Source: an uncultured Bacilli bacterium (lineage in GTDB: Bacteria > Bacillota_I > Bacilli_A > RF39 > UBA660). Taken from it: a stretch of 44,328 nucleotides of DNA. Below are positions 1 to 44,328 of the stretch, in pieces. The position numbers were made by a program, and so were the translations under genes. The notes beneath the pieces are model-generated. The model had not been told where the DNA came from, did not search any database, and was given only the letters and a program-made list of their open reading frames with translations. How positions within the stretch are numbered: the stretch's first letter is position 1; every line of letters begins with the position of its first letter. The stretch spans positions 1 through 44,328 of the forward strand of contig CANRQF010000003.1 in NCBI GenBank assembly GCA_947632715.1. The letters run 5' to 3'.

Positions 1-359
1 ATATCCGGATATTTAGCATAATATTTTAAAGCATCTTTTACATTATCGACAAATTCATCATATACTTTAAAATCTGTAAAACATAAAATATTTTTATCAC
101 ATAATGTTTTTATCTCCCAATCATATTTGATATATTCATTTAAATCTAATTCTTTATTCATTATTATTTTTAAAAAATTTAATTCTTTTTTAGTACATAA
201 ACTAAATATATAATTTTCTTGATTATAAACATTAATAATTTCTTCAATCATTTTCTTTTTAGTTATTTTTTCATAATATTTTGGATCTTCAGTTACCTTT
301 AAATAAGCCTCATAAACATAGCTTTTAGAATATTTTTTCAAATCATCAATTAATTTCAT
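1..359 (-). CDS. hypothetical protein, N-terminal part (runs off the window)
   Basis: Own translation MKLIDDLKKYSKSYVYEAYLKV..., open to position 1; SD AAGAGG just upstream; not in the ORF track. Confidence 0.75.
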   Translation of the reverse strand, partial: MKLIDDLKKYSKSYVYEAYLKVTEDPKYYEKITKKKMIEEIINVYNQENYIFSLCTKKELNFLKIIMNKELDLNEYIKYDWEIKTLCDKNILCFTDFKVYDEFVDNVKDALKYYAKYPD

Positions 360-433
360 ATATACCTCTTTTTCTATATATTATCTTATTATTTACCATA
401 ATACAAGATTAAAAAAAAGAAATTGTTAATAAA

Positions 434-1351
434 TTAACTTGCTATAAACTCTGCTAAGTTTTCAATTGCTTGTTTTTTTAATTCAAAAGATGGATGAACA
501 TATAATTTTAAAGTTATTTCAATAGATGAATGTCCTAGTATTTCACTAAGTGTTTTAATATCCATTTTAGCCTCAATTGCTCTTGTAGCAAAGGTATGTC
601 TTAGCGTATGGAAATTAATATAATTAAGATTGCATTTTTTAATTACGCCACGATAAAATTCTTCAAAATATCTAGGATCATATAACTTATTACTACCTGA
701 TAATAAATAATAATCATTATCTTTAACTAATACTTTTAAATATTCCATAATAAACTTTGGAACTGGTACTGTTCTTTTAGATGTGTCACTTTTAGGAGTA
801 CTAGCAATTAATGTTGTTCTTGTTTTACCATTACTTTTATTTTTTATTCTAGCAATAGTTCTTTTAACTTCTAAAGAATTATTATAAAAATCAATATCTT
901 CCCATTTTAAACCACATACTTCACCTATTCTAAGTCCTGTATACATACACAAAAGTAAACATATTTTTCTAATATTAATATTAGTTTTTAAATAATTTAC
1001 TAAAATATTTTGTTCATCTTTAGAAAATATATAAATAGTTTTTAAATTATTTTTGACTTTTAAATCATTTAAATTAATATAATCTATATAATGTTCTTCA
1101 CAAGCAAATTTAGTGCTAGCTTTAATAATATAAATAATAGTTTTAATAACAGATAAAGATAAATTACTATCTTTATATTCATTAATAGTCTTGATAATTA
1201 TTTCTTTATTTAATTCATTTAAATATAAATTTCCTAAATAATTATTGATATATTTACTTATTATACCTTCATATCTAAGTTGTGATTGAATCTTAATATC
1301 TCCTTTTTGTTTTAACCATAACTTTAAAATATCTTTATATTTATAGGCCAT
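434..1351 (-). CDS. tyrosine recombinase/integrase (phage/ICE integrase family)
   Basis: TGLRIGE (R), PKS (K), FHTLRHT (HxxR), LGH, LYVH (Y) all intact; start moved to MAYKYKD behind SD GGGGTGA. Confidence 0.9.
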   Translation of the reverse strand: MAYKYKDILKLWLKQKGDIKIQSQLRYEGIISKYINNYLGNLYLNELNKEIIIKTINEYKDSNLSLSVIKTIIYIIKASTKFACEEHYIDYINLNDLKVKNNLKTIYIFSKDEQNILVNYLKTNINIRKICLLLCMYTGLRIGEVCGLKWEDIDFYNNSLEVKRTIARIKNKSNGKTRTTLIASTPKSDTSKRTVPVPKFIMEYLKVLVKDNDYYLLSGSNKLYDPRYFEEFYRGVIKKCNLNYINFHTLRHTFATRAIEAKMDIKTLSEILGHSSIEITLKLYVHPSFELKKQAIENLAEFIAS

Positions 1352-1401
1352 TATCTCACCCCCTGAAATGTATATTTTAGTACACATTTTAAAACAATAC
1401 A

Positions 1402-1425
1402 AAAAAAGTAGAAAAATTCTACTTT
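1402..1425. terminator. hairpin AAAGTAGAA-AAA-TTCTACTTT, likely terminator of spoVID-ysxE
   Basis: 9-bp inverted repeat with a T-tract on the minus strand. Confidence 0.55.
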
Positions 1426-1469
1426 CACACTTCTTTATAAATTAAATATATTATTATAGGTGAACATAT

Positions 1470-1643
1470 ATGGTAAGAAGACCTAATCCAACTTTTTATA
1501 TCTTTTGTGCAATTGGTTTATGTATATTAATATTCTATCAATTAATTATAACTTTTATTTTACCATTTCGTTATAATATTTTTATCTTAACCGTTGAAAT
1601 TATTCTCTTATTCTTCTGTATCAGCCGCATAATATGGTTTTAA
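1470..1643 (+). CDS. 57-aa membrane protein, YszA-like
   Basis: MVRRPNPTFYIFCAIGLCILIFYQLIITFILPFRYNIFILTVEIILLFFCISRIIWF; SD AGGTGA; convergent with and overlapping the ysxE 3' end, the position of B. subtilis yszA; below the ORF-track cutoff. Confidence 0.6.
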   Translation: MVRRPNPTFYIFCAIGLCILIFYQLIITFILPFRYNIFILTVEIILLFFCISRIIWF

Positions 1644-2507
1644 AAATAGTTCTGTCTTATAGACATAATCTAAATCTTTACGCATATTTTTACAAATAGT
1701 AAATTCATCACCTTCAAATTTAATTTCTGGTACTAATGATATTAATACAAAAAACAATTTTTCTTCTTCTATAGATAAGTTATTAATCATTTTATATTTT
1801 TCATAAATAGTACTAAATTCTAATTCCCAAAAATTATGCTGATACAATTTATATAAATCTAAGATGGGTGTATCAAACTTAGCTTTATCCCAACTTATTA
1901 AATAATCTTTATCACTTCTTAAATAATGGTCTAAACTTAAATTATTATGAATGAGAGATATTCTTTCATTCTTTTTTTCTTTAACCATACTATACCAGTT
2001 ATCAAGTTCTCTTTCGGTAAACTCTAAAGCAGCTTTTAATTTCGAATAATTTCTTAAAAATTCATATTCTGATGGTGAATTATAAATATTTTTTAAATAA
2101 AGTTCATAATATTTTAAATAATAATCTTTTAAATATAATATATTATTTTTAATATCTTCATATATTTCTTTAAAAGTTTCTTCTGATACTTCTTTACTAT
2201 ATGATGTTTTAGAGTGAAGTAATGCTACAACGGAAATTAAATCTTCACTCTTAGATGGATTTATTACTTCATTATCTTCTACATACTCATATATATAAGT
2301 ATCATCTCGACTAGTATTATATATTTCGGGAAAATAATTAAAATTTCGGGATTTTAAATAATTAAAAATACTAATCAAATCTTTATTTTTAGGTTTATCT
2401 TTTACAACAAAATTACCACTTGTAGTTTCTAATATAGTACACTTACCTCTTATTGTATAACGATAAGGTTTATATAAAGATTTTAAAGTTTCTAATCTAT
2501 TCATCAC
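1608..2507 (-). CDS. ysxE: spore coat protein YsxE/CotS family (kinase-like fold)
   Basis: LHSKT, LIHNNLSLDHYL, ISWDKAKFDTPILDL motifs; directly after a spoVID-like gene. Confidence 0.75.
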   Translation of the reverse strand: MMNRLETLKSLYKPYRYTIRGKCTILETTSGNFVVKDKPKNKDLISIFNYLKSRNFNYFPEIYNTSRDDTYIYEYVEDNEVINPSKSEDLISVVALLHSKTSYSKEVSEETFKEIYEDIKNNILYLKDYYLKYYELYLKNIYNSPSEYEFLRNYSKLKAALEFTERELDNWYSMVKEKKNERISLIHNNLSLDHYLRSDKDYLISWDKAKFDTPILDLYKLYQHNFWELEFSTIYEKYKMINNLSIEEEKLFFVLISLVPEIKFEGDEFTICKNMRKDLDYVYKTELFLKPYYAADTEE

Positions 2508-3315
2508 CTAGAGGAATTAATACTTTATCACCAACATTTAAAGCATCTATATTATTGTATTCATTAATTAAAGATACAGGTACTTTATACAGTGTACTTA
2601 TTGATTCAAAAGTTTCATTTTCTTTAACAATATGGATATGATATGTAACAAAGGTATCATCTTCATTTTTAATAGTATCCATTATTGTTTTTTCATCCTC
2701 ACTATCTAATCTTTCTTTAATTATTTCTTCGGTAACTGATTCTTTTACTTCTTCATTAATATCTTTTACTTTTTCATCTATTTTTTCTTCTTCAACCATT
2801 TGTTCTTCCTTTCTATCTTCTTCCACCACATCTTTAACTTCTTTATCATTTTCATCCTCACTTTCTTTTTCTTCCGCACTTACATCTACTTCTGTATCCG
2901 TTATGGCATCATCCATAAAAGCTAAATCACTATTCATCTCTTCATCATCTACTCGCTCAAATAATTCATCATTACTATCATCAATTAAATCTTCTAAAAC
3001 ATCACCAGATAAAGAGTATTCAATATTAATTTTTAATTTAGTATTATCTACAATATCATAAGAAAAATCTTCAATATTAAAATCTACTGATTCTCTATCG
3101 ATATCACTTCTAAGTTCTACTGTAAAAGGTAAAGTATACTTAAATTCTTCAGTATTAACACTTAATTCATGACTTTTATATTCACCACTTATATAAAAAT
3201 TACCAAGAACTACTCCATCATTGACATTATAATCATGTTCTAAAGACATTTTAGTTATTTCACGAATATTACTTTTAAAATCGATTTCACTTTCAAAGGG
3301 TATTTTTATAAACAT
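2497..3315 (-). CDS. spoVID: SpoVID-like coat morphogenetic protein (N-terminal domain, acidic linker, C-terminal LysM)
   Basis: C-terminal LysM HIVKENETFESISTLYKV...NVGDKVLIP; E/D-rich linker; SD AGGAG before MFIKIPF; synteny with ysxE. Confidence 0.75.
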   Translation of the reverse strand: MFIKIPFESEIDFKSNIREITKMSLEHDYNVNDGVVLGNFYISGEYKSHELSVNTEEFKYTLPFTVELRSDIDRESVDFNIEDFSYDIVDNTKLKINIEYSLSGDVLEDLIDDSNDELFERVDDEEMNSDLAFMDDAITDTEVDVSAEEKESEDENDKEVKDVVEEDRKEEQMVEEEKIDEKVKDINEEVKESVTEEIIKERLDSEDEKTIMDTIKNEDDTFVTYHIHIVKENETFESISTLYKVPVSLINEYNNIDALNVGDKVLIPLGDE

Positions 3316-3369
3316 ATTATCATCTCCTAAAAAATAATATGTCATAAAAAAAATAATATAACTAAGATA

Positions 3370-5652
3370 TTATTTTTTTTGTCTATTAAATAAATCATTA
3401 AAGATAGTATCATAATTTTTAACTAATTTAATTTCTACACTATCTAAAACTACCTTTGGTATTTCTTTTAAATCTTTTTCATTATCAAATGGAATATATA
3501 CTTTTTTAATACCATAATTATAAGCAGCGATAAGTTTCTCTTTTAAGCCACCAACTTTTATTAAATCACCTTTTAAAGATATTTCACCCGTAAATGAGAC
3601 ATCATTACCAATTACCACATCAAGTAGTTTAGATAAAATAACGGTAACAATGGCTACCCCACAAGAAGGACCATCTTTTTTTAATGAAGAAGATAAGAAA
3701 TGAATATGAAGGGTATGATCATAAAACATAGTATTACTAACATAATTTTTTTCTCTAATAAATGATAAAGCCACCATAACACTTTCTTTTAGTACTTCTC
3801 CAAGTTGACCTGTTAAAATAACTTTTTCATCACCATTAAATATCGAACACTCTAATCTAGTAACATCGCCACCTATATTAGTATAGGCTAAGATATTAAC
3901 TACACCTGAATTATTAATTTCTTTATTTTCTAAAGATTCTCCTTCTTTTAAATATTTAACAACTTCTAATTCTCCTACTACTAAAGATTTAGTTGATGTA
4001 ATTAATTTCGTAATCAACTTTTTTAATATTCTTTCTAAATCACGAACACCAGCTTCTTTAGTATAATTATTGATTATATACATAATTGTTTCATCTTTAA
4101 TTAATAATTTACGACTCATATTAAATTCATCATAAATCTTTGGTAAGATATATTTTTTGGCAATATCAACTTTTTCAAAAATATTATAACTAGAAAGTTC
4201 AATAATTTCTAAACGATCATATAAAGGATATGGTATATCTTTAATATCATTAGCAGTAAGAACAAACATAACTTGACTTAAATCAAATGGTTCTTCAATA
4301 TAGTTATCTACAAAATGAACATTTTGGGTACTATCTAATATGTCTAATAAAGTACTGGCTGGATCTCCCTTATAATCCTTAACCATTTTATCTACTTCAT
4401 CAATTAAAATAACAGGATTTTTAGTATTACATTTCTTTATGGCTTGAATAATTTTACCAGGTAAACTTCCTAAATAAGTACGACGGGAACCAACGAGTTC
4501 AGTAGCATCATTTAAACCACCAACACTTATTTTATAATATTCTCTATTTAAAGCATGAGCAATACTTTCCGTAATAGTAGTTTTACCAATTCCTGGCGGA
4601 CCAACTAAACAAATAATAGGACTACTAATCTCCGGATTAATATTTTTAATATTGATATAATCTTCAATTCTTGATTTAATTTCATTTAAACCAAAATGAC
4701 TTTTATTAAGCTTATTCAATACTGATTTTACATTAAGATTTTCTTTACTTAAAGTATTCCAAGGTAAATTTAATGTCCAATCCAAATAATTTTTAAGCAC
4801 ACCATGTTCAGGTGAATTTGATGATAAATTTTTTAATCTAGTTATACTCTCATATAATTTAGTAAAAGTCTTTTTATCTAAATCTAAAGTATTTAATTTA
4901 TCATAGTATTCTTTTATTTCATCATCGTATTCTTTAGCATCTCCTAAAGCAAGTTCTATTTCTTTTAATTTTTCTTTTAAATAATATTCCTCTTGTTCTT
5001 TAGATAATCTTATTTCAATATTATTATCTATTTTTTCTTCTAACTCTATATGTTTAATTTCAGTTTTTATATCTTTTATTAATGATAATGCTCTTTTTTC
5101 TGGATTAACTTCTTGCATATATTGCATTTTTTGTTTTGGTTTAAGTGGTAAAAAAGTGGTAATCGCATCACATAAGAAACTTAAATCATCATTATCATTA
5201 ACTACTTTTAATATACTATTAGAAATATTTGGTGAAGATTCGATATAACTATTTAAATTATCTCTTAATTTATTTTTTATAACTTCTTCTCCATTAGCTT
5301 CAAACTTAGGTAATACGATATCACAAAAATAGGCACTAATAATATCATCACTAAACGCTTTATAATTAAGTATTCTAACTCTTTTTTCTCCTCGTAAAGT
5401 AAGTCTTAAATTACCATTAGATAATTCTAATTTGTTTTTAATTACCGCAATAACACCCACTAAAGGAAGATCAGCAATTGATGGAGTTAACGTATTAGTA
5501 TTAGGTGTAACAATTAAAACTCTATTATTATATTTTTTATTACTAACTTTAATTATTTTTTTACTTATTTCATCTTTTAATTCAATTTTTATTTCTTGAA
5601 AAGGCAAGATTACTAGGTCCTTAAGTAACATTACTAATACTAAATTATCCAT
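3370..5652 (-). CDS. lon: Lon ATP-dependent protease
   Basis: Walker A GPPGIGKT, ILIDEVDK, catalytic DGPS and GGLKEK. Confidence 0.95.
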   Translation of the reverse strand: MDNLVLVMLLKDLVILPFQEIKIELKDEISKKIIKVSNKKYNNRVLIVTPNTNTLTPSIADLPLVGVIAVIKNKLELSNGNLRLTLRGEKRVRILNYKAFSDDIISAYFCDIVLPKFEANGEEVIKNKLRDNLNSYIESSPNISNSILKVVNDNDDLSFLCDAITTFLPLKPKQKMQYMQEVNPEKRALSLIKDIKTEIKHIELEEKIDNNIEIRLSKEQEEYYLKEKLKEIELALGDAKEYDDEIKEYYDKLNTLDLDKKTFTKLYESITRLKNLSSNSPEHGVLKNYLDWTLNLPWNTLSKENLNVKSVLNKLNKSHFGLNEIKSRIEDYINIKNINPEISSPIICLVGPPGIGKTTITESIAHALNREYYKISVGGLNDATELVGSRRTYLGSLPGKIIQAIKKCNTKNPVILIDEVDKMVKDYKGDPASTLLDILDSTQNVHFVDNYIEEPFDLSQVMFVLTANDIKDIPYPLYDRLEIIELSSYNIFEKVDIAKKYILPKIYDEFNMSRKLLIKDETIMYIINNYTKEAGVRDLERILKKLITKLITSTKSLVVGELEVVKYLKEGESLENKEINNSGVVNILAYTNIGGDVTRLECSIFNGDEKVILTGQLGEVLKESVMVALSFIREKNYVSNTMFYDHTLHIHFLSSSLKKDGPSCGVAIVTVILSKLLDVVIGNDVSFTGEISLKGDLIKVGGLKEKLIAAYNYGIKKVYIPFDNEKDLKEIPKVVLDSVEIKLVKNYDTIFNDLFNRQKK

Positions 5653-5743
5653 AGTAACACCTCCAAAATATAAATCTTATTATAATGGTAAAAAAATAAT
5701 TTGTAAATAAAAATTAAGTGATTTTTTCGAAAAATTTTGAAAG

Positions 5744-5770
5744 AAAAAAGGCAACTAAAAAGTTGCCCTT
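5744..5770 (-). terminator. intrinsic terminator
   Basis: GGCAACT/AGTTGCC stem plus T-tract. Confidence 0.75.
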
Positions 5771-5777
5771 AAAACTC

Positions 5778-6164
5778 TTAATTTAAAGTTAAAGTACGCT
5801 TATTTTTAATATTTAAATCTTCATAATCTAAGCCATTTATATTAATAAATTTCTTACTATCTTCTAATGGTATTATATTATAATAATAAGTTTTATTTAT
5901 ATCATTAATAACTCCTATTTCATAACCTACATCATTATATTTAATTAAATATTTCTCATTAAATATATCTGTTATACCTTTTATACCTAATTTATTTGCA
6001 TATAGTTCTACATATTCAAAAATATATTTTACTAATGTTTCTATAGTATAATCAATATTTTCTTTATCTTCTTTATAAGTAATAGATTCTACTTCTTGCA
6101 TACTTTCTTCTAATATTAATATTAAGTTTTCAATTATATATCTTATATATGAAATATCGTTCAT
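5778..6164 (-). CDS. hypothetical protein
   Basis: 128-aa ORF with SD GGGGGT, between tig and lon. Confidence 0.7.
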   Translation of the reverse strand: MNDISYIRYIIENLILILEESMQEVESITYKEDKENIDYTIETLVKYIFEYVELYANKLGIKGITDIFNEKYLIKYNDVGYEIGVINDINKTYYYNIIPLEDSKKFININGLDYEDLNIKNKRTLTLN

Positions 6165-6188
6165 TTTTTTACCCCCTAAACAATCTAT

Positions 6189-7436
6189 CTAATTATTTTC
6201 TTTTAATATTTCTAATGCTCTATGCATTTTCATATCATATTTTACTACTTCTAAAGAGCCATAAGCATTAATAAGTTCTTCTTTTTTAATACCATAGTTA
6301 GTAGCCATTTCTTCTGCTTTAGCATCTACTTCTTTTTCTGTAAAATCAATTTTTTCAGTATCAGCAATATATTCTAATAAGAATCTTTCTTTGATTCTCT
6401 TAATTGCTTCTGGTTCTATTTGTTTATGTAAATCTTCATGAGTTGTACCCGTAATACGATAATAATCTTCTATTTTTAAACCTTGTGATGCAAGTCTTCT
6501 TTCATAATCTTCAATCATACGATGTACTTCATCATCAACAATTTCATCATTTAATTCTACTTCAACATTTTTTATTGCTTTATTTAAAAGATCATCAATA
6601 AATTTATTTTCTATTTCAGTTTCTTTTCTTTCTTTAATAGTCTTTTCTACTTCTTTATCAAATTCTTCTTTAGTAGTTACATTATCTAAACCTAAATCTT
6701 TATAAAAATCTTCATTGATTTCTGGTAATTCTTTAGTCTTAATTTCATGAATTTTTACTTTAAATATTACTGGTTTATTTTTTAAATGTTCTACATATTC
6801 ATTTGGAAAAGTTAAATTTAAAGTAACTTCTTCATCTTGTTTATGACCAATTAATCCTTCTTCAAATCCTGGAATAAATGTATGTGATCCAATTTCTAAA
6901 GGATAATTTTCACCCTTACCACCATCAAGTGGTTTACCATCTACTTCACCATCAAAATCAATAACTACCGTATCACCATTTTCAACTTTACCATCTTCTT
7001 TAACTACTACTTCAGCTAAATTAGTTCTTAAAGTTTCAATTTCATTTTCTATTTCTTCTTTAGTTACTTTAACTTTATCTTTTTTAACTCCTAAATCTTT
7101 ATAACTACTTACTTTAACTTCTGGTTTAGTAATAATTTTAAATTTTAAAATAATACTTCCATCAGATATGCCAGTAATATCAATTAATGGTTGAGTAACT
7201 GGTACTAAATCATTTTCTTTCATTACTTGTTCATAACCAATAGTTATTGCTTCATTAATAGCATCTTCATATAATGGTTCATATCCCATTTTCTTAATAA
7301 ATACTTCTTTTGGAGCAGCACCTTTTCTAAAGCCATCAATTTTTGTATTTTTATTTACTTTCTTAAAAGCTTTATCAAGACAATTTGCCCATTTCTCACC
7401 TTCTAGTTTTACTTCAATTTCATGTACGTTTTTCAT
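6189..7436 (-). CDS. tig: trigger factor
   Basis: GFRKG ribosome-binding motif; FKBP domain IGSHTFIPGFEEGLIG. Confidence 0.97.
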   Translation of the reverse strand: MKNVHEIEVKLEGEKWANCLDKAFKKVNKNTKIDGFRKGAAPKEVFIKKMGYEPLYEDAINEAITIGYEQVMKENDLVPVTQPLIDITGISDGSIILKFKIITKPEVKVSSYKDLGVKKDKVKVTKEEIENEIETLRTNLAEVVVKEDGKVENGDTVVIDFDGEVDGKPLDGGKGENYPLEIGSHTFIPGFEEGLIGHKQDEEVTLNLTFPNEYVEHLKNKPVIFKVKIHEIKTKELPEINEDFYKDLGLDNVTTKEEFDKEVEKTIKERKETEIENKFIDDLLNKAIKNVEVELNDEIVDDEVHRMIEDYERRLASQGLKIEDYYRITGTTHEDLHKQIEPEAIKRIKERFLLEYIADTEKIDFTEKEVDAKAEEMATNYGIKKEELINAYGSLEVVKYDMKMHRALEILKENN

Positions 7437-7545
7437 AAATTCCCTCGTTTCTTCGTTATGTATTATAATATATTTCTCTTAACTTTACAAGATAAAGAGT
7501 ATTTCATTTTTAAAATAAATGTTTAATTAAAAAAAGCCTAAATAA

Positions 7546-8016
7546 TTAGGCTATATTTAAGATTGTGATATTATAACCACCATTTGGACTTTCAACTAAA
7601 ACTGTATCACCAGTTTTATGTCCTTTCATGGCAACACCGATTGGTGATTCCACAGATATTTTATTATTAAATGGATCTGCTTCAACAGAAGATACTATTT
7701 TATATTCTTCTTCTTCACCATCTTCATCTTTAATAGTAACTACGGAACCAATGCCAACGCCACTGCCTTTTTTCTTAGCATCAACAATTTTACTATGTTC
7801 TAGTTTATATTCTAATTCTTTAATTCTAGCTTCAATTTGAGCTTGGTCATTACGAGCAGCATCATAATCAGCATTTTCAGATAAATCACCCATTGCTCTT
7901 GCTTCTTTTAAAGCTATAATAACTTCTTTTCTTTTAACATTTTTAAGTTCATCTAATTCAGTTTCTAACTCCAAATAACCCTCTGCAGTTAATTCAAAAA
8001 CATCATCTTTTTTCAT
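7546..8016 (-). CDS. greA: transcription elongation factor GreA
   Basis: GDLSENADYDAA, ISVESPIG. Confidence 0.97.
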   Translation of the reverse strand: MKKDDVFELTAEGYLELETELDELKNVKRKEVIIALKEARAMGDLSENADYDAARNDQAQIEARIKELEYKLEHSKIVDAKKKGSGVGIGSVVTIKDEDGEEEEYKIVSSVEADPFNNKISVESPIGVAMKGHKTGDTVLVESPNGGYNITILNIA

Positions 8017-8054
8017 GTTAAATCTCTCCTTTTTATATGACTTACCAAATGATA

Positions 8055-9245
8055 CTATAAATCATTATTTTTGTCAAATATTTTTAAACGCATCATCGCA
8101 AATTTTGGTAAATCTTCATCAAATTTTAACTTAATTATCATCTTTGGATGGCGTGCTACTTCAATATTATTATTATCTTCATCAAATATTTCTTTTATAG
8201 TATATGTTATTTCATCTATATTAGGACCAATAAATTCAACAACATCACCAATTTTAAAATAATTTCTTTGCTCTATTATAAGCATTTTATTCTTAAAATC
8301 ATAATCTATGACTATTCCTAAGAAATCTTGATTACTTACTTCCATTCTATCTTGAAAATAACTTTCATTAGGTCCTGGAAACTTATGGTAAAACTGAGGT
8401 GTTGTATCTCGGTTAGCTACTCTATCTAAAATTAACTCATAATATTTCAAATCTTTTTCCGTAAGACTTTTATTTAAAATACCATCAATTATTTTCCGAT
8501 AACACATAATAACGGTGGCAATATAATATATTGAACGCATTCTACCTTCAACTTTAAAGGAATTTACTCCAATATTAATCATATCTTCTAAAAATTCAAC
8601 CATATTTAAATCTTTACTCATTAAAGTAAAAGGAATACTTTCTTTATCACATCTATTAAAAACCCAACGACATATTTGGGCACAACCACCACGATTAGAA
8701 TCTCTACCTGTCATATAATTTGATAAAATACATTTACCACTTATGGATGTACACATTGCCCCATGGATAAAGCATTCTAATTCAACATTACATTCTTTTT
8801 TAATTCTAATAATGTCTTCTCTTGTAGCTTCTCTTCCTAAAACAAATCTTTTTACCCCTAAACTTTTCCAAAAATTAATTGCTTCATAATTAAGGGTACT
8901 AGCTTGAGTTGATAAAATGACATCTATTCCTAATTCTTTAGCCATATTTACAATCACAATATCGCTAGCAATTATGGCATCAACATGCATATCTTTTAAT
9001 TTTTGTAAATAAGTTTTAACATCTTTTAAATTTTCATCATGAAAAACAATATTAACTGTCACATAAACTTTTTTATTTATTTTATGCGCTAGATTAATAC
9101 CTTTCTCTATTTCTTCTAAACTAAAATTCTTCGCATTAGCTCTTAAACTATAGTCATAACCACCAATATAAACTGCATCGGCACCATATAAAAGAGCAAT
9201 TTCCAATCTTTCTAAATCTCCCGCTGGAGCTAGTAACTCAACCAT
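8055..9245 (-). CDS. yrrO: U32 family tRNA U34 hydroxylation protein (YrrO/TrhP-type)
   Basis: ELLAPAG, HGAMCTSISGKC...NRGGCAQICR Fe-S motif, KVEGRMRS. Confidence 0.88.
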   Translation of the reverse strand: MVELLAPAGDLERLEIALLYGADAVYIGGYDYSLRANAKNFSLEEIEKGINLAHKINKKVYVTVNIVFHDENLKDVKTYLQKLKDMHVDAIIASDIVIVNMAKELGIDVILSTQASTLNYEAINFWKSLGVKRFVLGREATREDIIRIKKECNVELECFIHGAMCTSISGKCILSNYMTGRDSNRGGCAQICRWVFNRCDKESIPFTLMSKDLNMVEFLEDMINIGVNSFKVEGRMRSIYYIATVIMCYRKIIDGILNKSLTEKDLKYYELILDRVANRDTTPQFYHKFPGPNESYFQDRMEVSNQDFLGIVIDYDFKNKMLIIEQRNYFKIGDVVEFIGPNIDEITYTIKEIFDEDNNNIEVARHPKMIIKLKFDEDLPKFAMMRLKIFDKNNDL

Positions 9246-10020
9246 TGTTATCCCCCTTTAATTTATATATAGTTCCTTTATCTAAAAAAGCTCGATCAGT
9301 TTCTATTTTACTTTCATTTTTTAATAGAGATATAACATCATCAACACTTAAAAATGCTGAATTAATAAAGTAATACTTACATGGATATTTCATTAAAGAT
9401 AGACCATTAAATAAAGGCATATGATAAAGAATTGTCCCATAATCATTTTCATATACTAAAAATTTATGATTAGTATTTTCTATTTCTATTGGATTATCTT
9501 TTTCAATATTATGAAATTTAACATAATTATCAATAAGTAATCTTCTTGAATACATAGATTTAATATATCCTAAAACAAATAAAGTTAATTTATCAGGAAT
9601 AGATTTAACAATATATTCTATTTCACTTTCTTTTATATCAGTGGAAATAACTACACTTTGAACATAATTTAAATAGATAGAGATTGATTCAATATTACTA
9701 TTAAAATGACTTAAATATAATATCTTTTCTATATCTAAATCTTTTACAATAGGTATTATTCCTAAATCATCAAAAATAATACCTTTAACATTCTTTATCT
9801 TTTTTAACTCTTCTTTTAATTTATCTATTCCTTCATTATCTAAAATTCTATTAACTAATAAATAATTATTTTCGTATACATTATTAATTTCAGACATAGA
9901 AAAAGTATTAGGTATGCCTACACAAAAGCCTTCCAAAGGAAAGACAAATGAATTAATACCTAATTTTTTTAATTTTTTTATATCTTCAAGATTATTTATT
10001 GTGATTAAAACTTTATTCAT
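9238..10020 (-). CDS. yrrN: U32 family partner subunit (YrrN-like)
   Basis: MYSRRLLIDNY motif, no Cys cluster; yrrM-yrrN-yrrO order. Confidence 0.75.
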   Translation of the reverse strand: MNKVLITINNLEDIKKLKKLGINSFVFPLEGFCVGIPNTFSMSEINNVYENNYLLVNRILDNEGIDKLKEELKKIKNVKGIIFDDLGIIPIVKDLDIEKILYLSHFNSNIESISIYLNYVQSVVISTDIKESEIEYIVKSIPDKLTLFVLGYIKSMYSRRLLIDNYVKFHNIEKDNPIEIENTNHKFLVYENDYGTILYHMPLFNGLSLMKYPCKYYFINSAFLSVDDVISLLKNESKIETDRAFLDKGTIYKLKGDNNG

Positions 10021-10606
10021 GTTTCCAAGTACTTACAGATAATCCATCGCCAATATCATAAAATTTAGTGTCAAATTCTTCATTTTCTTTTAGAAAATCA
10101 ATATAATTTTCAATTTTAGTAACTAAACTTTTTAAATTCTTACTTTCAATTTCATCTTTATTACCAACATAACCATGAAATTTTAAATTATCTGTAATTA
10201 TAGCTCCTGTATCTTTTAAGAAATATTTATATTTTTCAAAAAATTTAGTATATTGACCTTTGGCTGCATCAATAAATATTAAATCATATTTTACTTCTTC
10301 TGATAAATTAACATCTAAAGCATCTTGAAATACGACATTTATTCTTTTATCAAGACCACATCTTTTGACATTTTTTAAACATTCCATATATCTAGTTTCG
10401 TCTCTTTCAATAGTTGTTACAAATGCATCTTTGTTAGCACTAGCCATTAAGATAGCAGAATAACCAATGGCACTACCTATTTCGAGAATATTTTTAACAT
10501 TATTCTCTTTAATATATTTCATTATAAAAGCAATGGATTTTTTCTCAATAATGGGAACATTTTTCTCCTGAGCATAATCTTCCATTTCTAATATTAATTC
10601 TTTCAT
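10013..10606 (-). CDS. trmR: tRNA 5-hydroxyuridine O-methyltransferase (YrrM/TrmR)
   Basis: LEIGSAIGYS, FIDAAKGQY; synteny. Confidence 0.85.
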   Translation of the reverse strand: MKELILEMEDYAQEKNVPIIEKKSIAFIMKYIKENNVKNILEIGSAIGYSAILMASANKDAFVTTIERDETRYMECLKNVKRCGLDKRINVVFQDALDVNLSEEVKYDLIFIDAAKGQYTKFFEKYKYFLKDTGAIITDNLKFHGYVGNKDEIESKNLKSLVTKIENYIDFLKENEEFDTKFYDIGDGLSVSTWKHE

Positions 10607-10620
10607 TTACTAATCACCTA

Positions 10621-11685
10621 CTAATATTCATACCATAAACCTTGACTTTTAAGTTCATTTATTTTAGCTTGATGTTCACTATAAGTCTTAGTAAAGTATG
10701 TTTTTTTATTTTTATCCGCTACAAAGTAATAATAATCATGAGCTTCTGGATTTAAAGAGGCTTCAATTGAAGATGATGATGGACTACAAATTGGTCCAAT
10801 TGGTAATTTTCCTCTATTACAACCATTTCTGGTATTATAGCCATTATTACAATTATTTAACTCACTACTTAAAAGTGGTTTACTAAAATCTTTTTGAGCT
10901 GCATAATAAGTTGTTACATCACTACCTAGTGAATCGCCAATATTTAAACGATTATAAAATACTCCGGCAACGCCTTCTCGATCATTGGCATTAACTCCTT
11001 CAAGTTCAACAATACTAGCCATCGTTAAAATTTCATGATAACTGTATTTACTCAATAATTGAGAAGCACTATAATTATCTAACACATTTTGCATTTTATC
11101 AAGCATTTTTTTAAATATACCCTTTAAAGACTCATCTTTATAATACTCATATGTACTTGGAAATAAATAACCTTCAAGACTATAATATAAGCCATCTTTT
11201 AATATACTTTCATCAATAAAATCATATGTATCAATTAGTTCTTGTAAATATTCTTTATCCTTTAAAAGGGTTGTTATTTCATCTTTTGAATAACCAAATG
11301 TCTTTTCTATTTGACTCATATAATCAGTTATTCTTTTGCCTTCAACAAATGTTATAGAAACACTGTCAATAATGGCATCTCCTTTATTTAAAATGGTAAA
11401 AATTTCCTTTACACCATCCTTCTTATTTATATTATATGTTCCAGCTTGAACACTGATATCTTTATGTAATTTTAAATATATTAAAGTAGCTATTTTACTT
11501 CTTATAATTTTTTCTTTAGCTAAATCATTAACTACACTTTTTAAAGAAGAACCACTACTAATTGTAAAGGTAACATATTCATCTTTTTTAGATACACCAT
11601 TTAAACTATAAGTATATAATCCTACTAATAACAATATTACAACTAATATACTAATCAATAACCCTATTATTACTTTCTTCTTCAT
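10621..11685 (-). CDS. mltG: endolytic transglycosylase MltG
   Basis: N-terminal TM, LEGYLFPSTY, ASIVELE, LPIGPICSP, YYYFVAD. Confidence 0.93.
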   Translation of the reverse strand: MKKKVIIGLLISILVVILLLVGLYTYSLNGVSKKDEYVTFTISSGSSLKSVVNDLAKEKIIRSKIATLIYLKLHKDISVQAGTYNINKKDGVKEIFTILNKGDAIIDSVSITFVEGKRITDYMSQIEKTFGYSKDEITTLLKDKEYLQELIDTYDFIDESILKDGLYYSLEGYLFPSTYEYYKDESLKGIFKKMLDKMQNVLDNYSASQLLSKYSYHEILTMASIVELEGVNANDREGVAGVFYNRLNIGDSLGSDVTTYYAAQKDFSKPLLSSELNNCNNGYNTRNGCNRGKLPIGPICSPSSSSIEASLNPEAHDYYYFVADKNKKTYFTKTYSEHQAKINELKSQGLWYEY

Positions 11686-11687
11686 TC

Positions 11688-11891
11688 TTAACCACTAATT
11701 CTTTCTAAAACTTTATTAACATAGTCTAATTCATCTTCAGATAAAGCTTTTAATTTTTTATTTTTAATTTTACCACTATAAAGTTTATCAGTTATATGAT
11801 CATGATAAACTATGTAAGTATCGTTATCTTTTTCTATTTTTAAAATAAGTTCAAATTCTCTTTCAACATCACGACTATTCTTGAGTCTCAT
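11688..11891 (-). CDS. DUF1292/YrzB-like small protein
   Basis: Position after ruvX; YIVY and EDELDYVNKVL pattern. Confidence 0.6.
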   Translation of the reverse strand: MRLKNSRDVEREFELILKIEKDNDTYIVYHDHITDKLYSGKIKNKKLKALSEDELDYVNKVLERISG

Positions 11892-12303
11892 TTTTACACT
11901 TCCTTAAATAATTTTCTAATATTATACAAGATGCTATACTATCAATTTTTTCTTTAGCATTTTTATAATTATCATTATTTTCGTGAATTATATCAATTGC
12001 ACTTTTAGTAGTTAACCTTTCATCCATTAAAGCAACTTCTATATTCTCTTTTTCTAATAAATCTTTAAAATTTAGACTACGATTACCAGCAAAACCAATA
12101 CTACCATCCATATTTTTAGGTAACCCCAATACAACTAATTTTATATCATTATTAAAAATTATTTCTTTTAATTTAGGAATTATACTTTCATATTCTTCAC
12201 TATTAAATCTTAAAACAGTATAGGGACTTACTAAAGTATTAGTTTTATCAGTTATACTTATTCCTAAAGTTTTAGTACCTAAATCTAATCCTAAATAACG
12301 CAT
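11875..12303 (-). CDS. ruvX: RuvX/YqgF pre-16S rRNA nuclease
   Basis: LGLDLGTKTLG, GLPKNMDG, DERLTT. Confidence 0.93.
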   Translation of the reverse strand: MRYLGLDLGTKTLGISITDKTNTLVSPYTVLRFNSEEYESIIPKLKEIIFNNDIKLVVLGLPKNMDGSIGFAGNRSLNFKDLLEKENIEVALMDERLTTKSAIDIIHENNDNYKNAKEKIDSIASCIILENYLRKCKNETQE

Positions 12304-12304
12304 T

Positions 12305-12547
12305 TTATTTACCTTCGTAAGAATTAATTAAAGCAAGTAATATTTCCTCTCTTTTTAATGTTTTTATTTTATCTCTTGCTCCTTCATAATTTGATATATA
12401 TGTAGCATCTCCCGTTAAAAGAAAGCCAACTAATTGATTTTCAGCATTATAGCCCTTCTTTTCTAAAGATACTATTACTTCATTTAAAGTTAATAATATT
12501 AATTCTTGTCTTAAAGCTGCAACATTAAATACACTTGTCTTATCCAT
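12305..12547 (-). CDS. ireB: IreB/ReoM (YrzL) regulatory phosphoprotein
   Basis: MDKT..F, LEKKGYN..NQLVGFLLTGDATYI....GAR. Confidence 0.88.
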   Translation of the reverse strand: MDKTSVFNVAALRQELILLTLNEVIVSLEKKGYNAENQLVGFLLTGDATYISNYEGARDKIKTLKREEILLALINSYEGK

Positions 12548-12635
12548 AATTTCATACCTTCCATTTAAATTAATTCTATCAAATTACTATCTCTTTTTCA
12601 ATTACTTTATAATTACTTTATAAAAAAAAGAATTA

Positions 12636-13187
12636 CTATTTTAAATTCTCTAGTAATTCTTCTTTCTTCATTGTGCTATAACCTTTAACACCAGCATCTT
12701 TAGCCATTGCTTTAAGTTCTGCTAAAGTTTTATTAGTTAAATCTTCTTTTTTAACTTCTTTTACTTCTTTTACTTCTTTTGTTTCTTTTGTTTCAGTTTT
12801 AGTTTCTTTAACTTCTACTTTAACTTTCTTACCAGCTAAAGCATCTTTACTAACTTTTACTAATTCAGTAAAACTAGCAGCATCATTGATAGCTATTTCA
12901 GATAACATCTTACGATTTATTTCAATACCAGCTTTATTTAAACCATCAATAAATTTAGAATAACTGATATCATTTAAACGACATGCAGCATTAATTCTTG
13001 TAATCCATAATTTACGGAAGTTTCTTTTATTTTGTCTTCTATCTCTAAATGCATATGCTCCACTATGGAATACTTGTTCTTGAGCTGTTTTATATAATCT
13101 ATGTTTACTTCCAAAATAACCTTTTGCTTGTTTTAAAACTTTACGTCTTCTATTTTTTGATACGTTTCCGCCTTTAACTCTTGCCAT
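12636..13187 (-). CDS. rplT: 50S ribosomal protein bL20 with a C-terminal KE-rich linker and Rho_N-like domain
   Basis: MARVK...[14 protein letters not shown] core plus an extension of about 65 aa. Confidence 0.95.
12746..12822 (-). repeat. imperfect 9-bp tandem repeat (AAAGAAGTA/AAAGAAACA) coding the KEV/KET linker
   Basis: Protein [22 protein letters not shown]. Confidence 0.7.
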
Positions 13188-13198
13188 TATTTATCCCC

Positions 13199-13390
13199 CT
13201 ATCTGATAACAGATTTTAATCTGTTAGCTTCTCCTTTCGCTAAAACTCCTTTGTTTCTTCTTTGTCTAACTGCTTTAGAAGAATCTTTACTTGTTTTATG
13301 ATTTCCATTACCTTTTTTATAAGTTAATGTACCATTTTTCTTAACTTTTAAAACTTTACTACTAGCTTTATGTGTTTTTTGTTTTCCCAT
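13199..13390 (-). CDS. rpmI: 50S ribosomal protein bL35
   Basis: KQKTHKASSK; located between infC and rplT. Confidence 0.93.
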   Translation of the reverse strand: MGKQKTHKASSKVLKVKKNGTLTYKKGNGNHKTSKDSSKAVRQRRNKGVLAKGEANRLKSVIR

Positions 13391-13413
13391 AATTACATTT
13401 CTCCTTCTACTTC

Positions 13414-13938
13414 TTATTTTTTAGGCGCTAATAACATAGACATTTGGCGTCCTTCTAATTTTGGTTCACTCTCTATTTGACTTACATCGCTTAACTTTTC
13501 GGCAAATCCTAAAAGAACATCTTTGCCAAGTTCAGTATGGGCCATTTCACGACCTTTAAATTTAATAAAAGCCTTAATTTTATGTCCCTTTACTAAATAA
13601 TCATAAGCATTCTTTCTTCTAGTTTCTAAATCATGAACATCAATTTTAACTGAAAGACGATACTCTTTAACATCTTTATTGTTTTCTCTTTGTTTCTTTT
13701 GAGTTTCTTTTAGTTTCTTTTGTTTTTCATAACGATACTTATTATAATCCATAATTTTCGCTACAGCTGGTGTACTATTTTCACTCATTAAAACTAAATC
13801 TAAGCCAGCATAATTTGCTAGTGTTAGAGCATCTTCAATTTTCTTGACACCCATTTTTTCGCCATTTGGACCAATAACCATTACCTCTGCTACTTTAATT
13901 TGCTCATTTATTAGTAGCTCATCTGTTTTTGCTATAAT
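13414..13938 (-). CDS. infC: translation initiation factor IF-3, non-AUG start (ATT 13938 or ATA 13935)
   Basis: INEQI...KIMDYNKYRYE...FKGRE; SD GGAGG at 13948-13944 is followed by ATT/ATA, as is usual for infC. Confidence 0.93.
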   Translation of the reverse strand: MIAKTDELLINEQIKVAEVMVIGPNGEKMGVKKIEDALTLANYAGLDLVLMSENSTPAVAKIMDYNKYRYEKQKKLKETQKKQRENNKDVKEYRLSVKIDVHDLETRRKNAYDYLVKGHKIKAFIKFKGREMAHTELGKDVLLGFAEKLSDVSQIESEPKLEGRQMSMLLAPKK

Positions 13939-13956
13939 TAGCACCTCCATATAAAT

Positions 13957-14072
13957 TAAAAAGTGAGTATATTTATACCCACTTAAAAAACCTATTTAAT
14001 CTACTCTTTATCTTCGGCTTTTTACCTATTACTAATGTGTAATCAGGTGGATATAAATCGCTTTCCTTTTTA
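13957..14072 (-). promoter_or_regulatory. L20 leader (infC-rpmI-rplT attenuator)
   Basis: CACCTGAT...AGGTAAA stem and terminator AAGTGGGTAT-AA-ATACTCACTTTT; TTGACA...TGnTAAAAT promoter at about 14084-14113. Confidence 0.75.
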
Positions 14073-14132
14073 ATAACGATAATATTTTAACACTATAGTA
14101 TATGTTTTGTCAAACATTTCTATGCTTCAAAC

Positions 14133-14936
14133 TTATTTTAACTTAGGTTTATCTTCTTTTAAGTAATAATTACAAGTAATATAATTTCTATCTAATGGTT
14201 CATCTGGATGAATTGGCTGTCCATAAATTTCACTAAGTTTAGCAAAATCAAATGTAATACTATCTATATTGGAAATATCTTCTTTGCCAATAATGGAAAA
14301 AGCAGGAACATACCCATTAATAAGAGTTACTGGATTAGTGGCATCATATAATATCAAAGTACCATCTTTCATTTTAAATATATTATAGGCATGTACTTCT
14401 TTAGAGTCTTCAACAATTAATTCACCAAATAATAAATAACTTTTTATACCACAAAATTCTGCTAAATTTTGAACAGCAGCACTTCTTTCTGAACATAATG
14501 CTGAATTATTTTTATAAAAATCTCCGATTGATAATAACTCATTACCTCTATCTTTTAAATAAACGCTTTCCCTAATTGACTGATTACCTTTATATCCAAA
14601 TGCTTCAATAGTAAAATTTTGTAATTCATGAAAAAATTGTAAAAAATTATCAAAATTTTTGCCTTTAATAAATTTCATAAATTCTATATATAATGTTGCA
14701 TCGTTCATATAAAATGGATCAACTAAATAAGATGCGATAATAGGACTATCTGAATTAATATACCCTTCATTAATTGTACCAATCAAGCGACCATTATTAT
14801 TCCTGTTAATTTCTCTTGGCTTTGAATTATTCTCTAACCATTCAAGTCTAGACATAACAAATCCTTTAATTTGTTCTTCGTTTTCTAAAGAATTAATATA
14901 TGCTATTATTTCTCTAAAAGAATTAATATTATTCAT
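14133..14936 (-). CDS. hypothetical protein with a transglutaminase-like Cys-His-Asp triad
   Basis: ALCSERSA, HAYNI, YDATNP. Confidence 0.6.
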   Translation of the reverse strand: MNNINSFREIIAYINSLENEEQIKGFVMSRLEWLENNSKPREINRNNNGRLIGTINEGYINSDSPIIASYLVDPFYMNDATLYIEFMKFIKGKNFDNFLQFFHELQNFTIEAFGYKGNQSIRESVYLKDRGNELLSIGDFYKNNSALCSERSAAVQNLAEFCGIKSYLLFGELIVEDSKEVHAYNIFKMKDGTLILYDATNPVTLINGYVPAFSIIGKEDISNIDSITFDFAKLSEIYGQPIHPDEPLDRNYITCNYYLKEDKPKLK

Positions 14937-15047
14937 ACTTACTCTCCTTTAAGATTCATACTACTTTTTATAAGTATATCATAATATTTAATTACATAAT
15001 AATATATCTTTTTATTTATGCTATAATTTAACTGTAAAGGATTAAAA

Positions 15048-15554
15048 ATGATTATTGAAGGTTATAAAGGATTTAATAGTAATAAAACTAATAGATATGG
15101 TGCATCTTTTGAAGAAGGTAAAACCTATAAAATAGATGGTGATATTTCATTTGGAAATACTGGTAATGGGTTTCACATGTGTACTTCTTTATCTGATGTT
15201 TTTCGCTATTTTGATAATGATATAGTAGTTGCTAAAGTTATTGGTTATGGTAATACTGTCTGTTATAATGATGAATATAATGGCTATTATAATATGTATG
15301 CTGTTTCTAATTTACTCATTAGATATTTCTTAACAAGAGAACAAATTATAGAAATAATGTTAAATGCATCTTATTATGAATGTGAAAATTTTTTAAAGAC
15401 TTTTAAATTAACTGATTTAGAAAAGCAATTATTTTTAAACAAATATCAAAGTGATTATTATATGACTAAACTTATTCTTTATTATCAATATAATTATTTA
15501 GATATATATGAAAAAAATCCTAATATAAAAGAAATAACTAGAAAATTAATCTAG
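15048..15554 (+). CDS. hypothetical protein with a phage-type GYKGF...GFHxC N-terminal domain
   Basis: EGYKGFN...FEEGKTY...GFHMCTSLSDVFRYF; SD AAGGA. Confidence 0.65.
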   Translation: MIIEGYKGFNSNKTNRYGASFEEGKTYKIDGDISFGNTGNGFHMCTSLSDVFRYFDNDIVVAKVIGYGNTVCYNDEYNGYYNMYAVSNLLIRYFLTREQIIEIMLNASYYECENFLKTFKLTDLEKQLFLNKYQSDYYMTKLILYYQYNYLDIYEKNPNIKEITRKLI

Positions 15555-15782
15555 TTATTTATAAAAATGTTTCATTAATTCAGTTGTTTCATCATAAGTT
15601 GTCTTTCTCACTTTACCTTTATCAATTACAATAAATTCAAAATTACCTAAATATAACGTTTTAAAAAAAGATCTTATTGGTTCATAAACTTTCATTTTAT
15701 TATAAGAGCCTCGATAAATCGCTAACTTATACCCTTCTTTTATAGCTTTTATATTTGCTCTTAGACCATTAATTATTATCAT
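15555..15782 (-). CDS. hypothetical small basic protein
   Basis: 75-aa ORF, SD GGAGG. Confidence 0.6.
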   Translation of the reverse strand: MIIINGLRANIKAIKEGYKLAIYRGSYNKMKVYEPIRSFFKTLYLGNFEFIVIDKGKVRKTTYDETTELMKHFYK

Positions 15783-15911
15783 TTACACCCTCCAGAATGT
15801 ACTCATACTCTTCTTTTTAACTACATTATACATTATTTATTAGTGGCATTAATTTATAAAATGTCAATTAGACAAATTGTTTACAAAAGAAAAAGAACTA
15901 AATTAATAGTT

Positions 15912-17660
15912 CTAATCTTTATTTTCTATTTTATCTTCAATAAATTTGATAAATTCATCATAAGATACAGTTGTAGTTTCTTCACTACCATATAAACGAT
16001 AACTTATTGTTTGATTATCAACTTCTTTTTGACCTAAGATTAAAGTTACAGGAATCTTATTTACAACTGATTCACGCATCTTATAACCAAGTTTTTCTTC
16101 TCTATCATCTATCTTTACCCGATAGTCACTTAATTTTTCTTTTATTTCTTTAGCATACTCTAAATGATATTCATTATTAACAGGAATAATATTAATTTGA
16201 ACTGGTGCAAGCCAAAGTGGAAGAGCTCCTTTTGTTTCTTCAAGATAATAAGCAATAAAACGATCTAAACTGCCAAATACTGCTCTATGAAGAACAACTG
16301 GAGTTTTCTTTTCACCATCAGAATCAATATATGTTAAATCAAATTTCATTGGTAAACAGAAATCTAATTGACAAGTAGATAAAGTATATTCATTACCTAC
16401 TGCTGGTTTAACTTGAACATCAAGTTTAGGTCCATAGAATGCTGCTTCACCAATTTTTTCAACATAATCAATTTTTAAATCATCTAATACCTTTCTTAAA
16501 GTATTTTCAGCTTTATTCCACATATCATCATCTGGATAATATTTAACTTTATCTTCTTTATCTCTCAATGATAATTCAAAATGATAATTAGTAATATGTA
16601 ATTCTTTATAAACTTCTAAGATTAAATTAACAACTAGAGAAAATTCACTTTCAATTTGTTCAGGTGTTACAAAAATATGAGCATCATTTTGACAGAATGT
16701 TCTAACTCTTTCAATACCTTTTAGAGCTCCACTTGCTTCAAAACGACAATCTCTTGCTATTTCACCAATTCTAATTGGTAAATCTTTATATGAATGAATA
16801 CTATTTGCGTAAATCATCATATGATGTGGACAATTCATTGGTCTTAAAACAAATTCTTCACCTTCAACTTCCATTTTTGGAAACATATTATCTTTATAAT
16901 GATCCCAGTGACCACTTGTTTTATATAATTCAACATTTCCTAAAGGTGGTGTTAAAACATGTAAGTAACCTAATTTTCTTTCTTTACCTTTAATATAATT
17001 TTCTAAAGTTTCCCAAACAATATAACCATTTGGTAAATACATAGGAAGTCCTTTACCTACTAAATCGTTAGTCATAAAGATACCTAAATCTTTACCAAGT
17101 TTTCGATGATCACGCATTTTTGCTTCTTCTAATTCTTGTAAATAACTATTTAACTCTTCTTCAGTTGGAAAGCAAATACCATAGATTCTTTGTAACATCT
17201 TGTTACTGGCGTCCCCTTTCCAATAAGCTCCACTAAACTTAAGTAATTTAAAATTTTTAAGTTCCTTAACTGATTCAACATGAGGTCCACGGCATAGGTC
17301 AGTAAAATCACCTTGAGTATAACAAGAAATAACTGTTTCTGCTTCATCCATTCTTTCGATTAAATCAATCTTATATGGATCATCTTTGAACATTTCTAAA
17401 GCCTCTTTTTTACTTATTTCATGTCTTACAATTCTTTTGCCATCCTTAGCAATTTTTTTCATTTCCTTCTCAATTAAAGGTATATCTTCTTCACTAATTA
17501 CTTTATCTCCTAAATCAATATCATAGTAGAATCCATCTTCAATAACTGGCCCTACCCAAAATTTAGCATCAGGATATAAATGTTTAATAGCTTGTGCCAT
17601 TAAATGCGCACAACTATGATTTAATTTATTTAATTTTTCATCTTCTTTAATATTTATCAT
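15912..17660 (-). CDS. thrS: threonyl-tRNA synthetase (short form without the N-terminal TGS domain)
   Basis: HSCAHLMAQA, DLCRGPH, RDHRKLG, RPMNCP, AAFYGPKLD. Confidence 0.97.
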   Translation of the reverse strand: MINIKEDEKLNKLNHSCAHLMAQAIKHLYPDAKFWVGPVIEDGFYYDIDLGDKVISEEDIPLIEKEMKKIAKDGKRIVRHEISKKEALEMFKDDPYKIDLIERMDEAETVISCYTQGDFTDLCRGPHVESVKELKNFKLLKFSGAYWKGDASNKMLQRIYGICFPTEEELNSYLQELEEAKMRDHRKLGKDLGIFMTNDLVGKGLPMYLPNGYIVWETLENYIKGKERKLGYLHVLTPPLGNVELYKTSGHWDHYKDNMFPKMEVEGEEFVLRPMNCPHHMMIYANSIHSYKDLPIRIGEIARDCRFEASGALKGIERVRTFCQNDAHIFVTPEQIESEFSLVVNLILEVYKELHITNYHFELSLRDKEDKVKYYPDDDMWNKAENTLRKVLDDLKIDYVEKIGEAAFYGPKLDVQVKPAVGNEYTLSTCQLDFCLPMKFDLTYIDSDGEKKTPVVLHRAVFGSLDRFIAYYLEETKGALPLWLAPVQINIIPVNNEYHLEYAKEIKEKLSDYRVKIDDREEKLGYKMRESVVNKIPVTLILGQKEVDNQTISYRLYGSEETTTVSYDEFIKFIEDKIENKD

Positions 17661-18285
17661 TTTTCTCCTCCTTAATATAAATATCTACTTTTATATCTTT
17701 ATTTATTAATGATTTAAATTCATCTTTTAAATTAATACTACCGACAATACTGCCATAATGAATGGGAATAGCAATTTTCGGTTTTATATAGTTTATATAT
17801 TCACTTGCTTCTTTAACATCCATTGTATAAGTTCCACCAATAGGAATAAAACAAATATCGGTTTTAATATTTTTATTTTCTTCTAAAGCATCAGTGTCAC
17901 CCATTATGTAATATGTAGTGTTATCAATAGTTAAAAGGTAACCAACATATTTAGCACTTTTAGGATGGAAAGCTTTGCTAACATTATAAGCAGGTACGGT
18001 TCGAAAATAAAACTCTTCTAAAGAATACTCTTGACTTGGCTCTACTAATAAGACATTAGAAGTTATTTTTTGAAGAGAATCTTTTAAAATTAAGGGAGCA
18101 ATAATCATTGTGTCATCTTTAATTACTTTTTGAATAGATTTCTCATCATAATGGTCATAGTGGTTATGAGTAATAAAAATATAATCGGCATCATGATAAT
18201 TAGTATCTATTTGAAAAGGATCAAAATAGATTATTTTTTTGCCACTTAATTTAATAGATGATTGCCTAAATACTTCAATTTGCAT
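17647..18285 (-). CDS. metallo-beta-lactamase-fold hydrolase
   Basis: THNHYDH, GDTD, PIGGTYTM, PIHYG; start MQIEVF behind SD AAGGA (the ORF-track start lies inside the T-box). Confidence 0.88.
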   Translation of the reverse strand: MQIEVFRQSSIKLSGKKIIYFDPFQIDTNYHDADYIFITHNHYDHYDEKSIQKVIKDDTMIIAPLILKDSLQKITSNVLLVEPSQEYSLEEFYFRTVPAYNVSKAFHPKSAKYVGYLLTIDNTTYYIMGDTDALEENKNIKTDICFIPIGGTYTMDVKEASEYINYIKPKIAIPIHYGSIVGSINLKDEFKSLINKDIKVDIYIKEEKNDKY

Positions 18286-18304
18286 AATATTCCTTCTTTC
18301 TAAA

Positions 18305-18498
18305 ATAAAAAAGATGATACCTAAGGAGTGCATAAAGCACGGTACCATCCTTTAATTACTTAATTTAGATAACGGTTTTACCCGGAGCTTATTAGGCTCT
18401 CTAGAGAATAGTAATTACTAAACTTTTTGTTAATTTCCACCAAGCATTAACTCTCTTTAAAAATATTATTTAGTAATCGTGTTTCTCATAATCGATTT
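18305..18498 (-). promoter_or_regulatory. Thr T-box riboswitch
   Basis: AGAGA and GGTGGAA stem-I motifs, probable specifier ACT at 18412-18410, T-box GGATGGTACCGTG, terminator with T-tract. Confidence 0.85.
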
Positions 18499-18536
18499 AC
18501 AAATTAATTTTAACACTTTTAATTACTGATTGCAAA

Positions 18537-18752
18537 TTATTTTTTACTTGGTACTAAATCTATACCACCTTTACTAAACGGATTACATTTAAGAATCCTT
18601 TTAATAGCAAGAATAGTACCTTTAAAAGAACCATGAATAGTAATTGCCTCCTTAGCATAATTAGAACAGGTTGGATAGTACTTACATTTACTATGACTAG
18701 ATAAAGGCAAGCTTTGATAAATATCAATTAATTTCAATAATAATTTCTTCAT
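18537..18752 (-). CDS. yidD: membrane protein insertion efficiency factor YidD
   Basis: CKYYPTCSNYA...RILKCNPFSKGGIDLVP. Confidence 0.93.
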   Translation of the reverse strand: MKKLLLKLIDIYQSLPLSSHSKCKYYPTCSNYAKEAITIHGSFKGTILAIKRILKCNPFSKGGIDLVPSKK

Positions 18753-18812
18753 AATTAAAGTATAAGATTTTATAATTAAGTTGGCAAGTAAAAAATTTAC
18801 CAAAAATAGGTA

Positions 18813-18863
18813 TTGCGTTTTTTAATGGAATATAATATACTCAATTTAGCGAACAAATATTCG
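18813..18863 (+). promoter_or_regulatory. sigma-A promoter with LexA (Cheo) box
   Basis: TTGCGT-17-TATACT, then CGAACAAATATTCG (18850-18863; one mismatch to CGAAC-N4-GTTCG) abutting SD GGAGG. Confidence 0.75.
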
Positions 18864-18873
18864 GAGGTAAAAT

Positions 18874-20136
18874 ATGAATGAAATATATCCTGAAAGAAAT
18901 ATTTTATGTATTGATTTAAAAAGCTTTTTTGCATCATGTGAATGTGTAGAAATGGGCCTTGATCCTTTTACTTATCCTTTGGTGGTTGCTAATAAAAAAC
19001 AAGGTAATGGGGCAATTACTTTAGCAGTTACCCCCTATTTAAAAAGTTTGGGAGTTAAATCGAGAGGCAGATTATATGAAATCAAACCGAACATCAAATA
19101 TTTTATTGCAAATCCAAGAATGGATTTATATATTAAAAAAAGTAAAGAAGTTATTAGTATTTATTTAGATTTTGTTAGTAGCGAGGATTTACATATTTAC
19201 TCTATCGATGAATGTTTTTTAGATGTTACGCATTATCTTAAAATGTATAAAATGACGGATGAAGAATTAGCCCTAAAAATACTTAATACAATTTATGATA
19301 AAACGGGATTAACTGCAACTTGTGGAATTGGTCCTAATATGTTACTTGCTAAAGTAGCTATGGATATAGAAGCTAAACATAATAAAAATAATATTGCCAA
19401 GTGGACTTATAATGATATTAAAGATAAATTATGGCCTATTACTCCCCTTTCTAATATGTGGGGAATCGGTAAAAGAATGGAAAAAAATTTAAATAATTTG
19501 GGAATATATAAAGTTGAAGATTTAGCGAAGATGGATAAAAATGTTTTAAAAGATAAATTTGGTATTATGGGACTTGAACTTTGGAATCATGCTAATGGGA
19601 TAGATTTAAGCGTTATTAAAGATTATAAAAAATTAGCGAAAACTGAATCATATAGTCATTCGCAAGTATTATTTAAAGATTACAACGAAAATAACATCAA
19701 ATTAATTATTAATGAAATGGTTGAAGTTCTAACCGCTAGACTTCGCAAAAACAATAAACTTACTAAATGCATTGGTTTTGGCATTGGATATTCTAAAGAA
19801 ATAGATAATGGTTTTTACCATACAATAAAATTAGATACGGCGACTGATTCTACTGCTGAAATTTTAAAATATTGTCTAATAATTTTTGACAAATTTTATG
19901 AAAATTTGCCGATTAGAAAAGTTTCTATTAGTTTAGCTAATTTAGAGAAAAAAGAAAGCAAGCAATTAAATTTGTTTGAAAATAGCATAATTGAAAATAA
20001 AAATGGTCATATTAATGAGCAAATTGATGAAATAAAAAATCGATTTGGTAAAAATAGCTTATTAAAAGCAACCAATTTATTAAATGATTCTACTGCTATT
20101 GAAAGGAATAAGAAAATTGGTGGTCACTATGCTTGA
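18874..20136 (+). CDS. Y-family DNA polymerase (UvrX/YqjW/UmuC-like)
   Basis: CIDLKSFFASCE, YSIDECFLD, GIGPNMLLAKVAMD, IGGH C-terminus. Confidence 0.93.
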   Translation: MNEIYPERNILCIDLKSFFASCECVEMGLDPFTYPLVVANKKQGNGAITLAVTPYLKSLGVKSRGRLYEIKPNIKYFIANPRMDLYIKKSKEVISIYLDFVSSEDLHIYSIDECFLDVTHYLKMYKMTDEELALKILNTIYDKTGLTATCGIGPNMLLAKVAMDIEAKHNKNNIAKWTYNDIKDKLWPITPLSNMWGIGKRMEKNLNNLGIYKVEDLAKMDKNVLKDKFGIMGLELWNHANGIDLSVIKDYKKLAKTESYSHSQVLFKDYNENNIKLIINEMVEVLTARLRKNNKLTKCIGFGIGYSKEIDNGFYHTIKLDTATDSTAEILKYCLIIFDKFYENLPIRKVSISLANLEKKESKQLNLFENSIIENKNGHINEQIDEIKNRFGKNSLLKATNLLNDSTAIERNKKIGGHYA

Positions 20137-20446
20137 TCGGGGAATAATTAAATGGCAACCATTTGATTCATGCTTTAATTCAAAACAAATTATTTGTGAC
20201 CTAGAAAATGAAAAAGAAAAACAAAATTTACCAGTATTATCGGAAGATCAATTAAATGTTTTAGAAGAAGAAGTAATAAATGCTTATAACTTAAAACAAC
20301 TTATCAATATTCAATATTACTATAATGGAAATATTAGAACTATAAATGGCCAAATCAATTTTATAGATGTTCAAAAAAAAGAAATGATTTTAAATAATGT
20401 AGGAATATATTTTAAACAAATAATAAAAATAGAAGAGTTAAATTAA
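20129..20446 (+). CDS. YolD-like protein
   Basis: MLDRGIIKWQPF...PVLSEDQ; coupled to the polymerase gene. Confidence 0.85.
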   Translation: MLDRGIIKWQPFDSCFNSKQIICDLENEKEKQNLPVLSEDQLNVLEEEVINAYNLKQLINIQYYYNGNIRTINGQINFIDVQKKEMILNNVGIYFKQIIKIEELN

Positions 20447-21183
20447 AACTCTCCTTTATCAATAAGATTATTTATATCATCTTTTATATCATTTTCTAAT
20501 AAATATAACATTTTATTTAAATAAAAATCGGTTGTATGATAATCTTTGGTATGATCAAATGAATACTTATCATTTATTTCATATTGAATTTCAATTATTT
20601 CTTTTTCAACTTTAGAATCATTCCAAGAAATTAATGGTATTGGTGTATTTCGACCATACTCATCTAATTTATTAATTATTTTTATTTGCTTTTTATTTAA
20701 GACATTAATAATTTTGTAAAATAAATCTTCATGTTTTTTCCCAAATTTTAATGATACATCAACTAAATCATCAGTACATAATTTCTTATTAATAATATTT
20801 TTAGTAATCTTCTCTAGTGGACTATTATCTTCCATTTCCACATTCATGTAAACAGCTGTATGTAAAACATGAACACCAGAATTAATAAGTGCATCATATA
20901 AGTTTAAGGCTTTTTCTTTAAAAGTATGAAAATCATTCCATTCTATTTTATCAACATTATATTGTAAATTAATTTGGGTAACAGAAATATTAGTCATTTG
21001 TTGAGTATTTATTGAAGTCAAAATAGGAATTAACAAATTATTTGATAACTCACTACGAATATTATAAGTTTCAAATTCGTCATTAAAAACATCTTTTAGA
21101 GGTGTAATTAAATCATTATGATTAGTAAAAATATCAAACCAAAATGTAATACTTAAATAATTAATTTTCATAAAATACCTCAA
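20443..21183 (-). CDS. hypothetical protein
   Basis: 246-aa ORF. Confidence 0.7.
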   Translation of the reverse strand: MRYFMKINYLSITFWFDIFTNHNDLITPLKDVFNDEFETYNIRSELSNNLLIPILTSINTQQMTNISVTQINLQYNVDKIEWNDFHTFKEKALNLYDALINSGVHVLHTAVYMNVEMEDNSPLEKITKNIINKKLCTDDLVDVSLKFGKKHEDLFYKIINVLNKKQIKIINKLDEYGRNTPIPLISWNDSKVEKEIIEIQYEINDKYSFDHTKDYHTTDFYLNKMLYLLENDIKDDINNLIDKGEF

Positions 21184-21185
21184 AA

Positions 21186-21719
21186 TTAATCTTTAACAAT
21201 GCTAAAAGATTTTAACATATAATCAATTCGAGCATTTATATTTTGCTCAAAATCATTTAAATTAGGTGTTTTTACCGTTATTTTATAAGTCTTATTATTA
21301 TCAGATATATAGTATTCTTCAGTATAATCATCTACTTCAACAATACAACTATCATAATAAGAATTAGAAGTATTCATACAATTTTCTGGTAAAACTGTTC
21401 TCTCAACAATTACTAGTATTCGAGGTGCATTCTTATACTTATAAATATCTTGCCCACGATATTTTAAAACTTTAAAATTGTCAATATCATAACGCATTGT
21501 ATAGTTTAAATCACTTACATACTTTTGAGTTGAAATTAACTCTTCTTTATTATTAATGGTAATGTATTCTAATTTTTTATCAGTTGACATATTAATTTTT
21601 ATATAGCTTTTATCTATAAAAAAATATTTCATTAAGTATATTAAAGTCGTGCATAACACTACTACGCCAGCAATAATCAATAAGTTTGTTATAAAATTAT
21701 TCTTTTTTTCTTTCATCAA
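21186..21719 (-). CDS. hypothetical protein, single N-terminal TM
   Basis: LLIIAGVVVLCTTLIYLM hydrophobic segment. Confidence 0.7.
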   Translation of the reverse strand: MMKEKKNNFITNLLIIAGVVVLCTTLIYLMKYFFIDKSYIKINMSTDKKLEYITINNKEELISTQKYVSDLNYTMRYDIDNFKVLKYRGQDIYKYKNAPRILVIVERTVLPENCMNTSNSYYDSCIVEVDDYTEEYYISDNNKTYKITVKTPNLNDFEQNINARIDYMLKSFSIVKD

Positions 21720-21914
21720 TAATCACTATCCTAATTTAATAATACTACGCATTTTTCAAATCATCAATTAAAAATAATTTCAATTGTCAATAAAATATAA
21801 ATATAATGTCCATTATTATTATAAAGCAAATTTATTAAAAAATAGCTATAAATTAAATTATTGGCATTTTTTGTTATCAAATGTGAAAATAAAATTAATT
21901 TTTTAAGCTAATTA

Positions 21915-21956
21915 AAAAACTCGAACTAATCAAATAAATTGAAAAGTTCGAGTTTT
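21915..21956 (-). terminator. terminator after tRNA-Ala
   Basis: AAAACTCGAACT...AGTTCGAGTTTT inverted repeat. Confidence 0.7.
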
Positions 21957-21966
21957 AATGTCAATT

Positions 21967-22043
21967 TGGTGGAGGATGTGGGATTCGAACCCGCGACCCC
22001 CTGCGTGCAGGGCAGGTGCTCTAGCCAGCTGAGCTAATCCCCC
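21967..22043 (-). tRNA. tRNA-Ala(UGC), atypical C33
   Basis: Cloverleaf, G3:U70, anticodon loop CCUGCAC, encoded CCA. Confidence 0.9.
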
Positions 22044-22093
22044 AAACGACATGATTATCTTATCATACTAAAATAAGATAATCAAGTGTTTTT

Positions 22094-22294
22094 TTATTTT
22101 TTTACAACTTTTATTAAACCATTTTCAAGTTCTTCTAAAGATCTCCCAATATCTTTTTTGCTAACATAATCAGATAAACGCATTTGATAATGAGATGTTT
22201 CTTGCATTTGTTTACTTCTTTTAGAAGCAACATGAACTAGCATATATTTTGAATCAACTATATTTAATAATTTATCAATTGACGGATATAACAT
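22094..22294 (-). CDS. rpoZ: RNA polymerase omega subunit
   Basis: MLYPSIDKLL..VDSKY.LV.VASKR. Confidence 0.92.
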   Translation of the reverse strand: MLYPSIDKLLNIVDSKYMLVHVASKRSKQMQETSHYQMRLSDYVSKKDIGRSLEELENGLIKVVKK

Positions 22295-22395
22295 ATTATA
22301 CAACTCCTTACATTAATATCTTACTAAAAAAGTAATAATTAATACAATGGTTATCAATTTTTTTTACATCAATTTTACTATTTTTTTAAATATAA

Positions 22396-22776
22396 TTATT
22401 TATCTATTTTAACATCAAATCCATCATTATTTTTTTTAATTGTAATAATTTTTGAATTCAAATCCTTCTCACTATTTAAAGGATTTTTCAATTTTCCATC
22501 ATTATTTGGTATTATTAACTTAGAATCAATTAAATCTTGAACCTTAATTATTAAAGTATCTTCATCTGAGAATTCACTTTCGTGATCTTCAGCATATTCA
22601 CTACTGGCAGTTTTTATCATTTCTATCGTTAAATCATATAAACCATTTGCATTTTGACTAGGTACAAAAGCATAAGAAGCTTTAATAATTGTTGTAAAGT
22701 ATCCAATCGTAAAAATTCCAAAGATAATCATTAATGCAATTTTATTTTTATCCGTCCAAAATTTCATTTTTATCAC
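22396..22776 (-). CDS. membrane-anchored protein, possibly pilin-like
   Basis: N-terminal TM, then ASSEY...VQDLID...KNP; no prepilin cleavage motif seen. Confidence 0.55.
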   Translation of the reverse strand: MIKMKFWTDKNKIALMIIFGIFTIGYFTTIIKASYAFVPSQNANGLYDLTIEMIKTASSEYAEDHESEFSDEDTLIIKVQDLIDSKLIIPNNDGKLKNPLNSEKDLNSKIITIKKNNDGFDVKIDK

Positions 22777-22864
22777 CTTCTAATATTCACTTATATTATA
22801 CCTTATTTAACTTAATTAGCCAAGGTTAAATTAATAAAAAAAGAAAAATCTCTAAAAAGAGATT

Positions 22865-23164
22865 TTAAAAACAACATTTGCGATCATATACATTGGATAC
22901 AACATTTTCTTCACAACTTGTATAACATGGTGTGTAAGTATGTCTATAAATATGATGATTAATTATTCTTGTATTGCATGGCATAATATGAGGTACTTCA
23001 TAACATATATAGCGATGGCAAACTCGTTCTTGTGGGCATTCTTGAATTGGTTGGCACATCATAGATTGTTGAGGAACTCCTCCCATATCACAACAACCAG
23101 TATTCATTGACATTCCATTCTCATATGACATATCATTATTATACTCAAATTTTTTTTGTTCCAT
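22865..23164 (-). CDS. cotD: Cys/His-rich spore coat protein, CotD-like
   Basis: VPHIMPCNTRIINHHIYRHTYTP resembles the CotD PHIHP..T..VNH repeat; CATATTAT mother-cell-type -10 upstream. Confidence 0.65.
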   Translation of the reverse strand: MEQKKFEYNNDMSYENGMSMNTGCCDMGGVPQQSMMCQPIQECPQERVCHRYICYEVPHIMPCNTRIINHHIYRHTYTPCYTSCEENVVSNVYDRKCCF

Positions 23165-23223
23165 ATTATTATTTTCCTTTCTAATTTATAATATGAATTA
23201 TTTGATTTTATGTATGGGTGCTG

Positions 23224-24648
23224 TCAATTCGCTATTTTAAAGTGTGGTGCCTGAACATTCTCATCAAGGGCTTTAAATATATAGCCTTTTTCTTTTGCAT
23301 AAGTAATTATTTCTGGAAGAGCTTCTAAAGTATTCTTTTTGATATCGTGCATTAATATTATATAATCTTTAGGGTTATTTAAGTATGTTTTTACATTTTT
23401 TAATATTGCTTCTTTAGAATTATTTTTTTTACTTGTATCACCACTGTCGAAAGTCCAATCAAAATAGATATAGCCTTTTTCTGTCATTATCTTAGAAAGA
23501 TTAGTCATGATTCCCTTGGAATAATTCTTACTAACGGTATTAGATGATCCGCCTGGAAAACGAAATAATTTAGGATGTTGCCCTGTTTGTTCATAAACTA
23601 TTTGTTCAATACTATTAAAATCATTTAAATAAGCTTCAACACTACTATAAATATTCCATTTATGACTATAAGTGTGAATTCCAACTGTATGTCCATTTTC
23701 ATATTCTTGTTTTATTAAATATTGAAATTTTGGAAATTGATTTGTTACAAAAAATGTAGCTTTTACATCATATGTTTTTAAAACATTTAATAATTCTTCC
23801 GTATATTGACCAGGTCCATCGTCAAAAGTAAGATATATTATATTTTTATCTTTTTGTTCAATTTTTTCTTTCACTTCTATTTCTCTAGTTATTGATGATG
23901 AATTATTACTACTATCTTTTACAGTATAAGTCAATTTATAAATTCCAGAAACGTTAGTATCTACTTGACCTTCAATTTTTATTTTGCTAGTTAAATTTCC
24001 ATCGCAAGAATCATAAGCACTAACACCTAATTCCTCGTAATTATCACCTAAATTTAAACTAATTTTATTTTGGCCTTTTAATTCTATTTTTGGCTTTTCA
24101 TTATCTATATAATATAATTCTTTAGTTAAAGCATTTTCATTACCAGAACTATCAACGCTAAATATTTCTATTTTGTCACCATCAATTTTATAATTAATTT
24201 TATCAGATATATCTCCATCATAATTATCAATTGCCTTTATTTTCATTTGAATTGCTTTGCTATTTTTACAAGCTTCTATTTTTCCGTCTATTATAATTTC
24301 TGGTTTGATTGTATCTTTAATAATTATGTTTCTAAAAGATTGGTATGTTTTTTTGTTGTATTTTGTAGTATAAATAATTTGATATTTACCTATTTTATTT
24401 GTATTAACTATTGAATCAATTTCTAGTTTTAAATCTCTTTTGCCAAATATAGTACTTATATATGCACTAGCACCGGCATCTTTATATTCAGATCCAACTT
24501 CTAAAAAAATATTCCTTTCACCTTTAATGTCTATGTGAACTTTTGGAATTAATAAAAATGTTATGAAAATCAATAGCATCAAAATCAAAAAAGTTCCTAT
24601 TATAATTAATTTTTTTTTACTTTTTTTTACTTTTTCCTTCTTTTTCAT
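23224..24648 (-). CDS. polysaccharide (peptidoglycan) deacetylase with DUF5011-type Ig repeats
   Basis: TFDDGP, HTYSH, FRFPGGS, LMHD; AIDNYDGDIS and AYDSCDGNLT repeats. Confidence 0.9.
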   Translation of the reverse strand: MKKKEKVKKSKKKLIIIGTFLILMLLIFITFLLIPKVHIDIKGERNIFLEVGSEYKDAGASAYISTIFGKRDLKLEIDSIVNTNKIGKYQIIYTTKYNKKTYQSFRNIIIKDTIKPEIIIDGKIEACKNSKAIQMKIKAIDNYDGDISDKINYKIDGDKIEIFSVDSSGNENALTKELYYIDNEKPKIELKGQNKISLNLGDNYEELGVSAYDSCDGNLTSKIKIEGQVDTNVSGIYKLTYTVKDSSNNSSSITREIEVKEKIEQKDKNIIYLTFDDGPGQYTEELLNVLKTYDVKATFFVTNQFPKFQYLIKQEYENGHTVGIHTYSHKWNIYSSVEAYLNDFNSIEQIVYEQTGQHPKLFRFPGGSSNTVSKNYSKGIMTNLSKIMTEKGYIYFDWTFDSGDTSKKNNSKEAILKNVKTYLNNPKDYIILMHDIKKNTLEALPEIITYAKEKGYIFKALDENVQAPHFKIAN

Positions 24649-24724
24649 ACTACATAATCACCAATCGCAACTATATTGTATCACAAAAAAAGCCGTTAGG
24701 CCTCTTTAATTTAAAATTTTTATA

Positions 24725-25327
24725 TTAATTGTCATTTTTTAAACATATTACTTTTGCTTGGTAGAAATATTGGTATCCACTAATAATAGATAATATTGTT
24801 GCCATAATTATTAACATCCTATCAAGCGGAATATTCAAAAATGAAAAAGGTATATTGTTAAATAATGTTAATGATAACCCAACCATCATACATATAGTTT
24901 TCAACTTACCTAAAATACTCGCTCCTACTGCCTTATCTTTTTTTCCACATATCATCTTACAAGAATCAACTACTATATCTCTTATTATGATTACAACAGG
25001 AATAATAATTGAAATCATTCGATCATATGCTAATATAATAAGTAACCCATTAACTAAAATTTTATCAGCAATGGCATCTGTTATTTTTCCAAAATCTGTC
25101 ACCATATTTTTACTTCGTGCAATATATCCATCTACAAAATCTGTAAGCGATGCTATTATAAATATTACACCAGCTAAAATGTACTTAGTATTTAATGTTT
25201 CTCCGTTAATTATATAATCATCAAATTTATACCCTAAATTATACCATGGTATCAATAATATTAATAACATTATAATAGTTAAAAAAATTCTGGCTATTGT
25301 AATCTTGTTAGGTAAATTCATTTTCAT
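24725..25327 (-). CDS. pgsA: CDP-diacylglycerol--glycerol-3-phosphate 3-phosphatidyltransferase
   Basis: MNLPNKITIAR, TDFVDGYIAR...FGK..DAIADK. Confidence 0.95.
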   Translation of the reverse strand: MKMNLPNKITIARIFLTIIMLLILLIPWYNLGYKFDDYIINGETLNTKYILAGVIFIIASLTDFVDGYIARSKNMVTDFGKITDAIADKILVNGLLIILAYDRMISIIIPVVIIIRDIVVDSCKMICGKKDKAVGASILGKLKTICMMVGLSLTLFNNIPFSFLNIPLDRMLIIMATILSIISGYQYFYQAKVICLKNDN

Positions 25328-25341
25328 AAAAACACTACTTT

Positions 25342-25806
25342 CTATAAACTAATGACTAATGCATTAGTATTATTAATCGCAAATTGATTAACTGACCAAA
25401 AGATAGCTAAAATAACTAATATTAATATAAGCAAATAGATACATATGTATATTTTTTTATTATTCTTTAATTTTGTACGTGTGTATGGTGATTGAATCAT
25501 ATTAGTTTCATTGACTTTTGCAGCTAACTCAATTGATTTTTCAATTTCTTTTACTGGTATTTTCGATGTGTATTCAAAAACATATTCATTAAAATTTTTT
25601 ATGATGTCATCGGCATCTAATCCTAAATATTTTGCATAATTGTATATATATTCCTTTAACAAAAATATATCTTTAAAAGAGCCAATTTTTCCGGCTTCTA
25701 TATTTTCTAAAATAATTTCACTAATATTTATATCTTTGCTAACTTCCGATAATTCTATACCCGATTCTTCGCGTGTTTCATGTAAGAGTTCCGCAATTCC
25801 ATCCAA
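25342..25806 (-). CDS. rodZ: RodZ/YmfM-like HTH membrane protein (short)
   Basis: HTH with YAKYLGLD plus C-terminal TM; upstream of pgsA. Confidence 0.7.
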   Translation of the reverse strand: MDGIAELLHETREESGIELSEVSKDINISEIILENIEAGKIGSFKDIFLLKEYIYNYAKYLGLDADDIIKNFNEYVFEYTSKIPVKEIEKSIELAAKVNETNMIQSPYTRTKLKNNKKIYICIYLLILILVILAIFWSVNQFAINNTNALVISL

Positions 25807-25839
25807 AATTATTCACTCCTTATTTATAAAATTAAAAAT

Positions 25840-26180
25840 AATATTAATAAGCCATGTTCTGTACTCATTAAGAGCGACAAATATTTATCTATGCTAATGC
25901 ATCTGTTACAATAATTCAATTTCTTACGTAACAACTCCCCTACCATAAATTTGGGTTTCTCACTCGCAGGGTTTACCTCGTTTCATTTACTTGTTACCAA
26001 GCAACTCGTTTCTGTGGCACTTTGTGTCTACTAATATCTCATTAAGATAAGTTCAACGCCGTTAGTATTATACTACCTTAAGTTATTTTTTCCTTAAGTA
26101 CGAACACTACAATCATCGCAGATTGTGTGAGCATGGACTTTCCTCTATATTACTTAACTAATATAGCATTTGTCTAAATA
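25840..26180 (-). ncRNA. rnpB: RNase P RNA, class B (ends approximate)
   Basis: GAGGAAAGTCCATGCTC, AAAGTGCCACAGAAACGA, ACAGAACATGGCTTAT; follows gpsB. Confidence 0.93.
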
Positions 26181-26516
26181 TTATTCTTCTTTTCCAAAAA
26201 CTGCTTTTTCTAATTGGCTAATTCTTTTAAGCAAATCTACATTAGTCAAAGCATGAGTATTATTTTCTGCAGCAGATTTACTAACTTCAAGTTGTTCATT
26301 TAAAGATCTAATTTCTTTTTTTAATTTATTATTGTCATCAGTTAAATCTTTAATTTCTTTTTCTAATTTTTTTATATTAGAATTAAATTCTGTATAATCA
26401 CGAATAACCATATCTAGAAATTTGTCAACTTCTTGTGGTCTGTATCCTCTTGCATCAATTTTAAAGTCTTTTTCTAAAATTTCTTGCGGAGTTAAAAAAA
26501 TACGATCATTATACAA
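26181..26516 (-). CDS. gpsB: GpsB/DivIVA-domain cell division regulator
   Basis: LTPQEILEKDFK..ARGY...EVDKFLD, DLLKRISQLEKAVFG; probable TTG start. Confidence 0.9.
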   Translation of the reverse strand: MYNDRIFLTPQEILEKDFKIDARGYRPQEVDKFLDMVIRDYTEFNSNIKKLEKEIKDLTDDNNKLKKEIRSLNEQLEVSKSAAENNTHALTNVDLLKRISQLEKAVFGKEE

Positions 26517-26539
26517 TTTAAACACCTTCTAACAATGAA

Positions 26540-26569
26540 ATTATAAACGATATTTACTTTCTTTGTCAA
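26540..26569 (-). promoter_or_regulatory. sigma-A promoter for gpsB-rnpB
   Basis: TTGACA-18-TATAAT. Confidence 0.7.
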
Positions 26570-26768
26570 GTTGTTTGACCTTTATTGTATCTAATACCAT
26601 ATGCGAATAATCTATTTTTTTAATTAGTTCATTTATCATAAAATCTATTTTCATATCATCACCATTATAATAATATCATACTATTTGTATTTTGATACTG
26701 TTTCGACAAAACTAGTCAAAATGATTTGAGAGAAAATAAAATTTTGTGTTTTAAAAGTCTTATTGTTT

Positions 26769-27099
26769 CTAATATAAACAATTGCCTGGAGTTCTAGGAA
26801 ATGCACTAACATCTCTAATGTTACTCATACCTGTCATATACATTAATAATCTTTCAAATCCCATTCCAAATCCAGAATGAATAGTTGTTCCATATTTTCT
26901 TAAATTCATATACCAAATATACTCATCTTTATTCATTCCTAATTCTTCAATTCCTTTTTCTAATTTATTAAAGTCATCTTCTCTTTGACTCATTCCATAA
27001 GTTTCGCCGATTCCAGATATGAAGTTGTTTAAAAGTAATATCGTCTGAAAAATAAATAAATCCGGAATCTTTTTGCTTTTGATAATTCAATATCCAACC
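26769..27099 (-). pseudogene. asnS: asnS remnant with a large internal deletion
   Basis: N-terminal fragment GWILNYQKQKDSGFIYFSD..TFKQLH joined out of frame to GIGETYGMSQRE...HSGFGMGFERL...IRDV..FPRTPG. Confidence 0.85.
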
Positions 27100-27106
27100 T
27101 TAAATT

Positions 27107-27305
27107 TTGCGGTAACACCCAATTTATTTATATTATAAATCACCTATAGATCACCTCAAAGATTTAACGCAACTTAGAACGAATGTATTTACTTTGTTCA
27201 ACACATCACTCAAAAAAGTTATTAAAATATAGCATAATGTCAAATCTCACTATAAATTGACTCTCTTTAAACCATTCTAAATTTAACTTCTTTTCTCATT
27301 GATTT
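27107..27305 (-). promoter_or_regulatory. Asn T-box remnant
   Basis: AGAGAG and AGTGAGA stem-I motifs, specifier AAC at 27220-27218, T-box-like TTGGGTGTTACCGC; terminator missing. Confidence 0.7.
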
Positions 27306-27517
27306 ATTTCTTTCAATATACCACTTTTATAATTAATTACATCTTTATATTTAATAAGTTTATATATTTTTTACTATTTCAACAATTCAGATTAAAATTC
27401 ATAAAATTTACTAATATAATTATTTCAGACTTTATTTATAAAAATGTGTGTTTACAAGTGTGCTTGAAAATAAAAATGAATTAAAAACCCCGTAAATACG
27501 GGGAATAACTATCTTAA

Positions 27518-27594
27518 TGGTCGAGAAGACAGGATTCGAACCTGCGACCTCACGGTCCCAAACCGCGCGCACTACCAAACTGTGCTACTTCTCG
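27518..27594 (-). tRNA. tRNA-Pro(UGG)
   Basis: Cloverleaf, loop TTTGGGA, CCA. Confidence 0.95.
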
Positions 27595-27598
27595 AAAA

Positions 27599-27675
27599 TG
27601 GTGCGTCCAGAGGGAGTCGAACCCCCAACCTTTAGATCCGTAGTCTAACACTCTATCCAATTGAGCTATGGGCGC
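27599..27675 (-). tRNA. tRNA-Arg(ACG)
   Basis: Loop CTACGGA, A20, CCA. Confidence 0.95.
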
Positions 27676-27842
27676 GATTTCTTCCTTCAATAGCACTAAC
27701 ATTATATTACATATAAATCAAAAAATCAACTAATTATAGGAAAAAATTAAATTTTCTTAATTGGAAAAGTAAAAGCAATTATTATAAAATGAGTTGCATT
27801 TACTTGTCCAATTCACCAAAATTAAATTTTGTAAAGTGAAAA

Positions 27843-28583
27843 TCAAATTTTTATCTTTGTAAATAATTTACTAATATCCTCTCTTTTTATTTTAAATGCA
27901 ACTCCATGTATATCCATCTGAGGATTTCCTAAAATACTTTTTCCTTCTTTAATATACATTAACACATGTATTTTATCATTCTTAATTAATTGTAAAAATT
28001 CAAAAAATCCTTTTAATTTGTATGCTTCCATTTTTAAATATTTATAATACAATTTTTTGCTATAAGTATAAGGATAACCATAAACAATAGCTAAATAAGA
28101 TAATTTCTTTTTTAATTTGTTTTCAAGTAATTTAAAATCCCAATAACAAACAACCTCCTTAAATGTACCGTTATAATACGATTCAACATTAACTCGTGTA
28201 TTTAAATAATCCACATTTAATTTAAATTCGTATCCATTAACATTTCTAGTATAATTAGAAAATATCGTTCTACTAAAAAATATTACATCATTTGGATTAT
28301 TATTCCTATGGTAACCGTAATTCTCAATAATGTATCTTGTTGCATAGGTACCATTTCTATAAGGTGATGCTGTAAAAAGTGTTAATGGTGTTTTAGTATA
28401 CCCTAATTTGCATTTTATTTCTACACTTCCAAAATCTGGTTTACATTCTTGATCTTCTTTTTTATTTAATAGCGTTTCAAAGGTATATCCTAATCCTCCA
28501 GTACCTTTTCGCATTGCTTCAATTAATCCAATATTTTTAATTCTATTAAATTCCTTTTTTAATTTTAAAAAATCTTGATTCAT
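27843..28583 (-). CDS. MvaI/BcnI-family PD-(D/E)XK endonuclease
   Basis: RKGTGGLGYTFETLL...PDFGSVEIK...LTLF...HGVAFKI. Confidence 0.8.
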   Translation of the reverse strand: MNQDFLKLKKEFNRIKNIGLIEAMRKGTGGLGYTFETLLNKKEDQECKPDFGSVEIKCKLGYTKTPLTLFTASPYRNGTYATRYIIENYGYHRNNNPNDVIFFSRTIFSNYTRNVNGYEFKLNVDYLNTRVNVESYYNGTFKEVVCYWDFKLLENKLKKKLSYLAIVYGYPYTYSKKLYYKYLKMEAYKLKGFFEFLQLIKNDKIHVLMYIKEGKSILGNPQMDIHGVAFKIKREDISKLFTKIKI

Positions 28584-28869
28584 AATATAAAACCCGCCTT
28601 CAAAATTGTTTTACCACAAAAATATTAAAAAAATTATCAATTTATGTCGATAACGTAAAAAATCGTAAATAAAATTAATATTTTTAATAAAAAAGGAGTT
28701 TTTAATATTATAATTACAATAGAGAGCAAGATTTTAGGGAAGTAATATTGAAAATAACTAAAATAAGAATAAAAAGTTTATATAAAAGCTCTTGTATTGT
28801 ATGTCATCTTCCATTTGGATGACTTTTTTTATATTAAAAAACCTCTTTATCAAGAGGTTATTTTTCAAA

Positions 28870-28945
28870 TGGTGTCTCGTTGGAGATTTGAACTCCAGAC
28901 CCTTCGATTAAAAGTCGAATGCTCTACCGACTGAGCTAACGAGAC
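28870..28945 (-). tRNA. tRNA-Lys(UUU)
   Basis: Loop CTTTTAA, CCA. Confidence 0.95.
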
Positions 28946-28959
28946 ACAAAAATAAAAAT

Positions 28960-29035
28960 TGGCTGCCCCGGCTGGGCTCGAACCAACGGAATGTCAGAGT
29001 CAAAGTCTGATGCCTTACCACTTGGCTACGGGGCA
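28960..29035 (-). tRNA. tRNA-Gln(UUG)
   Basis: Loop CTTTGAC, U1-A72, CCA. Confidence 0.95.
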
Positions 29036-29043
29036 ATTTTTAA

Positions 29044-29127
29044 TGGTGGAGGGACATGGATTTGAACCATGGAATCCGAAGAAACAGATTTACAGTCTGC
29101 CGCGTTTGACCACTTCGCTATCCCTCC
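29044..29127 (-). tRNA. tRNA-Tyr(GUA)
   Basis: Loop CTGTAAA, long variable arm. Confidence 0.95.
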
Positions 29128-29135
29128 ACATAAAA

Positions 29136-29211
29136 TGGTGCCGACAGAGGGAATCGAACCCCCAACCTATTGATTACAAGTCAATTGCGCTACCAATTAC
29201 GCTATGTCGGC
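29136..29211 (-). tRNA. tRNA-Thr(UGU)
   Basis: Loop CTTGTAA, CCA. Confidence 0.95.
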
Positions 29212-29217
29212 ATCCAA

Positions 29218-29294
29218 TGGTGGGCGATATAGGACTCGAACCTATGACCCCTTGCTTGTAAGGCAAATGCTCTAACCAACTGAGCTAATCGCCC
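29218..29294 (-). tRNA. tRNA-Val(UAC)
   Basis: Loop CTTACAA, CCA. Confidence 0.95.
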
Positions 29295-29413
29295 GACATA
29301 GAAATTTTCATCTTTGGTTTCCCTAAGACAATTAAGATTATACTATACAAATTTTATTTATGCAAGATTTTTTTGATTTATTTCTGTTTTTTTTATTTAA
29401 AATTGTAAACAAA

Positions 29414-29839
29414 TCAAAAAATTAACCCTTTTTGTATTGCATAGGGCAAAAAATGTTCTCCAATTGAAGAAGATAAATTATACTCCGTTTCACCCAATTT
29501 ATACCAATGATAATCCAATATTTCATCATTTGGAATTAGAGAAACGTGAATGTGTTTGGTTGCTAAAAACATGTTCATTTCTATTATAATATCGCTATCA
29601 CTTGCTGCAACTTCCTTAAAACACATAATCGGTAGCAAATCCTCTTCACAAAATTCAAACCCTTGTCCTATCTCTTCATTTACTTCTCTTAATGCAGCGA
29701 TAATTTCTGTTTCACCAGTTTCAATTCCGCCACCAACCAAAGTCCAAGAATTTGTTGTACTACTCCTTTGTGATTTAACAATTAATAATTTTCCGTCTTC
29801 AATAAAAGCTACTCCAACTACTCTTTTCAATTTTTCCAT
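29414..29839 (-). CDS. NUDIX hydrolase
   Basis: GGGIETGETEIIAALREVNEEIG Nudix box. Confidence 0.88.
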   Translation of the reverse strand: MEKLKRVVGVAFIEDGKLLIVKSQRSSTTNSWTLVGGGIETGETEIIAALREVNEEIGQGFEFCEEDLLPIMCFKEVAASDSDIIIEMNMFLATKHIHVSLIPNDEILDYHWYKLGETEYNLSSSIGEHFLPYAIQKGLIF

Positions 29840-29962
29840 AAAAAACATTCCTTTACCAATTAAATTATACTATAAAAATATTTGTAATTTTGTTTTTTTA
29901 TTGGCAACTATGTCAATTTATGTTAATATTTTTTTAGAAACTTTCCTAAAAAGGATTTTACT

Positions 29963-31408
29963 ATGTCTAAAAATTATATTATAAATAACTATGAATTAGA
30001 TGACTTTCAAATGGAATTAATAAATTCTAACAATAATTCTATAGTCATTGCAGGTGCAGGTGCTGGCAAAACATTAACAATCTTAGGAAAAGTTAAGTTT
30101 CTTATTGAAAACGATAAAATAAATCCATCAGAAATAGCAATAATTTCTTTTACAAATGCCTCTACAAATGACATAAAAAGGAAATTAAATTTTAATGTCA
30201 ATGTTTTTACTTTCCATAAATTAGCAATAGAAATACTAAAAAGGAATAAATTAGAATATAATATATGCTCTGACAATTTATTACCATACATTACAAGCGA
30301 ATATTTACACACTTGTGATATTACAAATCAAAACTTAATTCTTAAATTTTTAAAAATCAAAATCTCTTATTCTCAATTTTTAAAATCGCCCCAATTTTCA
30401 GCATTTCATAAATTTATTATAACTTTTATAAATCTATGGAAAACCAACAATTACAATTACAACAATATTAAAAATATTAAATTAGCAAAACTGGAGAAAA
30501 AAGTATTAACTGTGATATTTACCATCTATCAAAATTATATTATTGAAAAAGCGAGTACAAATAGCTATGACTTTGATGATTTAATAATTAAAGCGACACA
30601 ATTATCATTTAATTCTAATTTTAAATACATCATTATTGACGAATTTCAAGACACATCTTTTATTAGATTAAATTTAATCAAAGAGCTTTGCAAAAAGAAT
30701 AACTGCAAAATCATCGTAGTTGGTGATGATTGGCAATCAATATATCGATTCAGTGGTTGTGATTTAAATATATTTATAAATTTCCACAAACATTTTAATA
30801 ACGTCAAAACGATCAAATTGGTAAATACTTATCGAAATAGTCAAGAATTAATCAATATAGCCTCCGAATTTGTCATGCGAAATCATAAACAAATTAAAAA
30901 AAAATTAAAATCCTCAATTCATATAAATTCTCCATTAATATTTGCTCCATACACCAAAAAAGCAGATTCTCTTAAAGCAATTTTAACCCATCTATATAAA
31001 TTAAGTAACGATATAATGATTTTAACAAGAAATAATCAAGATATTTACGAATATATTGACAAAGATTTTATACTTCTTAACAATGAACTAATATATAATG
31101 ACCATATAAACAAATTTTACACCATTCACAAATCTAAAGGACTTGAAAGCGAGTATGTAATATTATTAAATTGTAACAATGAAATTTTAGGCATTCCAAA
31201 TCAAATAGAAAATCATCCTCTTATTGACAAAATATTTTCCAATAATGAAATAAAATTTGCTGAAGAAAGGCGTTTATTTTATGTAGCAATAACACGTTGC
31301 AAAAAACAAACTATATTAATGTATGATAAAAACAATCCTTCGGTATTCATAAAAGAAATTAAAAGGATTGTTATAAAACAATTAGGAAAAATTGAATATT
31401 TTAAATAG
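29963..31408 (+). CDS. compact UvrD/helicase IV-like SF1 helicase
   Basis: AGAGAGKT, DEFQD, VGDDWQSIYRFSG, TIHKSKGLE, EERRLFYVAITR. Confidence 0.9.
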   Translation: MSKNYIINNYELDDFQMELINSNNNSIVIAGAGAGKTLTILGKVKFLIENDKINPSEIAIISFTNASTNDIKRKLNFNVNVFTFHKLAIEILKRNKLEYNICSDNLLPYITSEYLHTCDITNQNLILKFLKIKISYSQFLKSPQFSAFHKFIITFINLWKTNNYNYNNIKNIKLAKLEKKVLTVIFTIYQNYIIEKASTNSYDFDDLIIKATQLSFNSNFKYIIIDEFQDTSFIRLNLIKELCKKNNCKIIVVGDDWQSIYRFSGCDLNIFINFHKHFNNVKTIKLVNTYRNSQELINIASEFVMRNHKQIKKKLKSSIHINSPLIFAPYTKKADSLKAILTHLYKLSNDIMILTRNNQDIYEYIDKDFILLNNELIYNDHINKFYTIHKSKGLESEYVILLNCNNEILGIPNQIENHPLIDKIFSNNEIKFAEERRLFYVAITRCKKQTILMYDKNNPSVFIKEIKRIVIKQLGKIEYFK

Positions 31409-31409
31409 T

Positions 31410-32297
31410 TTACTTAGTCATAAATTTTTTCAAACCTTCTAAACTGAAAATTATAACCCCACCTAGAACAAAATACAGAAAATTGAACGTTTCAAATGTT
31501 ACAAATTTTAGAGGTACATCAAGGGTTGTCGGTCCCATTATAATGGAATAAATTGACGCAATCATCATACCTAAAATAGCATAAATTGTGGCACTTCTTT
31601 TTTTATCCAAACAAATTCGCAAAATTCTTGTAAAAAATAGAATACCAAAAATAACACCTAAACCAAAAATAATTAAAATTGGTAAAACACTAAAATCTAA
31701 AGTAATCAATTGTTTTATTTTAGTAACAATCGGAATATATAAGCCGAAAATAAGTAAAATCGTTGAACCTGATATACCTGGTAATATCATTGCCGAAATA
31801 GCAAGCATTGCTGCTAAAAAAACATATAATATTACACCCAAATTAATTTTATCTATACTAAACAAACTACCTGTACCTCGGTTTAAATATGTAATTAAAA
31901 CAACTAGTAAACCACCTAAAATAGTGAAAATTAAATTTCGATAATTACCTTTTAATTCTTTTTTTTCTTCTTTTATGACTATGGGAATAGCAAAAATTAT
32001 AAATCCTATAAATAATGAGCTCATTTCATAAATATGTTTATTAAATAAATTTGCTAAAAATAATACAGCCAATCCCAAACCAACAATCCAACCTATACCT
32101 AATTTTATTAAATATAGCAATGCTTCTTTTTTCTTTTTAATATCACCTCTAAACAAATCGTCTAAAGATTTAATAAATTTATCATAAAATCCCAATATAA
32201 ATGCTACTGTTCCCCCAGAAACTCCCGGTACACTATCAGCAAGCGCCATACAAAAGCCATTAATAAAGTTTATAATATAATCTTTTACTTTTTTCAT
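31410..32297 (-). CDS. DUF368 membrane protein (undecaprenyl-phosphate translocase family)
   Basis: ADSVPGVSGGTVA and AMILPGISGS repeats. Confidence 0.88.
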   Translation of the reverse strand: MKKVKDYIINFINGFCMALADSVPGVSGGTVAFILGFYDKFIKSLDDLFRGDIKKKKEALLYLIKLGIGWIVGLGLAVLFLANLFNKHIYEMSSLFIGFIIFAIPIVIKEEKKELKGNYRNLIFTILGGLLVVLITYLNRGTGSLFSIDKINLGVILYVFLAAMLAISAMILPGISGSTILLIFGLYIPIVTKIKQLITLDFSVLPILIIFGLGVIFGILFFTRILRICLDKKRSATIYAILGMMIASIYSIIMGPTTLDVPLKFVTFETFNFLYFVLGGVIIFSLEGLKKFMTK

Positions 32298-32417
32298 ATC
32301 TAACCTACTTTCCTAAATATTATATCAAAAAGACAATCTATTGCCAAACAAATATGAATAATTAATTTGATTTTATTTTCATCTTTTATTAAATTTATTT
32401 TTTAAAATCGATATAAA

Positions 32418-32900
32418 TTATGCCAACATAATATTTAATTTAAAGCAAGTACTATTTTCCTCATTAATGTTTTCTAAACTAATAGTAGCTTCATTATCAT
32501 AAAAACATAAATAAATATTATCTTTATTCTCTAGCATTTTATTAATAATATTACCCTCTCGTCCCGAATATTCAACATTATTAAAAAAAGTACCTGAACT
32601 GAATCCTTCCAAAAGTTTTCTATTTTCTGGATTATTACCAATAAATAATACTTGACCATAATCATCGATTACATCATAATCTTCTAAATAAGTATAATCA
32701 GTTGCTAATGTGAAAGAATCTTTAAATAGTCCATCGACCATTATTCCTTCTGTATTAACTAAATGAAAAAATTCGTCTTTACTAGTATCAATATATATTT
32801 TATAAAATTTAGGTTGTACTAAATAAATTGTTACACCAAAACAAACAATAAGAAAAACTATTCCAATTCCAAATAAAATAATTTTTTGCCATTTTTTCAT
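32418..32900 (-). CDS. hypothetical protein, N-terminal TM
   Basis: 160-aa ORF, SD AGAGG. Confidence 0.7.
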   Translation of the reverse strand: MKKWQKIILFGIGIVFLIVCFGVTIYLVQPKFYKIYIDTSKDEFFHLVNTEGIMVDGLFKDSFTLATDYTYLEDYDVIDDYGQVLFIGNNPENRKLLEGFSSGTFFNNVEYSGREGNIINKMLENKDNIYLCFYDNEATISLENINEENSTCFKLNIMLA

Positions 32901-33040
32901 AAATTTCTCTACCTCTATTTCTTTATTTAATTATATAATACTTTTTATACATATGCTACTTTAAAATCTTTAGTAAAATATGAAATGTTTTTTTCTATAT
33001 AAAAAGCCGGTTTATTTAATCAGCTTCTAAATTCAAAAAA

Positions 33041-33117
33041 TGGTGTTCTCGGGGAGAATTGAACTCCCGACCTATCGCTTAGGAGGCAATCGCTCTATCC
33101 TACTGAGCTACGAGAAC
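33041..33117 (-). tRNA. tRNA-Arg(CCU)
   Basis: Loop CTCCTAA, A20, CCA. Confidence 0.93.
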
Positions 33118-33182
33118 AACTAAGTAAATTTTAACACAAAAAAGGCCAAATAAAAAGAGATTTAAAATACTATCAAATCTCT

Positions 33183-33530
33183 TTAATCTTTTGCTTTAAA
33201 TATGAGAGTAAAAACAAAAGAAAAGACAACTACACTTACAATAGCAATACCTGATGAACACAACATATTAGAAAATAATCCTAATATACCACTTTCTTCA
33301 TAACCAGCAAGCCCTGCTGAATACAACATATGACCAAAATTTGCAATTAAAACGGTAGCACCGGCACCAAAACAAGCAACAATTTTATCATATATTCCGA
33401 AAAATGAAAGTATTGCGCCGATAACTGTTACACTACTTGTAATATGTCCTGGAGTAAGTGTTGTATTATCAAGTACTACCTGGCAAATAAGACAAACAAG
33501 TCCGGAAAAAATGAATGCCTGTAAATACAT
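33183..33530 (-). CDS. spoVAE: stage V sporulation protein AE (SpoVAEb)
   Basis: AF..SGLVCLICQ, LTPGHI, GAGATV...FG. Confidence 0.88.
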   Translation of the reverse strand: MYLQAFIFSGLVCLICQVVLDNTTLTPGHITSSVTVIGAILSFFGIYDKIVACFGAGATVLIANFGHMLYSAGLAGYEESGILGLFSNMLCSSGIAIVSVVVFSFVFTLIFKAKD

Positions 33531-34504
33531 TATAAAACCTCCAAACTAACTGCATGAGCAATCGCAGGAATAGGACTTTTTTGATTTACAAATGTTTTGC
33601 TATGTAAAGCACCAGTTCCAATAATTAATATTTTTTTATATTTCTTTTGCGTAAGTATTTTATTAAAAAGAACCAGTGGTAAACAAGCAGGTCCACTTCC
33701 ACCAGAATAAGTTTCTTGACTTTTTAGATATAATTCACATCCTGCATCCATATGATTTTTAATTTTCAAGTTATATTCTAAAAGTGCAAATTCTTTAAAT
33801 ATACTTCCACCAACACATCCTAAATCACCAGTTAATATTAAATCGTAATAATCAACATCTCTTTTCATATCTATTAAATGCTCATTTAAAGTTCTTGCAG
33901 CAGCGGGAGCCATTACTGCTCCTAAATTATTAGCATCTTTAATTCCCATTTCTGTAACTTTACCAATTGTGGCTGATTCTATTTTTATTTTACCAGTTGT
34001 TTTCGATAAAAGTGTACTAATACCTGCTGTTGAAGTAAATGTCGATGTATGAGGTTTCGGAGTTCCATATTCAATCGGATATCTAAATTGTCTTTCCGCA
34101 CTTAAATTATGAGAGCTTGTTACACCTAAAACCGTCTTTATATTACGATCACTTAGGAAAGTACTACCCACAATTAATGATTCAGGAAAAGTTGCACAAG
34201 CACTATATATACCTAAAAGAGAGATGGGCATATTAACACTTGCATAACTTGTGGCAGAGATTTGATCTAGTAAATCACCACCTACAAGTAAATCAATATC
34301 ATTTGGTTTTAACTTATTCTTTTCCAAAATTTTTTGCATAACTACCCTTTGCATTTTAGCTTCCGCTTTTTCAAATGTTTTTTCACCATAATAATAATCT
34401 TTCATTTGTAAATCTACTTTTTTTAATTTACTATTACTTTCAAGTGGTCCTGATATAGTTAACCAATCATTTAAATAAACATTATTATATTTGATACTAG
34501 CCAT
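33530..34504 (-). CDS. spoVAD: stage V sporulation protein AD
   Basis: GGDLLDQ, SSHN.SAERQFRYP.EYG, MAPAA, TGDLG, GGSG.AC. Confidence 0.93.
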   Translation of the reverse strand: MASIKYNNVYLNDWLTISGPLESNSKLKKVDLQMKDYYYGEKTFEKAEAKMQRVVMQKILEKNKLKPNDIDLLVGGDLLDQISATSYASVNMPISLLGIYSACATFPESLIVGSTFLSDRNIKTVLGVTSSHNLSAERQFRYPIEYGTPKPHTSTFTSTAGISTLLSKTTGKIKIESATIGKVTEMGIKDANNLGAVMAPAAARTLNEHLIDMKRDVDYYDLILTGDLGCVGGSIFKEFALLEYNLKIKNHMDAGCELYLKSQETYSGGSGPACLPLVLFNKILTQKKYKKILIIGTGALHSKTFVNQKSPIPAIAHAVSLEVL

Positions 34505-34934
34505 ATAACATCACCTTTATAAGTATTAAAATAAAAGCACTAACTATACCATATAAAATAACTGATCCAGCTAATTTGAATACATTAGCACCTATTCCGG
34601 TTACTAAACCATCCCTTTTATAATCTAGGGCTGCACTTTGGACACTATGCGCAAATCCCGTTGTAGGAATTATAAGACCACATTTTGCTTTTTGAACCCA
34701 GTTATCAAATTTACCAATTGCAGTTATAAAAGTAGCAAATAAAATTAAAATAAAAGCTAACCAAGCATAAGAGTCTACTCTTGCAAGGCCAAATGATTCC
34801 ATTAATATATTGACTATTACTTCACCAAGAAAGCCAACTGAACCACCAACTAAAAAAGCAACAAGAGCATTTCTTAATTTAGGTTCTTTGGGACTTAGAC
34901 TTTTAACCAATTTTTGATATTCATCTTTGTTCAT
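34497..34934 (-). CDS. spoVAC: stage V sporulation protein AC
   Basis: AFLVGG, PTTGFA, FKLAGSVILYG. Confidence 0.92.
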   Translation of the reverse strand: MNKDEYQKLVKSLSPKEPKLRNALVAFLVGGSVGFLGEVIVNILMESFGLARVDSYAWLAFILILFATFITAIGKFDNWVQKAKCGLIIPTTGFAHSVQSAALDYKRDGLVTGIGANVFKLAGSVILYGIVSAFILILIKVMLYG

Positions 34935-34948
34935 TAAATCACCATTTT

Positions 34949-34978
34949 TATTATGAATTCAATTGGTTTATTTTATAC
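34949..34978 (-). promoter_or_regulatory. sigma-G-type promoter for spoVA
   Basis: GTATA-18-CATAATA matches the B. subtilis sigma-G consensus GHATR-18-CATAHTA. Confidence 0.65.
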
Positions 34979-35617
34979 TTATAAAGTTAAATATTTACGC
35001 ATTTTCGATATTCCTTTCTTCTCATATCTGGAAACCATTACTTGAGTCATATTAAGTTTTTTAGCTACTTCACTTTGCGTTAAATCTTCAAAATATCTTG
35101 ATTTTATAATATTCTTTTCATCTTCATCTAAAACGCTCATTCCTTCATCAATTAGAATTTTTGTATCATAATCTTCTTCCATACCAAGTGTTTCATAAAA
35201 ACTTTTTTCATCATCTTCCTTAATATCTAAAGACATTATGACATTAGCAGAATTACAAGCCATATTTATATCATCTAAACTTATATTTAAAAATTCTGAT
35301 AATTCATAGTTACTAGGTATTTTATTTAATTTTTGGGCTAAAATATATCTAGTTTCTTCTATTTTTTTATATAATTTTAAAATGTCTTTACTTATTTTAA
35401 TGTTTCTATTACTGGCAAGATTGTACATTTCACCAAAAATATAATCATATGCATAAGTTGAAAATTTAGTATTACTATTCTTATCATAATTTTCTAAAGC
35501 TTTTAAAAGTCCAACTACTCCAGCTTGATATAAGTCATTTTTATCAACACCATAAAAGTGGCTGGCTATCTTTCAAATCATTTTTTCATGACTTTGCATG
35601 ATATTATCATTATTTAT
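34979..35617 (-). pseudogene. sigF: SigF-like sporulation sigma factor with in-frame TGA (35575-35573); pseudogene or recoded
   Basis: Frame extends upstream of the track ORF: MQSHEKMI*KIASHFYGVDKNDLYQAGVVGLLKALENYD...FSTYAYDYIFGEM (region 2); region 4 TQSEVAKKLNMTQVMVSRYE. Confidence 0.8.
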
Positions 35618-35620
35618 TTT

Positions 35621-35926
35621 TCATCTCTCCTTTAAATAATCTTTAATATGAAGTCTTTTTAATTTTCCAAATATTTGTTTATTAACTTTGTTTAAGTATA
35701 CAATTCCCTTATAACGATCAATAAGCCATTTGGTTTTAAGAATTGAATCTAAACCATCTTCATCGATACTTTTTAATTTATCTAAATTGTAAATTACTTC
35801 TTTAATTTGATGTTTTTCTAAGATTGGTATTAAATAATTATATATTTTATAAGTAGTATTTTTATTTAAATTACCAACTAAGTTTATAAAAAGTATGCCT
35901 TCTTTATATTCCAATTCCATATCCAT
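35621..35926 (-). CDS. spoIIAA: STAS-domain anti-anti-sigma factor, SpoIIAA-like
   Basis: ILFINLVGNL, NLDKLKSIDEDGL; dacF-spoIIA synteny. Confidence 0.75.
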   Translation of the reverse strand: MDMELEYKEGILFINLVGNLNKNTTYKIYNYLIPILEKHQIKEVIYNLDKLKSIDEDGLDSILKTKWLIDRYKGIVYLNKVNKQIFGKLKRLHIKDYLKER

Positions 35927-36013
35927 ATAGTCCTCGCTACTTATACTGCACTTTTAATATAATACTTATTTTTTTTAATTTAAACACTTCCGACAAATGA
36001 TAGCAAAACAAGA

Positions 36014-36037
36014 CAAAAAAGAACATTTCTGTTCTTT
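36014..36037 (-). terminator. terminator after dacF
   Basis: AAAAGAACA-TTTC-TGTTCTTTT. Confidence 0.65.
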
Positions 36038-36038
36038 T

Positions 36039-37190
36039 CTATAAAATCTTTTTACCCATTAACATGATATCTAAATTGCGTTTAAAATAATCCCAAAGAT
36101 TAGCTTTTTTTATATCTTCACTAATTGTTATACCAATGGTACTAATTAAATTACCTTCGTTATCTATTACTTCTGCTTCTCCTACTTTATCACCTTTTTT
36201 AAGTGGTGCAACTAACTTTTTTATTTTAACATTTATGGTATAGTTTTTAGCTTTATCATTGATTCCTAATATTTCAGTTGCATCATTCATTAGAATTATT
36301 TTAACACTCTCTTTTTTACCTTTTTCTACTCTTACTTCATCTACTACTTTATCTTTTTCAAATATAGTAGATAATTTATATGAATTAAAGCCATAATTTA
36401 ATAATTTAACTGTATCACTTGTTCTATTATTAGTAGAATCTACTCCCATGACTACTGAAATAAGACGCATATCATTTTTCTTAGCAGTTGCTGTTAAACA
36501 ATAACCTGCTGTTTCGGTAAAGCCTGTTTTAAGACCATCTACATCATTATAAAATCGTACTAATTTATTAGTGTTTACTAACCATGTATTTGAGCCATCT
36601 GGTCTTTGCAAATAATCTTCATATATACTTGTATAATTTAAAATATCTGGATATTTTGTTATTAGTTCTTTGGAAATTAAAGCCATATCTCTTGCACTAC
36701 TTACATGTCCTTCAGCATCAAGTCCATGAGGATTTACAAAATGGGTATTTGTACAACCAAGACTTGCACATTTATTATTCATCATTTCTACAAATCCTTC
36801 GGTCGTACCACCAACTTTTTCAGCCATGGCCACAACGGCATCATTTGCACTAGCAATAGCAATCGATTTAATAAGTTCTCTTACTTTATATTCTTCTCCG
36901 GTATTTAAGTAAACTTGACTTCCACCCATTCCACTAGCATTAGCACTTATTAATACTTTATCATCTAAACTCAAATTGCCATTATCTATCGCTTCCATTA
37001 TTAAAAGTAAACTCATTATCTTGGTCATACTAGCTGGAGCTCTTTTAACATCCGCTTCCTTTTCATATAACACTTTACCAGTAGATACTTCCATTAATAT
37101 AGCAGATTCACTATACTCAGTAACATCAACAGCATATACTCTTCCTATACATAAAAAGAAAAAACTAAATATCAATATTATCTTCTTCAA
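36039..37190 (-). CDS. dacF: D-alanyl-D-alanine carboxypeptidase DacF
   Basis: ASMTK (SxxK), SAN, KTG; upstream of spoIIA. Confidence 0.9.
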   Translation of the reverse strand: MKKIILIFSFFFLCIGRVYAVDVTEYSESAILMEVSTGKVLYEKEADVKRAPASMTKIMSLLLIMEAIDNGNLSLDDKVLISANASGMGGSQVYLNTGEEYKVRELIKSIAIASANDAVVAMAEKVGGTTEGFVEMMNNKCASLGCTNTHFVNPHGLDAEGHVSSARDMALISKELITKYPDILNYTSIYEDYLQRPDGSNTWLVNTNKLVRFYNDVDGLKTGFTETAGYCLTATAKKNDMRLISVVMGVDSTNNRTSDTVKLLNYGFNSYKLSTIFEKDKVVDEVRVEKGKKESVKIILMNDATEILGINDKAKNYTINVKIKKLVAPLKKGDKVGEAEVIDNEGNLISTIGITISEDIKKANLWDYFKRNLDIMLMGKKIL

Positions 37191-37262
37191 TTTAACACCT
37201 CTTATTAATTTTTATGCTAAATATTTGATAATATTTATAATTAGTTTTATGTGTTTAAAATT

Positions 37263-37706
37263 TTAATCAAATTCTTTAATAAATCCTAATGAATCTATTT
37301 CATATCCATTCTTTTTATAAAATTCATGAGCATCTACTCTATTATTTTCAGAAGTAAAGCAAATAAATTCACAATTGTATTCTTTGGCAATATTTTCTAC
37401 ATAACTTATAAGTTTGGTAGCAATTCCTTTTCTTCTATACTCCGGATGAACACCAAGCCACCATAACTCCATATATGGTCTTCCTCCATCAAATAAATTG
37501 TAAGCAATAATACATGATACATAGCCAATAATTTTATTAGTTTGATCTTTTACTGCCAAAAATCGATATGAATCTTTCATTTTATGAAGTCTTTTGTATA
37601 AATCTTTTATTTCATTTAAATTCCACTTTTCGTTAAATATTAAATTGTTTAATTCATAACATTCTTCTATATCACTAAATTTTAAGTCTTCTATAAAAAC
37701 ATTCAT
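37263..37706 (-). CDS. GNAT acetyltransferase
   Basis: VHPEYRRKGIA, AHEFYKKNGY. Confidence 0.9.
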   Translation of the reverse strand: MNVFIEDLKFSDIEECYELNNLIFNEKWNLNEIKDLYKRLHKMKDSYRFLAVKDQTNKIIGYVSCIIAYNLFDGGRPYMELWWLGVHPEYRRKGIATKLISYVENIAKEYNCEFICFTSENNRVDAHEFYKKNGYEIDSLGFIKEFD

Positions 37707-37730
37707 TTTTCCCAATCTTATATTTTTTTA

Positions 37731-38291
37731 CTAAATTACCTTAACATAGAAAGACAATTTTGAATAAATATGCTGATGTTCTAAAAATATCTCTACTAAA
37801 TACCTGCCTTTTTTAGTAAGAACTTCTGCTAAATCATCAGTATAATCACCATCATATGCTACATCACCAGATAACCCTTCTTCTGATCCATATACTAATA
37901 TTGATGTAGGTTTTATATTATCAATTTCTTTCATAATTTTATGATTATAATTTACACAACCTATTTTATCTACTCTTCCATTTACATCTAAATAACAATT
38001 GTAACCGGTTATATCCATTTTCATTTCATCACCTAATACCAATTCTGTAGAAGGCGGCTCAACAACTACATCTGCTATATTAGTGAAAGTTAATGTTTTA
38101 GGAATTATATTTATAGTATGTTTTACTTCCATAATCGTTCCAGTGTATTTATCATTTATTTTTAAACGATAAATTGGATTATCATATGGAATATGAACAT
38201 ATATATCAGCATAACCAATAAAAATTTTAAATAAAGTTATTAAAACAATCGAAGTTATTAAAACAATTAAGATTACATCTTTTCTTTTCAT
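37731..38291 (-). CDS. hypothetical membrane-anchored/exported protein
   Basis: N-terminal TM. Confidence 0.7.
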   Translation of the reverse strand: MKRKDVILIVLITSIVLITLFKIFIGYADIYVHIPYDNPIYRLKINDKYTGTIMEVKHTINIIPKTLTFTNIADVVVEPPSTELVLGDEMKMDITGYNCYLDVNGRVDKIGCVNYNHKIMKEIDNIKPTSILVYGSEEGLSGDVAYDGDYTDDLAEVLTKKGRYLVEIFLEHQHIYSKLSFYVKVI

Positions 38292-38295
38292 TCCT

Positions 38296-38328
38296 ACCTC
38301 TTCATTATAATTTCAGTATATCAAAAAT
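38296..38328. repeat. 33-bp direct repeat, copy 1
   Basis: ACCTCTTCATTATAATTTCAGTATATCAAAAAT, identical at 42320-42352. Confidence 0.9.
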
Positions 38329-38358
38329 AAATAGCATTTACAATTATTTATATTTATA

Positions 38359-38429
38359 AAATAAAAAACTAAATATAATTTATTATCTTATTACTAAATT
38401 TTGATAACTTATATATTTAGTTTTTATTA
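38359..38429. terminator. long AT-rich hairpin after the secreted-protein gene
   Basis: AAAAACTAAATATA...TATATTTAGTTTTT. Confidence 0.55.
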
Positions 38430-38461
38430 ATATATTTATAACTTAATGGTATAGAATTTGA

Positions 38462-39376
38462 TTATGTTAATAATGTTAAAGTTGCTGAAAGTCCCTTTGT
38501 ATTATCATATTTACTAGCAACTGAAGAATCAAATTCTATTAAATCACCCATTCCATTATCTCCGAATGTATATTTTTTTGATTGAGCTAAACTAACATCA
38601 GAAGTAGCATGTTGATAGCTTGCTTTTACTGTAAAAGGGTCAGTTCCACATAAGAATACAACAGTAATTGAATTTTCTAAGGATGTCGTAGTATCATTAA
38701 CCAAATTTTGAGATAATCCTAAACCTTTTTTACCAAATAAAGTAGAACTTACTAATTTCCAATTTTCGCTATCTATGTCATAATTTACTATATTTCCATC
38801 CCATTTTTGATAACCACTTCGATGTCCTGAAAAATTAAATGATAAAGATGTAACTTGAGGTGCTATAGCTAAAACATCAAATGATTTAACTTTAGGAATA
38901 GTTTTCCATATATTTGTCAAAGTAACATATTTTGTTGATACAGAAGCTCCATAAGTTATATCTAATGTTATTTTTTTGTAATTTGTTTCAACATAATCAT
39001 GTGCTTCAAATCTTGCACCAGACATCGGAGTAATAACCGCATCTTTAGGTGCTGATTCAAATTCATTTAATGAAAGTTCTTTTTCTGCTGTATTAACAAC
39101 TTGTCCATCTATATAATGAACTGAAGTTTCTACATATTTAGTAGTAGTAACTTTTTTAATATTAGAATCATCTTTTAATTCATCTATCATTTCTTTAGAC
39201 ATTGTATTAATAGTATCATGACTAAATCCTTTTCGTAAATTATTATATTGTATTTCGGTTAACTCAACTCCATTCATAGTAACAAAATATATATCATCTT
39301 GTTCTAAAGCATTAACAGATGTAATATTTAATAACATCATAAATATTGTACATAATAATATTGTAATTTTTTTCAT
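38462..39376 (-). CDS. secreted hypothetical protein
   Basis: Sec signal ending VNA; strong SD AAGGAGAGG. Confidence 0.75.
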   Translation of the reverse strand: MKKITILLCTIFMMLLNITSVNALEQDDIYFVTMNGVELTEIQYNNLRKGFSHDTINTMSKEMIDELKDDSNIKKVTTTKYVETSVHYIDGQVVNTAEKELSLNEFESAPKDAVITPMSGARFEAHDYVETNYKKITLDITYGASVSTKYVTLTNIWKTIPKVKSFDVLAIAPQVTSLSFNFSGHRSGYQKWDGNIVNYDIDSENWKLVSSTLFGKKGLGLSQNLVNDTTTSLENSITVVFLCGTDPFTVKASYQHATSDVSLAQSKKYTFGDNGMGDLIEFDSSVASKYDNTKGLSATLTLLT

Positions 39377-39643
39377 TTCTTTCCTCTCCTTCTTAACACA
39401 TTATTATTATTTTTCTTGTTTAAATTTATATTTTTATCAACTCCTTTTTTATATAAAGACATATCATCTAGAATTAATGTCATTATATTTAATAAAAAAA
39501 AGATAGTAAAACTCATTAAATGAATAATACTACCTTCATCTAGTTATAGATTATCATATATTAAAATATAATTCAATATAATTAAAACAAATTTAAAACC
39601 ATTGACATTTATATGACATTTTCTATTATTTAATTTTTTATCA

Positions 39644-42310
39644 TTATTGATTATTTATTGTTTCTATTGGTTTAGATTTAGCTATCTTAAATACAGGTAT
39701 AATAAATGATATAGTTATAATTAATATGACTATTAAGAACATTTCAAATATTAATTCAAATCTAAACAAAATCGGTTTAACATTTAAAAACAAATTTTTG
39801 GATATCAAATTATTTGCAACCATACAAGAAATGTATGTAATTATTGATGAAAATCCAAAAGCAAAAAATCCTATTAAAAAATTTTCCAAATAAAATATTT
39901 TATATATATCTGTTACTTTTGCTCCTAAAGCTCTTAAAATACCAATATTTTTTTTATTTAATCTAATACTTGAAATCGTAAAAAACATAAGTATTATAAT
40001 AGCTAAAATCAAAAAACCAATAGAAAAATATAATGCAATTTTTGAAATTTTATTTACTACTTTACTAACATTTATAATTGTATTCGTATAAATAGTTTCA
40101 GATGTAAATTTTGAATTATCATGAGGAAATTCGGCAAAAATCGTTTCTAATTCTTGCTCATCTTCTTCATTTAAATATATTGAAATAGTTTCTTTATTTT
40201 CTCTCATATAACTTTTTAACAATTTTTCTGGAAGATAATTAACTACATCATCTATACATATACCAATGATTTCTAAATTGTCCAATACGTTTGTTTTTTT
40301 ATCATGATTTCTTAAATATAAATCATTAAGCTCTAGTGATATTTTACTACCTATAATTTGCTTATCATTAATATACTTAATAGTAAAATTTTTTAATTCT
40401 TTTTTATAATCTGGTATTGGTACTTCTTGTGGATATTCATAAGTATAGTCTGGATCTTTTGAGATTTGTTCATTTATTTTTTTTATTTCTTCTTCTCGCT
40501 TTTTAACTTTTTGTTCATAATCAGTTTTAAGTTCATCTAAATATTTTAAATATTTTTCTGTATATTCATTAGAATATAATTGGTCTAGCATATATGTTCC
40601 CAATATTATTTGATTATCATTTAGTTTATCTATTTTAGAAAAATCTTCACCATTATAAATTTCTATTTCTTTATTTAATATTTGTGTCAATGATTCTTCA
40701 ACATACATTCTTTTATCATTTATTAAATATGCACTTTTATACAAATTCATATCCAAGAAATAGTTTGGCTTTAAATTTATATTTTCAAAAAAATTATCGC
40801 TAACAATTACTTCATATAAAGATTTGTTATACTTAGTTTTAAATTCATTATATAATTTTGTTGGATTAATTATCATATCATCACTTAAAGTTGTTTTTAA
40901 TTCTTCATATTTTGATAAATCTTCATCTATTATTCCACTAATAATTAAATAACTACTTCCAAACACTATTTGCTTATTACTTGACACGATTTCTTCATAA
41001 TTATTAGGAAAATAATTATCAATAACATAATTATTTTTTTCGTCTAATTTCCAAATTACTATTCCCTTTTTTATTATATAATCAGCTAATATTTTATTTA
41101 TTATTATTTCATTTTTGTTTTGTGGAATGTTACCAATAATCTTTAACTTCTTTAAATCATCTTGATTATATTCTATAAAATGTGTTTTATCTAAGAATAA
41201 ATCATAGTAAGCATAACTTTTATTATCATCAACTTGTTCAGATGCAAAATTAAATTCTATATAGTCATTATCTTCTACTGCTTTACTTACTTTAAAAATC
41301 TTTTTGTTTAATTTATCAGAAATTTCAGAAACCTCATTGTTAGTAAATGTAATTACTGGTGATTCGGTTGTAAAGTTTTGATTTGTTATTTTTTTATTAA
41401 TGACAACTTTACTCTCTTTTTGTTCTACCATAGTTTCAGCATGGGTTTTATTTATATCAAATTTTATTAGAGAAGAAAAAAAGCCAAATACGGATAAAGT
41501 TATTGTTAAAATTAAAATCATAGTTATTAATTTCAATTTTTTGCTTTTTAAATTATAAATTGAAAATTCTAAAGAATTTAAAAAAGAAAGTTTAGATTTA
41601 ACAATATTCATATTCTTAATATTATTATAGCTTGTTTCTTCTTTAATTATATCTTTTTTAATTTTTCCATTTTCTATTTCAATAATTCTATCTGCATAAT
41701 AATTTGCTAGTTCAATATTATGAGTAACAACAATAACTAATTTATGATTAGATATTTTCTGTAATATTTCAAAAATTTGCCTACTATTTTCAATATCTAA
41801 ATTTCCTGTTGGCTCATCAGCTAAAATAATATTAGGATTTTTTATTAATGCTCTACCTATTGCCACTCTTTGCTTTTGACCACCAGACAATTCGTTTATA
41901 TTTCTATTGCCTAACCCACCAAGACCAATATCTAAAAGTAAATCATCTATTTCTTTTTTGGAAATATGTCGGTTTTGCAAATCAATACTTAATTCAATAT
42001 TTTTATATACATTCAAATTATCAAATAAGTTATAATCTTGAAAGACAAAACCAATATAAGTATTTCTATAAAAGTCTGTTTCTTTTTGCTTTAATTTATT
42101 AATTTCTTTATTATTTATTAAGAAAGTTCCCGAAGATGGTTTGTCTAACAATCCTAATATATTTAATAACGTTGATTTGCCAGAGCCACTATTTCCAGTT
42201 ATAAATACCATACCCTTATTAGGAAAATTTATTGATATATCGTCTAAAGCTAAGATTTGGGTTCCTTTTTTTGCTTTATATGTTTTTGATATATTTTTTA
42301 ACTCTATCAT
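39644..42310 (-). CDS. fused ABC ATPase / FtsX-MacB-type permease
   Basis: GNSGSGKS, LSGGQKQR, ADEPTGNLD, IGILRALGA. Confidence 0.92.
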   Translation of the reverse strand: MIELKNISKTYKAKKGTQILALDDISINFPNKGMVFITGNSGSGKSTLLNILGLLDKPSSGTFLINNKEINKLKQKETDFYRNTYIGFVFQDYNLFDNLNVYKNIELSIDLQNRHISKKEIDDLLLDIGLGGLGNRNINELSGGQKQRVAIGRALIKNPNIILADEPTGNLDIENSRQIFEILQKISNHKLVIVVTHNIELANYYADRIIEIENGKIKKDIIKEETSYNNIKNMNIVKSKLSFLNSLEFSIYNLKSKKLKLITMILILTITLSVFGFFSSLIKFDINKTHAETMVEQKESKVVINKKITNQNFTTESPVITFTNNEVSEISDKLNKKIFKVSKAVEDNDYIEFNFASEQVDDNKSYAYYDLFLDKTHFIEYNQDDLKKLKIIGNIPQNKNEIIINKILADYIIKKGIVIWKLDEKNNYVIDNYFPNNYEEIVSSNKQIVFGSSYLIISGIIDEDLSKYEELKTTLSDDMIINPTKLYNEFKTKYNKSLYEVIVSDNFFENINLKPNYFLDMNLYKSAYLINDKRMYVEESLTQILNKEIEIYNGEDFSKIDKLNDNQIILGTYMLDQLYSNEYTEKYLKYLDELKTDYEQKVKKREEEIKKINEQISKDPDYTYEYPQEVPIPDYKKELKNFTIKYINDKQIIGSKISLELNDLYLRNHDKKTNVLDNLEIIGICIDDVVNYLPEKLLKSYMRENKETISIYLNEEDEQELETIFAEFPHDNSKFTSETIYTNTIINVSKVVNKISKIALYFSIGFLILAIIILMFFTISSIRLNKKNIGILRALGAKVTDIYKIFYLENFLIGFFAFGFSSIITYISCMVANNLISKNLFLNVKPILFRFELIFEMFLIVILIITISFIIPVFKIAKSKPIETINNQ

Positions 42311-42319
42311 ATTCACTCA

Positions 42320-42352
42320 ACCTCTTCATTATAATTTCAGTATATCAAAAAT
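42320..42352. repeat. 33-bp direct repeat, copy 2
   Basis: Identical to 38296-38328. Confidence 0.9.
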
Positions 42353-42390
42353 TAATTTTAATGTATACATTTATTACTTAATTTAAAATT

Positions 42391-43362
42391 TTATTTAAAT
42401 TCTGTTTCTAAAATATATTTATTCTTTTCTCTTACTATTTTAACTTTTGCTCCATTTATTATTGTAAATACTGGATCTGTATGTCCTATATCTGTATTAA
42501 TTAAAATAGGAATATTTAATTCTTTCAAATTATAATTGATTGCATTTTTCAAAGAAATACCTGTATAATTTATTTCATTTATGAGTCTTCCAAACAATAT
42601 TCCCTTACAATTTTCAAACCATCCTGCCTTTTTTAATTGCCACATAGTTCTTAATATATCTTCATTGGTCATTTCTGCAACATCAAAATACCAGATAATT
42701 CCATCACTAGAATATTTTTTTATAAATTTTTTGGTACAATCATATTTAGTACCAATAATATCTTTAAGTGAATCTAGGCAACCACCGATTATTCTACCTT
42801 CAAATTCCTTATCATTTGTTATACACTCCCATGGTTGTTTTATTTTTTCTTTATCTATTTTAAATCCATATTCTATTTGTTTTGGTAACTTTCCTTTTAG
42901 AAAATCAATATTATTTTTTAACATTGATTCAGGTAAATAATCATCACCAAATACTTTAACATTAAAACTATAAATTGTTGCAATATCATATTTGGTAGTT
43001 ATATAAAATAAAAGATTTGTAATATCAGATTGTCCTTGAATCCATTTTATATTATCTTTAATGGCATTAAATTTTATAAGATCTAATATTTGAATTAAAT
43101 AATCTCCACCTGAACAGGCAATTAATGCTTTAACTTTCTTATTCTTAATTGCTTTATTTAATTCATTGGCACGATTAATTGCATTAGTACTAACACCATT
43201 TTCACTATTTCTTACAAATTTATCTTCAATAACCTTAAAGCCATAATTTGTCAAAGTTTTAATTGCATTTTCATATCTTTTAATTTTGCTACTTTTCACT
43301 CCATTTGATGGTGATATAATTTCTATAACATCATTTTGTTCTAATTTTTCAGGATAAATCAT
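42391..43362 (-). CDS. S66 peptidase (LD-carboxypeptidase/MccF family)
   Basis: IISPS, GQSDIT, GGCLD, DIGHTDP. Confidence 0.9.
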   Translation of the reverse strand: MIYPEKLEQNDVIEIISPSNGVKSSKIKRYENAIKTLTNYGFKVIEDKFVRNSENGVSTNAINRANELNKAIKNKKVKALIACSGGDYLIQILDLIKFNAIKDNIKWIQGQSDITNLLFYITTKYDIATIYSFNVKVFGDDYLPESMLKNNIDFLKGKLPKQIEYGFKIDKEKIKQPWECITNDKEFEGRIIGGCLDSLKDIIGTKYDCTKKFIKKYSSDGIIWYFDVAEMTNEDILRTMWQLKKAGWFENCKGILFGRLINEINYTGISLKNAINYNLKELNIPILINTDIGHTDPVFTIINGAKVKIVREKNKYILETEFK

Positions 43363-43388
43363 CTTTTCAACACCTTTACTTTTATTAA

Positions 43389-43787
43389 TTAATTTATATT
43401 CTTTAACTTATCTTTAATAAAATCATCTAATAATTCTGAATCTTTATTAACCCATTTATAATCACTATGTTCATTACTCAAAATAACTTTAACTGAATTT
43501 TTAGAAACATTAATTATGAAATCTATTTCTATATTATGAATCAGTTCATTACTTTCCTTTTGAACTTCATCATAATAATGGGTAATAATTGCATCAAAAT
43601 CTTCATTAAAACCTATTTCTTCTTTTAATTCTCTTTTTAATCCTTCTTTTAAAGTTTCTCCTATTTCTAAATGTCCTCCAGGAAACTCCTAAGCTCCCGG
43701 ATACAACTTATCATTTTCATTTCTTTTAACTATTAAAAATTCATCATTATCTTTTAGTATACCCGTTAAAACTATTTCTGTTTTCAT
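43389..43787 (-). pseudogene. NUDIX hydrolase with in-frame TAG (43691-43689)
   Basis: MKTEIVLTGILKD...YPGA*EFPGGHLEIGETLKEGLKRELKEEIG...EHSDYKWV; not in the ORF track. Confidence 0.85.
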
Positions 43788-43801
43788 ATTTTTATCTTCT
43801 T

Positions 43802-44233
43802 TCACTTAATCTTATAACCCAATTTTATTAATTCTTCATATGCAAGAGGACTAATCATATCTTTATTTAAACTTTCTATAGGAAGCCATTTAGCTCCTAA
43901 AGAATCTTGACCATCACTTGTCTCTTTCACACTAGAACTACTAATTTCTACAATATAAATTATACCTATATGATGCATTTCTTCTAACTTATCATGATGT
44001 TGCCATTTAACTACTACCGAATTAGCATCAAATAATTTGTATTTTTTAATATCAACTCCAGCTTCTTCCATTAATTCTCTTTTAAGTGTTTCAACTGGCT
44101 TTTCTCCATGTTCAATACTTCCGCCCGGTAAATCATATTTACCAGTATAAGCTCCTCTTGCTTTCTTTACTAATAATATCTTATTATCATTAATAATAAT
44201 TCCATAAACTCCTAAATGTCTCGTCTCTTCCAT
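43802..44233 (-). CDS. NUDIX hydrolase
   Basis: LPGGSIEHGEKPVETLKRELMEEAG. Confidence 0.9.
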   Translation of the reverse strand: MEETRHLGVYGIIINDNKILLVKKARGAYTGKYDLPGGSIEHGEKPVETLKRELMEEAGVDIKKYKLFDANSVVVKWQHHDKLEEMHHIGIIYIVEISSSSVKETSDGQDSLGAKWLPIESLNKDMISPLAYEELIKLGYKIK

Positions 44234-44235
44234 AA

Positions 44236-44328
44236 TTAACTATCCTTTTCATTAGTATCAATCACTATTAAAGGAGTTACCATTTCATCTTTAGTTAAGC
44301 CTGAATGATTACCTTTAATTTTTCCATA
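44236..44328 (-). CDS. C-terminus of an alkaline-phosphatase-superfamily (nucleotide pyrophosphatase-like) protein, partial
   Basis: GNHSGLTKDEMVTPLIV*. Confidence 0.6.
   Translation of the reverse strand, partial: YGKIKGNHSGLTKDEMVTPLIVIDTNEKDS

Follow-up and report, generated by a model that had tools for sequence, protein, structure and literature searches.

How is σF controlled in a spoIIA operon that has no spoIIAB? Partner switching between SpoIIAA, SpoIIAB and SpoIIE is regarded as part of the universal core of endosporulation, and the question is raised by a 44,328-nucleotide stretch of DNA (hereafter, the window) from an order of uncultured gut Bacilli that we take to be RF39. Open reading frames and a profile search of the window define a series of genes on the minus strand. 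A D-Ala-D-Ala carboxypeptidase gene of the dacF type (36039..37190, 383 aa; its PBP3/DacA-type matches, at E values from 1e-57 to 1e-69, do not reach the equivalog cut-offs) is followed by the gene of a SpoIIAA-like STAS protein (35621..35926, 101 aa, recognized by Pfam STAS and by its fold), a sigF-like gene (34979..35599, 206 codons plus stop) and the genes spoVAC (34497..34934; TIGR02838, 140 bits against a cut-off of 164), spoVAD (33530..34504; NF006160, 347.7 against 402) and spoVAE (33183..33530; TIGR02839, 98.9 against 131). All sporulation proteins of the window score below NCBIfam equivalog cut-offs, and the lineage is therefore fast-evolving. Since only 21 nucleotides separate the stop codon of the STAS gene (35623-35621) from the ATG of the σ gene (35599), SpoIIAB (ca. 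146 aa) cannot fit between them, which bears out the gene order, without room for spoIIAB, that an earlier note on this DNA had proposed. The two genes are adjacent with no gene between them in 99 of 100 loci, and the same adjacency is seen in the second family of the order.

Two putative regulatory elements were read from the sequence. A Spo0A-box-like element, TTTGTCGGAA (35988..35997, minus strand), lies upstream of σA-like -35 and -10 elements; TTTGTCGAA occupies this site in most genus relatives, and by eye the block recurs in most of 20 aligned genus loci. Judging by the 0A-box consensus, it is a putative Spo0A box. Between sigF and spoVAC, a forespore-type (σF/σG-like) promoter motif, GTATA-N18-CATAATA, is located at 34949..34978 (minus strand) and recurs, by eye, in most of the 20 aligned genus loci (18/20); it is presumably a forespore promoter, again judging by the consensus. 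Among the neighbors that the earlier note considered intact, the spoVA genes and the forespore-type motif were recovered, while ysxE gave no more than a weak match (85.8 bits; cut-off 263).

The STAS protein of the window is matched by Pfam STAS at 34.4 bits (cut-off 22.6), while its score against the SpoIIAA family TIGR02886, 34.2 bits, is far below the cut-off of 114.75. The AlphaFold2 model (pLDDT 93.5) has SpoIIAA chains as its top fold matches, the best being 1TH8_B with a TM score of 0.82, and the modelled structure confirms that the protein keeps the SpoIIAA fold. A profile of the STAS proteins matches solved SpoIIAA chains without gaps, its “sidesG” facing “FMDSSG” in 1AUZ and 1TH8 and “FMDASG” in 1TID. 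The first serine is the sole difference between 1TID and 1TH8; 1TID reportedly carries a Ser58Ala substitution, made to trap the ATP complex. With this reading of 1TID, the alignment places Glu56 of the window protein (in D55-E56-D57-G58; codon at 35759..35761, minus strand) at the position of phospho-Ser58. The acidic residue that the earlier note had seen at the phosphoserine of SpoIIAA is thus upheld by alignment to solved chains, and it is a general feature: among 77 distinct STAS sequences this position is Glu in 58, Thr in one and Ser in none. The adjoining Ser59 position is variable, with Ser in 38 of the 77. Since Glu is fixed at the phosphorylation site, this STAS protein is not switchable by phosphorylation.

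We searched for the missing partners beyond the operon. In the window genome (88.7% complete, 92 contigs, 24.6% GC), the best match to SpoIIAB (TIGR01925) scored 28.9 bits and lay inside histidine kinases, HATPase_c_2 gave no match over the cut-off, and the best SpoIIE score was 5.3 bits. Neither SpoIIAB nor SpoIIE exceeded its cut-off in any of 151 sampled genomes of the order; because 150 of these are at least 90% complete, the absence is not explained by the incompleteness of our genome. The STAS type is kept in 91 of the 151 genomes and sigF in 315 of 401. In a class-wide sample SpoIIAB was over the cut-off in 64 of 301 genomes and in none of 34 from the family studied here, and sister families retain a canonical spoIIAA(DSSG)-spoIIAB-sigF-spoVAC operon. 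The loss of SpoIIAB and SpoIIE is a trait of the whole order and not of one genome. Absence of the two genes from RF39 has already been noted at the level of gene content: a 2024 survey of the orders RF39, RFN20 and ML615J-28, which relies on a table of KEGG orthologues only, lists both genes as reduced or missing in RF39, probably the lineage studied here (PMC10868615). Neither spoIIAA nor sigF turned up as a term in the main text of the survey. A true spoIIAB together with a serine-bearing spoIIAA elsewhere in the genome would have spoken against the unusual control of σF suggested earlier, and neither was found, each genome searched having a single STAS protein of this type. With SpoIIAB, SpoIIE and Ser58 all missing, σF must be controlled differently, as the earlier note had supposed.

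The σ gene itself departs from expectation. Its product contains σ70 regions 2, 3 and 4 and has SigB/F/G as its best family match; against TIGR02885 it reaches 132.6 bits, below the cut-off of 321.45. One TGA (35573..35575, minus strand), nine codons past the ATG, interrupts the frame at what was ancestrally a Trp codon, and the frame is otherwise unchanged downstream. The gene order seen by the earlier note stands, but sigF is not intact, the in-frame TGA having been overlooked. Orthologues of sigF are present in all 42 genomes of the genus; in 38 the codon is TGG and the gene is intact, and in four, representing four species, TGA occupies the same codon. The four species form one cluster both in a tree of SpoVAC+SpoVAD (support 1.0) and in a tree of the σ factor (support 0.993).

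The sigF frame behind the TGA was shown to be under strong purifying selection. Within the group, dN/dS after the TGA is 0.02-0.14 at dS values of up to 1.0, and it is 0.05-0.12 for the 48 codons that are unreachable from any ATG, GTG or TTG; for pairs outside the group the range is 0.08-0.24. In three diverged TGA lineages sigF has neither a second stop nor a frameshift. In neutral simulations with d of at least 0.2, the 197-codon frame stayed open in at most 0.4% of runs under the JC model and at most 0.02% under an AT-rich model. Two signs of a functional readthrough gene, programmed or tolerated, were thus observed, namely, a stop conserved at the same codon across species and a downstream frame under purifying selection.

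Elsewhere in this organism TGA is a normal stop. It ends 87 of 798 long ORFs (11%), and the median extension beyond it is five codons, as for TAA. The RF2 gene prfB was over the cut-off in all five genomes tested, three of them from the TGA group, and an RF2 fragment is present in G000, a member of the group. Among the 29 tRNAs found in the window genome the only tRNA-Trp is the CCA species, with no tRNA-Trp(UCA), and tRNA-Trp(CCA) is 100% identical between species with and without the TGA in sigF. TGG codons number 1849, and no more than three sites are candidates for TGA in the role of Trp. Neither the +4 base nor downstream structure distinguishes the sigF TGA from real stops; of the real TGA stops, 47% likewise have A as the next base.

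On balance, we favor a derived spoIIA operon in which SpoIIAB and SpoIIE have been lost and the TGA of sigF is read through at a low level as Trp, throttling σF. Ribosomes starting at the sigF ATG would mostly terminate at the UGA, and a small fraction would decode it as Trp by means of the near-cognate tRNA-Trp(CCA), restoring the ancestral protein. Readthrough would thereby act as a translational throttle that keeps σF scarce where SpoIIAB can no longer hold it inactive. We infer both the readthrough and the insertion of Trp.

The STAS protein may be part of the same change. In the window it ends in TGA and is without the C-terminal ca. 10-15 residues present in most relatives; throughout the four-species group it is shortened and fast-evolving. 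That the STAS proteins of this group diverged fastest and lost their C-terminal end suggests that the STAS and sigF changes may be linked and that STAS may still act on σF, possibly directly. Since the dN/dS ranges of STAS inside (0.17-0.59) and outside (0.10-0.53) the group overlap, this link rests on one evolutionary event. A broader and more tentative proposal, which we consider possible though not probable, is that the whole order, having lost the SpoIIAB/SpoIIE switch in ancient times, controls σF by a permanently “phospho-like” STAS protein with Glu at position 58 acting directly on it, and that in one group codon 9-16 of sigF would later have become a selected, leaky UGA.

A different use of the same UGA is termination followed by reinitiation, in which an 8-15-codon leader ORF would be followed by a restart at the in-frame ATA two codons past the UGA, yielding σF without ca. 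10 N-terminal residues. All four species share the same AAG ATA right behind the TGA, the peptide encoded ahead of the TGA varies more within the group than among relatives, and σF of the order is already ca. 20 N-terminal residues shorter than that of a canonical relative (213 vs 236 aa). However, ATA is a very poor start codon, no Shine-Dalgarno-like sequence precedes it, and Ile is encoded by ATA at the same position in species without the TGA. Moreover, a good Shine-Dalgarno sequence and ATG are retained upstream in two of three lineages, and we regard reinitiation as unlikely.

It is also rather improbable that the four species decode UGA as Trp generally, either with a suppressor tRNA (UCA) left unassembled or with a code moving toward table 4, the TGA of sigF being then no more than one visible instance. 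In a genome of 88.7% completeness in which 29 tRNAs were found, such a tRNA could lie on a missing contig. Table 4 organisms occur in the class (two TGA codons inside rpoD-like matches in two small genomes), and in G000 a Bro-N-like ORF has TGA at a likely Trp and the match to an RNA-ligase domain (E 4.6e-12) runs across a TGA in frame. The anticodon stem of tRNA-Trp contains two G.U pairs, and weakened anticodon stems raise UGA reading (PMC13092985). The stop usage, TGG counts, intact RF2 and tRNA set described above stand against such general decoding, and the RNA-ligase TGA is a nonsense change of recent date, since the orthologue in G006, 99% identical, does not have it.

That sigF is a pseudogene in a group losing sporulation is strongly disfavored. 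The change of TGG to TGA is the mutation expected at 24.6% GC, the shortened, fast-evolving STAS protein of the group could be taken for decay, and lineages in this part of the tree have often lost sporulation (PMC10868615). These points are outweighed by the low dN/dS, the lack of further lesions in three diverged lineages, each of which would have kept the frame open under neutrality with the small frequencies simulated, and the state of the rest of the sporulation program: spo0A, spoIIR-like, spoIIGA-like, sigE, sigG, sigK-like and spoVA genes are intact in G000, as is sigG in the other three species of the group. Outside the operon, the genome has a separate SigG (257 aa), a SigE-like gene and a SigK-like gene. 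Sporulation itself is not known to have been observed in this lineage.

We find it just as hard to credit that an equivalent of SpoIIAB or SpoIIE, too diverged or non-homologous for detection, leaves partner switching intact in principle. The lineage is fast-evolving, with its sporulation proteins all below equivalog cut-offs, and two weak PP2C-like matches exist in the order. However, all HATPase matches belong to reading frames of 274-731 aa, as is usual for histidine kinases, the STAS-sigF interval is nearly always empty, and a kinase would be without substrate, since the phosphorylation site is virtually devoid of Ser and Thr and the neighboring Ser59 position is variable as well. An assembly or binning error, conceivable in a genome of 92 contigs, can be dismissed, as the TGA is present in four species-level genomes and contigs of three other, independent studies cover 35573-35575 with no difference listed there.

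Compared with spoIIA and SpoIIE of B. subtilis, the operon keeps the dacF-like gene upstream, the STAS gene, sigF, the forespore genes downstream and the Spo0A-box-like element, and the STAS protein keeps both its fold and the DxxG loop where helix 2 begins. In contrast to B. subtilis, the order is without SpoIIAB and SpoIIE, has Glu for phospho-Ser58 and makes a σF shortened at the N terminus, and sigF of the TGA group has an in-frame UGA. G030, a 0.9-Mb genome from a sister family of the same class, is likewise small and AT-rich and has the spoIIAA-sigF-spoVAC order, but it contains SpoIIAB (190 bits), the DSSG motif and a 236-aa σF. The result of the PMC10868615 survey for spoIIAB and spoIIE matches the absence observed here.

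For decoding, the closest parallel is B. subtilis, also a member of Bacillota with RF2, where UGA is read as Trp by near-cognate tRNA-Trp(CCA) at ca. 6% (PMC6316719, citing Lovett 1991). There, the reading amounts to background leakage, and the codons concerned are ordinary stops or mutant ones, whereas here the stop is conserved across species in an essential developmental gene. In prfB, too, the amount of a regulatory protein is governed by a conserved in-frame UGA early in the gene, with an outcome that depends on RF2 activity (PMC12421855), but there the UGA is bypassed by a +1 frameshift that involves a slippery site and an internal Shine-Dalgarno sequence, while the sigF frame is unchanged after the UGA. 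Mycoplasmatales with genetic code 4 belong to the same class and have AT-rich reduced genomes with UGA at Trp positions; unlike in them, TGA is a regular stop here, RF2 is present and tRNA-Trp(UCA) was not found in the window genome.

The order is abundant in the gut and, with genomes of ca. 1 Mb, has kept spo0A, all four sporulation σ factors, spoIIR/spoIIGA and spoVA. Lacking the kinase and the phosphatase and having a non-phosphorylatable STAS protein, it offers a natural experiment on the minimal circuit for compartment-specific σF activity. The conserved UGA of sigF, with the purifying selection behind it, is a rare candidate for functional readthrough in a master regulator of a standard-code bacterium. 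For annotation it is a warning, since automated pipelines will annotate this sigF as a pseudogene or as a shortened ORF of 149 aa, and may take TGA-bearing genomes for non-sporulating ones. If the broader proposal is true, synthesis of the forespore master regulator would depend on stop-codon readthrough, and a bacterium with the standard genetic code would gate a developmental σ factor by translational recoding. Being dependent on RF2 and on the supply of Trp-tRNA, readthrough could couple the sporulation decision to starvation or give cell-to-cell heterogeneity.

All genes of the 33183-37190 block of the window lie on the minus strand and code, in order, for a D-Ala-D-Ala carboxypeptidase (dacF-like, 36039-37190), a 101-aa SpoIIAA-like STAS protein (35621-35926), a SigB/F/G-family sigma factor (34979-35599, referred to as sigF below), and SpoVAC, SpoVAD and SpoVAE. 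A gap of 21 nt separates the STAS stop codon from the sigma ATG. Since spoIIAB of a canonical relative codes for ca. 146 aa, there is no room for it between the two genes, and the gene order claimed in the earlier note is borne out. None of the sporulation proteins of the window reached its NCBIfam equivalog cut-off, which indicates that the lineage is divergent. The window corresponds to contig C3 of a genome assembled in 92 contigs (1.23 Mb, 24.6% GC, completeness 88.7%). Judged by their consensus sequences, a putative Spo0A-box-like element and a sigma-A-like promoter are located upstream of the STAS gene, and a GTATA-N18-CATAATA sequence upstream of spoVAC; by eye alignment, they are present in most of 20 loci of the genus.

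Elsewhere in the window (434-1402 and 1608-3345), a tyrosine recombinase adjoins a ysxE-like gene and a 282-aa ORF. The name spoVID, previously given to the latter, has no NCBIfam support, while a ysxE-like match is present as proposed but is weak (85.8 bits). Ribosomal protein L20 (12636-13187, 183 aa) carries a C-terminal extension and matches the “L20/unknown domain fusion” and “sunset domain variant” models, both under the cut-off.

We searched for the kinase and the phosphatase with profile models, as the earlier note had suggested. The top SpoIIAB match in the window's own genome scored 28.9 bits and lay within histidine kinases, HATPase_c_2 had no match above the cut-off, and SpoIIE reached 5.3 bits. 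Among 151 genomes of the order, which we take to be RF39 (completeness at least 90% in 150 of them), neither SpoIIAB (0/151; top score 50.7 bits, in frames of 317-731 aa) nor SpoIIE (0/151) was found above the cut-off. The loss of both proteins is order-wide. The STAS protein of this lineage is present in 91 of the same 151 genomes, always in a single copy, and a sigF orthologue was found in 315 of 401 genomes of the order; sigF is located immediately 3′ of the STAS gene in 99 of 100 loci. STAS(VDEYA)-sigF-spoVAC/D/E is likewise found in the order's second family. Class-wide, SpoIIAB was above the cut-off in 64 of 301 genomes, with none among the 34 of the window's own family. Since a 0.9-Mb genome from another family contains spoIIAA(FMDSSG)-spoIIAB-sigF(236 aa)-spoVAC, the arrangement in the window corresponds to the canonical operon from which spoIIAB was deleted.

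A STAS profile built from 16 proteins of the lineage was aligned to solved SpoIIAA chains. The alignment is gapless and places “sidesG” on “FMDSSG” (1AUZ, 1TH8) and “FMDASG” (1TID); Met1 is missing in 1AUZ, and the first Ser is the sole difference between 1TID and 1TH8. If this difference is the Ser58Ala change, as we presume, the first Ser of D-S-S-G is the phosphorylated Ser58 and corresponds to Glu56 of the window protein, so that on this reading an acidic residue does occupy the phospho-serine position, as had been claimed. The 77 distinct STAS sequences from 99 loci have Asp at position 57 (SpoIIAA numbering) in 73 cases and Gly at position 60 in 75. At position 58, Glu was found in 58, Gln in 4, Asn in 4, Asp in 3, Thr in 1, other residues in 7 and Ser in none; at position 59, there are 38 Ser, 14 Ala, 6 Asp and 19 others. 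In the AF2 model of the window protein (pLDDT 93.5), Glu56 is at the start of helix 2, and SpoIIAA chains are the top fold matches of this model (TM 0.82).

A feature overlooked in the earlier note is an in-frame TGA in sigF. Under translation table 11, the sigma ORF is just 149 aa long from the first ATG/GTG/TTG, and lacks region 2; from stop to stop it is 197 aa. The codons directly upstream of the 197-aa frame are ATG-CAA-AGT-CAT-GAA-AAA-ATG-ATT-TGA, and when the TGA is taken as Trp, a full sigma factor with regions 2, 3 and 4 results. Each of the 42 genomes of the genus contains a sigF orthologue; 4 carry the TGA and 38 do not. The four, the window's own genome (G000), G006 (sigF 99% identical), G004 (86%) and G017 (76%), have it at the identical codon, and all other aligned genus loci (L009-L024, L030 and others) have TGG there. 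These four species cluster with a support of 1.0 in a SpoVAC+SpoVAD tree, from which sigF was left out, and of 0.993 in the sigma tree. The TGA positions, 35573-35575, are covered by contigs of three other studies with no difference listed. An order survey of internal stops in sigF, which rests on 150 of 316 matches listed, flagged a single TAA or TAG in four genomes of another genus; in three of them (L188, L189 and L191) it was the natural stop and was rejected, and L190, which did not pass the motif filter, was left out.

A change of the genetic code is rejected: TGA ends 87 of 798 long ORFs as a normal stop, behind which the frame stays open for a median of 5 codons (8 for TAA, 9 for TAG), TGG is used 1849 times in the same ORFs, and the only Trp tRNA among the 29 tRNAs detected by ARAGORN is tRNA-Trp(CCA). 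RF1 is complete in this genome and a C-terminal fragment of RF2 is located at a contig edge; prfB is above the cut-off in the three other TGA species and in two further relatives (G023 and G022). A group-specific tRNA-Trp mutation is likewise rejected, since the 74-nt gene is 100% identical in the four TGA species and at least 19 other genomes of the genus, with and without the sigF TGA, and the anticodon was CCA in 6/6 loci scanned. An identical tRNA-Trp(CCA) gene (contig C18:1065-1138) is shared by most of the genus; two G.U pairs top the anticodon stem of the tRNA and might raise basal UGA reading genus-wide. The last 46 nt of the gene are repeated exactly ~1.8 kb downstream (C18:2945-2990), resembling the att repeat left by a small element that inserted into tRNA-Trp. 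A special stop context is also rejected, as 47% of ordinary TGA stops have A next; only ~8 nt on either side of the sigF TGA are invariant in the group.

ORFs joined by TGA were searched for throughout G000 by a codon-usage score and by a start-codon-distance filter. The score retrieved 59 pairs, mostly uninformative; stretches of at least 40 start-less codons were found in 11 of 242 ORFs preceded by TGA versus 18 of 749 for TAA. Only three genes appeared continuous when inspected: sigF, an RNA ligase and a Bro-N-like gene. The PF09414 domain (E 4.6e-12) of the RNA-ligase gene (C17:20315-20980) spans an in-frame TGA located just after the KxDG motif. Since the 99% identical G006 orthologue has no stop, this is a recent nonsense change, in contrast to the conserved TGA of sigF. 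The Bro-N-like, DinD-like ORF (C6:3296-3898; weak Pfam match of 22.1 bits, under the cut-off) has its TGA at a position where Trp would be expected in relatives and is probably a mobile-element pseudogene.

sigF itself is not a pseudogene, given its low dN/dS, a frame that is open in all three diverged lineages, and an intact sigG. Pairwise dN/dS within the four-species group was 0.02-0.14 (dS 0.11-1.0) versus 0.08-0.24 for comparable pairs outside it, and 0.05-0.12 over the 48 codons from the TGA to the first ATG. In neutral simulations with d of at least 0.2 per lineage, the 197-codon frame was open in at most 0.4% of runs under the JC model and at most 0.02% under an AT-rich model. The sigG gene is uninterrupted in 4/4 TGA species; one TAG flagged as internal in that of G006 is the gene's own stop. 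The window's own genome also contains spo0A (213 bits, above the cut-off), a spoIIR-like gene (137.5 bits), a spoIIGA-like gene immediately 5′ of a sigE-like gene, a sigK-like gene, and sigG-type (257 aa) and sigA-type (371 aa) genes, the latter two named from their own sequence and weak sigE-model matches. In a 671-aa protein (C38:8967-10982), a core resembling sigma-70 region 2 is surrounded by long, low-complexity, AT-rich flanks, and similar long sigma-like ORFs of 800-1800 aa are present in relatives.

Thus, an early conserved UGA replaces an ancestral Trp codon, the frame downstream is under selection, and the termination apparatus is standard with an unaltered tRNA-Trp(CCA). It seems less probable that translation restarts at the in-frame ATA two codons 3′ of the TGA, a codon that is itself conserved, than that the UGA is read through. 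With readthrough, the majority of ribosomes would stop at the UGA and a few percent would place Trp there, yielding an otherwise ancestral sigma-F in strongly lowered amounts. UGA readthrough in B. subtilis is put at ~6% (PMC6316719, citing Lovett 1991), and tRNA-Trp(CCA) with weakened anticodon stems is described as reading UGA more (PMC13092985).

The STAS protein of the four TGA species has diverged as well. It lacks the last ~10-15 residues of most relatives and has lost two Cys residues, one invariant in the 39 remaining sequences of the alignment and one widely conserved, and has Asp at the Ser59 position; its dN/dS is 0.17-0.59 versus 0.10-0.53 outside the group. Other members of the order have a well-conserved STAS protein whose stop codon abuts or overlaps the sigF start, an arrangement that fits a stoichiometric partner of sigma-F. 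Judging from a single evolutionary event, the changes in the STAS protein and the sigF TGA may be linked. In three of the four species (not G017), the two genes share one frame with only two TGA codons between, and double readthrough would yield a STAS-sigma fusion; the shared frame is probably a coincidence. No fused STAS-sigma protein was found among the longer proteins searched (evidence that the search tool itself rates as weak). G000 and G006 share 99% protein identity at the STAS-sigF locus (dS 0.11) but only 92% in SigG, a hint that the sigF locus has recently recombined between the two species.

The lack of spoIIAB and spoIIE has been published in part: a 2024 survey lists both genes as reduced or missing in RF39 and predicts that regulation differs there (PMC10868615), and a 2022 survey presents them as highly conserved across all spore-formers (bioRxiv 10.1101/2022.02.25.481979). 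In the limited literature searched, neither an in-frame sigF stop nor a SpoIIAA with Glu58 was reported; within it, the fixed Glu58 of the STAS protein, the tight STAS-sigF unit and, foremost, the selected in-frame sigF UGA appear undescribed. The observation made in the earlier note is confirmed overall, and the order-wide absence of SpoIIAB and SpoIIE supports its inference that sigma-F is under some other control in this lineage.

Follow-up and report, generated by a model that had tools for sequence, protein, structure and literature searches.

How might a sporulation sigma factor gene remain in service when a stop codon occupies the position of an otherwise invariant tryptophan codon? This question is raised by a gene in the window, by which we mean the whole 44,328-nt stretch of DNA analysed here. 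On the minus strand, a single frame runs from MDMELEY...KDYLKER through a TGA (35623-35621), the segment KINNDNIMQSHEKMI, a second TGA (35575-35573) and 197 further codons, beginning KIASHF..., to a TAA (34981-34979). The two in-frame TGAs are 15 codons apart. The preliminary description of this DNA had reported two UGA codons within one STAS-sigma frame, the second of them at a conserved Trp, and an uninterrupted remainder of the sigma gene; our reading of the frame and our alignments bear out each of these points.

The dacF-STAS-sigma-spoVA locus

The upstream neighbour is a dacF-like D-Ala-D-Ala carboxypeptidase gene (36039-37190, minus strand; Peptidase_S11, 273 bits; PBP5_C, 48.3 bits), followed on the same strand by a STAS, or SpoIIAA-like, gene of 101 codons (35624-35926; PF01740, 34.4 bits), whose best NCBIfam match, spore_II_AA (TIGR02886), scores 34.2 bits and stays below the cut-off of 114.75. 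The SigF-like sigma body of 197 codons (34982-35572, minus strand) exceeds the cut-offs of PF04542, PF04539 and PF04545, which represent sigma-70 regions 2, 3 and 4. It does not reach the cut-off of its best NCBIfam match, the SigB/F/G subfamily (139.1 bits; cut-off 234.35), or that of the SigF equivalog TIGR02885, spore_sigF (137.4 bits; cut-off 321.45). The best match among solved structures is the sigma factor 1l0o_C (E 2.4e-26), in which the W of the '..RLVWSVV..' stretch is the alignment partner of the second TGA, within sigma region 2.1. Downstream lie spoVAC, spoVAD and spoVAEB (33183-34934, minus strand; SpoVAC_SpoVAEB, 94.4 bits; SpoVAD, 345.4 bits; SpoVAC_SpoVAEB, 77.4 bits). The order dacF, STAS, sigma, spoVA, found in the genome of the window (G000), is repeated across loci of the genus. 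A scan for promoters and terminators returned 13 promoter-like sites, with 14.4 expected, and 0 terminators. The heptamer TGTCGGA (35989-35995, minus strand), a putative Spo0A box by its resemblance to the 0A-box consensus, lies in a promoter region that is conserved, 69 nt 5′ of where the STAS gene starts. The motif TGTCGRA occurs within 160 nt 5′ of the STAS gene in 41/41 loci, and at the same place in all four species that carry the second TGA; spo0A and a sigG-like gene are also present in G000. To judge from these sequences, the operon is still in use.

The interval between the STAS and sigma genes leaves no room for SpoIIAB in any of the 41 genus loci in which a STAS gene was found. In G000, which is 88.7% complete, the best match to the SpoIIAB family TIGR01925 scored 28.9 bits, with the cut-off at 135, and lay within longer kinase-like frames, and the SpoIIE family TIGR02865 gave no match. 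A study of order RF39 likewise describes it as lacking spoIIAB and spoIIE (PMC10868615). It had been proposed that UGA limits sigma-F in place of the missing anti-sigma factor. SpoIIAB is lacking throughout the genus, yet 38 of 42 species have TGG at the Trp site; therefore the TGA is not a stand-in for SpoIIAB. The putative phospho-serine column of the STAS protein, which we presume from the DSSG motif, holds Asp in the four TGA species and Ser in 14 of 37 others, as read by eye.

The first TGA (35621-35623, minus strand) is the ordinary stop of the STAS gene that happens to share the sigma frame. Across the 41 loci of the genus, TGA ends the STAS gene in 16, and the STAS and sigma genes have a common frame in 13, which is the frequency expected by chance; in G017, the STAS gene is in a different frame from the sigma gene and ends in TAA. 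Because frame sharing is at the chance level and is lost in G017, the STAS-sigma fusion suggested earlier is not supported.

A Shine-Dalgarno-like GGAGAG (35625-35630, minus strand), aligned with GAGGTG or AAGGAG in relatives, serves the ancestral start position of the sigma gene, where 38 relatives start with GTG or ATG. Here the codon at that position is ATA (35617-35615), 7 nt 3′ of GGAGAG (35630-35625), and an ATG (35597-35599, minus strand) that lacks a Shine-Dalgarno sequence lies 8 codons 5′ of the second TGA; the spacing of the former and the lack of a Shine-Dalgarno sequence at the latter are as first described. Translation might start at this ATG by coupling to termination of the STAS gene. 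The ATA is confined to G000 and G006, whereas G004 and G017 start with ATG. Counted from the ATG starts, the leader 5′ of the Trp-site TGA comprises 8 to 15 codons, and it diverges in both sequence and length among the four species. Conservation of the 14 residues that precede the TGA is far lower in these species than in the TGG species (by eye, about 6/14 agree between G000 and G017, against 12/14 between G022 and G005).

Origin of the Trp-site TGA and selection on the downstream frame

The Trp-site codon (35573-35575, minus strand) is TGA in four of 42 species of the genus (G000, G006, G004 and G017), all of them related, uncultured gut bacteria, and TGG in 38/38 of the others. In trees of the sigma gene DNA built from 25 and from 42 rows with the Trp-site codon left out, these four species form one side of a branch with support of 100/99, and an RF2 tree of 37 rows groups G006, G004 and G017 with an SH-aLRT value of 100. 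Pairwise divergence among the four species reaches about 1 synonymous change per site. Contigs from 4 runs in 4 studies span both TGAs, with no difference at either among the 40 of 107 matches listed. Of the sequencing runs listed for this DNA, none is recorded as RNA. We conclude that the second TGA is real, arose once and is common to four species, and that it is neither a sequence error nor a recent hit.

Possible TGG alleles were also considered. The proteins P0001, P0086 and P0122 have W at the site and are 99% identical to the sigma factors of G004 and G017. They are no proof of such alleles, given P0126 and P0123: P0126, from the same source, has W at both TGAs, the STAS stop included, and P0123, of 149 aa, shares its body with P0122. 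Both suggest that genes were called with a TGA=Trp table, which Prodigal in metagenome mode presumably applies to AT-rich contigs. Annotation of the sigma gene is affected: code 11 yields a fragment of 149 residues, and in at least one public gene call a TGA=Trp table gives a false STAS-sigma fusion of 313 residues. A pattern scan of metagenome contigs with a 20-mer around the codon gave 10 matches, all of them chance hits in unrelated DNA without the sigma gene.

Might the gene simply be dead? The preliminary description had raised this possibility as recent G-to-A hits, TGG to TGA together with ATG to ATA, that disabled sporulation. AT-biased mutation does yield G-to-A changes, ordinary TGA-interrupted genes exist in G000, and the order already lacks spoIIAB and spoIIE according to the study cited above, so that sporulation or this sigma factor might be in the course of being lost, with the ATA change restricted to G000 and G006. 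Against this, the 197 codons after the TGA show NG86 dN/dS values of 0.018-0.151 (0.02-0.15 in round figures) within the clade, with dS up to 1.0, and the same gene gives 0.04-0.27 in pairs of TGG species. The frame after the TGA is under purifying selection as strong as that in the TGG species. Within this frame, dN/dS is 0.05-0.12 for the 48 codons that precede the first ATG after the TGA. No further stop or frameshift occurs in the 197 codons in any of the four species, and among 5000 runs of a neutral simulation the share with the frame still open was 1% for 0.1 changes per site and 0% for 0.35; the promoter region is also conserved. None of the marks of a pseudogene (a neutral pattern, further disruptions or restriction to a single strain) was found, and all four species combine a conserved in-frame stop with purifying selection downstream, as is expected of readthrough. 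A dead gene is already contradicted by this substitution pattern, and we regard it as very improbable. Recent disabling hits are rejected as well, the TGA being common to four species that are up to about 1 synonymous change per site apart. The comparison with related genomes had been proposed at the outset: the conserved TGA and the low downstream dN/dS were borne out, and a conserved ATA was not, being found in G000 and G006 only.

Is the stop itself maintained by selection? In the four species it is always TGA and never TAA. Among the 18 A/G-synonymous third positions that have G in at least one member of the clade, only 1/18 keeps G in all four species, this being the AAG right after the stop. 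An unconstrained G at the third base of such a codon would probably have decayed, because so few of these positions keep it. The TGA has been retained while synonymous changes summing to about 1.2 per site accumulated, and the chance of its third base persisting neutrally is about 0.3, a rough estimate from the dN/dS data. Because of this chance, selection for the stop is not established, and its retention is compatible with neutrality. Of 42 loci from other genera, 41 have Lys, Tyr, His, Glu, Arg or Gln at this position, and the identity of the residue at the Trp site is not critical.

UGA decoding and the genetic code

Could these species read UGA as Trp throughout the genome? An early or complete switch to code 4, like that of their Mycoplasmatales relatives, might be expected in a genome of 24.6% G+C, in a class that includes code-4 lineages and in which two relatives show in-frame TGAs in rpoD-like matches; the public gene call P0126, with W at both TGAs, could be read in the same way. 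The decoding machinery argues against such a switch. RF2 is intact in the clade: prfB of G006, G004 and G017 scores 454.8-460.8 bits, above the cut-off, with the SPF and GGQ motifs present, and only the 3′ end of the gene is seen in G000, at a contig edge. A clade-specific weakness of RF2 was considered and rejected: the N-to-V change in the CQNERSQ stretch looked confined to the clade among 12 sequences, but among 40 sequences it occurs in G011 too, and G020 has T at this site. ARAGORN finds 29 tRNAs in G000, with CCA as the only tRNA-Trp anticodon, and a tRNA with a UCA anticodon was found neither by ARAGORN in G000 nor by a tRNA-Trp similarity search of the clade, the genomes being incomplete.

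The use of TGA as a stop agrees with this. Among gene-like frames in G000, 135 of 1196 (about 11%) end in TGA, and in-frame junctions amount to 3.0% at TGA, against 4.2% at TAA and 7.7% at TAG, so that TGA is not in excess. This census of gene ends and junctions is a best-of-six-frames scan. Besides the sigma gene, TGA interrupts three accessory genes in G000; the corresponding codons of relatives specify Cys (TGC), Arg and Trp, and these interruptions look like ordinary nonsense hits. The clade has no change of genetic code, and a general reading of UGA as Trp is thus a most improbable explanation of the sigma gene.

All tRNA-Trp-like copies in the clade are 100% identical to tRNA-Trp(CCA) of G000. 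In its D stem, the ARAGORN cloverleaf has a U11-A24 pair, in our own numbering; for the comparison of position 24, a blastn search with E. coli trpT gave no match. The top two pairs of the anticodon stem are G-U. The Hirsh UGA suppressor of E. coli, G24A, likewise has A at position 24 (PMC13092985). The tRNA-Trp can only be a permissive background and not the cause of the TGA allele, because the tRNA is identical in the TGG species.

That UGA specifies selenocysteine in this gene is extremely unlikely. A weak predicted hairpin does begin 4 nt 3′ of the UGA, but it lacks covariation; selA is present in 0/4 clade genomes (82-92% complete), ARAGORN finds no tRNA-Sec in G000, and the ancestral residue is Trp, not Cys.

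Readthrough, re-initiation and known systems

How, then, might a sigma factor be produced from this gene? We consider it fairly probable that the sigma-F-like gene is functional in the four-species clade although its conserved Trp codon is now UGA, and, with similar confidence, that leaky decoding of this UGA by tRNA-Trp throttles sigma-F output. Ribosomes would begin upstream of the stop, at ATG in G017 and G004; in G000 and G006 they would use either the ATA that now occupies the ancestral position or the ATG that has no Shine-Dalgarno sequence. Most of them would travel only 8-15 codons before RF2 terminates translation at the UGA. In a small fraction, perhaps a few per cent, the sole tRNA-Trp (CCA) would decode the UGA, restoring Trp and yielding full-length sigma factor. 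Readthrough would thus be the route to the sigma product, and translation of the first sigma factor of the forespore would be strongly throttled, to a degree that could follow the balance of RF2 and Trp-tRNA and hence growth state. The throttle may be useful, not just tolerated under AT-biased mutation. The rate suggested here may be set beside that of wild-type B. subtilis, which reads UGA at about 6% (Karow 1998, as cited in PMC7918605). The readthrough limit on sigma-F in the preliminary description survives in the conserved TGA with low dN/dS downstream, from which we infer readthrough itself; its other elements, substitution for SpoIIAB, a fusion and a conserved ATA, do not.

Several observations count against readthrough. 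RF2 is intact, so that termination should win at most passes. TGA followed by A, as here, is the commonest context among genuine TGA stops (48/100), and no stimulatory signal was found around the Trp-site TGA, where the consensus fold is -9 kcal/mol with 0 compensatory pairs. The divergence of the leader is also unexpected if the leader still belongs to the only functional product. It is just what a spacer would show if translation terminated at the TGA and then re-initiated or used a non-canonical start; the codons ahead of the TGA would then be a short upstream ORF, and the sigma factor would lack its first ~16 residues, for example by starting from the ATA two codons 3′ of the stop. All four species have the same AAG ATA GC immediately 3′ of the TGA, and G000 and G006 already have ATA at the ancestral start position. 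A canonical start 3′ of the Trp-site TGA is absent, with no ATG, GTG or TTG in the first 48 codons, and the noncanonical ATA is a possible start. No Shine-Dalgarno-like sequence precedes this ATA, however, and AAG ATA is also present in the TGG species G024, G009, G007 and G001, so that nothing was newly created. Any stop would do for such a mechanism, yet TGA is found in all four species despite the rapid loss of free G, and related genera retain about 15 residues ahead of the Trp-site position. We therefore regard re-initiation as rather unlikely.

If readthrough does operate, the UGA might be more than a passive throttle. We speculate that it is a selected, condition-sensitive gate, in which RF2 and Trp-tRNA compete at a single codon and thereby set sigma-F output, and a natural 'ambiguous intermediate'; this extension is doubtful. 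In a lineage without the SpoIIAB/SpoIIE switch, starvation or slow growth would raise readthrough and thereby license forespore gene expression. In E. coli, nutrient scarcity is reported to raise readthrough (PMC11126739). The intermediate would consist of UGA fixed at a Trp site in a relative of the Mycoplasmatales that contains RF2, has only the CCA anticodon and has 25% G+C. If this is true, it would represent the first step predicted by theories of UGA-to-Trp reassignment.

Bacterial core genes offer few examples of readthrough sites that are natural and long-lived, and this one would affect the first cell-type-specific sporulation sigma factor in an order that already lacks the textbook anti-sigma switch. 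Among the closest known systems is the leaky UGA of B. subtilis, known from cat-86/catA86 reporters and from spoIIR TGA nonsense mutants suppressed by prfB mutations. It shares with our case a Bacillota ribosome, a UGA in a sporulation-related gene and low-rate reading, which here we infer; Lovett in 1991 is said to have found Trp inserted at UGA in B. subtilis, and insertion of Trp would be likely in our case as well. Those alleles are laboratory mutants and reporters, whereas the present one is a natural allele of four species at an ancestral Trp site in the sigma-F gene itself. Belinky et al. (2021; PMC7918605) described conserved in-frame stops under purifying selection in bacteria; as in our case, a nonsense codon occupies an orthologous position in multiple genomes, the surrounding dN/dS is far less than 1 and the stop is taken to cut expression. 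Most of those stops were short-lived, dating to roughly SNP age, with an enrichment in mobile genes. In contrast, our TGA has persisted across up to about 1 synonymous change per site, and the gene that carries it is a core developmental regulator.

The spoIIA operon of Bacillus and Clostridium (spoIIAA-spoIIAB-sigF, with SpoIIE) is matched in the order dacF-STAS-sigma-spoVA, in sigma-F as the best structure and in a Spo0A-like box; unlike that operon, spoIIAB and spoIIE were not found here, the phospho-serine column is unconserved and the sigma factor scores below the SigF cut-off. The SigR gene of Streptomyces, which starts with GTC, likewise has a poor codon near its 5′ end that limits translation of a sigma factor, as G000 and G006 have ATA; there the limit is reported to be on initiation via IF3 (PMC5472188), whereas here it would be an in-frame stop. 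The reassignment of UGA to Trp in Mycoplasmatales and others shares with our case a UGA at a Trp position and very AT-rich relatives, and an altered tRNA-Trp(CCA) that reads UGA (Hirsh G24A, or a 4-bp anticodon stem; PMC13092985) recalls the A24 and the weak top of the anticodon stem seen here. Unlike the Mycoplasmatales, the present clade has kept RF2 and uses TGA as a common stop; no UCA tRNA was found, a single conserved gene is concerned and the tRNA is the same in TGA-free species. The sigma gene may offer a natural case in which to ask how AT-rich Bacilli that are relatives of the Mycoplasmatales begin to tolerate UGA at Trp codons.

Architecture of the sigma-F-like locus

The window, contig C3 of the G000 genome (1.23 Mb in 92 contigs, 24.6% G+C, 88.7% complete), carries the locus on the minus strand, where a dacF-like carboxypeptidase gene (36039-37190) is followed by a 101-codon STAS/SpoIIAA-like gene (35926-35624), a SigF-like sigma gene ending with TAA at 34981-34979, and spoVAC, spoVAD and spoVAEB, in that order. 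A single frame runs through the STAS gene, a first TGA (35623-35621), 15 codons (KINNDNIMQSHEKMI), a second TGA (35575-35573) and 197 open codons to the terminal TAA. An ATA (35617-35615) lies 7 nt after GGAGAG, and an ATG (35599-35597) lacks a Shine-Dalgarno sequence; for the frame, its two TGAs and these start codons, the preliminary description was accurate when the minus strand was re-read. The protein translated with W at the second TGA contains sigma-70 regions 2, 3 and 4. Its top NCBIfam matches are SigB/F/G (139 bits) and spore_sigF (137 bits), each under its cut-off, and its closest solved relative is the sigma factor 1l0o_C (E 2.4e-26), in which the W of RLVWSVV is the residue aligned to the second TGA.

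Might the first TGA also be read through? Among 41 loci, the STAS gene stops with TGA at 16, TAA at 24 and TAG at one, and it shares a frame with the sigma gene at 13, the third expected by chance; in the related species G017, which has TGA at the Trp site, the STAS gene lies in a different frame, overlaps the sigma start and stops with TAA. Because frame sharing is at the chance level and is absent in G017, the first TGA is an ordinary stop. The STAS-sigma fusion that had been suggested would require two readthroughs in an arrangement that is not conserved, and it is not supported. In public databases the locus is called in two ways, as a 149-residue fragment from an internal ATG (P0084) and as a 313-residue STAS-sigma ‘fusion’ in which each TGA site is read as W (P0126, from a 960-base contig); we read the latter as an annotation artefact of an AT-rich contig called under a TGA=Trp table.

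In the 38 species of the genus with TGG at the Trp site, a GTG or ATG 15 codons before the Trp is preceded by a Shine-Dalgarno sequence within the 3′ end of the STAS gene. G017 has ATG ATG at this ancestral start position, G004 has an ATG 12 codons ahead of the TGA, and G000 and G006 have ATA there, together with a new ATG that lies 8 codons before the TGA and lacks a Shine-Dalgarno sequence. The ATA start noted initially is thus present in G000 and also in G006, but not in G017 or G004.

The STAS proteins of these four species (hereafter the TGA clade) lack the C-terminal ‘..SSE..ALK.IEV’ tail seen in others (loci L004-L095). At the column that we take to be the SpoIIAA phospho-serine, from the DSSG motif, all four have Asp, and the other 37 have Ser (14), Ala (9) or other residues (14), as judged by eye. 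Both features adjoin the remodelled sigma leader. Elsewhere in the window, on the minus strand, ribosomal protein L20 (12636-13187) has 183 residues versus about 118, with a C-terminal extension matching Rho_N (PF07498, E 1.1e-10), and RNase P RNA (class B, 246 bits) and tRNA gene clusters occupy 25843-26181, 27521-27675 and 28873-29294; an MvaI/BcnI-type restriction endonuclease gene (27843-28583) is located between the tRNA clusters.

Conservation of the Trp-site TGA and constraint on the gene

The Trp-site codon was read first in 25 and then in 17 more species of the genus; of these 42, 38 have TGG, and G000, G006, G004 and G017 have TGA. When that codon was left out, trees of the sigma DNA separated the four from all other rows by a branch supported at 100/99 (25 rows; also 42 rows). 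RF2 proteins (37 rows, omitting three fragments and the divergent second copy in G014) gave a tree that grouped G006, G004 and G017 (SH-aLRT 100). Because the TGA species group together in both kinds of tree, they form a real species clade, and the distribution is explained if TGG changed to TGA once, in the ancestor of that clade. At the same position in 80 loci from the genome collection there were 35 TGG, 3 TGA, 27 Lys, 6 Tyr, 5 His, 2 Glu, 1 Arg and 1 Gln codons, and one of the 35 TGG loci belongs to another genus. Since the position is otherwise not Trp beyond the genus, the Trp is a genus-level feature that coincidentally matches Bacillus-type sigma-F.

Contigs of four runs from four studies (X1, X5, X6 and X7) cover both TGAs, with no difference at either among the 40 of 107 differences listed; for the X5 and X7 contigs that cross the site, every difference is accounted for at other positions. 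X5, X6 and X7 are not the source sample, and X1 possibly is. A strain-specific lesion or a sequencing or assembly error, the alternative raised at the outset, is ruled out by a TGA common to four species, their four independent assemblies and these contigs; as for close relatives, three keep the TGA but the remaining 38 species have TGG. Three W-bearing public proteins (P0001, P0086 and P0122) share 99% identity with the sigmas of G004 and G017, and P0123, a 149-residue code-11 call, has the same body as P0122. These species may be polymorphic at the site, but the three proteins do not prove TGG alleles, because their W may come from gene calling under a TGA=Trp table, as we read P0126.

Within the TGA clade, Nei-Gojobori dN/dS over 197 codons ranged from 0.018 to 0.151 with dS up to 1.0, as against 0 to 0.27 for the 25 closest TGG pairs. 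The strongest constraint is between G000 and G006 (11 synonymous and 1 non-synonymous differences, dN/dS 0.018), despite two handicaps in each, the ATA start position and the TGA. When 5000 runs were simulated under simple neutrality, 1% kept an open frame with 0.1 changes per site, and no run did so with 0.35. Conservation extends to the promoter region, in which all four species have a Spo0A-box-like TGTCGGA 69 nt ahead of the STAS start; at 41 of 41 loci, TGTCGRA is present in the 160 nt upstream. G000 also has spo0A above cut-off and a sigG-like gene. The low dN/dS, the open frame compared with simulations and the conserved promoter region therefore led us to reject a pseudogene, recent or old, and with it the proposal of recent G-to-A hits disabling sporulation; the low dN/dS downstream of a conserved TGA is what the preliminary description had anticipated under readthrough. 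The sigma gene, as judged from these patterns of substitution, is alive.

UGA as a stop codon and other in-frame TGAs

TGA is a stop codon in the G000 organism. Under code 11, 112 of 1004 frames of at least 150 codons (350,303 residues in all) end in TGA, as do 135 of 1196 gene-like frames after a best-of-six-frames filter. ARAGORN found 29 tRNAs in this 88.7% complete genome, including one tRNA-Trp(CCA), with no anticodon UCA and no tRNA-Sec among them; selA was not detected in any of the four TGA-clade genomes. G000 has a complete prfA and the 3′ end of prfB at the edge of contig C39. Across the genus, 37 of 42 genomes have a prfB that scores above the family cut-off, including G006, G004 and G017, where the SPF and GGQ motifs of RF2 are intact. 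G014 has two prfB genes (contigs C66 and C18; loci L034 and L129), one clearly divergent (502 bits, different N-terminus); because this genome is listed at 6% contamination, the divergent copy is probably on a foreign contig.

Two mechanical scans of G000, which miss short flanks and chance starts, revealed no further core gene with an in-frame TGA. Junctions with coding signal on either side were not commoner for TGA (4/135) than for TAA (35/840) or TAG (17/221); at least 40 coding codons without any start followed TGA somewhat more often (8/188, versus 7/536 for TAA and 1/226 for TAG). Among seven TGA candidates searched with Pfam, a domain spans the TGA in three: an RNA ligase gene found in G000 and G006 only (TGC, Cys, in G006), an AlbA_2/HATPase_c_4 gene (Arg in four relatives) and a truncated Bro-N copy (Trp in five relatives). 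These are accessory genes with what look like ordinary nonsense hits. The AlbA_2/HATPase_c_4 gene sits between the sole tRNA-Trp gene and a perfect duplicate of its final 46 bases 1.8 kb on (C18:1065-2990; loci L062 and L098), a region that resembles a small element inserted into tRNA-Trp. Bro-N/DinD-like genes are multi-copy in the genus (matches in 33 of 42 genomes, up to 5 each), and the truncated G000 copy (C6:3296-3898; locus L096) has two TGAs.

Probable passage of the UGA and its possible role

The second TGA would most simply be passed if tRNA-Trp(CCA) decoded it as a near-cognate codon and so put back the ancestral Trp. Wild-type B. subtilis reads about 6% of a catA86-TGA reporter, a level that rises when prfB is mutated (PMC7918605, citing Karow 1998); in E. 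coli, readthrough is raised by nutrient scarcity (PMC11126739). In the tRNA-Trp cloverleaf (ARAGORN; our numbering), the D stem contains U11-A24 and the anticodon stem is topped by two G-U pairs; the Hirsh UGA suppressor of E. coli carries G24A, and a weaker 27-43 pair likewise promotes UGA reading (PMC13092985). Because this tRNA is 100% identical in most of the genus, the TGA clade included, it is background to the passage of UGA and not its cause. No special readthrough signal was found at the site, where the consensus fold is weak and without covariation, and genuine TGA stops most often have the same TGA-A context (48/100).

The stop is never TAA in the clade. Where an A/G-synonymous third position has a G, the G is kept in all four species at only 1 of 18, the AAG directly 3′ of the second TGA; because a free G decays so fast, the absence of TAA favours UGA specifically. 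The residues ahead of the TGA have diverged much further in the TGA clade than in the TGG species (by eye), which argues against a simple readthrough picture and therefore keeps alive the possibility that the leader is a short upstream ORF and that the sigma factor is started anew after the second TGA. The 48 codons from that TGA to the first downstream ATG contain no ATG, GTG or TTG and have dN/dS of 0.05-0.12.

Is the stop selected or tolerated? From the dN/dS pairs we estimate about 1.2 synonymous changes per site in total for the clade. Over that distance a third base evolving neutrally would have a probability of roughly 0.3 of remaining the same; that the stop is conserved therefore does not by itself demonstrate selection for it. 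What the alignments show is that the second TGA has not been strongly harmful and has not reverted. SpoIIAB and SpoIIE were not found in G000 (88.7% complete), none of the 41 loci has room for spoIIAB between the STAS and sigma genes, and spoIIAB and spoIIE are described as reduced in presence or absent in the order RF39 (PMC10868615). Because the 38 species without the anti-sigma still have TGG, the TGA is a clade-specific addition and not, as had been proposed, a replacement for SpoIIAB.

In organisms where UGA otherwise serves as a stop, a real, clade-conserved UGA occupies a Trp codon of a functional sigma-F-like gene. Most likely, this UGA is passed by low-level Trp insertion and would therefore act as a translational throttle. 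Full-text searches of the literature turned up no paper describing an in-frame UGA in sigF or in any other sigma gene of sporulation; in-frame stops that are conserved and have low dN/dS are already known, and are mostly short-lived (PMC7918605).
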